Shown piece by piece: positions 1 through 52,255 of a stretch of DNA of 52,255 nt. The DNA comes from an uncultured bacterium (GTDB lineage Bacteria > Hydrothermota > Tepidihabitantia > B3-TA06). The notes beneath the pieces were generated by a model. The model saw nothing but the letters and a program-made list of their open reading frames with translations. It made no database searches and had not been told where the DNA came from. A program made the translations under genes and the position numbers. The DNA is taken from contig CAZUXE010000005.1 in assembly GCA_964624585.1 (NCBI GenBank), forward strand, positions 30,178 through 82,432. Reading direction: 5' to 3'. The number at the start of each line of letters is the position of its first letter. The first letter of the stretch is position 1.

Positions 1-1403
1 GGTGTTACGGGAGGTGCGGAGGTGGTATCAGATAGGTTTAAGGAAAGTGTTTCAGCTGGTGTTTCCTGAAATGGCGGAAGAGCAATATTCAAACGAATAA
101 AATCCCCATTCTCAAGACTTAGCTGTCGTTTTAAGGTTAAATAACCCTGCTTTGAAAAAGTCAATGTGTAATCCGATGGAATTAAGGTAATCTTATAAAT
201 CCCCATGATATCCGTAAATAGCGGTTTAATATTCTGGCGATTGATTGAAACCTTCACATTTTTCAAAGGTTCTTTAGTAAGTGAATCTACAACTACTCCT
301 GAAATTTGAGCGCGTAACTCCTTGGACTTTGTCAAATAGAAATCTAGTACCTTAAGTTCGCCATCTTTAAGGGCTACCCCTTTTTCTTTCCATTTATAGC
401 CTGCTGCCTGCGCACGTATCCTGTAGACATCGGGGGTAAGGGAAAACTCGTAAGCACCGGTCAGCGAATCAACATAAACCGCCTTTAAGTTTTTACCAGG
501 GAAGGTAATCTGCGCTGGAAGCGCTGTTGCATTACTTGCATCCAAAACCTTACCTGTCAATCGCGCTAAAGGTTCTCGTGGAGGATCAATTATGTCAAAA
601 CAAGCGGTTGCACCCAGTTCTATTTTCCAAGGCTGAGCAGCTGAGTGCAATTTTATCGGCGCGGCTATATCAAAGCTAAGCCCCATAAAATCCATAACTT
701 GCGTCCTAAACCTAATCAAAGGAGCAATTGTTAGGCTGTCGAAAGATAAAGGAGCCGTCAGCAAAGGATTATTAGAAGCCTCAAGCGCCACATCAAGATA
801 GGGTAAGGGGGAGTATTGCAGGGCCAAAGCATAAGGCAGGGTAGGAACCGTGGCTGTAGTATCAAAAGATATGCCATAGCCCGCGTTGAGATTCAAAGCA
901 AAGAGCTTATTTACCTCAAGACCGGCAATTAATTTAGCATTCATTTCAGGAAAAGGCCCTGTGAGAGGATAACTATCGCTAGCCCAATAACTTGCCGTGG
1001 CAAATTGAGCCTGAAGCAAAAGTCCTGGAGAAAGAATTACATTATCTTTGGAACCGATGTAGAAAGGATAACCGCCTTTCAAAACAGGCGAAACCATAAT
1101 TGGCCCAAGGTAATAATTATTTTCGTCTTGCCTAAGCCCTTGAGCAGAAATAGCAAATGAGAATTCAAGGAATTTAGCAGGTGCAAAACCAATACCTGTA
1201 TAGAACTTTCCGTAAACAGCGTTGGTATAGCCTAGGGCTGCGTGAAAAGCATGGATAGTCAACAAGCCTTGTTCGGTACTTAAAGGATAAAAGACATCAA
1301 GAGCGCCGTTTTGCGCCCATCTATTAGAACCTGCCTGTAATGGGAAGCTTATTGATAATAAGAGCAATAGTGGTATTCCAAAAGCTCTTGATATTAACTT
1401 TAT
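1..1403 (-). CDS. Secreted/outer-membrane protein with two carboxypeptidase-regulatory-like (CarboxypepD_reg/PEGA-type) domains; 3' end runs off the window
   Basis: Not in the ORF track. My translation gives an open frame from 1442 to the window edge. N-terminus (M)KLISRAFGIPLLLLLSISFPLQA is a signal peptide, followed by a beta-rich region, then ARLTGKVLDASN...YRIRAQAAGY and AQISGVVVDSLTKEPLKNVKV...YTLTFSKQGY repeats. No ATG/GTG near the 5' end; ATA at 1403 is the proposed start. Confidence 0.7.
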   Translation of the reverse strand, partial: MKLISRAFGIPLLLLLSISFPLQAGSNRWAQNGALDVFYPLSTEQGLLTIHAFHAALGYTNAVYGKFYTGIGFAPAKFLEFSFAISAQGLRQDENNYYLGPIMVSPVLKGGYPFYIGSKDNVILSPGLLLQAQFATASYWASDSYPLTGPFPEMNAKLIAGLEVNKLFALNLNAGYGISFDTTATVPTLPYALALQYSPLPYLDVALEASNNPLLTAPLSFDSLTIAPLIRFRTQVMDFMGLSFDIAAPIKLHSAAQPWKIELGATACFDIIDPPREPLARLTGKVLDASNATALPAQITFPGKNLKAVYVDSLTGAYEFSLTPDVYRIRAQAAGYKWKEKGVALKDGELKVLDFYLTKSKELRAQISGVVVDSLTKEPLKNVKVSINRQNIKPLFTDIMGIYKITLIPSDYTLTFSKQGYLTLKRQLSLENGDFIRLNIALPPFQETPAETLSLNLSDTTSAPPVT

Positions 1404-1447
1404 TTTTACCTCAAACCTCCACAGCTTTGTCGGGTTTAAAGGTTAAA

Positions 1448-1519
1448 TAGCCCCAACGGGGATCGAACCCGTATCTTCACCTTGAAAGAGTGATGTCCTA
1501 ACCATTAGACGATGGGGCC
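1448..1519 (-). tRNA. tRNA-Glu (anticodon UUC), no encoded CCA
   Basis: Reverse complement folds as GGCCCCA...TCACT-CTTTCAA-GGTGA...GGTTCGATCC...TGGGGCT-A. Confidence 0.97.
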
Positions 1520-1530
1520 TAATTAAATTG

Positions 1531-3333
1531 TTAGCCGCCGTAGCGGAAATTTTTAGCTCGACGGTGATCCTTAACGTTATCTCTAACAAAAACTTCTTCT
1601 GATAGTTCATTCAACATATCAGTATATTCATTTTGAATCTCTTGCGAAGCAAACTCAGAACCTGGATCGAATGAGCGTTCTATACACTTAAAGAAACCAT
1701 AATACTCGCTGTCGCCCCACTTTACGGGACCTGCAGCTTCACCGGGCTGAAGCGCATAACATGCACCTGCAGTATTAGCTCCGTAACGAGTCTTCGCTTC
1801 AAAAAAGCTTGCAAACTCCAATCGTACTAAAGATACATGAGGCATATCTGCTAAGTCTTCAAACGACGCACCGTTCTCAAGTTTTCTTCTAATCTCAAAA
1901 GCGTACTCTCTTTGAACTTTTTTGCCTCTTTCTGTCAATATCCTGCTTATTATATAATTACGGTTACTGTCAAGAGGTGTTGTGGTTTGTTTTGCAATAT
2001 CTTCTGTATAAAAGATATAGTATGTTCCTCTGAATTCAGGGAATGGTTTACTTATGTCGCCTACTTTAGAATTAAAGGCGTATGTTTTAACTCCCTCCGA
2101 ATAAGGATAATTAGGTATAAGTACTTTGCTTTCCTTACGCACATATGGACCTACACGCGACGTAAGTTTGTATTGAATTATCAAAGAATCAATACTTTCC
2201 TTTTTTGCACGTTTCCTGAACTCTTCAATTTGAGCAAGAAGCTCTTCTCTGGCCTTAGCTCCAGGTTCCAATGGACGCACTACAAGGCGATAGGTAATTT
2301 CTTTAGGAGTACGTTTTTCAAGCTTGGCTATGTGCCACATACCTCTAAAGAAATACGGAGGTGCGTATTCACCTTCGGCGACATTAGAGAAAGCGTCGAA
2401 CTCAAGCTGAGTAAGCGCACCTATTTCACGAGTAACCACAAACGAAGAATCTTGGCCAAAATCTTTAGCTATCTTCTCAAAATCATATCCATTGTCGACA
2501 GCTTTGAATGCTTCGTCCATAGCCTCTTTCAATTGGTTTGAATCTTCGGCAGAGGGTTTAATGGTAAACCAAATAGTTCTTAATTGCCACCACTGCTTAC
2601 GTTCAAAATCATCAAGATGTTCTTTATAGTACGCTTTTATTTGCTCTTCTGTAACTGTTGAATCAAATTCGGGCAATTCGTATATTCTAAGGGCATCAAC
2701 AATCATCCGCGTTCCACCCCTTAGCTGGGCATTAACCTGCTGGGAACGAGTTAAACGAACACTATTGTTGATATCTATCGTCAGCTTCTCACGAGGTATA
2801 TCATAGTACAACTTGAGCATATGCTTTTGTATAATTCGTTTCTGCTTTTCAGTAATCTCTATTGTTCCGTTAAGGAGATTTTGATATTTTTCATAACTGA
2901 ACTTACCGTTAACAAAAAAGGTTGTGTCTTCTGTAAACTCCGGCGGAGGGGCCATAAAAACCCAATACTGTAATTCCTGTTCAGAAACAGGCGCCGGTTT
3001 TTCACGTCTCAGGGTTTCCACCCAAATCGCTTCTTGAATGGTTTTATCCCATGCTTGTTCAATAATTCTCTCACGTTGGCTTGGAGAAAGCCAGTCCCAC
3101 CTTTTCACTCCCACTTCCTCCGCAATTGAAGATAATTGGGCATCAAAATATCTTACACCTACAATCTGCTTTCCAACCTCCGCCAATACAGTATCCCGCG
3201 CGGCGCCTTTTCTCGCACGTAAACCGCGACCACCAGTAATGTTTGCCCCCCAACCTAAAATCATCATTCCCACAAACGCCACAATCACAATAATCATGAT
3301 AACGGTCGCTCTTTTTCGCATATTCATTATCAT
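1531..3333 (-). CDS. SurA/PpiD-type periplasmic chaperone, peptidyl-prolyl isomerase (SurA_N + rotamase)
   Basis: N-terminal TM anchor (VIMIIVIVAFVGMMILGWG), SurA_N-like helices, parvulin-like segments (FEKIAKDF, YSVGDISKPF-like); SD GGAGG upstream. Confidence 0.85.
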   Translation of the reverse strand: MIMNMRKRATVIMIIVIVAFVGMMILGWGANITGGRGLRARKGAARDTVLAEVGKQIVGVRYFDAQLSSIAEEVGVKRWDWLSPSQRERIIEQAWDKTIQEAIWVETLRREKPAPVSEQELQYWVFMAPPPEFTEDTTFFVNGKFSYEKYQNLLNGTIEITEKQKRIIQKHMLKLYYDIPREKLTIDINNSVRLTRSQQVNAQLRGGTRMIVDALRIYELPEFDSTVTEEQIKAYYKEHLDDFERKQWWQLRTIWFTIKPSAEDSNQLKEAMDEAFKAVDNGYDFEKIAKDFGQDSSFVVTREIGALTQLEFDAFSNVAEGEYAPPYFFRGMWHIAKLEKRTPKEITYRLVVRPLEPGAKAREELLAQIEEFRKRAKKESIDSLIIQYKLTSRVGPYVRKESKVLIPNYPYSEGVKTYAFNSKVGDISKPFPEFRGTYYIFYTEDIAKQTTTPLDSNRNYIISRILTERGKKVQREYAFEIRRKLENGASFEDLADMPHVSLVRLEFASFFEAKTRYGANTAGACYALQPGEAAGPVKWGDSEYYGFFKCIERSFDPGSEFASQEIQNEYTDMLNELSEEVFVRDNVKDHRRAKNFRYGG

Positions 3334-3371
3334 AAGTCAATTCCTCCGTCAATTACGAACAATAGTCCGTA

Positions 3372-3399
3372 ATTTTATTGCAATATGGATGAAAGTCAA
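3372..3399 (-). promoter_or_regulatory. sigma70-type promoter for surA/ppiD-tRNA-Glu
   Basis: TTGACT-N16-TAAAAT on the minus strand. Confidence 0.6.
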
Positions 3400-4128
3400 C
3401 TATCTTCCTCGTGAAAGCCTAAAGGCTAGCACCTCAGGCAACCTGGCTTTTTTAATCTTTTCCTGAGCTGCTTTAATATCATAGGCAAGCCTTATAAGGG
3501 AAATTTCATTTAAGTCCATATCAATACGCAAGTAACAGGAACGTGGGTCGCCGTCGCGTGGCTGCCCTACGCTGCCAACATTGACAAACACCCTTTCGGA
3601 TTCTAAGAATTTGGTATTGGTTTTGAAGATTTGCATCGGCCATTCGCCATTCGCTTTCTTAACAATAAACGGTACATGTGAATGGCCTACAATGCCCAAA
3701 GGTGATTGGTAGTTTTCAAACTCAGCTCCGGCGCGAGTAAGGCTTGAAACATATTCCCACAGTTCAGGCTGAGTAAAGTTTGCATGAGCAAGTGCAATTT
3801 TGTCTGTCTGTATTGTTAGGGGAAGGGATTTAAGGAATTGCAGGGATTGCTTGCTCAGCTTTTCTCTAGTCCAAATAATCGCTGTTTGCGCCGCATGGTT
3901 AAATTTATCAATAGGAGTTTTTTCAAGAACCCCTAAATCGTGATTACCTGCAACACATTGCGCGTTTATTTCTATAAGACGCTTGATACATTTTTCAGGA
4001 GATGCCCCATATCCTACTATATCACCTGCGACAAAGAAACTCTGCGCCCCCCAGCTTGCAGCATCTTCAAGAACCGCGTCAAGTGCGTCGATATTTGAAT
4101 GGATATCTGAAAATACCGCAACGCGCAT
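3400..4128 (-). CDS. Metallophosphoesterase family protein (calcineurin-like, YfcE/MJ0912 type)
   Basis: Motifs DIHSN, GDIVGYG, GNHD, GHSH, NVGSVGQPRDGDPR. Confidence 0.92.
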   Translation of the reverse strand: MRVAVFSDIHSNIDALDAVLEDAASWGAQSFFVAGDIVGYGASPEKCIKRLIEINAQCVAGNHDLGVLEKTPIDKFNHAAQTAIIWTREKLSKQSLQFLKSLPLTIQTDKIALAHANFTQPELWEYVSSLTRAGAEFENYQSPLGIVGHSHVPFIVKKANGEWPMQIFKTNTKFLESERVFVNVGSVGQPRDGDPRSCYLRIDMDLNEISLIRLAYDIKAAQEKIKKARLPEVLAFRLSRGR

Positions 4129-4131
4129 ATT

Positions 4132-4551
4132 TCATTCCGCGGCTCTTATTTCTCTTTTATAAAGGGAATCAATAACGCCGTTAACAAACCTTGCCGCCCC
4201 TTCAGTACCGTAGAACCTTGCCAGTTCAACAGCTTCATCAATAGATACCTTGGGAGGAATTTCAGGAAAACAAAGCAATTCGCAGCTGGCCAAACGCAGA
4301 ATCGCCCTGTCTACAAACGAAAGACGCTCAAGCTTCCAATCGGTTAAAGAACGGGAAATCATTGCGTCAATCCGCTCTATTTCATTCATGGTATTTTTAA
4401 CCAATGAACGCAAATACGCGGCAGATTCCCCACTAAGCCTTCGCCTTTTTATTACCTCATCCAGCACTTCTTGAGTTTCAACCTTGATTAAATCAATACG
4501 GTAGAGAATTTCCACCGCCGCTATACGGGCGCGAGTCCGCGTTCCCTTCAT
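4132..4551 (-). CDS. nusB: Transcription antitermination factor NusB
   Basis: RTRARIAAVEILY, WKLERLSFVDRAILRL, IDEAVELARFYG, FVNGVID; follows ribH as commonly seen. Alternative TTG start at 4566. Confidence 0.95.
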   Translation of the reverse strand: MKGTRTRARIAAVEILYRIDLIKVETQEVLDEVIKRRRLSGESAAYLRSLVKNTMNEIERIDAMISRSLTDWKLERLSFVDRAILRLASCELLCFPEIPPKVSIDEAVELARFYGTEGAARFVNGVIDSLYKREIRAAE

Positions 4552-4591
4552 ACCGCCTGTTTTCAAAAGATTCTATCCTTCAGTAAAGAAA

Positions 4592-5053
4592 CTAATTCTC
4601 TCTGGCCAAATTAGCCATCTCTATAGCTGCCAGAGCCGCATCCCAACCGCGGTTACCTTGCTTGACTCCAGCACGTTCAAGAGCCTGCTCTGTTGAATCT
4701 GCGGTTACTATACCATATATAACGGGCTTTTCAAACTGTAAACCCAAAACGGCAATTCCCTTGGCCGCTTCTGAGGCAACGAACTCAAAATGAGGCGTTT
4801 CACCTCTTACCACAGCACCTATGCAAATAACAGCATCAATTTCATTATTTTTAGCCATTAGCCGTGCGGCATGAGGAATCTCAAATGTTCCAGGAACGTA
4901 ACTTACCTCAAGAGAGGCGGCTTTATGACGTTCCAGGCAATCAATTGCGCCTTCAAGAAGAGTTTTGGTTATCCTCTCATTAAAACGCGAAACAACTATG
5001 CCGAATTTAAGGCCTTCGGCATTAAGCGAACCCTTTTTTTCTTCTATTTTCAT
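4592..5053 (-). CDS. ribH: 6,7-dimethyl-8-ribityllumazine synthase
   Basis: IVVSRFNERIT, VPGTFEIP, GAVVRGETPHFEFV, NRGWDAALAAIEM. Confidence 0.97.
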   Translation of the reverse strand: MKIEEKKGSLNAEGLKFGIVVSRFNERITKTLLEGAIDCLERHKAASLEVSYVPGTFEIPHAARLMAKNNEIDAVICIGAVVRGETPHFEFVASEAAKGIAVLGLQFEKPVIYGIVTADSTEQALERAGVKQGNRGWDAALAAIEMANLAREN

Positions 5054-5102
5054 TTCTCATTCCTTTTCAAATTCCATAAAGGTTTCACACCGCCTGGCAT
5101 TC

Positions 5103-5324
5103 TTACTCCTTTATTGACTTTCTTGAAGGCGTATGTTCCATTTTCATGTATACGCCACCAGTCTTCAACTCTTCAAGCATCTGATTAAGTCTTTTTTGCT
5201 TCGTCTCCTGCCTTTTTGCCCTTTCAATCCAAGCGATGTAGTCGTTCTGCTGGTATGGTGGTCGACGCTTATAATCATCCATTAGACAAAGGCTTATCAA
5301 TTGCTCTTCAATGTAGCTCGGCAT
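5103..5324 (-). CDS. YdeI/OmpD-associated family small protein (possibly 5'-truncated by an in-frame TGA)
   Basis: RPPYQQNDYIAWIERAKRQETKQKRLNQMLEEL...GGVYMKM matches my recollection of the family; in-frame upstream ATG at 5345 is separated by TGA at 5333-5331. Confidence 0.75.
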   Translation of the reverse strand: MPSYIEEQLISLCLMDDYKRRPPYQQNDYIAWIERAKRQETKQKRLNQMLEELKTGGVYMKMEHTPSRKSIKE

Positions 5325-5443
5325 TGGGTTTCATGCACGCTTCATATAGTTCCCACTAGCCTTTTTTATTATACCTAAAATTTAATTTATAACATGCAAC
5401 AGAGCAGAAATCCAGTACAGTGATTGTTCTGTTAATGATTTCA

Positions 5444-6688
5444 TCAATCATTATTTTTTTCTTTTTTCTCTTCAAAATTTTCCAATATGTGTCCCATTCT
5501 GTCCCTTTTTGTCTCAAGATAAAATTTATTTAGTTCATGCGGGGTAACAGATATGGGAATCCTTTCCAAAACTTTCAGCCCATAGCCTTCAAGACCAATT
5601 CTTTTAGCCGGATTATTAGTCATCAAACGAATACTTGAAAGCCCAAGATCGCTGAGTATTTGAGCGCCTATGCCATAATCTCTGGCATCAGGCGGAAATC
5701 CTATAGCAACATTTGCATCCAGAGTATCCAAACCTTGGTCTTGCAAACGATAACAGACCAATTTGTTTAAGAGACCAATGCCGCGCCCTTCCTGACGCAT
5801 GTAGACCAATACCCCAAGACCTTCCTTTTCAATGCGTCGCATTGCCTCTGAGAGTTGATCACCGCAATCACAGCGCCCTGAACCGAAAACATCACCTGTA
5901 AGACACTGTGAATGCACCCGAACAAGAACGTTTTCCTTCCCTGCCACATCACCTTTTACCACTGCCAAATGATGGTCACCTTCTATTAAGGTTTCGTATA
6001 TAATAAGGTTAAATTCCCCGTATCGGGTTGGCAGTGGGGTTGAAAAAAGCCTTTTGACCAACTTTTCCCGCTTGCGCCTGTATTCAATTAAGTCTTTAAT
6101 ACTTATAAGCTTAAGGTTATGCTCCTCAGCAAACTCAATTAATTTAGGTAGCCTTGCCATAGAGCCGTCAGAATCCATTATTTCGCATAACAGACCAGCA
6201 GGTTTAAGACCGGCCAATTTAGCTAAATCCACCGCCGCTTCGGTGTGACCAGTTCGGCGAAGAACCCCTCCTTTTTTCGCAACTAGAGGGAAAATATGAC
6301 CAGGGCGAGCAAGATCTTGTGGGCGAGTTGAAGGGTCAACCAAAGAAAGAATAGTTCTAGCCCTATCGAAAGCTGAAATACCTGTGGTTGTACCGTGCTT
6401 GTAGTCCACTGATACTGTAAATGCCGTTTCGTGTTTTTCGGTATTACGTTCAACCATCAAAGGAAGGTCCAATTCAGCCGCTCGCTCCTCGGTTATAGGC
6501 GCACAAAGCAGTCCCCTTCCGTATTTCACAATAAAATTAATCATCTCAGGGGTTGCCTTTTCAGCAGCTGCAATAAGATCGCCTTCGTTTTCCCTATCCT
6601 CATCATCAACTACTACTAAAAGATTACCCAGTTTTATCTCTTCAATAGCTTCTTCAATTGAAGCAAATCTGTTCTTAGAGAATTTCAT
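5444..6688 (-). CDS. ribBA: Bifunctional 3,4-dihydroxy-2-butanone-4-phosphate synthase / GTP cyclohydrolase II
   Basis: [59 protein letters not shown]; start at ATG 6688 behind SD GGGAG. Confidence 0.97.
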
Positions 6689-6702
6689 CTTGCTCCCGTT
6701 AT

Positions 6703-7731
6703 TCACAATTTCTTTCCGTACCACGACTTTGTGTATTCCTTAAAACGCTTATCTTCACGGCGAAGCTTCCAAAAACGGGTGTTGTTTTTGTACCATTCTA
6801 TTGTTTCATCAAGACCCTTTTCAAAATCCATAGCAGGTTTCCAGCCCAGTAGTTTTTTCGCTTTAGCAGAACGACAAATAAGCTTGGCTACATGACCGGG
6901 TCTATCAGAATGCGTCTTTAGAAGGGTTTCCGGTTTGCCCAAATTATTAAGTATACGTTTGGCAATCCAGTTTATTGAAAAGCTTCTTCCGGTACCCCCG
7001 TTTATCTCCTCACCTACAATGGAAATAAAATCTTCGGCATAGAGCGCTGCTTCAATTAAAGAAGCGCCATCTTTAACCCACAACCAATCCCTTTCAGCTC
7101 CTCCTGCACCGTATATATACAGAGGTAAGTTAAGCAAAGCGTTGGTTGCAAAAAAAGGAATTAACTTCTCAACGTGTTGTCTTGGGCCGTACATATTGAA
7201 TAGACGAAAAATAACAACCGGCAGTTTATAGGTACGGAAAAAAGAATAGGCCAATCTGTCAGCCCCTGCCTTAGTTGCCGCGTAAGGCGACTGGGGAGCC
7301 AGAGGATGTGTTTCATCCATAGGTTCTTTTCTAGCCGAACCGTAAACTTCACTTGTGGAAAGATGGATAACCCGTTTGATTTTGGACTGCGATAGGAATT
7401 CAAACAGATGGGCGGAAGAAACAAAGTCATTTTTTACAAATGTATCTATGGTAAGAATAGAGCGGTCCACGTGGGTTTCTGCCGCCATATGTACAACAGA
7501 ATCGACTTCTGGAATAATTTTTGCAAGAATCTGCTTATTACCTGCATCACCGCGTATAAAACGAAAGTTGCTGTCCTTGCGACAGTTAGGCGGTATGGTG
7601 TCCAAACGACCTGGATAGAGTAATTTATCTAATACAAAAACCTTGCAGTTACCTTTTGCAAGCAGAGCCTCAACAAGATGAGAACCAACAAAGCCGGCTC
7701 CTCCGGTTATAAGAACAGCCCTTTTTTTCAT
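6703..7731 (-). CDS. rfbB: dTDP-glucose 4,6-dehydratase family NDP-sugar dehydratase
   Basis: [39 protein letters not shown]; start at ATG 7731 coupled to the upstream stop. Confidence 0.85.
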
Positions 7732-8192
7732 CCGTCCTTCCTTGACCAATCGTAGGGAATTTCTGTAGAGTGTGGAGCAACCCTGTGTTCATCAGGATTT
7801 TCGTAATCATAAAGTTCTGTTGGAACATTTATAAACATAGCAGGCTCAGGACTAATTCCCTTCATGCCGTGCATTACTCCTGGAGGAATTGAAACAAGCA
7901 GAGGGTTTTTATCTCCAATAAAAAGTTCCACAATATTACCCTTAGTTTTGGAATCTTCCCGTGCATCATAAAGCACTAACTTAGCCATCCCCTTTATTAC
8001 GCACATGTTATCGCGTTGAACTTTGTGATAATGCCAGCCCTTAACCACCCCAGGGTATGCAACGGATAAGTAAACCTGCCCGAATTTTTCAAAAAAACTG
8101 TCATCTGCACGCATAATTTCCATAAGCCAACCCCGCTCGTCAGGTATCACACGCAGGGATTTTATCCTAAGACCTTCAATTTTATTCTCCAT
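7728..8192 (-). CDS. rfbC: dTDP-4-dehydrorhamnose 3,5-epimerase family protein (cupin)
   Basis: IPDERGWLME, PGVVKGWHYH, IPPGVMHG. Confidence 0.85.
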   Translation of the reverse strand: MENKIEGLRIKSLRVIPDERGWLMEIMRADDSFFEKFGQVYLSVAYPGVVKGWHYHKVQRDNMCVIKGMAKLVLYDAREDSKTKGNIVELFIGDKNPLLVSIPPGVMHGMKGISPEPAMFINVPTELYDYENPDEHRVAPHSTEIPYDWSRKDG

Positions 8193-8201
8193 AATAGCCT
8201 A

Positions 8202-8229
8202 AGTTTAGGCTGCTTTACAAATAAGTCAA
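8202..8229 (-). promoter_or_regulatory. sigma70-type promoter for the rfbC...nusB operon
   Basis: TTGACT-N16-TAAACT, 9 nt before the rfbC ATG; the -10 lies inside the palindrome AGCCTAA-GT-TTAGGCT. Confidence 0.55.
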
Positions 8230-8427
8230 CACCAAGGCCAAGAAATTTAGGAAAGTTTGCTAAACTTCTATTTAGACGATAATTTATAATAATCGCCTTT
8301 TTACAAGTCGCAGGACAAAGCTTTCAGAACTTCGGTTTAGAGCATAGCTTATAATAATTATCAATTATCCCTTACAAGAATCAAAGGGCTACTATTTGCA
8401 TAGCAACAATCTAGCACAGTGGTGTAT

Positions 8428-9117
8428 TTAGTATCGTTCTTCCTTTGTTCCTGAATTATAGGCATAAGCGATACCAAAACAAAAACCTTTGAAGGCCGGA
8501 CTGCCGTTAAACCTTAAGTCACCTGCTTCAAACTCCATAGGGAGAAAATCAACTCCGGCATAGATATGAGCGCCTGCAAATGGATGAAGATTCACGAATA
8601 ATGTTCGAGGTATCACAAGGTAAGTTGTTTGAATACCGAATGTTACAACTTCGTAGCCTGTTTTGGTGCATATTCCAATCATAGGAGTAACCGATGCGAT
8701 ATTGGGAAAATCAAGGTCAATGCGTATTGCCGAATTAACCGTTCTTTTCTCTAAGGTCGCAAACTTGAAACCGATACCAACCATAGGAATAGGAAAGTTT
8801 ATACGGGCTGAGTCATTATCGTTGTCATCTGTTTCCTGCCAACTTATAGTTGGTGAAACTATTCCGCCAAAACGTCCTTCAAAGCTGAATGTTTCCGAGA
8901 CTCCGTTACTTATAATGAACTCTGGCCTGAATCCATTAAAGCTTCCTTGAGCTTTCCAGGCGTTTACCCATTCTCCAGAACGTTCCCCTGTCTGGTAAGC
9001 TATGCCTGCTCCGATGCTTAAACCTCTTGGGGTGTTGACTGTATTGTAGATAGGTGCGGATATGCAACCTATAGTCAAGGGTAAACCCAATAGTAGTAGA
9101 TATTTTACGAACTTCAC
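8428..9117 (-). CDS. Hypothetical lipoprotein with beta-strand-rich, outer-membrane-like body
   Basis: Lipoprotein signal MKFVKYLLLLGLPLTIG-C, amphipathic strands, terminal FCFGIAYAY; SD GGAGG and own promoter. Confidence 0.7.
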   Translation of the reverse strand: MKFVKYLLLLGLPLTIGCISAPIYNTVNTPRGLSIGAGIAYQTGERSGEWVNAWKAQGSFNGFRPEFIISNGVSETFSFEGRFGGIVSPTISWQETDDNDNDSARINFPIPMVGIGFKFATLEKRTVNSAIRIDLDFPNIASVTPMIGICTKTGYEVVTFGIQTTYLVIPRTLFVNLHPFAGAHIYAGVDFLPMEFEAGDLRFNGSPAFKGFCFGIAYAYNSGTKEERY

Positions 9118-9134
9118 AATGCCTCCTAATAACT

Positions 9135-9164
9135 ATTATAACCCCTAAGTATATGCTATGTCAA
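9135..9164 (-). promoter_or_regulatory. sigma70-type promoter for the 8428-9117 gene
   Basis: TTGACA-N18-TATAAT. Confidence 0.6.
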
Positions 9165-9358
9165 GGGTTTTACAGCCTTAAGTCAGCTAATCGCTTTGAT
9201 TAAGGGATACAGCCAAAAACAAAGATAGTTTGGAAACAAAACTCTTTAGATATTCTCCACTGTTATTGAAATTAGGGATTTTTTTGAGGAGTGGAAAGAA
9301 CTTTTTCAATTAGATAATTAGTTTAGACGCATTGACTCTTTGCCTGATAAGGTTTTTC

Positions 9359-9386
9359 TTGACAGCACTAATAAGCCGATTAATAT
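9359..9386 (+). promoter_or_regulatory. sigma70-type promoter for dnaE (leaderless geometry)
   Basis: TTGACA-N16-TAATAT, then 6 nt to the ATG at 9393; no SD. Confidence 0.6.
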
Positions 9387-9392
9387 CACCTC

Positions 9393-12300
9393 ATGCCGAA
9401 ACAAAATTTTGTCCACCTACACCTTCATACCGAATACAGCCTGCTCGACGGCTCAATTAGAATTAAGGACTTGGCAAAACAAGCCCGAAAATTTAAGATG
9501 CCGGCTGTAGCAATGACCGATCACGGCAATATGTTCGGAGTTGTCCCATTTTACAAAGCCATGCAAAAGGAAGGAATAAAACCCATTATCGGGATAGAAA
9601 CCTATCTTACCGCAGGCAGTATCAAAGATAGGGAAAGCGCTCCCAATTCAGGAAAAAATTATCATCTCACACTACTTGCCTCAAATAATACCGGATACAA
9701 AAATTTGCTAAAACTTTCTTCAATAGCTTATCTGGAAGGCTTCTATTACAAGCCAAGGATAGATAAAGAAACTCTGGCCAAACACAGCGAAGGAATAATT
9801 GCCTTGTCAGGATGCTGGTCAGGGGAAGTATCATCCGCATTAATGCAAGGGGACATTGAAGGAGCGCGTAAGATATTGGAAAGCTATTTAGATATCTTCG
9901 GAACCGACAGGTTTTATCTTGAAGTACAGAATCTGGAACTACCAGAAACCAAGGCTATGATGGAGAAAACCATTGCTCTGGGAAAAGATATGGGTGTTGA
10001 ACTTGTGGCTACAAATGACTGTCATTTCTTGAAACGAGACCACGCAGACGCCCATGATGTGCTTTTAGCAATTCAAACAGGGAAAAAGGTAACCGAAGAG
10101 GACAGAATGCGTTTTGGCTCCAATGAGATGTACTTTAAGTCGCCTGAGGAAATGGCTGAAGCGTTTAAGGATTTACCCGACGCTTTGGAAAACACTGTAA
10201 AGATTGCCGAACGCTGTATGATTTCCCTTGATATTGACACCCGAAACTTCAAACTACCACGCTATCCTATACCTGAAGAATTTAACTCTTCGATGACTTA
10301 TCTAAAGGAACTTGCCTATTCAGGCTGCAAAAAGAAATGTTCTACAGATAACGAGCGCTACCTTAAGCGTCTTGAACACGAATTGGGAATTATTGAAAAA
10401 ATGGGCTTTGCAGGATACTTCCTTATCGTTAAAGATATCGTTGATTACGCAAAGCGCAATGGAATATCGGTAGGCCCTGGGCGCGGCTCCGCCGTGGGAA
10501 GCCTGGTTCTTTATTCACTAGGTATAACAGAACTTGATCCTTTGAAATACAACCTTATTTTTGAACGCTTTCTAAATCCAGACAGAATAACCCTACCTGA
10601 TATTGATATAGACTTTGCAGATGAGGAACGCGGCAAGGTTATAGACTACATACATGAACGATACGGCAAACAAAATGTCGCACGAATAATTACCTTTGAT
10701 ACAATGAAAGCCAAGGCAGCTGTCAGAGATGTTGGTAGGGCGCTGGATATTCCTTATGGAGAGGTAGATAAACTGGCTAAACTTATACCATTCAACGCCG
10801 ATCTTCAATCAGCCCGCGCCACTCAACAGGAATTGAGCGCTTTGATTTCGCAGGATGAACGATACGAACGTTTGTTCGACGTAGCGGAAAAACTTGAAGG
10901 TATTTCACGTCATGCTTCAATCCACGCTTCAGGAGTTGTACTAACACCTGAACCACTAACTGAGTTTGTCCCCCTCTACAAAGCCACTGACGATAGCGTA
11001 AGCACTCAGTTTGATATGAAGGCTGTAGATTCCATCGGCTTGCTAAAACTTGATATTTTAGGATTAAGGACGCTGTCTGTAATAAAGATGAGCGAAAATT
11101 TAATCAATCGCGAAGGGAATAAGGTTGATACCCAAAATCTGCCCTTAAATGATGACAAAACATTCAGCCTTCTTCAACGCGCCGACACAGCTGGTGTATT
11201 CCAACTTGAAAGCAGAGGAATGCGGGAAATTCTAAGAAAGTTGAAACCAACAGAGCTTGAAGATATTATAGCGGTAATCGCAATATATAGACCAGGACCT
11301 CTTGCTAACATGAATCTGGACGAATTCTTCAAGCGAAAAAATGGTGAAAGTGAAATAGAATACCTGCATCCCAGTCTTGAAAAGGTACTTGCCCCAACCC
11401 ATGGAATGCTCATCTATCAGGAACAAGTAATGCAGATAGCCAGAGTAATAGCTGGTTTTTCATACGTACAAGCCGACCATCTTCGTCGCGCTATGGGAAA
11501 AAAAATCCCCGAACTTATGGCCGAAATGAAGCAGCAGTTTTTTTCAGGAGCAAGCCAACAGGGTATTGACAAAAAAACTACTCAAGCTATATACGACTTA
11601 ATTGAACCATTTTCAGGCTACGGTTTCAACAAATCTCACTCCGCAGGTTACGGCCTTGTATCCTACACCACTGCCTACCTAAAGGCCAACTACCCACTTG
11701 AATTCTTTACAGCACTTTTAACCAACGAAATGGGACATTCAGAAACTAAAATGGCGCAATTCATCAACAATGCTGTCAACAGCGGAGTAAAGGTGCTTCC
11801 TCCAGATATAAACAAAAGCGCCTACGCCTTTAAGATTGAAAATGGCGCAATACGATTCGGTCTTGGAGCCATAAAGAACGTAGGCAGAGGGGCGGCGGAG
11901 TTGGTTGAAAAGGAAAACTCCATTCAACCTTTTAGCGACATGAGGGATTTTCTGCTACGAACGAAGGGGAGCGTCAACCGCAAATGCGCGGAGTTCCTTA
12001 CCAAAGCCGGATGTTTTGATTCCATTGATCCTGATAGAGACTTGCTTCTTGGAAAACTTCCTGATGAAATTACAAGGCTTTCCAACAAACGCGGACTCCT
12101 TTTAGAAAAACAACAAGGTCTATTCGGCGGTGAAGAGGCTGTTAATGTGAAATCCACGCGCCGCCCGAAAAGAAGCTTTAAGCCAAAAGATTTTCTGCAT
12201 TACGAAAAGGACGCATTCGGATTCTACTTTTCAGGTCATCCGCTTGAAAAATACAAAGAAATTTATAACGCCTTCGGACTTCTCAAAATAGAAGATATTA

Positions 12301-12827
12301 CAGAAAAACACGATGGAAAAACTATTTCTGTCGGAGGAGCCGTAATTGCCAGTAAAACAAAACGAGACAAAAAGGGACGCGATTACGCTATTATTACCTT
12401 GAGAGATTTTTCAGATGAAATTGATGTTTTTGTGTTTTCACAATTGTATGAAGAACATCGAACTGTTCTAAAATCGGATGAACCTATTATCGTAAAAGGT
12501 CGTGCGCTGGTTGAAGAAGGGAATCCACGTCCTAAATTGTTTAGCGAAGAAATTCTGCCGTTTAATGTAGTCCGAGCCAGACTGCATTCTGTTATTGTTG
12601 ACGTTGACAAAGAACGTGTAACCAGAGATCAATTGATTGCCATAAAAAAATTAACCGATAGTTACCCTGGAAGATGCGCTTTTATAATTAATCTGAAGGG
12701 AAACAATGGCAGCGACCGAACCAGAATTCGTAGTCAAGAAATAAAGGTTAGCCCCTCTTCAGAATTACTGGAAGCTCTACGCAACACTACAGGAGTACTA
12801 AGGGTTCGTCTTCACGGAAAACTATAG
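9393..12827 (+). CDS. dnaE: DNA polymerase III alpha subunit
   Basis: PHP domain (HLHLHTEYSLLDG, TDHGNMFG), GPGRGSAVGS, PDIDIDF, YGFNKSHS, C-terminal OB fold; no intein. Confidence 0.98.
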   Translation: MPKQNFVHLHLHTEYSLLDGSIRIKDLAKQARKFKMPAVAMTDHGNMFGVVPFYKAMQKEGIKPIIGIETYLTAGSIKDRESAPNSGKNYHLTLLASNNTGYKNLLKLSSIAYLEGFYYKPRIDKETLAKHSEGIIALSGCWSGEVSSALMQGDIEGARKILESYLDIFGTDRFYLEVQNLELPETKAMMEKTIALGKDMGVELVATNDCHFLKRDHADAHDVLLAIQTGKKVTEEDRMRFGSNEMYFKSPEEMAEAFKDLPDALENTVKIAERCMISLDIDTRNFKLPRYPIPEEFNSSMTYLKELAYSGCKKKCSTDNERYLKRLEHELGIIEKMGFAGYFLIVKDIVDYAKRNGISVGPGRGSAVGSLVLYSLGITELDPLKYNLIFERFLNPDRITLPDIDIDFADEERGKVIDYIHERYGKQNVARIITFDTMKAKAAVRDVGRALDIPYGEVDKLAKLIPFNADLQSARATQQELSALISQDERYERLFDVAEKLEGISRHASIHASGVVLTPEPLTEFVPLYKATDDSVSTQFDMKAVDSIGLLKLDILGLRTLSVIKMSENLINREGNKVDTQNLPLNDDKTFSLLQRADTAGVFQLESRGMREILRKLKPTELEDIIAVIAIYRPGPLANMNLDEFFKRKNGESEIEYLHPSLEKVLAPTHGMLIYQEQVMQIARVIAGFSYVQADHLRRAMGKKIPELMAEMKQQFFSGASQQGIDKKTTQAIYDLIEPFSGYGFNKSHSAGYGLVSYTTAYLKANYPLEFFTALLTNEMGHSETKMAQFINNAVNSGVKVLPPDINKSAYAFKIENGAIRFGLGAIKNVGRGAAELVEKENSIQPFSDMRDFLLRTKGSVNRKCAEFLTKAGCFDSIDPDRDLLLGKLPDEITRLSNKRGLLLEKQQGLFGGEEAVNVKSTRRPKRSFKPKDFLHYEKDAFGFYFSGHPLEKYKEIYNAFGLLKIEDITEKHDGKTISVGGAVIASKTKRDKKGRDYAIITLRDFSDEIDVFVFSQLYEEHRTVLKSDEPIIVKGRALVEEGNPRPKLFSEEILPFNVVRARLHSVIVDVDKERVTRDQLIAIKKLTDSYPGRCAFIINLKGNNGSDRTRIRSQEIKVSPSSELLEALRNTTGVLRVRLHGKL

Positions 12828-13049
12828 CAGCGCTATTCTGGAAATAAATTAGATAATCGACAGGCCATATTATTTGAGGATAGGCAGTCACTAAGATTCC
12901 AAACATTGATGGAGATTGACGGGAAGCTACACTACAGACATCCATATTATCTGAGTGCATACAGTGTTTTTAATAAGTGCAGAATACTGAGATATCTTTC
13001 TGGTATCCAGCGCATTGCTTTTTGAAAATTGATAGTTGTATGGAAAAAG

Positions 13050-13138
13050 CGGAGAGGGTGGGATTCGAACCCACGACCCGTGTTACCGGGTACACGATTT
13101 CCAATCGTGCTCCTTAGGCCGGACTCGGACACCTCTCC
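13050..13138 (-). tRNA. tRNA-Ser (anticodon GGA), long variable arm
   Basis: GGAGAGG...CACGA-TTGGAAA-TCGTG, variable arm CCCGGTAACACGGG, GGTTCGAATCC, CCTCTCC-G. Confidence 0.97.
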
Positions 13139-13151
13139 GGCGTGAACTTGA

Positions 13152-13179
13152 AGTATATTTAGAATGTAGAATTCGTCAA
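13152..13179 (-). promoter_or_regulatory. Promoter for tRNA-Ser
   Basis: TTGACG-N16-TATACT; back-to-back with the pcm promoter. Confidence 0.65.
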
Positions 13180-13209
13180 CTGCAATCGACTTTATTCAAT
13201 TTCTGTAAC

Positions 13210-13238
13210 TTGATTACAGAAGGCTTCACCGATATAAT
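13210..13238 (+). promoter_or_regulatory. Promoter for pcm (leaderless geometry)
   Basis: TTGATT-N17-TATAAT, 6 nt to the ATG at 13245. Confidence 0.65.
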
Positions 13239-13244
13239 AGGGAT

Positions 13245-13865
13245 ATGGAAAGCTATACACGCTTATCGGAAAAACTTGTTCACATATTAATGGCTAAAGG
13301 AATTAAAGACCAAACTCTACTAAACGCTTTTCGCATAATTCCACGCCACATTTTTGTCCCTTCCGGCCTGGAACACAAAGCATATAACGATACAGCTCTT
13401 CCAATTGGTGGTGGGCAAACCATTTCAGCGCCATCAACGGTTGCATCCATGCTTCAGGCACTTAAACTAACTGTCAACGACAAGGTGTTGGAGATAGGGA
13501 CAGGTTCAGGTTTCCAAACCGCATTGTTGAGCAAAATTGCAGGAAAAGTGTACTCTATCGAAAGGGAACTAAATTTGGCCAAAATTGCCAAGGAAAGACT
13601 CATTAAAGCAGGTTGCGGATATATTCAATTACGCTCAGGTGATGGAATGCTTGGCTGGTCAGAACACGCCCCGTACGATGCCATCATCGTAAGCGCAGGA
13701 ACCGATACAATCCCGAAAAATCTGATTGAGCAATTGAAAATTGGAGGCAGAATGGTAATTCCTCTCAAGCAAAAAGTCTCTTTATTGACCCGCGGGAAAA
13801 ACGGCTTAAGAACGCGGCTCTTAAGCAAATGCCAATTCGTACCGCTCGTACCTGGCCACACCTGA
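13245..13865 (+). CDS. pcm: Protein-L-isoaspartate O-methyltransferase
   Basis: IPRHIFVP, ALPIGGGQTISAP, VLEIGTGSGFQTA, GDGMLGWSEHAPYDAIIV. Confidence 0.95.
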   Translation: MESYTRLSEKLVHILMAKGIKDQTLLNAFRIIPRHIFVPSGLEHKAYNDTALPIGGGQTISAPSTVASMLQALKLTVNDKVLEIGTGSGFQTALLSKIAGKVYSIERELNLAKIAKERLIKAGCGYIQLRSGDGMLGWSEHAPYDAIIVSAGTDTIPKNLIEQLKIGGRMVIPLKQKVSLLTRGKNGLRTRLLSKCQFVPLVPGHT

Positions 13866-13938
13866 CATTAAATCACTAACTCACTTTTACACTAACCCAT
13901 TCCAGACTCTCGTACTAACAAACCAAAGTACTTTTACA

Positions 13939-13967
13939 TTGACAATAACAGTCGTGGAGGCTATAAT
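13939..13967 (+). promoter_or_regulatory. Consensus promoter for the tRNA-Pro-hpt-ade operon
   Basis: TTGACA-N17-TATAAT, 9 nt before the tRNA. Confidence 0.8.
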
Positions 13968-13976
13968 TATTATCTA

Positions 13977-14051
13977 CGGGGCGTAGCGCAGCATGGATAG
14001 CGCGCTTGGTTCGGGACCAAGAGGTCGGTGGTTCAAATCCACTCGCCCCGA
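13977..14051 (+). tRNA. tRNA-Pro (anticodon CGG)
   Basis: CGGGGCG...CTTGG-TTCGGGA-CCAAG...GGTTCAAATCC...CGCCCCG-A. Confidence 0.97.
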
Positions 14052-14058
14052 TTTTCAA

Positions 14059-14586
14059 ATGGATACTAACCCAACAATAATCCCGTTATTTTCGGCGGAT
14101 GTAATTGCTCGCAGGGTAGAGGAATTAGGCGTGGAGATTGCAGAAGATTACGCAGGGAAAAACCCACTCTTAGTAGGTGTACTCAAAGGAGCCTGGGTCT
14201 TCATGGCTGATCTTTCACGAGCAATAACTATCCCACACCAATGCGATTTTATTCAGGTTTCAAGCTACGGCTCAGGTACCGAATCCACAGGAGAAGTACG
14301 ATTTCTAACGGATATATCAACTCCAATTGCAAAAAGACATGTGATTCTTGTTGAAGATATAGTTGATACCGGACTCACATTATCCAATCTTGTAAATAGA
14401 TTGAAAGAGCGCAACCCTGCATCAGTAGCCATATGCTCTCTTTTAGATAAACCGGAACGCCGCAAAACCTCAGTTCATATAGATTATTTGGGATTTGTCA
14501 TTCCTAATAAATTCGTTATAGGCTATGGCGTAGACTGGGATGAAAAGTTCAGACATCTCCCCTACATTGGATACCTTGAATTCTAA
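14059..14586 (+). CDS. hpt: Hypoxanthine phosphoribosyltransferase
   Basis: VGVLKGAWVF, VSSYG, VILVEDIVDTGLT, FVIGYGVDWDEKFRHLPYIG. The track start at 13993 lies inside the tRNA, so ATG 14059 is used. Confidence 0.96.
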   Translation: MDTNPTIIPLFSADVIARRVEELGVEIAEDYAGKNPLLVGVLKGAWVFMADLSRAITIPHQCDFIQVSSYGSGTESTGEVRFLTDISTPIAKRHVILVEDIVDTGLTLSNLVNRLKERNPASVAICSLLDKPERRKTSVHIDYLGFVIPNKFVIGYGVDWDEKFRHLPYIGYLEF

Positions 14587-16255
14587 GCGTCGCGCAATGC
14601 GAGTTGCTCTGGGCAAGGAACCGGCTGATCTGCTGTTAAGGAACGGACGGGTTCTGAATGTCTTTACCGGCAGATGGGAATTGAAGGATGTGGCAATAAA
14701 AGACGGCCTGGTTGCCGCGCTGGGCAACAATATCGCAGCTAGGAAAAGTTTTGACGCACAAGAAGCTTTGCTGGTTCCAGGATTCATTGACGCCCACATC
14801 CACCTTGAAAGTACACACCTATGGCTACCTGAAATATCCCGACTCATGCTTACCCATGGCGTAACCACCGTTATTACAGACCCTCATGAAATGGCTAATG
14901 TTGCCGGAATTGAAGGCGTGCGAGAAATGCTTAAGGCTTCGCGTCATGTAAACTTGGATATCTTCTTCAAAGTTCCTTCTTGCGTTCCTGCTTCTGAATT
15001 TGAAGAATCGGGCGCAAGACTTGACGTAAATGAAATAAAAGAACTACTTGCTAAGCCAGAAGTAATCGGACTAGCTGAAGTAATGAACTTCCCAGGTGTT
15101 CTTACTGAGAATGTGAGGATATGGGAAAAACTTGGATTATCAACTAATATAGATGGACATTTCCCAGGAGGGAAAGGCCAACATCTGCAAGCCTACGTTG
15201 CAGCAGGCATTGATAATGACCATGAAACCAGCGATGTTACAGAAGCCTTAGAAAAGATAAAAACAGGCATGTGGCTCTTTATAAGAGAAGGTTCGGCCGC
15301 AAGAAATCTTGATACTCTGCTTGACGCAGTTGACAACTATACTTTTAGGCGCGCCTGTTTTTGCACAGATGATTTGTCGGCTCAGGAGCTACTTGAACAC
15401 GGCTCCATGGATTATATCGTAAGGCAAGCTGTAACAGGCGGACTGGCTTTAGAGCAGGCATTGATAATGGCTTCATGGAACGCTGCCCAGGCGCACGGCC
15501 TGCACAGACTCGGCGCAATAGCTCCAGGATACTTCGCAGACATCGCCCTTCTTACTCCCGAATCTCTTACTGTAAAAAATGTATTTAAGAAAGGTAAACT
15601 TATTTCACCTACTTCAGAGCATTCTCAACCAGTTCCTGATTTTTTCAAAAACAGCGTAAAGCTACCTCAACTTGATATATCTGATTTCCAGATACCTTAC
15701 AAAAAGCAGCTTCGTGCCATAGGGATAATGGATGGTGAAATATTAACCACAGAAGAGTATGCAAACCCTGTTTGTAGAAATGGTTTTGCCGAATCGAAAC
15801 CGCAGGAAGACCTTCTTAAGGCTGCTGTTATTGAACGTCATGGAAAATCAGGCAACATTGGTTTGGGTTTCGTTAAAGGCCTTGGCATCAAGAACGGAGC
15901 TATGGCTTCCACTTTAGCGCATGACGCTCACAATTTAATTGTAGTTGGAACCACAGATTCCGATATGCTTTTTGCTACCCTGAAGTTAGCGGAAATTGGG
16001 GGCGGACAGATACTTGTAAGTGACGGAAAGATTATTAGCTCTCTGCCACTGCCTATAGTGGGCTTAATGTCTGAAACAAACGCTGAAGAGGTAGCAAAAA
16101 AAGCTAGGACTCTTAAACTTAAAACTCAGGAAATAGGCTCAAAATTAAAAGATCCATATGCCACTCTTTCATTTCTAGCCCTATCGGTTATTCCAAAACT
16201 AAGACTAACAACACACGGACTTCTGGATGTAGATCTATGGAAAATAATCAACTAA
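14567..16255 (+). CDS. ade: Adenine deaminase (amidohydrolase family)
   Basis: PGFIDAHIHLES, DPHEMANVAG, GLAEVMNFPGV, DGH, FIREGSAARNL, AHDAHNL. Start uncertain (14540, 14567 or 14597). Confidence 0.93.
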   Translation: MDTLNSKRRAMRVALGKEPADLLLRNGRVLNVFTGRWELKDVAIKDGLVAALGNNIAARKSFDAQEALLVPGFIDAHIHLESTHLWLPEISRLMLTHGVTTVITDPHEMANVAGIEGVREMLKASRHVNLDIFFKVPSCVPASEFEESGARLDVNEIKELLAKPEVIGLAEVMNFPGVLTENVRIWEKLGLSTNIDGHFPGGKGQHLQAYVAAGIDNDHETSDVTEALEKIKTGMWLFIREGSAARNLDTLLDAVDNYTFRRACFCTDDLSAQELLEHGSMDYIVRQAVTGGLALEQALIMASWNAAQAHGLHRLGAIAPGYFADIALLTPESLTVKNVFKKGKLISPTSEHSQPVPDFFKNSVKLPQLDISDFQIPYKKQLRAIGIMDGEILTTEEYANPVCRNGFAESKPQEDLLKAAVIERHGKSGNIGLGFVKGLGIKNGAMASTLAHDAHNLIVVGTTDSDMLFATLKLAEIGGGQILVSDGKIISSLPLPIVGLMSETNAEEVAKKARTLKLKTQEIGSKLKDPYATLSFLALSVIPKLRLTTHGLLDVDLWKIIN

Positions 16256-16286
16256 GCTACTTTTCAAACGGCAATTGGGTGAAAGA

Positions 16287-16751
16287 ATGAAAACCTGCAG
16301 GCATATTCAGCTAGGTGTAATAGGTGGACGTTACTGTTCAAAAAGCTCAGCAGTAATTGCAGAGGAACTAGGGCGGCTAATTGCAAATGAAGGTTGGACT
16401 TTAGTATGCGGCGGACGCGGCGGCGTGATGGAAGCTGCATGCAAAGGAGCAGTTGAAGCAGGCGGCATAACCATAGGCATACTTCCCGACTCAACAGGCC
16501 TTAAGGCCAATCCTTATTTAACCCATATCATCAAAACCGGAATGGGTGAAGGGCGCAACCTCATCATTGTTCATTCAGCAGACGCTCTAATAGCGGTAGA
16601 TGGCAAATACGGCACCTTGTCTGAAATAGCTCTGGCGCTGGCACGCAAGAAAATGGTTATCACTATAAACTCATGGAACATTTCAGGCACAATAGCTGTT
16701 GGCGATGCACAGGAAGCCATTATAAAGATAAAGGAAGCTCTGGATGTCTAA
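16287..16751 (+). CDS. TIGR00725 family protein (LOG/Rossmann-fold nucleotide-binding)
   Basis: GGRGGVMEAACKGA, TGMGEGRNLIIVHS, GKYGTLSEIALAL. Confidence 0.9.
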   Translation: MKTCRHIQLGVIGGRYCSKSSAVIAEELGRLIANEGWTLVCGGRGGVMEAACKGAVEAGGITIGILPDSTGLKANPYLTHIIKTGMGEGRNLIIVHSADALIAVDGKYGTLSEIALALARKKMVITINSWNISGTIAVGDAQEAIIKIKEALDV

Positions 16752-17031
16752 CACAAGACTAGAAGTAATACTCAAGGGACGGGTGCAAGGTGTAGGATTC
16801 CGATTCTTTACAATGAGACTTGCATGTCGCTATAAATTAACAGGTCAAGTTCGCAACACTGGAATAGACAAAGTGGAGGTTATTGCAGAAGGCCCGGAAA
16901 ACATTCTTAAGGCCTTTCTTAAGGAATTGAGCCTTGGCCCATCATCTGCCAGAGTAAACGAGGTTAAATCTGATTGGAACAACGCAACAGGTGAATTCGA
17001 TAAATTCCAAATAACATATGAAGAAAGATAG
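16744..17031 (+). CDS. acyP: Acylphosphatase
   Basis: GRVQGVGFRFF, GQVRN, VEVIAEG, LGPSSARV. Confidence 0.95.
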   Translation: MSNTRLEVILKGRVQGVGFRFFTMRLACRYKLTGQVRNTGIDKVEVIAEGPENILKAFLKELSLGPSSARVNEVKSDWNNATGEFDKFQITYEER

Positions 17032-17162
17032 ACTTATACAGAAGGAGAGCGAGCGTACTTGGCGGTGGAGTAGCCGGTTTAGCATTGAAAGGATATACTT
17101 ATATGGAAGGAAAGCAGAAAGGCTACTACTATAATGAACGCAAAACTAAGGATGTAGCATGA
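17022..17162 (+). pseudogene. Possible remnant of an FAD/NAD-dependent oxidoreductase N-terminus
   Basis: Short frame reads RRRASVLGGGVAGLALKG..., with no good start; its TGA overlaps the next ATG (ATGA). Confidence 0.3.
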
Positions 17163-17977
17163 AAATTAACATCGTCTACTTTACTTCTACCGGCAATACT
17201 CTTTGGCTTTCAGAAAAGGCCAAAGGGTTCTTTGAACAAGCCGGTCATCAAGTCCAATTGTTTGAAGTCGTCAAAACCGGCGACAGTTTCCTTAAAACCA
17301 GCGATATGGTAGGTATTTTCTACCCTGTTTGGGCATCCAACCTACCTAATCCTTTACGCGATATGCTAAATACGCTTGAGGACGGTTCTCAGAAAGGGAA
17401 AAAAATGTTCCTCATAGGCAATTGCGCTATGTTTACAGGCGATACCGGAATGTACTGGAAACGAATTCTTGAACGTAAAGGCTTCAACGTGTTCTACATA
17501 AATCATCTAGTTATGCCAACAAACCTTAATGTCCCAAACTTTAATTTTCAGAAAGTGCCAGATGAAAAAAAGAAAACCAAGATTCTTAAGAAAGCTGAAC
17601 AAAAACTCAAGAAGATATGTGCAGACATTTTAGCCGATAAAAATAAAAAAGATGGAATAAGCCCACTAGGTAAATTTATGGGATGGGGACAAAGAAATTT
17701 TTATGAAAAAGGAACTGAGCCATGGAAAAATTTATTCTCCGTAAATAAAAAACGCTGCACCGGATGCCGCTTGTGTTACCGCATGTGTCCTGTTGGAAAC
17801 ATCAAAATGCAAGCCGACGCTAAACCTTCGTTTGGTTCTAAATGTATTTTGTGTGTAAAATGCTACAACTTATGCCCTGCGAACGCAATCCTTATTGGAG
17901 AAAAAAGTGAAGACTCACACAAGTACCGACGATACAAGGGGCCGTCTAAAAAGCTCAAACCAACTACCTACCGTTGA
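17159..17977 (+). CDS. EFR1-family ferredoxin (flavodoxin-like + 2x[4Fe-4S])
   Basis: YFTSTGNT flavodoxin loop; CTGCRLCYRMCP and CILCVKCYNLCP. Confidence 0.9.
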   Translation: MKINIVYFTSTGNTLWLSEKAKGFFEQAGHQVQLFEVVKTGDSFLKTSDMVGIFYPVWASNLPNPLRDMLNTLEDGSQKGKKMFLIGNCAMFTGDTGMYWKRILERKGFNVFYINHLVMPTNLNVPNFNFQKVPDEKKKTKILKKAEQKLKKICADILADKNKKDGISPLGKFMGWGQRNFYEKGTEPWKNLFSVNKKRCTGCRLCYRMCPVGNIKMQADAKPSFGSKCILCVKCYNLCPANAILIGEKSEDSHKYRRYKGPSKKLKPTTYR

Positions 17978-18055
17978 CGAAAGACCGAGATAGCTATAGA
18001 AATCAAGTTCACTAACTAGATTTGAAAAAAGACATAAGAGAGAGCGACTCAAAAT

Positions 18056-18093
18056 AGTAGTAAGGGGGACTCCAATGGAGTCCCCCTTCTGCT
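18056..18093. terminator. Strong inverted repeat between convergent genes; probable bidirectional terminator or stabiliser
   Basis: AAGGGGGACTCC-AAT-GGAGTCCCCCTT is a perfect 12-bp stem, extendable by AGTAG/CTGCT; only weak U-tails. Confidence 0.65.
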
Positions 18094-18136
18094 TAATTAA
18101 ATCCAAGAGATAGGCTAGGTGCTTAAATCATCCGCC

Positions 18137-18637
18137 TTATTCAATTCCAAGCTTACGCCGCGTTGCCGGAATCAGACCGCCTTGAGCAATGAGATCAAGG
18201 ATAAACTCCGGCAAAGGCTCAAATGATAACTCCTTACCTGTAGTATGATTAATAAGCTTTCCAGCTTCCAAATCAACTTCTACATCATCGCCTCCTGAAA
18301 CCTGTTTGCGTATGTCAGGAACAATAGCAATTGGCAGTCCCAAATTTATGGCGTTACGGTAGAATATACGTGCAAATGATTCTGCAATAACACAGCCAAT
18401 ACCAAAATATCGTATCGCGGTAGCCGCCTGTTCGCGTGAGGAACCGCATCCAAAATATTTTCCGGCAACTATAATATCGCCTGGTTTGGCTTGAGTACGA
18501 AAATTAGGATAAACCGTTTCAAAAAGATACTTCGGGGTTTCTTCTGCATCAGTTACCTTCATATAGCGTCCCGGGAATATAACGTCGGTATTTACGTCAT
18601 CCGGGAATATCCAGGCTTTTCCTCTAACAGATTTCAT
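18137..18637 (-). CDS. 3-isopropylmalate dehydratase small-subunit family (LeuD/HacB/DmdB-like)
   Basis: DDVNTDVIFPG, FGCGSSREQA, AESFARIFYRNAINLGLP; start at ATG 18637 with SD GGAGG. Confidence 0.9.
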   Translation of the reverse strand: MKSVRGKAWIFPDDVNTDVIFPGRYMKVTDAEETPKYLFETVYPNFRTQAKPGDIIVAGKYFGCGSSREQAATAIRYFGIGCVIAESFARIFYRNAINLGLPIAIVPDIRKQVSGGDDVEVDLEAGKLINHTTGKELSFEPLPEFILDLIAQGGLIPATRRKLGIE

Positions 18638-18638
18638 C

Positions 18639-19901
18639 TCAGGCCTCCAGATATTTGCGAGGGTCTGCAAGCTTAGCTTCAAGCGCCGATGCCGCTACCG
18701 TAGCGGGCGATGCAAGGTATAGGAAAGCCTCCGGCGAACCCATACGTCCCTGAAAATTACGGTTGGTGGAAGTTACCGCTACTTCGCCAGGAGCAAGGCA
18801 ACCCTGATGCGCTCCCAGACAAGGACCGCATCCAGCATTTACTATAACAGCACCTGCATCTATAAAGGTTTCAAGTATTCCCTGATTAAGGGCTTCGCGG
18901 TAAACCTTCCATGACGCGGGAACAACCAACAAGCGAACATCAGGATTAACCCGCCTGCCTTTGAGAACACGCGCAGCCTCGGCAAGATCTTCCAGACGAC
19001 CGTTCGTACATGAACCTATAACGGCCTGATTAATTTTCCTACCCGCAACCTCAGAAATAGGCTTGACGTTATCCACTTCATGCGGACAGGCAAGTTGAGG
19101 TTCAAGACTAGATATGTCAAAGGAATGCTCAGAAATGTAGCCCGCATCAGCATCAGGTGTCAGCATCTCATAGTCGCCCTTAGCAATGTTTTTAACAAAG
19201 GACTCCGTAACAGCATCGGGAATAACGAAGGCTGTTTTGGCTCCTGCTTCCATGGAAAGGTTAGAAAGCACCATTCTTGAAGCAATCGACATAGCAGAAA
19301 TGGCATCACCTGAGTACTCAATCGCTTTGTAATCAGCGCCGTCAGCGCCAATAGTGCCGATTACCTTGAGAACCACATCCTTAGCGTATACACCTTGGGG
19401 AAGCTTACCGGTAACGGTAATCTTTAAGGTCTCAGGAACACGCAACCACAACTCACCTGTAGCCCACACAGCCGCCATTTCGGTTGCGCCAACTCCGGTA
19501 GAAAAAGCGCCTAGGGCGCCACCTGTAGTGGTATGGGAATCGGTTCCCACCAAAAGGATACCCGGCCTTGAAAACCCCTCTTCAGCCAGCACCTGATGGC
19601 AAACACCTGTATTGATATCATAGAAATTCTCAATACCTTGCGCCTTGATGAATTCCCGCAATTCCTTCTGGCCCATTGCAGTACGTTCCGATTCGGCAGG
19701 AACTCGATGGTCAAAGATAATTACTATTTTTTTATTATCCCAGACCCGCTCCACGCCAATCTTCTCATAGGCAAGTTTAACCATACGCCCGTTTTCATGC
19801 GACATGGCAACATCAACCTTGGCCTGTACAATCTCACCAGCGCGAACTGTTTCTTTTCCCGATTTTCTGGCAAGAATCTTTTCGGCTAGGGTCATTGGCA
19901 T
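18639..19901 (-). CDS. 3-isopropylmalate dehydratase large-subunit family, aconitase-like [4Fe-4S] (LeuC/HacA/DmdA-like)
   Basis: GVCHQV, GTDSHTTT, IGSCTNGRLEDL, GCGPCLG, TSTNRNFQGRMG. Confidence 0.92.
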   Translation of the reverse strand: MPMTLAEKILARKSGKETVRAGEIVQAKVDVAMSHENGRMVKLAYEKIGVERVWDNKKIVIIFDHRVPAESERTAMGQKELREFIKAQGIENFYDINTGVCHQVLAEEGFSRPGILLVGTDSHTTTGGALGAFSTGVGATEMAAVWATGELWLRVPETLKITVTGKLPQGVYAKDVVLKVIGTIGADGADYKAIEYSGDAISAMSIASRMVLSNLSMEAGAKTAFVIPDAVTESFVKNIAKGDYEMLTPDADAGYISEHSFDISSLEPQLACPHEVDNVKPISEVAGRKINQAVIGSCTNGRLEDLAEAARVLKGRRVNPDVRLLVVPASWKVYREALNQGILETFIDAGAVIVNAGCGPCLGAHQGCLAPGEVAVTSTNRNFQGRMGSPEAFLYLASPATVAASALEAKLADPRKYLEA

Positions 19902-19910
19902 GATGACTCC

Positions 19911-20822
19911 TTATTTATCTCCGTATTTCTTTTCTACTACGGATTTAGGCAGGAAACACTTTTCCATTTCTTTATATTCAGGCAAACCGACTAGGTTCTT
20001 AAATTCATCAAAGGTACATAGGAGGTCAGTTCTATCAGGCATAATCCCGCGTTCTTTAAGAACCTTTAGGTATTCCCGAAGCCACTTGGTTACAACAAAA
20101 ATGGTTCCAACCGGCACAGAAACTCTAGCTACGCCAAGCTCTGCAAGTTCATCTATAGGAATAAGCGGAGTTTTACCGCCTACAACCGAATCAAACAGGT
20201 TGATTGAAACAGGTGCATCTATTTTTGCAATGGCATCGCGAATCATTTCCTTATCGGTTGGAGCCTCAAGGAAAATCATATCGGCGCCGGCTTTTGCATA
20301 GGCGTTAGCGCGTTTAATTGCGTCTTCATATCCATTAACAGCTATTGCATCGGTACGAGCGTTAATTACAAAATCAGGGTCCATATCCTCACGTGCCTCA
20401 ACTGCGGCTTGGATTTTTAGAACCATCTCTTCCTCACTAACCAACTGCTTACCTTCCATATGCCCACAGCGTTTGGGAAATACTTGATCCTCCAAATTAA
20501 CACCTGCAGCGCCTACCTGAATAAAATCCTGCACAGTGCGAATAACGTTTAAGGCATTGCCAAAACCGGTATCGCCATCACCCATAACTGGAATATCCAC
20601 CGCATGTGCCACACGCCAGGTCATATCCACAACTTCATTCCAGCCAAGCAGACCAACATCCGGCTTACCTAAAAGACATGCGGAAACACCGAAACCTGAA
20701 ACTTGAGTAAGCTCGAAACCGGCTTCCTGAATAAGTTTGGCCGAAAGTACGTCGTAGCACCCGGGCGCGACCACCGCCCGCCGCTCGTTTATCATTTTTT
20801 TAAGTTGAGTAGTTTTCTTCAC
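19911..20822 (-). CDS. Isocitrate lyase/PEP mutase superfamily lyase (PrpB / 2,3-dimethylmalate lyase / oxaloacetate decarboxylase-like)
   Basis: PGCYDVLSA, DGDTGFG, EDQVFPKRCGH, INARTDA, GADMIFLE; start at GTG 20822 behind SD GGAGG. Confidence 0.9.
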   Translation of the reverse strand: MKKTTQLKKMINERRAVVAPGCYDVLSAKLIQEAGFELTQVSGFGVSACLLGKPDVGLLGWNEVVDMTWRVAHAVDIPVMGDGDTGFGNALNVIRTVQDFIQVGAAGVNLEDQVFPKRCGHMEGKQLVSEEEMVLKIQAAVEAREDMDPDFVINARTDAIAVNGYEDAIKRANAYAKAGADMIFLEAPTDKEMIRDAIAKIDAPVSINLFDSVVGGKTPLIPIDELAELGVARVSVPVGTIFVVTKWLREYLKVLKERGIMPDRTDLLCTFDEFKNLVGLPEYKEMEKCFLPKSVVEKKYGDK

Positions 20823-20859
20823 GAAGATCCTCCGATTCACGTTTGTGAATTTTCCGGTG

Positions 20860-20887
20860 AGTATAGGCTGCACAGCCAAGAAGTCAA
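20860..20887 (-). promoter_or_regulatory. Promoter of the lyase-LeuCD-like operon
   Basis: TTGACT-N16-TATACT; downstream palindrome ATTCAC-N4-GTGAAT at 20835-20850. Confidence 0.65.
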
Positions 20888-21093
20888 GAATTCAACCCAG
20901 GGCTAAATGAGAACTCCAGTAAAACAATTTATCAGAAACTTATTAAAATTGGGGAATCGGATGCAAATTTAACGGCTTTTTTCGAATAGATTGGAAATTG
21001 CTTGTGTTCAATAAGCAAATGCTACGTTTCAAGAAAGAGTAAATATATCAGATTCCAAAAATTAATCCGAATCCAATGTACAATTATCCTCAG

Positions 21094-21121
21094 TTGACTA
21101 GCTAGAGTCCACATCTATAAT
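21094..21121 (+). promoter_or_regulatory. Promoter for rarA (leaderless geometry)
   Basis: TTGACT-N16-TATAAT, 5 nt to the ATG at 21127. Confidence 0.7.
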
Positions 21122-21126
21122 GACCA

Positions 21127-22485
21127 ATGGATTTATTCGCCTTAGAGGATAGAGAAAAAAGCGACGATTTAGGCAACGCTCCCCTTGCTGAACGTATGCG
21201 TCCACACAAGCTTGATGAATTCTGCGGACAAAAACATCTTCTAGGCAAGAACAGACCTCTAAGACGCTTGATAGAGTCAAACCGTCTACCTTCGATGATA
21301 TTTTGGGGGCCTCCGGGTTCAGGAAAAACAAGTCTAGCACTCCTAATTGCAAAGTTGGTCAACGCTCAATTTATTGCCAAAAGCGCTGTAACCGCCGGAA
21401 TAAAAGATGTTAAACAAATAGCCGAACGCGCAAAGATGGTTTGGAAAGCTCATCAGCGGCGAACAATTCTATTTCTTGATGAAATTCACCGCTTCAACAA
21501 AGCACAACAAGACGCTTTTCTACCCTACGTAGAACGCGGAACTATAACCCTTATTGGAGCGACAACTGAAAATCCAAGTTTTGAAGTTATAGGCCCTCTG
21601 CTCTCAAGATCAAGGGTCTTTGTATTTAATCCTTTGGAAACGGATGATTTACTAGAAATACTGCGTCAATCTATAGCTGACGACCGTGGTATAAAAAATT
21701 TACATCCAAAGGTTTCAGATAAGGTGTTGAAATTTATTATTCAAATTGCAGCAGGTGACGCCCGCCGAGCGCTCAATCTCTTAGATACCGCGGTACAAGT
21801 AACTGAACCGGATAAGGATGGTAACCGAACGGTAACAATGGAAATAGCAGAAGCGGTTCTTGAACGAAAATTTCTTTTATACGACAAGGCCGGCGAAGAG
21901 CATTACAATTTGATATCGGCATTTATTAAATCAATGAGAGGTTCTGATGCCGATGCTGCAGTGTATTGGCTAATGAGAATGATTGACGCCGGTGAAGACC
22001 CTTTATTCTTAGCAAGAAGAATGCTAATTTTGGCAGCAGAGGATATCGGACTTGCCGACCCACATGCACTTACTATTGCCAACGCGGCAAAAGACGCAGC
22101 ACACTTTCTTGGTTATCCCGAATGCACTTTCCATCTTGCAGAAACTGCCATATATCTCTCACTTGCTCCAAAATCGAACGCTGTCCTTAAAGCCATTCAG
22201 GCCGCCCGAAAAGACATAGAACAAACCCAAGCCGAACCCGTCCCCTTACATTTAAGAAACGCACCCACAAGCCTTATGAAAACCCTTGGCTACGGTAAGG
22301 AATATCAGTATCCGCATTCCTATAAAGATGCGGTAGCTGACCAAGTCTATCGCCCTAAGGGAATTACAGGAAAGGTCTACTACAAACCTTCAGACAGAGG
22401 GTTTGAGGCAAAACTCAGGGAAAGATTGAAGCTCATGAGAGAACAAAAGCGAAAGATACGGGGCGCAAAGGAAAAGTTTAAGTAA
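21127..22485 (+). CDS. rarA: Replication-associated recombination protein A (AAA+ ATPase, MgsA/RarA)
   Basis: PLAERMRP, WGPPGSGKT, LDEIHRFNKAQQDAFLP, GATTENPSF, KSMRGSD, VPLHLRNAPT. Confidence 0.96.
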   Translation: MDLFALEDREKSDDLGNAPLAERMRPHKLDEFCGQKHLLGKNRPLRRLIESNRLPSMIFWGPPGSGKTSLALLIAKLVNAQFIAKSAVTAGIKDVKQIAERAKMVWKAHQRRTILFLDEIHRFNKAQQDAFLPYVERGTITLIGATTENPSFEVIGPLLSRSRVFVFNPLETDDLLEILRQSIADDRGIKNLHPKVSDKVLKFIIQIAAGDARRALNLLDTAVQVTEPDKDGNRTVTMEIAEAVLERKFLLYDKAGEEHYNLISAFIKSMRGSDADAAVYWLMRMIDAGEDPLFLARRMLILAAEDIGLADPHALTIANAAKDAAHFLGYPECTFHLAETAIYLSLAPKSNAVLKAIQAARKDIEQTQAEPVPLHLRNAPTSLMKTLGYGKEYQYPHSYKDAVADQVYRPKGITGKVYYKPSDRGFEAKLRERLKLMREQKRKIRGAKEKFK

Positions 22486-23641
22486 AGATTCTATCAAGCT
22501 CCTTTTTCAATATTTGGAGAGCGGCAGCAAACTTTGGCTTGTTGCTAGACATATTTGGCCAGCGATTGAGACCTGAAGGGTGAGGTAGAACAATAATTTG
22601 CACTTTACGCTTCCAAATACGTTTCTGAACTAACTCTCCGACTAAATCCATACCAGCAGTCTTGCCAAGAATGGTTTTAGCTGCAACCGAACCGATAAGA
22701 ATAAGAAGTTTCGGACGTGCGTGGGAAAATTCAGCCTCAAGCCAAGACAAACAGTTACGCCTCTGTTGACCAGAAGGCGAAGCGTCATCCTTACCATTAG
22801 AAGCAAGCCCAGGATAGCACTTTGCAACCGCTGTAATGTGTGCCTTGGAACGAATAAGCTCTTCCTTGTAACCTAAATCTGCAAACCATTGCCATAAACG
22901 CTTACCCGCAGGGCCTGAAAAAGGCTTTAAGGATTTGAGTTCGTGACGTCCAGGAGCCTGTCCTATGATAAAGATAGGTCTGTTAGCCCCACCCTGAAAC
23001 ACCACTGCCGGCTCCAGAAACTCAGAACATCTACTACATGCACGCAATTTATCAGCAAATTGGCGAAATAGCCTGTCCTGCTCTGCAATTGTACGCTTAC
23101 GCGCCTTCAAAGACGCTTCGCATCCACAATAATCTTGCCGATAGAGACCAAGTTCATTAGATATCTCAAGACTGCGCTTGAAACCTTCTTGCTTTTTGAA
23201 ATCTTCTGCTAAAAACTCTACACCGTATTTCAGAGCAAGGGCATTTCCCATATCCCGGAGCCAGTTAAACGACTTATGGGGACTTACCGACAGGGTTGTT
23301 GTAAAGTAATTGAATCTTTCCGATGCGGCAAGTTTCGCCGTTGCCTGCAAACGAAACTTGTAACATAACTCACAACGACGTCCCTTTTCCGGCTCATCTT
23401 CTAATCCGTGGATAAATTTTGTCCATTCATCAACATCCCGTGGGCCTTCTATAAGCTTGAAACCCATAGCATCTGCTACCTTACGGGTCTCAACCAGTCG
23501 TTTACAATATTCCTCCTGTGGTTCAATTTGAGGGTTGTAAAAGAAACCGGTTACATTAAATTTTTCACAAAGGCGCTCAAACACCGATGTAGCATCGGGC
23601 GCACAGCAGATGTGAAGCAATATTTTAGGCTTCCGAGACAT
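22478..23641 (-). CDS. queH: Fusion: epoxyqueuosine reductase QueH (DUF208) + uracil-DNA glycosylase-like domain
   Basis: N-half LLHICCAPD, FYNPQI, RCELC, TTLSVSPHK, YRQDYCGC. C-half CSRC, IGQAPG, PFSGPAGKRL, KCYPG, LPHPSG. Single uninterrupted frame. Confidence 0.88.
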   Translation of the reverse strand: MSRKPKILLHICCAPDATSVFERLCEKFNVTGFFYNPQIEPQEEYCKRLVETRKVADAMGFKLIEGPRDVDEWTKFIHGLEDEPEKGRRCELCYKFRLQATAKLAASERFNYFTTTLSVSPHKSFNWLRDMGNALALKYGVEFLAEDFKKQEGFKRSLEISNELGLYRQDYCGCEASLKARKRTIAEQDRLFRQFADKLRACSRCSEFLEPAVVFQGGANRPIFIIGQAPGRHELKSLKPFSGPAGKRLWQWFADLGYKEELIRSKAHITAVAKCYPGLASNGKDDASPSGQQRRNCLSWLEAEFSHARPKLLILIGSVAAKTILGKTAGMDLVGELVQKRIWKRKVQIIVLPHPSGLNRWPNMSSNKPKFAAALQILKKELDRIFT

Positions 23642-23653
23642 TCTAAGGATTGG

Positions 23654-24937
23654 CTAAAAAGGAAAATCGGGAAGGGTTATGGTTGCCGAACGTTCCTGCC
23701 CGACTGAAACAAGCCAAAGTGGAAGAGCAAGCTCATCAGATATCCACTTAAGATAAGAACGAGCCTTTTCAGGCAATTCGTCAAACACTCTGGCATGGCT
23801 TGTAGCAGTCATCCAACCTTCTAATTCCTGATAAACCGGTTCACCTGGAGCTTCATTGTGAGGAGCAACTTCCGATAATATCGCTCCATCGGACTGACGA
23901 TAACCAGTGCAGACCTTTATTTTATCAAAACTATCCAAGACATCCAATTTAGCTATTGCCAAGCCATCTACAGCGTTGAGCTTAACAGCGTAACGAAGCA
24001 AAGGTAAGTCAAGCCAACCGCAACGACGACGACGACCTGTCGCAGCGCCAAACTCATTACCTATTTTCTGAAGTCTATATCCGACTTCACCTTCATCTTC
24101 TGTTGGAAAAGGCCCTGCCCCGACTCTTGTTGCATAAGCTTTAGTAAGACCTACAACTTTAGCAATGGAGCGATACGATATACCTATACCAACCGGTATT
24201 GAAAGTGTCCCGGGATTAGAGGAAGTTACATAGGGATAGGAGCCATGGTCTAAATCCAACATAACACCTTGGGCAGCCTCATAAAGAACCCTTTTACCTG
24301 TTTCAAGATAGCTGTTAACCAAAGCCGCCACGTCACCAACATAGGGCTTTATACGCTCTGCAAGCTGTTTAAGCTCTGAGATTGTTTCATCAAAACCGAT
24401 ACCTGCTCCCCCGTATAACTTTTGGATTACCGCATTATGGCGCTTAACAACTATTACCAGCTTATCTGACAATTGGGGTGAGTAAAGGTCTGCAACCCTA
24501 ATTCCTATACGGGCATATTTATCTTGATAACAAGGCCCTATCCCCCTATGAGTAGTTCCTAAACGATACTCGCCCCTTTCCTCGTCACTGAACTTATCAA
24601 GCAGGCGATGATGAGGAAGTATTATGTGCGTTCGCGGATCTATTGTTATGCGCGACTGATAGTCGACCCCTGCATCCTCAAGTTTCTTCCATTCATCAAA
24701 GAGTGTTTGAGGATGAAGTACGCAACCGGCAGCTATTGCAACATGGATTTTGGGATTGAGAATCCCTGCAGGAAGCTGGTGAAACACCCATTTGACACCA
24801 TCCACACACACAGTATGACCGGCATTCGGCCCGCCCTGATAGCGTACAGCTAAATCAAAGCGAGCCGCAATTACGTCAACCATCTTGCCCTTACCCTCAT
24901 CACCCCACTGTAATCCTAACAAGGCAAGGCTGTTCAA
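23654..24937 (-). CDS. purA: Adenylosuccinate synthetase
   Basis: QWGDEGKGK, QGGPNAGHT, GTTHRGIGP, YPYVTSS, EFGAATGRRRRCGWLD. Confidence 0.97.
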   Translation of the reverse strand: MNSLALLGLQWGDEGKGKMVDVIAARFDLAVRYQGGPNAGHTVCVDGVKWVFHQLPAGILNPKIHVAIAAGCVLHPQTLFDEWKKLEDAGVDYQSRITIDPRTHIILPHHRLLDKFSDEERGEYRLGTTHRGIGPCYQDKYARIGIRVADLYSPQLSDKLVIVVKRHNAVIQKLYGGAGIGFDETISELKQLAERIKPYVGDVAALVNSYLETGKRVLYEAAQGVMLDLDHGSYPYVTSSNPGTLSIPVGIGISYRSIAKVVGLTKAYATRVGAGPFPTEDEGEVGYRLQKIGNEFGAATGRRRRCGWLDLPLLRYAVKLNAVDGLAIAKLDVLDSFDKIKVCTGYRQSDGAILSEVAPHNEAPGEPVYQELEGWMTATSHARVFDELPEKARSYLKWISDELALPLWLVSVGQERSATITLPDFPF

Positions 24938-24966
24938 TTCTTTTTCTTTCCTAAATTTACGAACGC

Positions 24967-26124
24967 TTAGAAGGTATAGGATATTGACACTTTACGATTC
25001 TGAGTTGTAAAGTCGTAAATCTTTTCGTCTATACCAATATCAAGTTGAAAACCGCCATATTTTATTCCGGCTCCATAGGTAAGACCTATACCTTTCAAAC
25101 TTCTATCACCGGGATGAAATATTCCATTATATATATCGAGATGAGTTAGCTTAATCCCTGTTTTATCCTGTAGAATAACACCACCGCGAGCGCCGGCTTT
25201 ATCATAGAAATACCCAAGACGTAAGGAAAGTATTTCCTTAAATATGGAAACTTCAAAACCAACGCCACGAGGAGTATTCGCCACTTCATAACCGAACTCT
25301 TGAAAAAAGCTGAGAGAATCAACTTCAGGAGGATCTATGGCAAACATTCCAACTAATATCTTGGCAATGTCACCAGTTATCTTCAGACCTACAATTTCGT
25401 ATTGTTCTTTTTTGGTTGGATCTTTAGACATAATGCTCAACGGTTTATATGAAAAACCTGCCCTAAGAGTGAGTGGTAGAGGATCTGCATCTGCTTTTGA
25501 AGAAAACGACATTGGTGAGCCAATATTCTGCAATGCTAAACCTAAGCTAACATTGTCAAAGGGTTTATAGAGAACCCCTGCATCCATTGCCCACGATAGA
25601 GCGCTCCCCCTTCCTTTGAGATTCTTTTCTTTCATTATCCATTCAGGTATAAGGTATGAATATATAAGTTTAAGCCCACCACCTAAAGCCACTTTTTCAT
25701 TTAATTTCCGACCATAAGACAAACCAAGTGCAAAATCAAAGGTGTTATAGCTTCCTATAAGAGTGGCGTCTGATTTTTTTATAACGGTCTCCCCAGTAGT
25801 CAAATAAATCCCATTAAACGCAAAAGTCCCAATTCCTTTGAAAGGTGCTGCAACTGCCAAATATTCATAATACATGTCTTTTGCCAAACCCGGCAACCAA
25901 TTAACGTGCATCAACGAAAAGTTGACAGCATCCTGCTGATAACCCAATCCGCCGGGATTGTAGTAAGCAGCCGAAGCGTCGTCGGAGATAGCGGTAAAGC
26001 AACCTCCAAGAGCCGTTGGACGTGAGCCTGGCCATATGGTCAAAAATACCGCCCCAGGGCGCTTTGGTTGACCAAATACAACTACACTCAGCATTAATAC
26101 CAACAGCGTGATTCTTTTAATCAT
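24967..26124 (-). CDS. porV: PorV/PorQ-family outer-membrane beta-barrel (T9SS shuttle-like)
   Basis: Signal peptide, then GAVFLTIWPGSRPTALG...DDASAAYYNPGGLG, WLPGLAKDMYYEY, DPLPLTLRAG, C-terminal ISYTF. Confidence 0.85.
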   Translation of the reverse strand: MIKRITLLVLMLSVVVFGQPKRPGAVFLTIWPGSRPTALGGCFTAISDDASAAYYNPGGLGYQQDAVNFSLMHVNWLPGLAKDMYYEYLAVAAPFKGIGTFAFNGIYLTTGETVIKKSDATLIGSYNTFDFALGLSYGRKLNEKVALGGGLKLIYSYLIPEWIMKEKNLKGRGSALSWAMDAGVLYKPFDNVSLGLALQNIGSPMSFSSKADADPLPLTLRAGFSYKPLSIMSKDPTKKEQYEIVGLKITGDIAKILVGMFAIDPPEVDSLSFFQEFGYEVANTPRGVGFEVSIFKEILSLRLGYFYDKAGARGGVILQDKTGIKLTHLDIYNGIFHPGDRSLKGIGLTYGAGIKYGGFQLDIGIDEKIYDFTTQNRKVSISYTF

Positions 26125-26170
26125 ATATATTCAACCTCCGAAAATGATGATCTACCGATCAATTAAGTTA

Positions 26171-26199
26171 AGTATAGAAAGAGAACCGCCTCATGTCAA
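26171..26199 (-). promoter_or_regulatory. Promoter for porV-purA-queH
   Basis: TTGACA-N17-TATACT; SD GGAGGT downstream. Confidence 0.7.
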
Positions 26200-26895
26200 G
26201 CATAAAGCAAGAACTGTTCCATGTGGATTTTTAACGTCAAAGCAAACTCAATTAAGTTTTTACACATAACTGACTTATTGGATAAAAACAAACCCCATCA
26301 CTTATAAAAGATTCAACAACTAGGGTAGCATTTCAGCCATTTACTCTTCCACTTTTATACATTTGGATAATATATAATATATTTTTAGGATTCTCTACTT
26401 ACACGCTTAACGAAGCTAAGGCTATAATATTTGAAAAACTCTAAGACAGAAAACTTCCCTATCTGTAAGTTTTAGTTTATTTGCTTATTTAGCACTGTTT
26501 TTGTAGAACATCCAAAAACTTTCAGATTCCGCAAACTTGAGACAAAACTACAGAATTATTAGACTCAAAACTAAGCAGATATACCTGATTTATTTTAGAT
26601 TAGCATACAAGCAGAATTCATCGAAAACATTGCATAACATCAGCTTGTCTTGCTTGATTGATACTATGTTTGACTTATCAGAATTCATCTTAGAGATTGT
26701 ATAAAAGCGACTAGCAAGAAAGTAAATTGGACTGGGATTAAGGAGACACGATTTCCGGCTAATTTTATAACTCAAGACTTAAGGTAGTGAAAAGATTAAC
26801 GCGACAAAGCCGTGTATTTTATATTAAAATACCGCTTTCTACAAGACAACTATGCCCCCATCTGCTATCTCTTCCAAGATACCTTTTTATCCGAC

Positions 26896-26923
26896 TTGAC
26901 AGAAGAAGGAGTGGGCTTAAACT
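26896..26923 (+). promoter_or_regulatory. Promoter for the Ig-like lipoprotein operon (leaderless geometry)
   Basis: TTGACA-N16-TAAACT, 7 nt to the ATG at 26931. Confidence 0.6.
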
Positions 26924-26930
26924 TCAGCTT

Positions 26931-27929
26931 ATGCGGAGATTATGGACAATTGCAATAATACTCATTGGATTAAGCTCATGCGCAAGGCAAGGAAGTATTC
27001 CTAATCCTGATATCTTTCCACCTCATTTGATATCAATAAGCTCAAGCAGCAATACCCAAATAACCCTACATTTTGACGAAGAACTCGATTCAACCGCCTA
27101 TATTTCGTCTTTGTACACAGTAACGCCTGTTAATTCCTCAGGAGCAAGTCCACGGATTAGGTTTATTACCAGAGACCCTGATGAATCAAGAAATGTTGTT
27201 CTTATTACCTCACCCTTACAAATCCGCCGCCATTTTCTAAGGGCCACCGCCTCAGACAGGCGCGGCAATATTTCTAAAATCAAAACAAGCTTCAAGCCAT
27301 CAGCACGGAGAGATACCCTTGCTCCCTTAGTTCGAATAACACCCATAACTCCGCGAACTTCTTTCCCTTATGAAATTGAGTTCAAATTTAACGAACCTGT
27401 TGATACCTCAAAGTCTTTTATGCTTCTCACAGCCCCTCAACCCGACACAAACCACTTCATACTTTCCTGGGAAAGAAATCTTATGCACCTATCTTTGAGA
27501 ATAAGGGACACACTACTTGCAAAAAAACCTTTTTACGCTGTGCTTCTTCCAGGGGTATCGGATTTTACAGGTAATCGACGTAGTAATCTTACAGACGCAT
27601 TCGTGTATGCAGATACCAGCATCGACTTAAATCCAATATTTGGGAAACTTACAGCTGCAAATGGAGCAAAAGCATCTAACGCTTTGGTACTGTTTTATAA
27701 AAACGACAGCCTGTTTGCAGCAACCGGAGCCGATTCTGCAGGAATATTTTACACCAACTTGGCTGTTGAACCTCCGTTTCGGATTTCAGCTTACTACGAT
27801 GCCCAAAACGATGGCTCTTATGAAAACGCCGGAAACCTGACCATCGAAAGCTTTAACAAAGATACCCTTAGAATTCCGCTCTCACCAATAGCTCCCGCCT
27901 TTTCAATAGAAAACATACTCTCTCCGTGA
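26931..27929 (+). CDS. Lipoprotein with bacterial Ig-like (Big_5-type) domains
   Basis: MRRLWTIAIILIGLSS-C lipobox; ITLHFDEELD, DTLAPLV, FKFNEPVD, GVSDFTGN. True start is 26931 rather than the track's 26787. Confidence 0.75.
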   Translation: MRRLWTIAIILIGLSSCARQGSIPNPDIFPPHLISISSSSNTQITLHFDEELDSTAYISSLYTVTPVNSSGASPRIRFITRDPDESRNVVLITSPLQIRRHFLRATASDRRGNISKIKTSFKPSARRDTLAPLVRITPITPRTSFPYEIEFKFNEPVDTSKSFMLLTAPQPDTNHFILSWERNLMHLSLRIRDTLLAKKPFYAVLLPGVSDFTGNRRSNLTDAFVYADTSIDLNPIFGKLTAANGAKASNALVLFYKNDSLFAATGADSAGIFYTNLAVEPPFRISAYYDAQNDGSYENAGNLTIESFNKDTLRIPLSPIAPAFSIENILSP

Positions 27930-29740
27930 AACCACTGAACTGGATACTCCATTCAATTTTACTTATACTTCTTGTCCTACTATTTATTCCTGAAATTGGA
28001 CTTCCATTGTTTTGGACAAAACCCCGTGTCGCAGTTATGCTAGATACATCGCCAAGTATGAATATTGAAAATAAAACTGCGCAACTGAATACAATTCTTA
28101 AAGATATAACCGTGCTTCAAAAACAAGCAGATTTCGATTTCTATCCGTTTGCAGATTCACTTTATCCTAAAAAAGAAACATGGAATACGGCAATGGGATA
28201 TCAGGGTAGAGCCACAGATATCAGCTGCATATTCAAGGAATTTGAGCACGATAAATATGATGCTATTTTATTAATAAGCGACGGCAGACATAACGGCCCT
28301 GATATATTGCAAAACATAACATCACTAGCCCCATTGTGGAGCATTGCTGTGGGAAAAGGCGACCTACCGGATATTGGAATTACTGAAGCCTGCGTAGACG
28401 ATTCCCTAAATCTTGAGCTTAGAATAAGCTCCCACATCCCAACACCAATAGCTTCAACTGTTAAAATTTACGCTGGGGAAAAACAGATTGCCGCTAGGAA
28501 TATCTCCCTTCCTACACACGGCTTATCTCAATTTAGAATACCGCTTTCTGGAATAAATCGCAGTAGAGAAATTAAAGTTCTGCTTGAAGAGCTAGAAAAT
28601 GAAGATTTTCTAGAAAATAATCGTTATTCCGTAAAAATCTCTAGACACGGTAAAAATCCCAGGGTACTTTTTATTGGCAACCTACTTAATTTGGAAACTA
28701 AACAAATCCTCAACACGCTTAAAATGATTCCCGATATAACATTGATAACCTATATAGAGGTGGCAAATAACCGATTTATCAAGGCTGGCAATAATGCAAG
28801 TGCGGATATAATTGTGGTCGGGCCAATTGCGAAGCAAGCTTCGCCTAAATTGTTGAATATTATTAATAATGCCAACGGAAAAACACCTATTTTATTCCTC
28901 TGTAACGGAACAAATCTTCCCCTGGAGATAGCCAAAATTTATCCCTTGGTGCCGGATATTATGGATAAGAACTCTAACTCCAAAGCCCTGCTTTCTAAAA
29001 GCGACCTTGGCAAAATGCTTTCAGGCAACTGGCAACCATCAACTATAGCTATGGATATAAAAAGTGGCAAAGGCTATAAAACCAAAAAAAAAGTAACCGC
29101 GCTTATGAAAACGGGTGAGAGAGTATACTTTGCATACGATAGAATCAATGGTAATCTTGCCTTACAGCTTCCTCAATTGGCCAAGGAAGCAAAACGTAAT
29201 GAAGCAATCTTCAGAGAAACTATTACACGATCTATTCAATATCTAATAAATCCACATTCATTTCCATTTTCAATTTTGGCTGCAAAAACCCGCGGGAATT
29301 TGCTTTCAATTCAACTTAAATCGCAGCTATCTTTTGATTCAAACGAATTGGAGGCATTTCTCAGTCCCGATTTCCACAAGCTTTCTATAATACCCACCTC
29401 AATAAATACCTTTAAGCTCACAGGAAACGCCAAGCCCGGAAGTTATAAATTACATATCAAATGGAATAAGCGACATGCTGTAATGCCTCAGACAATTACT
29501 ATCCCGCAACAGAAAACAGAGCAGCCCTCGCGCGGCTCCAACCCTAAACTATTGACCTACCTTGCCGACCACAATCATGGACGTATAATAAGCTCAAAGG
29601 AACTGGATTCTTTTGTCAATTCCTTGCCTCGCAATAAACACGTTAAATTCAAGCCACTGAAAACACCTTGGTTGGTGATAATCATATGCTTGATTCTTTT
29701 AGGAGAGATATGGTACAGAAGACAACACGGATTACCCTGA
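27926..29740 (+). CDS. Membrane-anchored von Willebrand factor A-domain protein
   Basis: N-terminal TM, MIDAS-like LDTSPSM, LISDGRHN, END..ENN linker, C-terminal TM ending EIWYRRQHGLP. Confidence 0.75.
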   Translation: MKPLNWILHSILLILLVLLFIPEIGLPLFWTKPRVAVMLDTSPSMNIENKTAQLNTILKDITVLQKQADFDFYPFADSLYPKKETWNTAMGYQGRATDISCIFKEFEHDKYDAILLISDGRHNGPDILQNITSLAPLWSIAVGKGDLPDIGITEACVDDSLNLELRISSHIPTPIASTVKIYAGEKQIAARNISLPTHGLSQFRIPLSGINRSREIKVLLEELENEDFLENNRYSVKISRHGKNPRVLFIGNLLNLETKQILNTLKMIPDITLITYIEVANNRFIKAGNNASADIIVVGPIAKQASPKLLNIINNANGKTPILFLCNGTNLPLEIAKIYPLVPDIMDKNSNSKALLSKSDLGKMLSGNWQPSTIAMDIKSGKGYKTKKKVTALMKTGERVYFAYDRINGNLALQLPQLAKEAKRNEAIFRETITRSIQYLINPHSFPFSILAAKTRGNLLSIQLKSQLSFDSNELEAFLSPDFHKLSIIPTSINTFKLTGNAKPGSYKLHIKWNKRHAVMPQTITIPQQKTEQPSRGSNPKLLTYLADHNHGRIISSKELDSFVNSLPRNKHVKFKPLKTPWLVIIICLILLGEIWYRRQHGLP

Positions 29741-30507
29741 TAATTCTATCCCTGCTTGTTGCCACCTCACTTACTCAAGCAAGAGAAGCCAAAACTAGTG
29801 GATTTGAGACTAGGGAAACGGCTATTCAAACTGAAAATAATAGATATTCTCCGAAAAGAACTGCTAGGATTTTAAGTGCAGGAGCCTCCTCCAATGATAC
29901 TAATACTTACTCCCTTAAGATTAAGAAAGAAGGCTTGCGGGAACGTACATCAAAGCTGATCTTGGGGCTTCTTGGCCCCCGTATGGGCATTTTTGTTCTA
30001 TCCATGCTGCCTATATCCGAACTTCGAGGCGCTTTAGTGCTATGGGCATTGGACAAAACTATACATCAAGCAGTTCCATGGTGGCAAGCATCACTAATTG
30101 CCCTGCTTGGAAATCTCATACCCGTGATACCAATAGTGTTTCTTTTGAACTGGATAATGAAACTTCTTGGAAATATAGGAATTTTCAAAAAAATCTTTGA
30201 TTGGCTCGCTGCCCGCGCCAAACGCAAAGGCGACCTTATAGAACGATACGAATTTCTGGGGGTATTCCTATTTGTAGCCATCCCACTGCCCTTCACCGGC
30301 GCGTGGACAGGAGCGCTTATTGCCTCCGTCCTCAGACTCAATCCATGGAAGTCCTTCCTCATAATCTGCCTAGGCGTATTGAGCGCCGACATTGTTGTTA
30401 CCGCCTTCGTTCTTTTGAAGTGGTGGGGATTGCTCGCCGCCGTAATCATATTGCCCTTACTATGGATATTATCAAGATGGCTTGAACACAAACCAATTAG
30501 AGCTTGA
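29710..30507 (+). CDS. Small multi-drug export family (COG2426) membrane protein with an N-terminal extension
   Basis: SMLPISELRGA, GNLIPV, FVAIPLPFTGAWTGALIA; SD AGGAG before ATG 29710. Confidence 0.85.
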   Translation: MVQKTTRITLIILSLLVATSLTQAREAKTSGFETRETAIQTENNRYSPKRTARILSAGASSNDTNTYSLKIKKEGLRERTSKLILGLLGPRMGIFVLSMLPISELRGALVLWALDKTIHQAVPWWQASLIALLGNLIPVIPIVFLLNWIMKLLGNIGIFKKIFDWLAARAKRKGDLIERYEFLGVFLFVAIPLPFTGAWTGALIASVLRLNPWKSFLIICLGVLSADIVVTAFVLLKWWGLLAAVIILPLLWILSRWLEHKPIRA

Positions 30508-30878
30508 TTAAAGTTAATTTAAGCGTGAGATTTGACTTCTAGGAAACGCTCTATTCTCAATTCAAATATTCCGAACCTAGTTATGGGAATAGATTTAGCT
30601 TGTTTTAACTCAAAACTTACTTAACACACTCCTCCGACAAGCCCAATAGTGTTTATGTGTAAAAATATAATTTACCGTGAAGGCTTGAGAAAATGCTAAT
30701 GAACGATGAGTATAAAGAAGAGACAGGATAGCAAAAGATGCCGAACTCTCAGCAATAACAAATAAGGTATTATACAATTCATAAGAACTTTGACTAGAAA
30801 AGACCGACCCATGTTTAATACTAAAAAAACGAATGGCTAAGGCTCCATACAGACACAAAATGAGAAGGGGGGTGGAAA

Positions 30879-30953
30879 CGGAGCCGACGAGACTCGAACT
30901 CGCGACCTCTAGCGTGACAGGCTAGCGTTCTAACCAAGCTGAACTACGGCTCC
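30879..30953 (-). tRNA. tRNA-Asp (anticodon GUC)
   Basis: GGAGCCG...CTAGC-CTGTCAC-GCTAG...GAGTTCGAGTCTC...CGGCTCC-G. Confidence 0.97.
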
Positions 30954-30964
30954 TTAAGGCATGT

Positions 30965-30992
30965 ATTATATCAATAAGAAGACCCGTGTCAA
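30965..30992 (-). promoter_or_regulatory. Consensus promoter for tRNA-Asp
   Basis: TTGACA-N16-TATAAT with extended -10 TG. Confidence 0.8.
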
Positions 30993-31004
30993 GATACACG
31001 GGCC
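30981..31004. terminator. Intrinsic terminator hairpin ending the exbB-tonB operon
   Basis: GGCCCGTGT-ATCTTG-ACACGGGTC on minus followed by TTCTTATT; TTTTT follows on plus as well. Confidence 0.65.
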
Positions 31005-31089
31005 TTTTTCACTTCTCTTTTTTATAGCCAGTTGCTGATTAATCAAGCAAACAGCACGACAACAGTTACATACAATGCTAAAAACGCTT

Positions 31090-31941
31090 CTATCTAGAAC
31101 GACGCGGCGCTCGTGTAGAAAATACAAATTCTACACGCGCATACTCCGGATCCTCTTCAACGTCAATTTTAACATTGTAAAGACGCTCTGAAAGATAGTC
31201 GGCAATACTTTGACCAGTCCACATACTTGAAGCGCGAATTTTGATGTAGGAATAATTCTTTTCCTTCAAGCGATTCAAGACGTACAAATAGTATCTGGCA
31301 ATCTTGGGCGTTACAACTGGTTCGTATGAAGCGACTTCTATTTCTTTAACCGCAACTATTGAATCGTAGGCAACACCGTTAACTTCAATTGGACGTCCTA
31401 TTTTACGTATATCAGAACCGTCTCTCATGGTTAAAAAAACGATAAAGGAATAGATATCGCCTACCGCCATTACTTCCGTAGGCTCATCACCGCGACCGTC
31501 CCAAGAAATTGAAGCGGGTAGGGAACCGGTTCCTTTCAAAGTCCTAAAAGTCATGCCTCTTGCGTCAAGAACTTGAACTTCCCAGGCAGAAACTCCTCTT
31601 TCCTGATACCTTGAAACATCCAAAGTCAAGGCTTCCTTATCAAGATCGTAGAAATTATTAAGACTTACCGGAAACCTGAGAAGATTAGGATCGGCCATAA
31701 AGGTACTACGACCAACTGCCTTTTCTACTTGGGTAATAAGATTATCATCTAGTATATACCGATTAGTGCCCAACAGAATGCCTATTGGTTGATATGGGTC
31801 TATTTCATAATAAAAAGCCTGAGGTTTTTTTTCCAACAAGCCGGCTTCCGTAATTTTCTGTATACCTACATCACCTTGAGCAAGCAATACTGCAGGAGTT
31901 ATTAGCAAAACAGCAATTAATATTGTCAGTATTTTTTTCAA
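31090..31941 (-). CDS. Secreted hypothetical protein with a FlgD-Ig-like segment
   Basis: Signal peptide MKKILTILIAVLLITPAVLLA; AWEVQVLDARGMTFRTLKGTGSLPASISWDGRGD; SD GGAGG 6 nt before TTG 31941. Confidence 0.75.
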   Translation of the reverse strand: MKKILTILIAVLLITPAVLLAQGDVGIQKITEAGLLEKKPQAFYYEIDPYQPIGILLGTNRYILDDNLITQVEKAVGRSTFMADPNLLRFPVSLNNFYDLDKEALTLDVSRYQERGVSAWEVQVLDARGMTFRTLKGTGSLPASISWDGRGDEPTEVMAVGDIYSFIVFLTMRDGSDIRKIGRPIEVNGVAYDSIVAVKEIEVASYEPVVTPKIARYYLYVLNRLKEKNYSYIKIRASSMWTGQSIADYLSERLYNVKIDVEEDPEYARVEFVFSTRAPRRSR

Positions 31942-31951
31942 CGCCAACCTC

Positions 31952-32914
31952 CTATGTTAGCACGAACATGAATGTTATAATACCTCTCCGTTTGGGGGTA
32001 CCAGGTGCAGGCTTAAATTTCCACGACGCAAGCCTTTGCTTAACAAGTTTATCCCAATTAGGATAACCAGTAGTGCGCTTGACAACCATCGTAGGCTGCA
32101 CATTTCCGTTTGCGTCAACTGAAAATTGAATCGAAATTCTTACGTTAGATAAACCTTTCTGCCTGGCCCATGGCGGATATGCAGGCATTCCACCGCGAAG
32201 AATATCACCTTGGGATAAATCGCCGGATAACGAAAAACCAGACTTATTGGCTCCACTAGCAGCCGTTTTAGCATTGGCCTTCAAATCAGAATTTCCACTA
32301 AACTTAGGCTTTACCTCTTCTGCACCAATAGAGGTAGCCCCTGAATTCAATTCTATTGAACTACCGCCACTTGCAGCAATACGATCAAATGCACTACTTG
32401 AACCAAGACCGCCTGTAGAACGTTTAAGTTCAATTGCAGACTGCTGAAGAATGTCATCTGTCGATAAGGCGCGATTTTTATCAATTCTAATCACATCACC
32501 GCTGAAACTGGCTTCACTTTTATCCAAACTAAAATCATCCACTTCCATTTTCGCTTGAAAGGTCTGTTTTCCTTTAGATAAATCAATAGGTGCACCTTCG
32601 GTACTTGTTGGCGCTGCTGGCGTTGAAAGCTGTTGTTGCTGCACTATCTTCTGCGCCTTTGGGGGCAAAGACTCATCATAAACAACTGCGGTAAGATCAA
32701 TAGTGTCATCACCTAAGGTGCGCCCCTTCAAAAGATCAGACGTTAAAAGCACTATCAAGGCGTGTAACAACAAAGAAATGGCAAGACCTGACCATAAGCG
32801 ACCATTCGAGAAAGTTTCAACAATACCGCGACCCAAATTACCTAACGCTACCGCTATTGTTTCTAACCAGCTTCTGGGTTTTGGGACAGCTCCGATGTAA
32901 CTATTGGTAAGCAT
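31952..32914 (-). CDS. tonB: Energy transducer TonB-family protein
   Basis: TM helix with S-x3-H (SLLLHAL), long linker, C-terminal PAYPPWARQKG...FSVDANGNV...WKFKP domain. Confidence 0.88.
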   Translation of the reverse strand: MLTNSYIGAVPKPRSWLETIAVALGNLGRGIVETFSNGRLWSGLAISLLLHALIVLLTSDLLKGRTLGDDTIDLTAVVYDESLPPKAQKIVQQQQLSTPAAPTSTEGAPIDLSKGKQTFQAKMEVDDFSLDKSEASFSGDVIRIDKNRALSTDDILQQSAIELKRSTGGLGSSSAFDRIAASGGSSIELNSGATSIGAEEVKPKFSGNSDLKANAKTAASGANKSGFSLSGDLSQGDILRGGMPAYPPWARQKGLSNVRISIQFSVDANGNVQPTMVVKRTTGYPNWDKLVKQRLASWKFKPAPGTPKRRGIITFMFVLT

Positions 32915-32915
32915 G

Positions 32916-33362
32916 TTAACTCTCCTTTTCTTCGGTGGCTGACTTCTTTCCCTTAATTCTCTTTGTAGACACCGCTACTCGCTGCGCTCCCGCTTTCTTA
33001 ACCATCCTTAAAAGATCCAATACCCATTGCGACGGCGAACTTTTATCCGCCCTTACTACAACTAGGAAATACTGATCTTCACCCATTTTATTCGCTACTC
33101 TCTGTTCAATATACTCAAGAGACATCAACGAATCATTGAGATAGTATTCCTTAGCGCCGACCTCATTAACACGAAAAGCGATAGTTAAATTCTCTTCAGT
33201 GTTTCTTTCCATTGTTTGGGCAGGAGGCACCTCAACAGGCGTATCTTCGCTGGTAAGAAGCTGCTGAGCAGTCATCATCATCATCAGTACGATAATCAAC
33301 GCGACTCCGGCCATCGTTGTAAGGTCAGGCATTAGGCTTCTTTCACCTTTATGTTGCGCCAT
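32916..33362 (-). CDS. exbD: ExbD/TolR-family biopolymer transporter
   Basis: PDLTTMAGVALIIVLMMM, VVVRADK, VLDLLRMVKKAG. The usual TM Asp appears replaced (TMAGV). Confidence 0.85.
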   Translation of the reverse strand: MAQHKGERSLMPDLTTMAGVALIIVLMMMMTAQQLLTSEDTPVEVPPAQTMERNTEENLTIAFRVNEVGAKEYYLNDSLMSLEYIEQRVANKMGEDQYFLVVVRADKSSPSQWVLDLLRMVKKAGAQRVAVSTKRIKGKKSATEEKES

Positions 33363-33829
33363 TATTTACCTCCGCCCGTATCAGTTTCTTGGAATCTTTT
33401 TCCTTGAATTAAAGCTAATTTTGCTGCCTCTTTTTGTTTTGCAAGATCAAGCATTTCAACAACAGCACCATGAGAAACTTCACCGTCAGCTTTGACGATA
33501 ACCAATTTACTTGTACTACGCATAAGAAGTTCTTCAATACGTTGACCTATTGCATCTTTAAGTTCACCTATCGTTTCTTTAGTAGCCACTTGTTCATCGT
33601 TAAGATAATACGTACCGTCTTGTTTAAGATATATACTCACCTTGAACTCATCAGATGGACCACCGGAAACTTTTTCCACTCCGGGAGCCTTCACAAAAAT
33701 TCCGCTCTCCAACATAGCCGGTAGAGTTACAATAAAGAAGATTACTAAGCTAAGAGCGATATCAATCAAAGAAGTGATGTTCGCCTTGGACGAATGGTGT
33801 TCTTTTCTACTAGGCTTGCTGATTTTCAT
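33362..33829 (-). CDS. exbD: ExbD/TolR-family biopolymer transporter
   Basis: NITSLIDIALSLVIFF with conserved Asp, VIVKADGEVSHGAVVEMLD. Confidence 0.9.
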   Translation of the reverse strand: MKISKPSRKEHHSSKANITSLIDIALSLVIFFIVTLPAMLESGIFVKAPGVEKVSGGPSDEFKVSIYLKQDGTYYLNDEQVATKETIGELKDAIGQRIEELLMRSTSKLVIVKADGEVSHGAVVEMLDLAKQKEAAKLALIQGKRFQETDTGGGK

Positions 33830-34460
33830 ATGAACCGCCTTTAGACATAGAGATTAACTTTAATACCTTGCGCATCAAAGATTCCATCTCATCGGTAAGG
33901 TCGGTAGCTTTTTTAGCAAAATAATTATAGGCGACAATTGTCGGAACAGCAACAACCAAACCAAAAGCAGTAGTATATAACGCTTCCTTAACACCTAGAG
34001 CCACTACGGCAGCACCGCCGGAACCGCTCTCTGCAATATTTCCGAACGCTGCGATAAGACCAACAACTGTTCCCAATAAACCCAATAAAGGAGCTATGTT
34101 ACCCATACTATTGAGACCTGACATAAAACGTTCCATCAAGGTTCTCTGAGTCAATATTTCGCTTTCCATCATTTCGGCAATCATTTCGTCCGGAAGATTG
34201 TAGTTTTCAAACCCAACACGAACAACATGAGCGAATGGTACATCGTAGTTCTTAACCAAGGCTAATACTTCAGGAATGCCTCCTGTGGCGAAAGTTTCTT
34301 TCACTTTTTCAAAAAAGAGTCCCGAATTGGCACGCCTTTTCAAGAAATATATGGCTCGTTCTATAAGTAACGCAATTGCTATAATTGATACTAGGAGAAT
34401 CACAACCATAACTAAACTGAACTTTTCACTACCAGGAATAAACATTTGCAGTAGCTTCAT
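33810..34460 (-). CDS. exbB: ExbB/TolQ/MotA-family proton channel
   Basis: IAPLLGLLGTVVGLIAAF, GVKEALYTTAFGLVVAVP. Confidence 0.93.
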   Translation of the reverse strand: MKLLQMFIPGSEKFSLVMVVILLVSIIAIALLIERAIYFLKRRANSGLFFEKVKETFATGGIPEVLALVKNYDVPFAHVVRVGFENYNLPDEMIAEMMESEILTQRTLMERFMSGLNSMGNIAPLLGLLGTVVGLIAAFGNIAESGSGGAAVVALGVKEALYTTAFGLVVAVPTIVAYNYFAKKATDLTDEMESLMRKVLKLISMSKGGSYENQQA

Positions 34461-34489
34461 CTTTCCTCCTTTTACAAAGCTTTTACAAA

Positions 34490-34518
34490 AGTATATATCA
34501 ACTTATACTTCTTGTCAA
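34490..34518 (-). promoter_or_regulatory. Promoter for exbB-exbD-exbD-tonB
   Basis: TTGACA-N17-TATACT; SD AGGAGG. Confidence 0.7.
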
Positions 34519-35077
34519 GTCCTTATACCCCAATAGGGATATTATACACTAGAACCACTATCCCGCGTTACATCATTCCCTAAATTATAGACGCTCAAAA
34601 CCCATTTTTTGTTTACGTAACTAATCTTCCAACCCTATGTCTATCCTATACATACACGCATAAAGGTTTTCAGCGGGCATTAAAACCGCGCTTTTTTAGC
34701 CACCCTTTCATTCTCAGGTTACGGTTACAAGACTTACTCTTGAACAATCCAAAACAACAATTATACATTTATGTAACAACGTTAGTTTGAATTTAAGCAA
34801 CTCTCATAATAAATCAGAGCAAACTTAGAATAACATAATTTACGCTAATTTGAAGATAATTTTGGGGCAAAAACAGCTAAAGTCAATAGGATAGATTACC
34901 TATGTTTTTCCCTAAGGTATATTTACCAAAAAAGTAACTAATTCTATCAAAGAGCAAAATTTTTACAAATATTACTAATCCAAAGAAAAGGCAGACAAGG
35001 GGGATAATGTTTACTGTATATAATAGCTTGCCTAGATAAAACGTAAACAAGTTTCTTATACCTAACTCTAAGGTACA

Positions 35078-37579
35078 TTACGTCAAAAGCTTACGTGCTG
35101 CTTCCCTAAGTTTGCGTATGTCTTCAACAGATTGTTTAACGAATTTACTTTTTGCAAATTTCCTCTCCAGCCTATCCAAATCGTCCAATGCTTTCCGGGC
35201 ATCTTCTTTTCTCTTAAAAGGATCATTATTACCTCTTCTGTTGACTAATCCAAGGGCGCGAAAGTATAAAATCCGTGGAGTAAGACGTTCATTATTGGGA
35301 TATGAGCGCAGAAATATATCGCTTCGGCGTACTAATTCATCCCAATTTTTATCAAGAGCTTGTATGCGAACCAATTCAAAACTTACTTCTGGAAGGAGAT
35401 AATTTACATCTGCCAGATGTCGCCATTCTATAATGCGTTCCAGACGATCAATAGCTAAATCATAATCCGCAAGCTCTGTTTCCATCCTAGCCAGTTTCAA
35501 AAGCAGCTCTGGAAGATATACGCTTTGTGCATTGATATCTTCAAGGGTTTGAACTAAACCTATAAGATGATCGGTTTGATGAAGCAAGGTATCCTTTTCA
35601 GCCAAACGATAGTAGTAGGTTTCCAAAGCAAGGGTTGAACTTTGAGTTCGGCTCAATTTTTCCGCCATTTCGCGTGCCTGCTCCTCTTCTCCGCGCTCCA
35701 TAGCGGCATCAAAGATAGTAAGGAGAATCTCACGGTAAAGGTCAACAAAACTAAAATGATGCAGCTTACCCTGCTCTATAAGACGTTCCAAAGTGGCTCC
35801 AGCCTGCTCTAAGGCTCCCATTTGCACCTGCGAACGCGCCAAGCGAGTCCAGGCATCACGAACAGCAGGTTCTGCAGGAAAATCATTCAGCAGGTCGTCA
35901 TAAGCGCTGGCAGCCAAGCCCGGACGAGAGCTTTGTTCATAAGAACGCGCTTCGTAATACAAGCCTTGCATACGCATTTCTGGAACAGATGAGAAATTCA
36001 AGCCTGCGAACACTTCAGCAGCTGAATGAAAATCATGTTCACTGTACAAAAGCAGACCTTCAAGAAAAATTAATAACTGTGCATCCTTTGAACTGAGATT
36101 ATCGCTTTTCAAAGAGCTAAGTATCGGCTTAACTTCACTTAGCTGCCTTGCCCCCAAATAACTCCACGCAAGACCAAACTTTCCCTTCTGACGTAAATCA
36201 TCATATCTGCTTTTTGAACAATATTTATAGAATGGGCGCGCAAGTTGCGCATATCGTCCGCCTGAGTAATAGTAGGCATCGGCAAGGGCCAAATGAGAAG
36301 CGGTTATAAAGTAGTTTTCAGATATATCATTTAGATTTTGCGCATTGCTTTTAACAAAATCGGATAAACCAAGTGTTAATTGATAGTTTCCCGCTTCGTT
36401 TTCGATGGATGAATAAAGAAATATTACCAAATAATCAAATGCGGCAGGAGATGAAGTATTAAGTCCATGCATTATATCTTCCAGTAAAGGCAAGGCGCGA
36501 TTGTTATTACCTTTGCGTAGATAATTAACTATTCTTAATACTTTATATAGTGCCGCAGCTTGTTTTTTTGCAAAATAGGACTCCGTTATCTGATTATATT
36601 TACCATCAGACATTATCCATTGAGAATAAAGGTCATAGGATGAGTTTGACTGCGCTTTTTTGAACCAAGCCTTGGCTTCCATACTTCTACCTTGCATCCA
36701 TTCTTTACGCCCACGAATAAGCGCAAGGGAAGGCTGAGGAAGCATCCACTGGAAATTAAAAGTATCGGGTACGGCCAAATGCGCCTTACGATAGTTTCCT
36801 CTATGTAGGTAAGCCTTAGCAATATCATAACGAATTAAGGCTTGATAGAAGGAGGGGGTATTATAGATATTTTTAAGAGAATCTTCCGCTTCGCTATAAC
36901 GTCCATAATTGAGAAGGTTATGAGCTTGGAGATATTGCTTGGCATCGCTCTTTGGCAGGGGAAATTTTTGTGAATCCAGGTGATATTTTAATTCTGCAGC
37001 ATATGCTGCTTCTTGAGGGATGAAACGCAAAGCAGCCTGCTCATCACGTTGAAGCAATAAGTAATAGATTAGCGAATCTTTTGTAGAAAACTTTTTGCCA
37101 TCCCAATAGCTTAAAAGAGCGTCCACTTTATCCAAATTAACCCCTGCAGAGGCCTCCTTATCGGCCTTGAGGGTTTTAAGCGACTCCCGCGCTCCTTTAA
37201 GATTATTGCCTAACCAATCACCAATAATGCGATAAAAAAGAATCTGGCGGCGAATATCAGCTGAAGGATAAAGATCAAGCTGAGTGGCCAAGGTCTTCAT
37301 AGCCATATCCACTCTCAACTCCTCAAGATATTTATACGAATTCAGCAGTGAGGGGTTGAGAGGCGGCCCGCCAAGGTGGCTTGTAAGAATAGTTGCATCA
37401 ATACAAGGCTCTAGCTCATCGTCAAGATTATAAGCAGCCAAATTAAACAAATACTCATCTGTTACCCAGTTAGGCATTTGAAACGTAAATTTCGGCTTAC
37501 GACTTAATATCTCCGAAGCCTCCACTGTCATTGTCCCCAAACCATTTTGCCCCACTAGAAACAATATCAAACTTAACAT
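35078..37579 (-). CDS. Secreted tetratricopeptide-repeat protein, 833 aa
   Basis: Very short signal (MLSLILFLVGQ), repeated helical TPR-like units (LYYEARSYEQ...AASAYDDLLNDFP), C-terminal BamD-like unit. Confidence 0.8.
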   Translation of the reverse strand: MLSLILFLVGQNGLGTMTVEASEILSRKPKFTFQMPNWVTDEYLFNLAAYNLDDELEPCIDATILTSHLGGPPLNPSLLNSYKYLEELRVDMAMKTLATQLDLYPSADIRRQILFYRIIGDWLGNNLKGARESLKTLKADKEASAGVNLDKVDALLSYWDGKKFSTKDSLIYYLLLQRDEQAALRFIPQEAAYAAELKYHLDSQKFPLPKSDAKQYLQAHNLLNYGRYSEAEDSLKNIYNTPSFYQALIRYDIAKAYLHRGNYRKAHLAVPDTFNFQWMLPQPSLALIRGRKEWMQGRSMEAKAWFKKAQSNSSYDLYSQWIMSDGKYNQITESYFAKKQAAALYKVLRIVNYLRKGNNNRALPLLEDIMHGLNTSSPAAFDYLVIFLYSSIENEAGNYQLTLGLSDFVKSNAQNLNDISENYFITASHLALADAYYYSGGRYAQLARPFYKYCSKSRYDDLRQKGKFGLAWSYLGARQLSEVKPILSSLKSDNLSSKDAQLLIFLEGLLLYSEHDFHSAAEVFAGLNFSSVPEMRMQGLYYEARSYEQSSRPGLAASAYDDLLNDFPAEPAVRDAWTRLARSQVQMGALEQAGATLERLIEQGKLHHFSFVDLYREILLTIFDAAMERGEEEQAREMAEKLSRTQSSTLALETYYYRLAEKDTLLHQTDHLIGLVQTLEDINAQSVYLPELLLKLARMETELADYDLAIDRLERIIEWRHLADVNYLLPEVSFELVRIQALDKNWDELVRRSDIFLRSYPNNERLTPRILYFRALGLVNRRGNNDPFKRKEDARKALDDLDRLERKFAKSKFVKQSVEDIRKLREAARKLLT

Positions 37580-37612
37580 AAATTCCTACTCCTCAATTTA
37601 AGCATCTGCAAT

Positions 37613-37640
37613 ATTATAGCTTAAGAACAGCTCAATTCAA
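37613..37640 (-). promoter_or_regulatory. Internal promoter for the third TPR gene
   Basis: TTGAAT-N16-TATAAT; SD GAGGAG downstream. Confidence 0.55.
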
Positions 37641-37777
37641 CTTTTTTTAGGCGCGATTGCTAACTTACAGAAAAGTTCAATGTCAACTAAACTGAGAATC
37701 ATAGTACGCCTTTAGTTATGATGGGCTAAAAATTAGATATCTGCTTAATTTTCAACTGAGATGCTGCAAAAGAGAAC

Positions 37778-39406
37778 TTACTGAATTCGCATTCGACAAT
37801 ATGAAAGTACCTGTTCGACACGTTCTCTATACGAATCGTCTGCAGATACCGACTTCATGTAGTACTCAAGAAAGGGAATCGCCTCTTTATAAAGCTTGTT
37901 GGCTTCAGTTGTCTTGTTATTCTTCTCAAGATCATCAGCTCTAGCGGCGTATCCAAATCCCAAAGCTAAATTAAGCATAAGGTCATCTTCTACAGAATAC
38001 TTTGCGAGAAAATTTTTGCCTTCTTCAACCAGTTTTGCCCATTTTTTTTGCGAGAAAAAAGCATACAGGCGCAAACGCTTAGCTTGTTTAATTATATCTT
38101 CACTTGCCTGTCCGCCTGAAGCTGTCGCAGCCCACTTTAGCGTTTTATCATAATTTTTTTCGTCATAATATCTCTGAGCCAAATCAACTTGAAAGGTGGG
38201 TAAATCGTGGGATGTGGGTAAATCAACGGCAAAATTCTTAAGGAGACATTCCAAACTATCCATACTAACCGGATTATCGTACATATCTTCGGAAACAAGA
38301 CGTGTATATGCCTGTTCAAGACCGGTATTCGCTACTGCTGAACCCCACCCTTCACGAATACTTCTCCAACTGCTAATAGCCTCACCTAAACGTCCTGCAT
38401 TAAAATAAGCCTGTGATAGGTTGGAACGTATTTCAAAAAGGCTACTGGAATCTTTGACTAAGGCAATAGACTTGTTAAACCACGATATTGCCGTACTGTA
38501 ATCGGCTGCCAAAAAACTCAGCCAACCTACCAGATAAGTAGCACTTCCCGCCTTAGGGTGATTGGGATAATCTTCGGCTACCCTACGAAAATATGATGCC
38601 GCGGTTTTAGGATCACCTAACCTATCGTAAGCAAGACCCTTAAAATAAAGATTATTAGGAACTAACGATTTTGACAAAGGACTCCAAATACCCTCTACCA
38701 TAATGTTCCTATAACCTGTTTCGTCAAGAAATAATTGAATAGCGTCTTGATATCGCCCATCATTAAAATCATTAATTGCCCTTCCGTAAAGCGCTACTAC
38801 CAAACCTTCAGGAGTGGGCGGACGAAGCCTTTCCTTAAATTCAACACGAGCTTCAGCATAACGTCCAAGATGCGTTAGACACCACGCTAAGCCCTGATGC
38901 GCCGATGAATAGATTTCGGATGAAGCGTAATTATTCATAAGTTGACGATAACGAGCCAAGGCCTCCTGATACTCTGCCTGATAATAGTAAGCTTCAGCAA
39001 TAGCAAAAAGGATATGGGGACGGTACACGGGATGCCCTTCGGGATATTTTTTCACATAGGCCTGCGCCTCGTTCAATAAAACTGCATAATTGCCTTTTTT
39101 ATATAAATCGACAATTATCGCGTTTTGGATTACATCCCGTTCTACTGAAAGATTTGGAGAATTAATTATATCGGCAAGTGCAGCCTGTTGTTCAGGGGTA
39201 AAACCACCGGTAGTATCGTATGGATTAACGTCAAGAAGTACGTGCGGCTTCTGTTCCCGTATAACTCCCTTATACTCCTCTGTAATGGTTATCCGCGTTT
39301 CCCCCGCCAAAACCGAGGGAAACGCGGCAATCAAAAAGATTATAAATGCTATCCCGAAAGACAGCACAGACCCTAAAGAAAGAGCTATCCTATCTCTTTC
39401 TTGCAT
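37778..39406 (-). CDS. Secreted tetratricopeptide-repeat protein, 542 aa (BamD/YbgF-like repeats)
   Basis: Signal peptide ending VLA; AEAYYYQAEYQEALARY, LYFKGLAYDRLGD...YFRRVAEDYP. Confidence 0.82.
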   Translation of the reverse strand: MQERDRIALSLGSVLSFGIAFIIFLIAAFPSVLAGETRITITEEYKGVIREQKPHVLLDVNPYDTTGGFTPEQQAALADIINSPNLSVERDVIQNAIIVDLYKKGNYAVLLNEAQAYVKKYPEGHPVYRPHILFAIAEAYYYQAEYQEALARYRQLMNNYASSEIYSSAHQGLAWCLTHLGRYAEARVEFKERLRPPTPEGLVVALYGRAINDFNDGRYQDAIQLFLDETGYRNIMVEGIWSPLSKSLVPNNLYFKGLAYDRLGDPKTAASYFRRVAEDYPNHPKAGSATYLVGWLSFLAADYSTAISWFNKSIALVKDSSSLFEIRSNLSQAYFNAGRLGEAISSWRSIREGWGSAVANTGLEQAYTRLVSEDMYDNPVSMDSLECLLKNFAVDLPTSHDLPTFQVDLAQRYYDEKNYDKTLKWAATASGGQASEDIIKQAKRLRLYAFFSQKKWAKLVEEGKNFLAKYSVEDDLMLNLALGFGYAARADDLEKNNKTTEANKLYKEAIPFLEYYMKSVSADDSYRERVEQVLSYCRMRIQ

Positions 39407-42078
39407 CTACTAATAAACCTATCTATTAAGCTAGACTGAGCTTTATAGAAATCTGTATCCGCATATTGGCTCTTTATTTTCTCAAAACTGCCAAGCGCTT
39501 TGCGGAAATATCCTCTTCGTTCCTGAGGTGACAATGATTTATCTTCGCCTAATCCAAAGTAAGCTAAAGCAAGGAAGTAATTTACGTTAGGAGCAAGCTG
39601 AGGTCTGGCGTTATCACCTGTCTCATAATACCTTAACCATGAACTCATTTGAGTAACTACGTCCTTATACGCTTCCTGTTGATGATAAACTAGAGCTAAT
39701 TGATAGGTAATTTCAGGCAGTATATCGCGTATAGCATTAACATCCGGCCAATTCTTCAACTGAACCAAAACTTCCTTAGACTCAGTGTAGCTCTTCTGTT
39801 GATATAGGAGATAACCAAGGTTGTACATGAGGTCAGGCAGATATTGACTCTTATTATTCCATGAACGTATCTTTTCTATTTTGTCTTTCAAATCAGCAAT
39901 ATCAACAACACTAGTATCGCGTAAACCTTGAACATAATAAATCTGCTCAATCGGATCTGTGGTTCTAAGTTCGCTTACAATCAATTTAGCGTAATTTTCA
40001 GCGGTAGCCTCGTCGCCTGTCCCCTGATAATAATCAAGCAAGGCGGCCAATCCATACCCATAAGGATCCTTATATATTCTGGGATTCCGGGTCATCTTAG
40101 ATTTAACCTGCTCAACCGCTGCTTCTGCTGATGTAACATCTTGAGCGCGAATGTAAAACTCAATAATCTTCCGCCAGGCTTCACCTGCTTTAGGCCTAGA
40201 GGAATAGTCGTCGGCAATATGCTGATATGTAGCAAGAGCGTCACCGTAGGCACCAAGCTGTTCAAGACATTTTCCGCGCCAGAATAAGCTTTTGTCAATC
40301 AAACTGTCGGCTATTTCATTATAGCGAATTCGTTCATCCTCAGCATCACGCGATGTAGCAACAGACATAACCGATTTGTAGTCATCTTCTGAGAAGAACC
40401 AGGTTCCAGCATTAGTATAGTCACCTTTATAATAAAAAGACAAGGCCTTACCATAGGCGGCAAGAACCAAGGCGTCTTTCTTAAAGGTATTCTCAAATAT
40501 GTTGCTAAAATCAGCCAGAGCCTCGTCAAAACGTGAAGCTTCAAGTTTATACCAAGCCAGGGACACCTTTGCCAAAGTAGCAACATAGGCATAAGGATAT
40601 TTGTCTACAATATTTTGGTACTTCTCTTGAGCCTCTTCGCGTCTTTTCAAGTTAGCTGTCGTAACATCGCCTTTGGGTCTATAGGCTGAGTAATAGGTGG
40701 CGTCAGCTGCATTATAGAGAAGATAGGCTCTCCAGTCACCACCGTATTTCAAGGCAACCGAGTCACGCTTTCCAAACTGGGTCAAGTACATCTGAGGTTT
40801 TGCTAAAGCGGCGTTATAACTTTGCCTGTTATTCTGCCTGTTCAAGGAAAGCATTTCCATTGTGAGCGCACCTTCATAAATAAGAAGTTCCTCTTCTGTA
40901 GCAGAGGTAGGTGAAGGCAAATCGAGTGTAACCCTTTGATAGAAATTGAGCGCTTCACGGTAATTGTTTTCATCAAACTGAATATTACCTTGAACGAAAT
41001 CAGAAAGATTTTCCATCATTCTCTGATCGCGACCGCTGAGGGCAATACCGCCTAAGCGTTTCGCTTCACGATTAGCCGTTGCCCACGATAAATCATCGCC
41101 TTTCTTCTTATATTCCATGCGAGCAATGTCGTAGAGCTTGTATGTAGTGTAGAAATCCACCATTGAGTTGGGCGCAACAATGCGGGCCTGCTCAAAAGAA
41201 AACATAGCACTGTCGGGAAGATCAAGTTTTCGGTAAGCTTCACCTCGCATAAAATAAGCATGTGCCGACAACACATAGCCACTCTTATTGGGATCTGTCA
41301 ATTTTCCAAGCTGGTCAATAGCGTAACGGTATTGACCTTCATGGTAATAGGTACAAGCAAGATAATACTCTGCGAAAGGACGCAAGGTTGTTTGAGGATA
41401 CTGCAGTAGAAAATCGTGGAATACATTCTTAGATGTGGCATAATCTTGATTAAAAAACTGCATTTCCGCGCGGGAAAAATCCACCAGTTCTTCAAGATTA
41501 ACATCTTCTGAAAGTTCAGTCAGTAGAGAAAGAATATCGCTAAAAAAGGCGGGGTCTTTCGAATTTATTAAACTACGAGCAAGGAAGAGCTTATCTACCG
41601 GATATTCCTTTTCTTGAAGATGATCAAACGCTTTTTTATAGTCGGCGCGAATTAAGTAATCGGCTATTCCTTGTCCGCCTAAGCTTTGGGCTTCATCAAG
41701 CAAACGCCCAGCACGTTGATTGTCACCTATTTGAAAGTAACAAAGGCCTAGCGAAAACTTAACCTGAGGTTCCAGGTAGAGATAACGTGAATCTGAAGGT
41801 ATATCTTTATTTAATACCTCTTCAAGAAGAGAAATAGAGGTCTCAAAACGTCCAAGATTAAAAGCGCATTGTGCGGTACGATACTTAATTTCGGCGGCAA
41901 ACCCGCGGGATGCGGATTGCCTGACCATCTTACTGTAGATATTGTAAGCCTGTTTGTAATTCTTCTGGCTTAATAAACGCTCCGCCTGCTCAAAATCAGC
42001 CGTGAACTTGTCACTACCTTGAGCAAAGCTAGCCCCGGCAATGACTAATATTGCAGCTAGGGCAAATATTTTCTTCAT
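39385..42078 (-). CDS. Secreted tetratricopeptide-repeat protein, 897 aa
   Basis: Signal peptide MKKIFALAAILVIAGASFA; many TPR units (SLFWRGKCLEQLGAYGDALATYQHI). Confidence 0.85.
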   Translation of the reverse strand: MKKIFALAAILVIAGASFAQGSDKFTADFEQAERLLSQKNYKQAYNIYSKMVRQSASRGFAAEIKYRTAQCAFNLGRFETSISLLEEVLNKDIPSDSRYLYLEPQVKFSLGLCYFQIGDNQRAGRLLDEAQSLGGQGIADYLIRADYKKAFDHLQEKEYPVDKLFLARSLINSKDPAFFSDILSLLTELSEDVNLEELVDFSRAEMQFFNQDYATSKNVFHDFLLQYPQTTLRPFAEYYLACTYYHEGQYRYAIDQLGKLTDPNKSGYVLSAHAYFMRGEAYRKLDLPDSAMFSFEQARIVAPNSMVDFYTTYKLYDIARMEYKKKGDDLSWATANREAKRLGGIALSGRDQRMMENLSDFVQGNIQFDENNYREALNFYQRVTLDLPSPTSATEEELLIYEGALTMEMLSLNRQNNRQSYNAALAKPQMYLTQFGKRDSVALKYGGDWRAYLLYNAADATYYSAYRPKGDVTTANLKRREEAQEKYQNIVDKYPYAYVATLAKVSLAWYKLEASRFDEALADFSNIFENTFKKDALVLAAYGKALSFYYKGDYTNAGTWFFSEDDYKSVMSVATSRDAEDERIRYNEIADSLIDKSLFWRGKCLEQLGAYGDALATYQHIADDYSSRPKAGEAWRKIIEFYIRAQDVTSAEAAVEQVKSKMTRNPRIYKDPYGYGLAALLDYYQGTGDEATAENYAKLIVSELRTTDPIEQIYYVQGLRDTSVVDIADLKDKIEKIRSWNNKSQYLPDLMYNLGYLLYQQKSYTESKEVLVQLKNWPDVNAIRDILPEITYQLALVYHQQEAYKDVVTQMSSWLRYYETGDNARPQLAPNVNYFLALAYFGLGEDKSLSPQERRGYFRKALGSFEKIKSQYADTDFYKAQSSLIDRFISRCKKEIG

Positions 42079-42081
42079 AGA

Positions 42082-43419
42082 CTATCTCCTAATGCCTTTC
42101 CACTCAACTTTCACCAGCATTCCGTCGTAGGTAATTTGATCACCTAGATTGTCAATGAGAGATACGTCATAGTAATAAGTTCCGTCATCAACCTGACCGC
42201 CGCGAATATTGTTCACGCCATTCCAGGTAAATTTGGCAGGTAATTCGTCGATTTCACCGTACACGTCACGAGATTGACGATACACTACGTTGCCACCGGC
42301 ATCCTTTATTTCAAAAACCCAACGCTTAGTGCGCCCCTTAAACTGGGATGCGCCATGCACTGTGATTTCTGCATAATCGGCAGGAGAATTGAGCGCCGCA
42401 GGACGGGACTCAAGCCAAATACCGGCAACGTTTCTTAAGTCAAGGTTGAGTGATAGTTTATGAACCGGCTGGAGCATAAACTCGCTTCCGTAATGCAACA
42501 TAATGGCATAATCAATCTCAAGCCCAAAATTGCGAGCAAGCTCGGTGCTGATTCCCAGCCCACCTGTAAAATAATTGTGATTGACACCAAAACGAAGACC
42601 TAATAGTTTTGCCGGATAAAGCTCCAGACCGGCATACCATCCAAGGACTTTATCTTCATTAAGGGTATAGGAAACATCACCTGCAATGTTCAACCTGTTA
42701 TCCAGAAAACGTCCGGCAAGACCGGCACGCAAGATACGGGGATTCGCAGGTTCCATGTTACTGTCGGAATACTTCATGGTGGTACCAAGAAGATTCTTAG
42801 CGGCTACACCAATGGTTATCATATCATAAGGAAGAGAAGCCTTGGTACCTTCATAAGAATGGCTCTTGGAAAGGAATAAGCCGAGAGGATAGAACATAAA
42901 ACCCAAATCGGCATCAAAACCAATGGCCTGCTCATCACTAAGTTGACTGAACATCAGCTTGGGAGCTACACCAAATCCAAATGCCCCGAACTTCTTCGCG
43001 TAACTGATAAGTACGCTTGAGTTACTCATGGATTCCTTTAATTCTATGGGATTACCGCTAGCGTCAATCCCCTCTTCCAATCCACCAAACGCTCCTACAT
43101 ATGAGAACCCGAAAGTTCCATAGGTAGCCCAAGGCATATTGAAAGTTAAAACGCTTTGAAAGGTTTTTCCATATAGAGAACCACCGAACAAACTTAGTTT
43201 AGCCGAGTGAATTTGACCAAGTCCGGCAGGGTTATAAAGAACCGCTTCACCCTGATTGGCCAAAGCTGCATTAGCCTGTCCCATTCCAAGAGAACGAGCG
43301 CTACCACCAGCCTCAAACAACATGGCGCCTTGGCCGCCTATCCCTTTCTCTACCGGCTGAGCGAGAATAACGCTTACAGCCAGCAACAAAGTAACAAATA
43401 AATATTTCGCTTTCATCAT
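42082..43419 (-). CDS. PorV/PorQ-family beta-barrel fused to a C-terminal FlgD-Ig-like domain
   Basis: GGSARSLGMG...AVLYNPAGLG, FDADLG, PRILRAGLA, LRFGVN; then WVFEIKDAGGNVV...FTWNGVN...DGTYYY. Confidence 0.82.
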   Translation of the reverse strand: MMKAKYLFVTLLLAVSVILAQPVEKGIGGQGAMLFEAGGSARSLGMGQANAALANQGEAVLYNPAGLGQIHSAKLSLFGGSLYGKTFQSVLTFNMPWATYGTFGFSYVGAFGGLEEGIDASGNPIELKESMSNSSVLISYAKKFGAFGFGVAPKLMFSQLSDEQAIGFDADLGFMFYPLGLFLSKSHSYEGTKASLPYDMITIGVAAKNLLGTTMKYSDSNMEPANPRILRAGLAGRFLDNRLNIAGDVSYTLNEDKVLGWYAGLELYPAKLLGLRFGVNHNYFTGGLGISTELARNFGLEIDYAIMLHYGSEFMLQPVHKLSLNLDLRNVAGIWLESRPAALNSPADYAEITVHGASQFKGRTKRWVFEIKDAGGNVVYRQSRDVYGEIDELPAKFTWNGVNNIRGGQVDDGTYYYDVSLIDNLGDQITYDGMLVKVEWKGIRR

Positions 43420-43430
43420 AGCCTCCTGAC

Positions 43431-45095
43431 CTACCAAATCACCATGAAGTTTTTCTTAAGCGGGGTAGGAGAGCTACCGTCGCCCAAGGTAAGCTTTAGA
43501 ACTGCCTGATACATTCCGCTAGCCACTCTGGTTCCGTTACTGTTGGTCTTGTTCCATTGAATAGTTTGCTGACCTGAACGAACCTCTTGACCGGAATCAT
43601 AGGTAGCTTTATAAACCAGGTTTCCGTAAACATCAGCTATAAGCAACACCACTTCAATAGCATCCCTGCCACCCTTTTCTTCAACCTTGTAGGTAAAGTT
43701 CATCGGAACATTACCGTGAGTTGAATACTTATAGGGATTAGGGGCAATTAAAAGCTGAGTAAGCTCCTTTACGGTAAACGTAAGTGTTGTATCTTTAACC
43801 TTGGAAGGCACTTTCCTGTCGCCTGCATAAATCTTAAGGACGTAGGAAGCCTCTTCGGAAGACGTAAGGTCAACACGAGCGGTACCGTCATCTATGGTGG
43901 TTACGCGAAGACTATCGTGTGATGTTGTGTCTTTGATAGGATCTTTCATAACCAAACTGGCAGCCTTGCCGCTCTTCAACACTATATCAACAGGAGTATT
44001 AGGAGCTGTCGTGGTTGTATCGCTATAGACTGTAATAGTAAGCTTAGATGCCGCATTAACAGAACCGATTGAAGGCTCTATTTTATAACCAATTTTATAT
44101 ATGCCGCCGCTAACAGTAACTTTAGTTCCATACTCACTCTGCAGGGTTCCATCTATGGTTTTTGCATATATTTCCTTACCGTTAGGATAGGCCTGAGGGA
44201 ACTTCACAGATATCTTCGCTACCCCGTTCTTCATATCAACAGTATCGCTTAAAACATCTTCAGGACCGGCATTAATATATACTTTACCGTTATAGGTAGG
44301 AACTATATTCCAGGCATTGTCAACTGCGTATACGGTTACCTCGTAACCCACACCAACAGCTGCGCTAACAGGATCACCTGTTTTTCCACCTTTGGCGGTT
44401 GCAGTCAAAGTATCGCCAGGTTCATGCGTCTGACCACTACAGACAACCAAAAGTTGACTTGCTGCACCAACCTTTACAGTAACTTCGGCAGTATCATTTA
44501 CGTAAGAACCGCCTGACATTACCACCTTGTGGTTATAAGAACCAGATGAGCCTTCAACGCGACGAAGTTCAACGGTATTACCTGAAATACGGGCAAATTT
44601 ATCGGTAGCAGTTACAGTATAACCAGAAGGATTACTGTTAGTAACATTATACCACTTGTCGCATTCATTCACAGTATAGGCTTCAGATGAACCCGCCGTT
44701 ACAGAGCCTGTCCCTGTTTTACCTTTTTGCGTGCCAGGAACTGCGGTCTGTCCCGGAGCAACAAGCTGCCATCTGTTAGGATCGCCTATTGCAACATCGA
44801 AAGACACTGAAGTGCCATTCTCCACACCTTTACTGGCATAGAGAACAAAACCGGTTCCAGGATGCGTAATCTCTATTTGGCCGTTAAAGCCATTATTAAC
44901 ATTAGTCGGATACACCCATGATTCTGTTCCGGTAGCTGTTTTTACAAAGAGATCTACATTATTAGAACTCTGTGCAGTAATTTGACACTTTACCGCAACA
45001 CCAACCTTTTGAGGTGGATTATCAGGGAAAGTAATGGTAATGGCTGCGCTAGCGGCCACTGCGAAAAGGAGTGTAAGAAGAAGGGTTTTCTTCAT
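43431..45095 (-). CDS. Secreted/surface beta-sandwich protein with a T9SS-like/FlgD C-terminal domain
   Basis: Signal peptide MKKTLLLTLLFAVAASA (SD AAGGAGG); Thr/Gly-rich Ig-like repeats; CTD LIAPNPY...IADVYGNLV...IQWN..NSNGTRVASGMY. Confidence 0.8.
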   Translation of the reverse strand: MKKTLLLTLLFAVAASAAITITFPDNPPQKVGVAVKCQITAQSSNNVDLFVKTATGTESWVYPTNVNNGFNGQIEITHPGTGFVLYASKGVENGTSVSFDVAIGDPNRWQLVAPGQTAVPGTQKGKTGTGSVTAGSSEAYTVNECDKWYNVTNSNPSGYTVTATDKFARISGNTVELRRVEGSSGSYNHKVVMSGGSYVNDTAEVTVKVGAASQLLVVCSGQTHEPGDTLTATAKGGKTGDPVSAAVGVGYEVTVYAVDNAWNIVPTYNGKVYINAGPEDVLSDTVDMKNGVAKISVKFPQAYPNGKEIYAKTIDGTLQSEYGTKVTVSGGIYKIGYKIEPSIGSVNAASKLTITVYSDTTTTAPNTPVDIVLKSGKAASLVMKDPIKDTTSHDSLRVTTIDDGTARVDLTSSEEASYVLKIYAGDRKVPSKVKDTTLTFTVKELTQLLIAPNPYKYSTHGNVPMNFTYKVEEKGGRDAIEVVLLIADVYGNLVYKATYDSGQEVRSGQQTIQWNKTNSNGTRVASGMYQAVLKLTLGDGSSPTPLKKNFMVIW

Positions 45096-45167
45096 TATTC
45101 CCTCCTTAAGGGCTAGATTTGTTTGACATTTTTTCATAACTCTTTATTTTTTTTGTTTCTTTCGGCA

Positions 45168-45240
45168 TGCCGAGGCGCAGAATTGAACTGCGGACACCGG
45201 ATTTTTCAGACCCGTGCTCTACCAACTGAGCTACCTCGGC
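45168..45240 (-). tRNA. tRNA-Phe (anticodon GAA)
   Basis: GCCGAGG...CGGGT-CTGAAAA-ATCCG...AGTTCAATTCT...CCTCGGC-A. Confidence 0.96.
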
Positions 45241-45252
45241 TTATAATTACAT

Positions 45253-45281
45253 AATATACTGATTTTTTAGGGGCTTGTCAA
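45253..45281 (-). promoter_or_regulatory. Promoter for tRNA-Phe (and possibly the downstream PorV/TPR operon)
   Basis: TTGACA-N17-TATATT; the -35 lies in the last codons of yggS. Confidence 0.65.
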
Positions 45282-46019
45282 GCCTTCAGCACTATTTCGA
45301 CGTCCCAACAACACCCTTCCCAACCGAATTATAGTTGCTCCCTCTTCCACAGCTATCTCAAAATCATCACTCATTCCCATAGAAAGATGTGGAAGATAGC
45401 AACCGAAAACGTTCTCGGCGCGATCACGTAACTCACGCAACAAACTAAACGCGGAGCGTATTCTGCCTGAATCCTCGCATAAAGGCCCAATCGTCATTAA
45501 ACCAACTAACTTAATATGTTCCATTTTTAATATATTGGACATAAGAGTCGCCAAATCATTAGGAGAAACCCCGAATTTAGATTCCTCACCTGAACAATTC
45601 ACCTCTATTAGACAAGGGGTCAGCCTATCACGGATAACGCTTTCCTTCTCAATTTCTTCTGCCAAACGAAGCGAATCAACGCTATGAATCATTGAAAATA
45701 TTGAAACCGCCTTTTTAACCTTATTGCGCTGAAGATGACCAACCATATGCCATTGCAAATTGTCTTGATTAGGTGGATTGGAGGAAATTCCCTTTTCTGT
45801 ATTGGAATAATCGGAGATTATTTGGCTATATTTTTGTTCCGCTTCCTGAACACGGTTCTCGCCGATATCATTGATGCCAGCTTCTATGACCTCACGAACT
45901 ACATCTACAGGATGAGTTTTGGTAACGGCTACAATTTTTACTTCCGAAGGATGGCGATTGGCTTTTTGACAAGCGGCGGCAATACGTTCTTTAACTTGCT
46001 CAAGGCGTTCCTTAACCAC
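45267..46019 (-). CDS. yggS: YggS-family pyridoxal phosphate homeostasis protein
   Basis: VAVTKT, IGENRVQE, WHMVGHLQRNK, HSVDS, GLMTI, LSMGMSDD, IRLGRVLLG. Confidence 0.95.
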   Translation of the reverse strand: MVKERLEQVKERIAAACQKANRHPSEVKIVAVTKTHPVDVVREVIEAGINDIGENRVQEAEQKYSQIISDYSNTEKGISSNPPNQDNLQWHMVGHLQRNKVKKAVSIFSMIHSVDSLRLAEEIEKESVIRDRLTPCLIEVNCSGEESKFGVSPNDLATLMSNILKMEHIKLVGLMTIGPLCEDSGRIRSAFSLLRELRDRAENVFGCYLPHLSMGMSDDFEIAVEEGATIIRLGRVLLGRRNSAEGLTSP

Positions 46020-47085
46020 CCCATTTCCTTTCACGTTTCTTCCAAAGTTCATTGAACTCTATGCCTAAATTAAGTTCTGCATGATATTCGGAAAGCTCTC
46101 CTCCGGTTCGATACCCACCGGTTAAGTTTAATAAAGCAACGCCGTATTGTTTAAGGGGTATACGAGTTCCAAACCCAAGGTAGATATCGGAAATCGCCTG
46201 ATTATCATTAGTTCTAACATACCACTGATGCCAACCGGCTTTTGCGTTTATTGAGAAGTTATCAAATTTATATCCGCCTCCCAACTCAACAATTCTGCCC
46301 GGTACAAATTCCAGCCGCCCCGCATTACCACCGGTTTGCTGAATATAGGATAGACCTAAGGAATAATCCCTAGCCCTATAGGTAAGTATTCCTCCAAACT
46401 CAGCAGGCGGTTGATAACTTGCCGAATCAAGGAGAGAAGTGTCACGCGATGTTTGCACTTCTGTATCAATATTTAGATCAAAGCTATGGTTGTAGAAACC
46501 TCTGAGCTGAAAAGTTCCTATATTGACGCCTGCCATAGCCCACGCGCCATTTCCGCGAAAATGATAAAGCAGCGAATCAACCGTTTTTTCTTTTAACTCA
46601 ATAATTTCTGAATCCCAACGTTCCCATGCTCCTCCAAAATATCTTTCGTAACCACCTCCAAGATAGATTATATTGAAAATGGTTTTATCCAAAGCAACTC
46701 GAAAACCTGCAACACCTCCTCTACCGGTTATTGCACGAATCAGGGTATAATCACCAGAGCTAGTTGAATCGCTTCGCACCGAAAAATCGAGGTTATATCG
46801 TTCACATATATTAAGCGACAAGCCAAATTTCCATGGCAGAGGAGTAAAAAAAGTTATTCTTTGCGGTCGAAACATTAACATATCACGCACTGCCGTATTA
46901 TTGGTTGCATAGTTATATTCAAGAACAAAACCCACATCCATTCGGGTTTTAGCGCGTGAGAATATTTTCTGAAACTCAGCCGGCGGGTAATACATCCCCA
47001 GCCCCCTTGTGTTAAACAGGGAGTAGGCAAAACCAACTTTTGCCAATAGGATGAATGATAAGATAGAGATAATGGAACGCTTCAT
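46012..47085 (-). CDS. Outer-membrane beta-barrel protein (OmpP1/FadL-like)
   Basis: Signal peptide, YSLFNTRGLG plug-like start, amphipathic strands, C-terminal LNLGIEFNELW. Confidence 0.6.
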   Translation of the reverse strand: MKRSIISILSFILLAKVGFAYSLFNTRGLGMYYPPAEFQKIFSRAKTRMDVGFVLEYNYATNNTAVRDMLMFRPQRITFFTPLPWKFGLSLNICERYNLDFSVRSDSTSSGDYTLIRAITGRGGVAGFRVALDKTIFNIIYLGGGYERYFGGAWERWDSEIIELKEKTVDSLLYHFRGNGAWAMAGVNIGTFQLRGFYNHSFDLNIDTEVQTSRDTSLLDSASYQPPAEFGGILTYRARDYSLGLSYIQQTGGNAGRLEFVPGRIVELGGGYKFDNFSINAKAGWHQWYVRTNDNQAISDIYLGFGTRIPLKQYGVALLNLTGGYRTGGELSEYHAELNLGIEFNELWKKRERKWGG

Positions 47086-48266
47086 TACTCACTCCCTTTG
47101 AATCTTCCTTCAGGAGGATTGGTATATGTAATTACAAGTTTTGGCTTTCCGAGAAGTCGTCCTAAAGCGTATATATTACGCTCTTGACCAAAAATGGAAC
47201 TATATTCAAGATAAGTATGAGCAACAAGCAAACCAAAGTTTGAATCGGGTTCATCAACCCACAACTGAGCCAAATTGACCATAGAAACAGTAAAGGAATC
47301 GTTCTTTACAGCAAGAGAATCCCGGCCGCTTAAAGATGCAGATATTTTAGTATGGCGTCCAATATAAGGCTCTTTAAGACGATGTATACCAAATTGAAGA
47401 GTATCATCAGGCGTAAAGTAGTTATTATATTTGATGGATAAATCGGCTGAGGTTATATCAATAATACTTGGCAAGTTGGCTAAGGAAAATTTTATATACA
47501 CACGCCAGGCGTAGCCTGCACCTATTAAGGTATCTGAACTAGGTTTCTGATAAGGTGCAAGAATAGTAGCATCCAGAACCTCTGCATAATACTTACTAGT
47601 CTTCGCTGAAGAAAACTTGGTTTTATCGCTGCCCTTGAAGCCTACGATATCGGGTTTAAAATACCTAACAGAATCTGAAGTAGTCGGATTCTCGGAAGCC
47701 CCTAGATAACAAAAGCCTTTATTTTGTGGAACGAAAATTATCCCTTTATTATACTGTTCCTTCTTATCGGGCTTCAGAAGCAATTCCACAGTATCGCTGT
47801 TTACATTAATTTTACCAATAAGGTCTTTGCTATCATACTCACCACCGGAAACATCCCACTTAGTGTAACCATCCTTTTGTTCCCATGTACAGGAATTTTC
47901 TTTCCATTCATCTGTAAGCGGATAGATATTTATGTTCATATTATCTTGGGTATAGTTATTTGGTTGATAACGTCTCATAACCAATTTTACAGAATCGAAC
48001 ACTGCTATTGAATCAAGGCCTTTGACGGAAAGAAGTATTCGTGACTCCGTAAGGGAATCCTTACCGCAAATTAAAGTCAATGCCCTTCCCAGTGGAATCT
48101 GTTCTGCAAAACTCTCTACTTCTACCGCCTCAAGGGTAAGCTGATGCACTTTCAAATCGCCACGCCCCAAAAGACCGTAACCCAGCAAATCATCTTCACA
48201 TGAAACCATAGAAATAAAGATAGCAACAAAAAAGGCGGACATGCAAATCTTAAACAACTTATTCAC
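47085..48266 (-). CDS. Lipoprotein (DUF4270-like) with a DNRLRE-type segment
   Basis: Lipobox ISMVS-C; YPLTDEWKENSCTW...W..SGG; NFGLLV; PKLVITYT. Confidence 0.65.
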   Translation of the reverse strand: MNKLFKICMSAFFVAIFISMVSCEDDLLGYGLLGRGDLKVHQLTLEAVEVESFAEQIPLGRALTLICGKDSLTESRILLSVKGLDSIAVFDSVKLVMRRYQPNNYTQDNMNINIYPLTDEWKENSCTWEQKDGYTKWDVSGGEYDSKDLIGKINVNSDTVELLLKPDKKEQYNKGIIFVPQNKGFCYLGASENPTTSDSVRYFKPDIVGFKGSDKTKFSSAKTSKYYAEVLDATILAPYQKPSSDTLIGAGYAWRVYIKFSLANLPSIIDITSADLSIKYNNYFTPDDTLQFGIHRLKEPYIGRHTKISASLSGRDSLAVKNDSFTVSMVNLAQLWVDEPDSNFGLLVAHTYLEYSSIFGQERNIYALGRLLGKPKLVITYTNPPEGRFKGSE

Positions 48267-49236
48267 TAAATTCCTCCTTTAAGGCTTCCACTACTTTTTC
48301 CCTAGCAGCGAACGCCGCTAAACGAACGGCGTTTTTTATTGCCCTGGCCGTTGAATGACCGTGGGAAATAATAACCGGCCCTTGAACTCCCAAAAGTATA
48401 CCACCACCTGATTTTTCATAATTAAGACCAACAAGGAAATCCTTAAACACTTTTTTAGATACCCAGCCCCTAAACCTGTACTTCTTTCCCATATCACGCA
48501 TCATCGAAAGTACCACGGCGCCCATACCTTCAACAGCTTTAAGCATAACATTACCTGTAAATCCATCGGTAATTATAACATCGGCTTTATTTTTGAATAT
48601 ATCTGTTCCCTCCATGTTTCCAATAAAGTTAAGGTTAGTGTTCTTGATGAGGTTATAGGCTTCCTGAATCATTTGAGTTCCCTTACCCTCTTCGTGCCCA
48701 ACATTAAGTAAACCAACTCTTGGGTTGTTGATGTGGAATATTCCTTGCATCATAACATTACCCATTACAGCATAATTTTTTAAGTGCAAAGGTTTCGGCT
48801 CAACATTTACCCCAACATCCAGAACAGCGGTTTGCCCATAGGGCGTAGGAAAAAGGGTTGCTAAAGCAGGTCGCTGAACACCCTTAATTCGTCCAAGCAG
48901 AAACAGGCTAAAGGCCATAACAGCACCTGTGTTACCCGCACTTACAAAACCATCAACCGCTCCCTCTTTGAGCAACTGCATTCCTTTAGCCATGCTGGAT
49001 GAAGTTTTGGTTTTAAGAACATCTGATGGAGCCTCATCCATTTTGACTACCTGCGAGACTTCCATAAACTCCAGTCGGTTGTTTGAGTCAATGTTTTTTT
49101 TGAAAGGCTCCAAAGCCTCCCTGATACCCAAAAGTACAATGGAAAGCTCCGGTTCCCTTTTCAGAGCTTCTATTGCTCCTCTAATTTCCGGTAACGGAGC
49201 TTCCTCACTCCCCATCGCATCCAGAGCGATTTTCAC
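48259..49236 (-). CDS. plsX: Phosphate acyltransferase PlsX
   Basis: [52 protein letters not shown]. Confidence 0.97.
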
Positions 49237-49424
49237 TTCTTAGATTTACTCTCCACAACCACTACTTCATGATCACCATAAAAGCCGCAACTTGGGCAAA
49301 CCCTATGGGGCTGCTTCGGCGCATGGCAGTGGGGACACTCAGAGATCGCCGGAACATCTAACTTCCAATGAGTTCGACGTTTGCGACTACGAGTTTTTGA
49401 ATGTCTTCTCTTTGGTGTAGGCAT
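49233..49424 (-). CDS. rpmF: 50S ribosomal protein L32 (Zn-ribbon form)
   Basis: [27 protein letters not shown]. Confidence 0.97.
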
Positions 49425-49458
49425 CTTAGATAATCTCCTTTCGCAATATTGAATCGGT

Positions 49459-49486
49459 ATGTTACAGAAAAGAAACCCTTTGTCAA
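49459..49486 (-). promoter_or_regulatory. Promoter for the rpmF-plsX operon
   Basis: TTGACA-N16-TAACAT; SD AAAGGAG downstream. Confidence 0.6.
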
Positions 49487-49720
49487 CAGGACAACGACGA
49501 GATAAGATGAGATAAATGGAATGTCTAGCTTGCCGACTTTAAGGTTTTGCTACTCTTGCAGCTGCTTGCTTAAATAATATGGTAAGGATGCACCCTTTGG
49601 CGATAATTTTACAGCTTAGGATATTAATTTTCTTCAGTGAATAGAGTATAGGGATACAACTTTAAGCTTAACTTTTGCATCGGCAATTTTATTTAACTGT
49701 CCAATTAGGCGATAGGATAA

Positions 49721-49750
49721 ATAGGGGCAGGTCTTAATGGCTGCCCCTAT
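49721..49750. terminator. Hairpin downstream of the BNR-repeat gene; probable terminator
   Basis: ATAGGGGCAG-N10-CTGCCCCTAT, flanked by A/T tracts on both sides. Confidence 0.65.
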
Positions 49751-49784
49751 AATTTGTTTTTTAATACAGGAATACTACAGCAGT

Positions 49785-51689
49785 CTAGTTCAACAGTAAA
49801 AACTTATCTGATAAACTTTCGGTTTCAGTATTCAACTTGCAAAAATAAACACCCTTGGGAAGTTTCATTCCGGCATCATCTAATCCATTCCAGGAAATGT
49901 GATGCGCACCCGAAACAAGCAATTCATCAAGAAGATTTTTTATAACCCTACCTGATACATCACAAATAACGAGTCTTGCCTGCACGGTTTGAGGAACAGA
50001 GTAGGCAATTAACACAGAGCCATCAACCGGAGTTGCAGAAAGGCTATAACTTAAGTCAGGAGTAGCCTCCTTAACCCCAGGATTCTCGCTAGTTACTGTC
50101 AATGCTTTAACAACATCAAGTTTAGTGGTATCGTTTTCCGATCTTGTGGTAACAAGAACTGCAAAAGTGGAATCCTTAGGAATAGAAGCGTTAGGAGTAA
50201 CTTCAGCGCGAATTTCAACGAATTCACCGCTTGCAAGCGTAGGAGTTGACCACATATTATACGCGATAAGAGAAGTAATATCCGTACCGCCCGAGAGAGA
50301 ATCATAGTAAGCAATCTTCCACATTGTATCGCTTGCTGTTCCGCCTACAAGAAGCTTTTCAGGAATATCGCCATCGTTAGTAATGCGAATGTGATAAATA
50401 GCAGGATCGCCAGGCTTTGTAGATTGTTCTTCCACTTGATTCAAACCGTCGTTGTTATATATTCCGTCGCCGATATAGACATGTTCATAGTGATTTTTAA
50501 TAAGATTGTCAGGTTGCAACTCACCGCTCAAACCTGACTTATAGTACACTTCCGGGTTACCGTCACGTTCATCAGTCCATACAATATGTAAGGCGTAATC
50601 ACGACAAGCTATTGAAGGCGAGTACTTCGTTGATGCGTTATCAGTAAGTTTTATGTTATCTTCCCATCCGGTTCCATTATGACGGGAACGTTTATAGTAA
50701 ATATGAGATGTGCCGCTGAAATCATCGCCCCATACAACATGAACGCTGGTATCGGAAACCGCTATTGAAGGTTTCAAATGCCTACCTGCGGCAACGGCAT
50801 CATTAGTAAGCGCGGTATCTGCAGCCCATGTTGTTCCGGCATTCACAGACCTTATGTAAAAAAGTTCCGCTTCGCCATTTCTTTTATCTTCCCAAACAAC
50901 GTGTACATTTCTGCCTGAAACAGCTATTGCCGGATCAATGGAAGCGCTGTCGTTATTCGTCAGCCTCACGGCATTTCCCCAATCATCGCCATTGTTAGTT
51001 GAACGCTTGTAGTATATTTCATTATTGCCGTCACGAGTATCCGACCAAACAACGTGTATTGTATCGCCCGTAACTGCAATTGCCGGAGTAAACGATTCGC
51101 CTGTGGAATTAGTATCTTTTCTGTCAACATCCCAATTAACACCATTATTAGTTGAACGTTTATAGTAGAGTTCATATTTATCATCGCGGTTGTCCGACCA
51201 TACAACATGCACATTATTACCGCTCACGGCTATATTAGGTGTACGGGATGTTGAGTCATTTTCTGTCAGGGTATCGTATTGAGTCCATGTAGCTCCGTTA
51301 TCGGTTGAGCGCTTGTAGGAAATTTCGCGATTTCCAGGATGGTTACCACTCCATGCTGTATGAAGAGTAGAACCCGATATGGCAAGAGAGGCAAAATCTA
51401 CATCTCCAAAACCTGTAATGTCCATATCAGAATTCCAGTTGGCGCCGGCATCGGTGGAATGTTTGTAGAACAACCGGCTCTCGCTGCTGCTACGGGAATC
51501 TGTCCAGATAACGTGAACACTATCTCCACAAACGGCAACACTACGGTTATAGGTATATGAGTTGCCTGACGCGTTAGTCAAACGTTTACTGGCCTCCCAT
51601 ATTTGTCCATTCAGCGCTCCGCCTGCAGCAAAGAATAAAATAATAATTCCCCACAGGCTTAACTTTATACTTAAACTTTTTTTAGCCAT
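49785..51689 (-). CDS. Secreted BNR/Asp-box (sialidase-like) beta-propeller protein with an Ig-like domain and a T9SS-like/FlgD CTD
   Basis: Signal peptide; six repeats of HVVWxDxRxGxxEIYYKRSTxxGxxW; CTD ICDVSGRVIK...WNGLDDAG..LPKGVYFCKL. Confidence 0.85.
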   Translation of the reverse strand: MAKKSLSIKLSLWGIIILFFAAGGALNGQIWEASKRLTNASGNSYTYNRSVAVCGDSVHVIWTDSRSSSESRLFYKHSTDAGANWNSDMDITGFGDVDFASLAISGSTLHTAWSGNHPGNREISYKRSTDNGATWTQYDTLTENDSTSRTPNIAVSGNNVHVVWSDNRDDKYELYYKRSTNNGVNWDVDRKDTNSTGESFTPAIAVTGDTIHVVWSDTRDGNNEIYYKRSTNNGDDWGNAVRLTNNDSASIDPAIAVSGRNVHVVWEDKRNGEAELFYIRSVNAGTTWAADTALTNDAVAAGRHLKPSIAVSDTSVHVVWGDDFSGTSHIYYKRSRHNGTGWEDNIKLTDNASTKYSPSIACRDYALHIVWTDERDGNPEVYYKSGLSGELQPDNLIKNHYEHVYIGDGIYNNDGLNQVEEQSTKPGDPAIYHIRITNDGDIPEKLLVGGTASDTMWKIAYYDSLSGGTDITSLIAYNMWSTPTLASGEFVEIRAEVTPNASIPKDSTFAVLVTTRSENDTTKLDVVKALTVTSENPGVKEATPDLSYSLSATPVDGSVLIAYSVPQTVQARLVICDVSGRVIKNLLDELLVSGAHHISWNGLDDAGMKLPKGVYFCKLNTETESLSDKFLLLN

Positions 51690-51764
51690 AATGCCTCCTT
51701 ATAGCCACTTGGGTTACACTCGCTTAATCTTAAAAAACCCCTTGTTTATATTCTCTCTAAATAA

Positions 51765-51792
51765 ATATTACAACTAGATTAAGCCTTGTCAA
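51765..51792 (-). promoter_or_regulatory. Promoter for the BNR-repeat gene
   Basis: TTGACA-N16-TAATAT; SD AAGGAGG downstream. Confidence 0.6.
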
Positions 51793-52255
51793 GTAATTTA
51801 ATCCTTATTTATGCTTATTGAAGAGATTCAATAAGCATGGGATTAGCATGTGTTACATTCAAAAAAAGGACTACAAATAGAACTGCAACCTATCTTTTGG
51901 GGGATGTTTCTGTCTTAGGGCTAGATGCCCCATAGCTTAAGGCTGGTAGAGTAGCCAAAGCAAGCAATATTACGGACAGACGCTTCCTCAAGCACAATGT
52001 GTTCGTTCGTTTCATTTAATTCCTCCTGAAGTCAGGATATGCACTTTTGGCAAAAAGTCAAGGATCTTTTGCAACTTTTTCCCTTATCAACTATTTTTGC
52101 TGTAAAACAGGACTTTGTTAAGAACGCTCAACTAAGGGCAATTTAAGATATAGGTCGAGAAAAAGTAAACGGTTGAGGCGAAAGCTGACAGAGAACTTTG
52201 CTTGCGATAGATAAGGACTTTGCTGTTAAGCAAGGATGCTGCTAGTAAGCAAGGA

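Follow-up and report, generated by a model that had tools for sequence, protein, structure and literature searches.

What does a C-C lyase of the ICL/PEP-mutase superfamily cleave when its gene lies in one operon with the two subunits of a LeuC/LeuD-like hydratase, in a genome where neither leuA nor leuB was found? The locus lies in a window of 52,255 nucleotides (the whole stretch of DNA analysed) from a WOR-3 family bacterium whose genome (G000) is 93% complete. The original prediction of a three-gene operon with its own promoter and terminal hairpin holds, as the minus-strand genes are co-directional, in the order lyase, LeuC-like and LeuD-like with gaps of 9 nt and 1 nt (Table 1), and the operon is confirmed as real. 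The -35/-10 elements at 20887-20860 fit the consensus at 10/12 positions; such matches are no more frequent than chance would give (6 found versus 5.1 expected), yet the same TTGAC-16/17-TATACT box precedes the lyase gene in 7/7 relatives examined. The promoter looks strong and constitutive. Because TTG 20879 falls inside the promoter and 120 homologues measure about 300 aa, the lyase start is placed at GTG 20822 (303 aa), behind a GGAGG, in place of that longer start; the LeuD-like start is ATG 18637, giving 166 aa. The hairpin at 18088-18062, outside the 18137-20887 limits first given to the operon, has a weak U tail, lies between convergent genes, and is probably a terminator common to the operon and a convergent ferredoxin gene.

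Table 1. Features of the lyase-hydratase operon (positions in the window)
Feature	Position	Strand	Basis
Sigma70-type promoter, TTGACT-16-TATACT	20860..20887	-	box kept upstream in relatives
Ribosome-binding site, GGAGG	20829..20833	-	sequence; kept in relatives; 6 nt before GTG 20822
Putative ICL/PEP-mutase-superfamily C-C lyase, 303 aa	19911..20822	-	PF13714
Putative [4Fe-4S] aconitase-family hydratase large subunit, 420 aa	18639..19901	-	TIGR01343/TIGR02086 above cut-off
Putative hydratase small subunit, LeuD/HacB/DmdB family, 166 aa	18137..18637	-	TIGR02087 above cut-off
12-bp G+C-rich hairpin	18062..18088	-	z = -5.2 versus shuffles

The lyase does carry the KRCGH loop originally noted, as EDQVFPKRCGH, and its D55, D82, D84, E111, KRC119GH and R156 align with PrpB counterparts; together with the PF13714 assignment and the predicted structure (pLDDT 94; Foldseek TM 0.88), these residues place it in the C-C lyase branch of the superfamily. 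A PEP mutase or carboxy-PEP mutase was rejected, as EDQVFPKRCGH stands where EDK-x5-NS would be expected and both profile scores, TIGR02319 included, are below cut-off (109 < 320 and 219 < 420 bits). Mapping onto E. coli PrpB indicates that T212, R241 and R270, which we take to be the succinate-binding residues, are replaced by F210, F242 and F271, that three residues are inserted after N208, and that Y43, M232 and L234, on our assumed pocket assignments, become Q40, R233 and S235. The last three are invariant and clade-specific among 120 lyase homologues, and would make the C2 pocket polar and furnish it with an Arg at the site that a methyl group would otherwise occupy, suggesting that a carboxylate is accommodated there. 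We propose that the enzyme is a candidate (R)-homocitrate or citrate lyase. The names given to homologues in databases are methylisocitrate lyase, dimethylmalate lyase or leuCD, and models of metabolism in WOR-3, Bryobacterales and Planctomycetota that rely on them would be misled. Plasmid homologues are only distant, at 47% at most.

The hydratase subunits retain intact GSCTNGR and GCGPCLG cluster motifs with the three cluster cysteines in the LeuC-like chain, and their profile scores (TIGR01343, 563 > 386; TIGR02086, 553 > 410; TIGR02087, 192 > 109 bits) assign the pair to the HacA/IPMI-archaeal two-subunit hydratases, while the equivalog cut-offs for leuC, LEU2 and leuD are missed. The original proposal that the module does not serve leucine synthesis is borne out: leuA and leuB are missing from the window and were not found in the source genome, nor was any HMGL-like (LeuA-family) gene, and in the LeuC tree the operon clade stands apart from both leucine-operon LeuC and citrate-synthase-linked LeuC rather than with the true LeuCD of a genome possessing leuA and leuB. 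The absence from the genome of LeuA-family, citrate-synthase-family (prpC included), PrpD, Mii and Mgm matches means that leucine synthesis, the methylcitrate cycle and the nicotinate branch all fail as explanations; Mii (PF04303) and Mgm (PF01642) were likewise not found in G001 and G003, and PrpF was found in 0/5 genomes. A 2-methylcitrate cycle, in which the lyase would act as PrpB beside an aconitase-type dehydratase, or a glyoxylate-shunt isocitrate lyase, is therefore very improbable and is largely refuted by the sequence. Although prpB (TIGR02317) is the top NCBIfam profile (258 bits) and some homologues bear the methylisocitrate lyase name, the score is below the cut-off of 354, T212, R241 and R270 are missing, no citrate-synthase-family gene (PF00285) occurs in any of 11 family genomes, and the source genome has no malate synthase match.

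The three-gene operon stands, but it does not appear to be the whole module. In 53/80 related loci, mostly in Bryobacterales and also in Planctomycetota and Nitrospiraceae, the lyase, LeuC and LeuD genes share one operon with a decarboxylating dehydrogenase gene, and 7 Acidobacteriota loci without the dehydrogenase stop at a contig edge. The source genome carries this gene unlinked to the operon (L001, G000:C2:24710-25825), and orthologues are found in 11/11 family genomes, suggesting that the dehydrogenase is a fourth member. Its Y-x-S-P-I-V motif, invariant bar one SPII, agrees with YSSPIV of S. pombe homoisocitrate dehydrogenase; this Ser motif is of the tricarboxylate-enzyme type, unlike that of LeuB, and L001, the sole Iso_dh in the source genome, scores 226 < 353 on leuB. 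The best HMM is AksF2 (342 bits, below the cut-off of 540), and the coenzyme site reads HGSAPKY, in which KY after HGSAP is the NADP signature. The residue Asn115 of isocitrate dehydrogenase (PMC11134350) is absent. By sequence, L001 thus has the substrate motif of a homoisocitrate dehydrogenase, and lacks the NAD-type coenzyme site and the curated score of one.

These components suggest a module for lysine catabolism in which four enzymes shorten the chain by operating the upper alpha-aminoadipate pathway in reverse, converting 2-oxoadipate, CO2 and NADPH to 2-oxoglutarate and acetate, a reading to which we give an even chance. L001 would carboxylate 2-oxoadipate, supplied from lysine, with CO2 and NADPH to homoisocitrate; the LeuCD-like pair would isomerise homoisocitrate via cis-homoaconitate to (R)-homocitrate; and the Mg2+-dependent lyase, with C119 as acid, would cleave (R)-homocitrate to 2-oxoglutarate and acetate with no need of CoA, ACP or ATP. 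The 2-oxoglutarate could pass to the Kor-like/SucCD operon of the source genome or to glutamate dehydrogenase. From what the sequence shows, namely the genes, their families and linkage, an exchange of lyases described below and the active-site residues, we infer the substrate, the direction and lysine as the source. The predicted combination of a hydratase with a C-C lyase in one module is correct and the module is probably catabolic, while the products are more likely acetate and 2-oxoglutarate (or oxaloacetate) than the pyruvate first suggested. Favouring homocitrate are the four-gene loci and the ubiquity of L001 in the family, its SPIV motif, AksF2 match, NADP signature and missing Asn115, and the altered lyase pocket.

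Further support comes from what replaces the lyase in relatives. In other WOR-3 genomes a related LeuC adjoins either a citryl-CoA-lyase-like gene with a second SucCD paralogue or CitD/E-CitF, and the operon LeuC forms one clade with these Ccl- and CitDEF-linked LeuCs (SH-aLRT 98-99); the lyase thus appears to fill a citrate-lyase-type slot. Each of the three lyase chemistries splits a citrate-like acid to give acetate or acetyl-CoA. The ICL-type enzyme is nevertheless unrelated in fold and chemistry to CcsAB plus Ccl and to CitDEF, would release free acetate without CoA, ACP or ATP, and is predicted to have the opposite handedness. Alongside the Ccl and CitDEF versions there is a second clade of hydratases, of which no clear member was found in 23 genomes carrying the ICL-type lyase, as would be expected of a chiral substrate; neither this hydratase nor an orthologue of the HD protein of those versions was found in the source genome. 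It is an evenly balanced proposition that this is an undescribed lysine route for which at least three unrelated lyases were recruited, the ICL member being the first homocitrate lyase; a literature search, with most subscription journals outside its scope, found neither such an enzyme nor a reverse aminoadipate route. As a single-chain Mg2+ lyase, it is the easiest version of the module for substrate work, compared with the CoA- and ACP-dependent versions.

The evidence for lysine entry is mixed. Glutaryl-CoA dehydrogenase (GcdH) lies head-to-head or nearby in 5 Bryobacterales loci, which are kin, and in the family the GcdH candidate is only an acyl-CoA dehydrogenase at 33-34%. A PH1423-like Orn/Lys omega-aminotransferase (PMC9986279), separate from RocD in the source genome, occurs in 10/11 family genomes, but also in families without the module. 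Neither saccharopine dehydrogenase nor Lat was found in the family, KamA was not found in the source genome and is below cut-off in G001 and G003, no genes are assigned to the steps at aminoadipate semialdehyde and aminoadipate, and across WOR-3 the co-distribution of module and lysine-entry genes does not discriminate. Also against homocitrate, the small-subunit specificity loop reads YMKV (YMSI or YLNI in relatives) and so lacks the Arg that we take to mark homoaconitase (YLRT in MJ1271), the HacA and HacB equivalogs are missed (506 < 550 and 181 < 230 bits), and L001 is unlinked in the source genome. The missed homoaconitase marks lower the case for family membership, not the claim that the hydratase works like homoaconitase.

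The main rival, possible though unlikely, is that the module acts one carbon shorter, from 2-oxoglutarate, CO2 and NADPH via isocitrate and citrate to oxaloacetate and acetate, the lyase being a CoA-free, ACP-free citrate lyase by which a fermenter of glutamate-family amino acids reaches acetate and pyruvate. The genes that replace the lyase are homologous to citrate lyases, citrate is the more common of the two acids, and a prochiral substrate suits lyases of either handedness. No aconitase-family gene besides the operon LeuC-like and no other IDH were found in the source genome, so citrate chemistry would be non-redundant there, and GDH, P5C dehydrogenase, RocD, Kor-like genes, SucCD and malic enzyme are present; in one Thermoplasmata genome, moreover, the lyase pairs with an aconitase-type LeuCD clade. 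In Synergistota and one Desulfovibrionaceae genome, relatives without the dehydrogenase lie behind TRAP/TTT transporters, suggesting an imported acid as substrate, and in Synergistota CitDEF and the ICL-type lyase each occur behind the same TAXI-TRAP transporter (62-70% identity). CitF, however, is already present in 5/5 transporter-linked genomes tested; the dehydrogenase has SPIV rather than S-x-N-V; the LeuC-like has SHEN in place of the QD motif of synthase-linked LeuC; and the second hydratase that goes with Ccl and CitDEF would be needless. Citrate chemistry would also be redundant in Bryobacterales, which own citrate synthase, AcnA, LeuC and several other Iso_dh genes, and in three family genomes with a separate synthase-LeuC-IDH cluster, the G003 IDH passing the NADP-IDH cut-off. 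Dual use of citrate with homocitrate is possible, and the same four enzymes could then shorten 2-oxoadipate twice, to oxaloacetate and two acetate. Either the homocitrate or the citrate reading, if true, would add a new substrate to the ICL/PEP-mutase superfamily and a CO2- and NADPH-consuming catabolic step to amino-acid-fermenting bacteria.

The module shares a HacA-family two-subunit hydratase and an SPIV-motif dehydrogenase with the upper alpha-aminoadipate pathway and methanogen AksADEF, in which an acetyl-CoA-dependent synthase stands in place of the lyase, the coenzyme is NAD rather than NADP by signature, and the direction is opposite to that proposed here. A forward, biosynthetic run, in which acetate and 2-oxoglutarate (or oxaloacetate) are joined by the lyase on the way to 2-oxoadipate (or 2-oxoglutarate), would make sense of the failure to find homocitrate, isopropylmalate or citrate synthases in the source genome, of amtB just upstream of the operon in two family genomes, and of the character of the promoter. 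We regard it as distinctly improbable, since condensation of free acetate lies near equilibrium and would yield very little intermediate, the sister version, Ccs/Ccl, spends ATP and is geared to cleavage, and L001 has the NADP signature. Lysine biosynthesis by the alpha-aminoadipate pathway was rejected, and the forward run is further weakened, as dapA, dapB, a DapL-like gene and aspartokinase are present and no homocitrate synthase or LysW-pathway enzymes were found (RimK/LysX, ArgB, ArgC and ArgE gave no matches to E. coli queries, which distant homologues could escape).

There remains the alkylmalate chemistry of the original prediction. In Eubacterium barkeri nicotinate fermentation, the LeuCD-type hydratase DmdAB feeds the ICL-family lyase Dml, an arrangement like that of the present operon. 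Hydration of citraconate or dimethylmaleate, or reversed citramalate or leucine steps from 2-oxobutyrate or 2-oxoisocaproate, would yield a 2-oxoacid, pyruvate or another, together with acetate or propionate. The nearest hydratase relative is the M. jannaschii isopropylmalate/citramalate isomerase, and the best PDB match of the lyase, by sequence and by fold, is petal death protein (1zlp), which we take to be a broad alkylmalate lyase. With petal death protein, dimethylmalate lyase and oxaloacetate acetylhydrolase (1zlp, 3fa3, 3m0j) the lyase shares the fold (TM 0.87-0.88), the K[RK]CGH loop and Mg ligands, and with 1zlp the lack of succinate-binding arginines and a small side chain where PrpB has residue 234. 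It is, however, only about 42% identical to 1zlp, differs in its invariant Gln, Arg and Ser (PrpB 43, 232 and 234) and its insertion after N208, and is linked, unlike the petal-death branch, to a hydratase and a decarboxylating dehydrogenase. That dehydrogenase cannot act on dimethylmalate or methylisocitrate, because both are tertiary alcohols, and it scores far below leuB and has the Ser motif of tricarboxylate enzymes. Together with the polar, cationic C2 pocket and the failure to find Mii and Mgm, this tells against the Dml/DmdAB and PrpB analogies and makes an alkylmalate module improbable. One relative that would suit it sits between alanine and threonine dehydrogenase genes; an AlaDh/PNT neighbour of one homologue, considered as a saccharopine dehydrogenase, proved to be alanine dehydrogenase.

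The favoured reading, given about an even chance, is that the lyase, LeuC-like and LeuD-like genes and an unlinked dehydrogenase act on homocitrate, converting 2-oxoadipate through homoisocitrate and (R)-homocitrate to 2-oxoglutarate and acetate. The operon itself is real and conserved: the original prediction of three genes closed by a hairpin was borne out, with all three on the minus strand. As for the dedicated promoter that it claimed, promoter-like matches around the operon are not enriched over shuffled sequence, but a TTGAC-16/17-TATACT box 5' of the lyase gene is kept in seven of seven relatives examined. Because TTG 20879 falls inside this promoter and GGAGG precedes GTG 20822, the GTG is taken as the lyase start. 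The flanking ferredoxin and rarA genes lie in other orientations and are unrelated to the operon. G+C content is 46.7% over 18137-20822 against 41.6% genome-wide, which may reflect high expression or old transfer.

Features of the lyase operon (window coordinates)
Feature	Position	Strand	Remarks
Lyase gene	start GTG 20822	minus	GGAGG directly 5'; TTG 20879 inside promoter
LeuC-like gene	19901-18639	minus	9-nt gap after lyase
LeuD-like gene	18637-18137	minus	1-nt gap after LeuC
Hairpin	18088-18062		3' of operon; strong, z = -5.2; U tail weak

The closest loci (85-93% identity) are in WOR-3/Stahlbacteria assemblies. The lyase occurs in 10 of the 11 genomes of the host's WOR-3 family; the 50 WOR-3 genomes sampled from outside that family all lack it, and a wider scan added three WOR-3 assemblies with a 63% copy. 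The separation from leucine genes noted in the window extends to the host genome (2.0 Mb, 93% complete). There, a search for HMGL-like genes, the group of LeuA, CimA, homocitrate synthase and Re-citrate synthase, gave no match, the operon LeuC is the sole aconitase-family gene found, and the one Iso_dh gene is L001, on contig C2, with orthologues in all 11 family genomes. Of the 80 best loci, 53 unite the lyase, LeuC and LeuD genes with an L001-type dehydrogenase (54-62% to L001) in a single operon; the seven Acidobacteriota loci without the dehydrogenase all end at a contig edge, and more four-gene examples lie on metagenome contigs. One complete operon (L079), sister to a Nitrospiraceae copy, is in a 0.7-Mb assembly labelled Patescibacteria, where transfer or mis-binning may account for it.

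A beta-decarboxylating dehydrogenase requires a secondary alcohol, so the module joins a 2-oxoacid, its carboxylated iso-acid and the isomeric tertiary alcohol; it is a 2-oxoacid elongation set with the lyase in the synthase's place. Two features of the dehydrogenase count for homocitrate: the absence of the Asn115 of IDH and the motif SPIV, shared with S. pombe homoisocitrate dehydrogenase.

Catalytic and metal residues of the lyase agree with 2-methylisocitrate lyase (PrpB), but PrpB T212, R241 and R270, which grip the far carboxylate of succinate, are replaced by F210, F242 and F271. Acetate is therefore the probable leaving group, as it is in petal death protein, which matches the lyase best in both sequence and fold. 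Around the C2 substituent, Y43, M232 and L234 of PrpB become Q40, R233 and S235, invariant in 120 homologues checked (one gap) and in the Bryobacterales set. Such a larger, polar, cationic pocket would suit a carboxylate-bearing arm; it does not discriminate between citrate and homocitrate. Alkylmalates are an improbable substrate, and the partners sought under the original prediction were not forthcoming: no citrate-synthase-family gene was found in the 11 family genomes, and searches for PrpF/Mii and for the mutase family to which Mgm belongs were likewise negative. Nor did the queries used match PrpD, malate synthase, CitF, RimK, ArgB, ArgC or ArgE in the host genome.

The lyase slot is interchangeable. 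In three other WOR-3 families (f6, f9, f12) the LeuC orthologue (60-63%) is accompanied by a 254-aa protein above the citryl-CoA lyase (Ccl) cut-off and by a second SucCD paralogue, separate from its housekeeping counterpart; in several f6 genomes the operon that unites these genes also contains the dehydrogenase, another LeuCD pair and an HD protein. In family f7 the dehydrogenase and hydratases adjoin a CitD-CitE fusion and CitF, and in Synergistota one TAXI-TRAP transporter lies 5' of either CitDEF or the ICL-type lyase. A quick maximum-likelihood tree (SH-aLRT support only, no bootstrap, some long branches) places the operon LeuC with lyase-linked and Ccl-linked copies (99), within a larger clade adding CitDEF-linked copies (98), separate from leucine-operon and synthase/IDH-linked LeuC. 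Citryl-CoA synthetase (Ccs)/Ccl and CitDEF are established to take an acetyl unit off a citrate-like acid, so an equivalent net reaction is inferred for the ICL-type lyase.

A 170-195 aa HD-domain protein (L022:7186-7869; L168:11446-11955) accompanies Ccl and CitDEF versions, and one Desulfovibrionaceae genome has it together with a transporter and the ICL-type lyase; it was not found in the host genome. In Synergistota and one Desulfovibrionaceae genome (L032-L035, L059) a 55-57% lyase is linked to LeuCD of a different clade and to a tripartite tricarboxylate-type transporter, in two of the loci along with an RraA-type aldolase; these lyases probably act on another substrate.

Citrate, one carbon shorter, is a rather unlikely substrate. 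In its favour, the host encodes neither a further aconitase nor a further IDH, a lyase copy from Thermoplasmata is paired with an aconitase-type pair, transporter-linked copies suggest an imported acid, and lysine entry is unproven in the host's family. Counting for homocitrate, genomes with the module often retain a separate citrate route, among them three family genomes that carry an NADP-IDH cluster. A second hydratase clade accompanies Ccl and CitDEF versions and yielded no clear member in 23 genomes with the ICL-type lyase, kin being non-independent and two 42-44% matches unclassified. ICL-family lyases cut (2R)-malate skeletons, the form that LeuCD-type enzymes produce, and CitE is named a pro-3S lyase; with a chiral substrate only S-type lyases would need an extra hydratase, a need to which prochiral citrate gives no rise. 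Glutaryl-CoA dehydrogenase is head-to-head with the operon in two Bryobacterales loci (L093, L060) and nearby in three related ones, and a route from lysine into the module via a PH1423-like Orn/Lys omega-aminotransferase is possible. This aminotransferase (L291, G000:C11:165-1493, in the host; L187) occurs in most WOR-3 families but in 0 of 13 f7 genomes. A eukaryote-like saccharopine dehydrogenase is present in most f7 genomes, and in G046 an LKR-like gene lies 5' of it. The WOR-3 aconitase appears to be a two-subunit LeuCD-type protein (QDGTG/YFHLR motifs), flanked by a citrate synthase of Si or Re type on one side and IDH on the other in L177 (G003:C42) and L178 (G049:C12).

The overall reaction is expected to be near equilibrium. 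Carboxylation followed by cleavage is the inferred direction because the dehydrogenase carries the NADP signature HGSAPKY, the sister Ccs/Ccl version consumes ATP, DAP-pathway genes are present in the host, and LysW-pathway enzymes were not found; that the enzymes run forwards is very improbable. Two GDH-like genes, RocD, P5C dehydrogenase, a SucCD-Kor-like-ndk operon, fumarase and malic enzyme make the host look like an amino-acid fermenter. In the literature searched, which left most subscription journals outside, no paper was found on 'homocitrate lyase' or on homoisocitrate, reductive carboxylation and 2-oxoadipate together, and the pathway is apparently undescribed, built from a variant of known enzyme families.

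In two family genomes amtB lies directly 5' of the lyase gene, and in G025 dapA-dapB lie directly 5' of Ccl-LeuC-LeuD (L021:6584-7861; L175:4957-6611). A minus-strand ORF at window 22478-23641 has a family-4 uracil-DNA glycosylase as its C-terminal half and an N-terminal half that looks like QueH/DUF208 (HICCAPD motif), a fusion also present in L021.

Follow-up and report, generated by a model that had tools for sequence, protein, structure and literature searches.

A single frame for QueH and a UDG-superfamily domain

The window, a stretch of 52,255 nucleotides from an uncultured bacterium of the phylum WOR-3, carries on its reverse strand one long frame in which a complete QueH is followed by a domain of the uracil-DNA glycosylase (UDG) superfamily (Table 1). 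Translation and the Pfam matches of the two halves bear out the preliminary description, which had read a single 387-residue protein of this composition. Upstream, 12 nt away and on the same strand, lies purA; the order porV-like gene, purA, fusion is kept throughout the taxonomic order, from which we infer that purA and the fusion are likely co-transcribed. At its other end the fusion converges on rarA/mgsA, and the tail-to-tail overlap of 8 nt described earlier is present. Codon 8 is a TTG with GGAAG ahead of it and offers an alternative start, and the database copy of the protein has 380 residues; both domains are retained with either start. In the databases, fusion proteins carry the name of only one of their two domains.

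Table 1. Features of the queH-udg locus, in window coordinates; motif positions were confirmed by translation.
Feature	Position	Strand	Remarks
rarA/mgsA	21127..22485	+	convergent with the fusion; 3' ends overlap
queH-udg fusion ORF	22478..23641	-	387 aa, no internal stop; stop codon 22478-22480
Fe-S UDG-superfamily domain	22508..23041	-	residues about 201-378; PF03167 at 217-378, E 3.1e-28; CSRC 23027-23038, GQAPG 22949-22963, KCYPG inside 22808-22837, C297 22751-22753, HPSG 22571-22582
Asp286 codon	22784..22786	-	invariant; in the extra loop after KCYPG
Junction helix	23042..23119	-	residues 175-200; single helix by DSSP on the AlphaFold2 model
QueH (epoxyqueuosine reductase) domain	23105..23623	-	residues 7-179; PF02677, E 1.9e-63; CCAPD 23594-23608, CELC 23363-23374, YCGC 23120-23131
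purA	23654..24937	-	upstream of the fusion

QueH is the [4Fe-4S]/Fe epoxyqueuosine reductase that carries out the last step of queuosine synthesis on tRNA. The N-terminal half of the fusion matches PF02677 over profile positions 1-174 of 175 (214 bits against a cut-off of 23.5), and residues 7-189 cover the whole of the T. maritima enzyme (7lc5, 7lc7, 9deu; E 4.5e-34 for 7lc5), with 7lc5 superposing on this half of the model at a TM score of 0.93 and an rmsd of 1.2 A. The metal-site residues C12, C13, D16, C90, C93, C172 and C174 align with those of T. maritima QueH and vary little or not at all among 23 fusion proteins; the CCAPD, CxxC and YCGC motifs are all kept, including the positions mutated in 9d86 (C9S) and 9dco (D13N). 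Unlike T. maritima QueH, the fusion, known here from its sequence and model, has a C-terminal extension of 190 residues.

The two halves meet in a helix. The AlphaFold2 model of the fusion (pLDDT 91.7, pTM 0.79) renders what had been described as a charged helical linker as one continuous helix, made up mostly of two native helices in succession, the C-terminal one of QueH and the N-terminal one of the UDG fold: alignments to T. maritima QueH extend up to residue 189, and those to family-4 UDGs begin at residue 196. The spacing from YCGC to the CxxC of the UDG half ranges from 17 to 27 residues among fusion clades, with alignment gaps of 3, 9 and 10 residues.

Conservation, origin and rarity of the fusion

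The fusion is real, old and conserved within its WOR-3 lineage. A single fused frame is found in all 11 genomes of the source organism's own family and in both genomes of its sister family, as well as in G108 and G107, which represent two further families of the same class. Two overlapping ORFs in distant relatives might be taken to mean that the cell makes two proteins and that their apparent union stems from misassembly, a frameshift or the loss of a stop codon. This is scarcely credible, however: the frame runs uninterrupted through 15 independently assembled genomes, five metagenome contigs and about 40 protein clusters (40-100% identity), G+C content is even across the junction, and conservation continues through it unbroken. 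Within the source family, the two halves are conserved to a similar degree (QueH 62-70% identity, UDG 67-72%). The preliminary description had named separate ORFs in close relatives as the observation that would undo the fusion; instead, all relatives of the same family and order are fused, and separate queH and udg ORFs are restricted to more distant families.

In two of these other families, queH and udg are distinct cistrons that lie side by side, frequently overlapping, in the order seen in the fusion; adjacency in this order is found in the genomes G168, G169, G171, G172, G177 and G178. Real neighbouring genes in the two-ORF relatives, arranged as in the fused frame, show that an operon pair gave rise to the fusion. 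In the UDG-domain tree, whose deep nodes are weakly supported, lineages with adjacent genes are nested among fused ones, a topology that fits either one fusion followed by fission or several separate fusions.

The architecture is uncommon, as had been suspected: in a set of 1.84 billion representative proteins, both domains are covered by just three clusters and one fragment, and we found no paper in the searchable literature describing a QueH-UDG protein or the GQAPG motif of its C-terminal half. QueH has been joined to other partners elsewhere, as in RNase HII-QueH, VanZ-QueH, QueH-5-FTHF cyclo-ligase and a QueH with a 340-aa tail of unknown nature. Like the fusion described here, these place QueH in one frame with an unrelated protein, with different partners, sometimes a different domain order, and in other lineages.

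A UDG-superfamily domain with a rearranged catalytic layout

The C-terminal half matches PF03167 at 99 bits (cut-off 24.3), and its model is similar to several UDG families at a Foldseek probability of 1.00. It is marked by CxxC at residues 202-205, GQAPG at 227-231, F241, A271, C275, D286, C297 and H354. Its four cysteines (C202, C205, C275, C297) are invariant and align with the Fe-S cysteines of the family-4 UDGs (UDGa) of Sulfolobus tokodaii (4zbx) and Thermus thermophilus (1ui0), in agreement with the Fe-S site proposed earlier. The accompanying label, 'family-4-type', stands for this site and for the fold and fails for the catalytic motifs. Family 4 gives the best PDB profile match of the subfamily (96 bits for 1ui0) and is nearer than family 5 (UDGb; 36 bits for 2d3y); the model reaches TM scores of 0.79-0.80 to 1ui0/1ui1, and the domain retains the four cysteines, the stacking Phe, the PFxGxAG segment and the motif-B His-Pro. 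Where family 4 has GE(G/A)PG, however, motif A reads GQAPG, with Gln228 unchanged throughout the fusion family and its stand-alone relatives; A271, nearly invariant in the fusion family, occupies the aligned place of the uracil-reading Asn; and a six-residue loop follows KCYPG. GQAPG, F241, D286 and H354 are invariant, and the pair H354-P355 of motif B (motif 2) is invariant or nearly so.

In family 4 and UdgX, the motif-A Glu, which in family 4 activates water, and the motif-3 Asn that forms a hydrogen bond with uracil (N80 in Tth UDGa, N91 in UdgX) are treated as central to uracil excision (PMC10359453, PMC10776899). The UDG half has neither, so plain uracil repair is not assured. It also scores under the cut-off of every NCBIfam UDG model tried (74.1 against 125.3 bits for TIGR00758, 63.4 against 250 for NF040953, 72 against 190 for TIGR03914). 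Assignment to family 4 is ruled out by GQAPG, Ala271 and the TIGR00758 score, and assignment to UdgX by Asp286 at the His109 position, GQAPG and the TIGR03914 score. UdgX of Mycobacterium smegmatis (6ail, 6ajo) has the same fold, a similar score (90 bits) and an extra loop at the R-loop position; compared with it, the fusion has Asp for the cross-linking His109 and lacks GEQPG, Asn91 and the KRRIH R-loop, and, in contrast to UdgX, it shares with family 4 a Cys as third Fe-S ligand. Judged by motifs and profile scores, the domain belongs to an uncharacterised subfamily related to both family 4 and UdgX.

Could the loop Asp act as His109 does in UdgX? Two HMMER alignments to 6ajq, one from the single sequence and one from the profile, place D286 opposite His109, although a match in so short a loop is uncertain. 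Read in this way, the UDG half would be a UdgX-like suicide enzyme whose Asp286 cross-links to the abasic site and marks or shields lesions without repairing them. This would be a variant of the explanation favoured below, differing solely in the chemistry of the DNA-acting half. It draws on the loop being inserted where UdgX has its R-loop, and on UdgX H109E, which was cross-linked to ssDNA according to the title of PDB entry 6l6s. However, Gln replaces the Glu by which UdgX activates His109, and the corresponding E52Q exchange in UdgX weakens complex formation (PMC10359453); in addition, a single-turnover protein would be a costly means of repair for the only UDG-fold enzyme of the genome. 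We consider this reading very improbable.

The subfamily is not confined to the fusion. Stand-alone proteins of about 200 aa, annotated 'uracil-DNA glycosylase family protein', occur in Chloroflexota, Acidobacteriota, Verrucomicrobiota, Acetothermia and WOR-3; with about 40% identity (E 1e-37) and the shared motifs GQAPG, KCYPG, G(R/K)xD..P and PHPSG..W, they are true members, none of which was found to be characterised. Unlike the fusion, they are neither fused nor adjacent to queH. Families f12 and f14 likewise show no linkage of the subfamily UDG to queH; in f14, a large sister family, the subfamily UDG was found in 16 of 44 genomes and QueH in 43 of 44. QueH was absent within 5 kb at 75 of 80 metagenome loci carrying a subfamily UDG, and 78 QueH loci from other phyla had no subfamily UDG within 4 kb. 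The 75 stand-alone loci have recurrent neighbours (CcmE/CcmF, an IF-2B-family protein, an FAD oxidoreductase and an FGGY kinase); as a hint of function these were rejected, because after clustering the pattern proved to be lineage synteny. The fusion is the only PF03167 match in its own genome and in all 13 genomes of the source and sister families, and no genome with a subfamily UDG has a second UDG-like match at E <= 1e-20.

Two probable activities on one chain

The source genome, 93% complete, encodes Tgt, QueA and a YhhQ/Vut_1 transporter (186 bits); it has no QueF and no convincing QueC, and QueG did not score above its cut-off. From this gene content, the organism appears to import preQ1 and to take it through Tgt, QueA and QueH. 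QueA and QueH are required only where preQ1, and not queuine, is inserted into tRNA. Sister families carry queH-udg as the final cistrons of an operon, porGDAB, for a 2-oxoacid:ferredoxin oxidoreductase. The translational coupling of queH to this operon suggests a source for the electrons of QueH, whose physiological donor is, to our knowledge, not settled.

The explanation we favour, with somewhat better than even confidence, is that the fusion is a bifunctional protein with two independent activities, formed by the end-to-end joining of two neighbouring cistrons. The N-terminal half would be a working QueH, acting after preQ1 import, Tgt and QueA; the C-terminal half would be a [4Fe-4S] glycosylase of the UDG fold that most likely removes a damaged or deaminated base from DNA, with the loop Asp D286 perhaps replacing the motif-A Glu of family 4 as general base. 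The halves would work independently, and the fusion would lock in the joint expression of two Fe-S enzymes whose genes were co-transcribed before. We lean towards independence because the subfamily UDG lives alone and away from queH in other phyla and in f14, because the length of the linker varies, because QueH is fused to several unrelated partners elsewhere, and because we see no connection of the UDG-like domain with queuine salvage or RNA. The latter roles had been put forward in the preliminary description, and we found nothing in their support. Two observations pull the other way: a pTM of 0.79 would be rather high for two freely jointed domains and, as far as a predicted model can tell, counts against independence, and the retention of adjacency or fusion in at least six families of one class, beyond the usual chance neighbourhood, could reflect a real functional tie.

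What form might such a tie take? The UDG-like half could belong to the pathway of QueH, with a role in the chemistry of queuosine or 7-deazaguanine: it might, for example, cleave the glycosidic bond in nucleotides bearing Q, oQ or preQ, in tRNA fragments or in 7-deazaguanine-modified DNA, setting free a base for re-use. A queH-udg link kept as operon or fusion in several families would suit this proposal, as would a genome that looks reliant on salvaged Q precursors (YhhQ without QueC or QueF) and a pocket from which the motif-A Glu and the uracil-specific Asn are gone. Searches for known queuosine hydrolase families (PF01156, PF10343) gave no match either, an absence that weighs little for PF10343, which had no match in control genomes. 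Against it, the subfamily often occurs at a distance from queH, both in other phyla and in f14, and its role as sole UDG-fold gene in these genomes suggests a duty in DNA repair; moreover, a queuine-releasing step would need a lyase too, because QueA and QueH are required only if preQ1 is inserted. On balance we hold this to be unlikely. Rather unlikely, too, is the broader reading that the Fe-S domain with GQAPG and the loop Asp is a new UDG-superfamily family with a non-uracil substrate, recruited into queuosine metabolism by operon and then by fusion; we rate it so with its two forms taken jointly, a glycosylase that frees 7-deazaguanine bases or a partner that QueH needs on tRNA.

Alternatively, the UDG-like half could be no glycosylase but an accessory of QueH, either a nucleic-acid-binding domain that holds the tRNA or a second Fe-S station feeding the QueH cluster. 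There is a [4Fe-4S] site in each half, one rigid helix links them, the canonical catalytic Glu is gone, and the position of queH-udg at the end of the porGDAB operon hints at an electron supply from ferredoxin. However, GQAPG, F241, H354 and D286 are invariant, as in a functional base pocket; stand-alone members occur without QueH, and most QueH proteins function without a UDG domain; and a helix whose length differs by up to 10 residues leaves no conserved geometry between the clusters. An accessory module is thus distinctly improbable, and we return to two independent activities as the preferred reading.

If the halves are simply independent, the protein is an ordinary lineage-specific fusion, chiefly of value for annotation. 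The conserved pairing of queH and udg is nevertheless a candidate 'Rosetta stone' linking queuosine synthesis on tRNA to base excision, even if the evidence leans to independence, and the coupling of queH to porGDAB gives a lead on the electron source of QueH. Beyond this lineage, the fusion exposes a widespread, uncharacterised Fe-S branch of the UDG superfamily with a rearranged catalytic layout of Gln, Ala and a loop Asp.

A two-domain gene confined to a small lineage

The fusion gene is a single, uninterrupted open frame of 387 codons. Both Pfam domains are matched within it (see table), so the preliminary description of QueH and a UDG fold in one frame is borne out, as are its motifs, all of which our translation check recovered at the expected coordinates, and the 8-nt overlap with rarA, the two genes lying tail-to-tail. 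Upstream, 12 nt separate the stop of purA from the start of the fusion on the same minus strand; the order porV-like gene, purA, fusion is kept throughout the window's order, and G+C is even across the fusion gene (0.41-0.47). Inspection of window 23590-23700 (-) showed no Shine-Dalgarno-like sequence in the 12-nt gap that separates the ATG at 23641 from the stop of purA. A TTG at codon 8, preceded by GGAAG, offers an alternative start, and the database copy of the protein begins there, giving 380 aa.

How widespread is this architecture? Within the phylum of the window, called 'candidate division WOR-3' in public records, we searched 272 species-level genomes. Close relatives do not encode two separate ORFs: the window's own genome and the remaining 10/10 family members (64-71% identity) have the uninterrupted two-domain frame, as do 2/2 sister-family genomes (~50%). 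It recurs in a third family (G108, 45% identity), and in G107 the fusion is present, interrupted by contig ends. Five metagenome contigs carry it, ~40 protein clusters (90% identity) have both Pfam domains, and among 1.84 billion representatives, searched exhaustively with HMMER, only three plus one fragment span both domains. Given these searches, the architecture is genuine, but restricted to a small lineage. Our literature searches found no published mention of it, and the database names of the fused proteins, 'QueH' or 'UDG family 4', reflect a single domain.

Coordinates of the fusion gene, its domains and related features
Feature	Location	Strand	Remark
QueH-UDG fusion	window 22478-23641	-	
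QueH domain, PF02677	residues 7-179	-	Pfam E 1.9e-63, 174/175 profile positions
UDG superfamily domain, PF03167	residues 217-378	-	Pfam E 3.1e-28
purA	window 23654-24937	-	
PorV/PorQ-family outer-membrane protein gene	window 24967-26124	-	NCBIfam 169 bits; precedes purA
Tgt and QueA genes	C19:23189-25302		own genome, adjacent
YhhQ/Vut_1 transporter	C59:6093-6575		own genome, strong match
por operon with terminal queH-udg	L095:63-4182		G177; likewise L096, L097, L098, L101, L102
Unfused QueH, Cys-variant motif	L095:3063-3581		
Unfused QueH, Cys-variant motif	L096:3595-4131	-	
Unfused QueH, Cys-variant motif	L097:3060-3581		

A conserved QueH and a rearranged UDG active site

The alignment of the QueH half with T. 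maritima QueH (7lc5; E 4.5e-34) runs over the full length, with all six cysteines and the CCAPD Asp conserved, and in an AlphaFold2 model of the fusion (pLDDT 91.7, pTM 0.79) it matches 7lc5 at TM 0.93. It is the only QueH of its genome (93% complete), in which QueG had no match over cut-off, QueF was not found, and QueC gave only weak PP-loop matches, none convincing. As Tgt, QueA, QueH and YhhQ are present, this gene content suggests that the organism probably salvages imported preQ1 and would need QueH for the final step.

The UDG half is nearest to family 4 and M. smegmatis UdgX by sequence and fold. Its single-sequence score is ~50 bits; a subfamily profile scores the Thermus thermophilus family-4 UDG (1ui0) at 96 bits, UdgX at 90 and family 5 at 36, and the model superposes on 1ui0 at TM 0.79-0.80. 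No curated NCBIfam model comes near its cut-off on this domain. All four Fe-S cysteines are retained, as are Phe241, His354-Pro and the segment PFSGPAG. However, two residues described for family 4 and UdgX differ (PMC10359453, PMC10776899): motif A has an invariant Gln228 in place of the Glu (E52) that serves to activate water or His109, and Ala271 occupies the position of the uracil-reading Asn (N91 in UdgX, N80 in Tth UDGa). An inserted loop follows KCYPG at the site of the UdgX R-loop; its Asp286 is invariant and aligned with UdgX His109 in both HMMER alignments. The earlier label 'family-4-type' hence suits the Fe-S cysteines, but not motif A or the uracil-reading position. Because stand-alone proteins (~200 aa, ~40% identity) from Chloroflexota, Acidobacteriota, Verrucomicrobiota, Acetothermia and WOR-3 carry the same signature, the UDG half is part of a distinct, uncharacterised superfamily branch with a rearranged active site, here called the GQAPG subfamily, and this is no peculiarity of the fusion. 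Stand-alone udg genes of this subfamily often adjoin the cytochrome c maturation genes CcmE and CcmF (metagenome loci L108-L182), which probably reflects conserved gene order among members of one soil lineage.

Adjacent genes as the source of the fusion

Two more families of the window's class (G168, G169, G171, G172, G177, G178) have queH and a udg of this kind as separate same-strand genes in that order, with stop and start codons that overlap or nearly abut; the pair on locus L095 is corroborated by Pfam. In these paired loci, QueH ends 5-8 residues past YCGC and the UDG ORF begins ~18 residues ahead of its CxxC. The 17-27 residues between the same motifs in the fusions match these gene ends, which fits fusion by simple stop-codon loss. 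Since the unfused ends leave about that spacing, the predicted helix 175-200 is the native QueH and UDG terminal helices run together. The topology of the UDG-domain tree does not separate one fusion with later fission from several fusions.

The neighbourhoods differ: in the window's order, the porV-like gene and purA precede the fused gene, whereas the unfused pairs are the final cistrons of a porG-porD(Fer4)-porA-porB 2-oxoacid:ferredoxin oxidoreductase operon in two sister families. This position, with a 4-nt porB/queH overlap, hints that reduced ferredoxin from the oxidoreductase feeds QueH. CCAPD of the fused QueH reads CCAPC, CCGPC or CCAIC in the unfused, udg-adjacent QueH, with Cys in place of the Asp mutated in PDB 9dco.

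Independent or coupled halves

Of the preliminary interpretation, the undescribed architecture stands, while coupling of the two halves is disfavoured: we lean towards QueH and UDG acting independently, and consider the readings that couple them, taken jointly, unlikely. Coupling would be in line with a queH-udg pairing kept across ~6 families, the missing uracil-specific residues and the reliance on salvaged precursors; no known queuosine hydrolase family (PF01156, PF10343) was found, the absence of PF10343 being weak, as its control matched no genome. Linkage argues for independence. The subfamily profile separates cleanly (at least 167 versus at most 125 bits), placing 42 phylum genomes above the gap, all in the window's class. 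In two families with unfused genes (f12, f14), queH and subfamily udg lie on different contigs or more than 1 megabase apart, and f14 has the UDG in 16/44 genomes and QueH in 43/44. Among metagenome loci, 75/80 with the subfamily UDG lack QueH within 5 kb, and 0/78 QueH loci from other phyla have this UDG within 4 kb. Also counted for independence are the variable linker length and the unrelated partners of QueH elsewhere, QueH being often fused (P0046, P0042, P0085, P0078; G029-G034): RNase HII-QueH (385 aa), VanZ-QueH (~300 aa), QueH-5-formyl-THF cyclo-ligase (431 aa) and a form of 523-540 aa, seen in two families of this phylum, in which QueH carries a ~340-aa tail without Pfam match.

The fusion is a lineage-restricted, undescribed domain architecture from two known folds. 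Further favouring independence, the fused domain is the sole PF03167 match in 13/13 genomes of the order's two fused families, and no subfamily-bearing genome has a second UDG-like match at E <= 1e-20, which suggests that the fused UDG domain does the cell's UDG-type repair.
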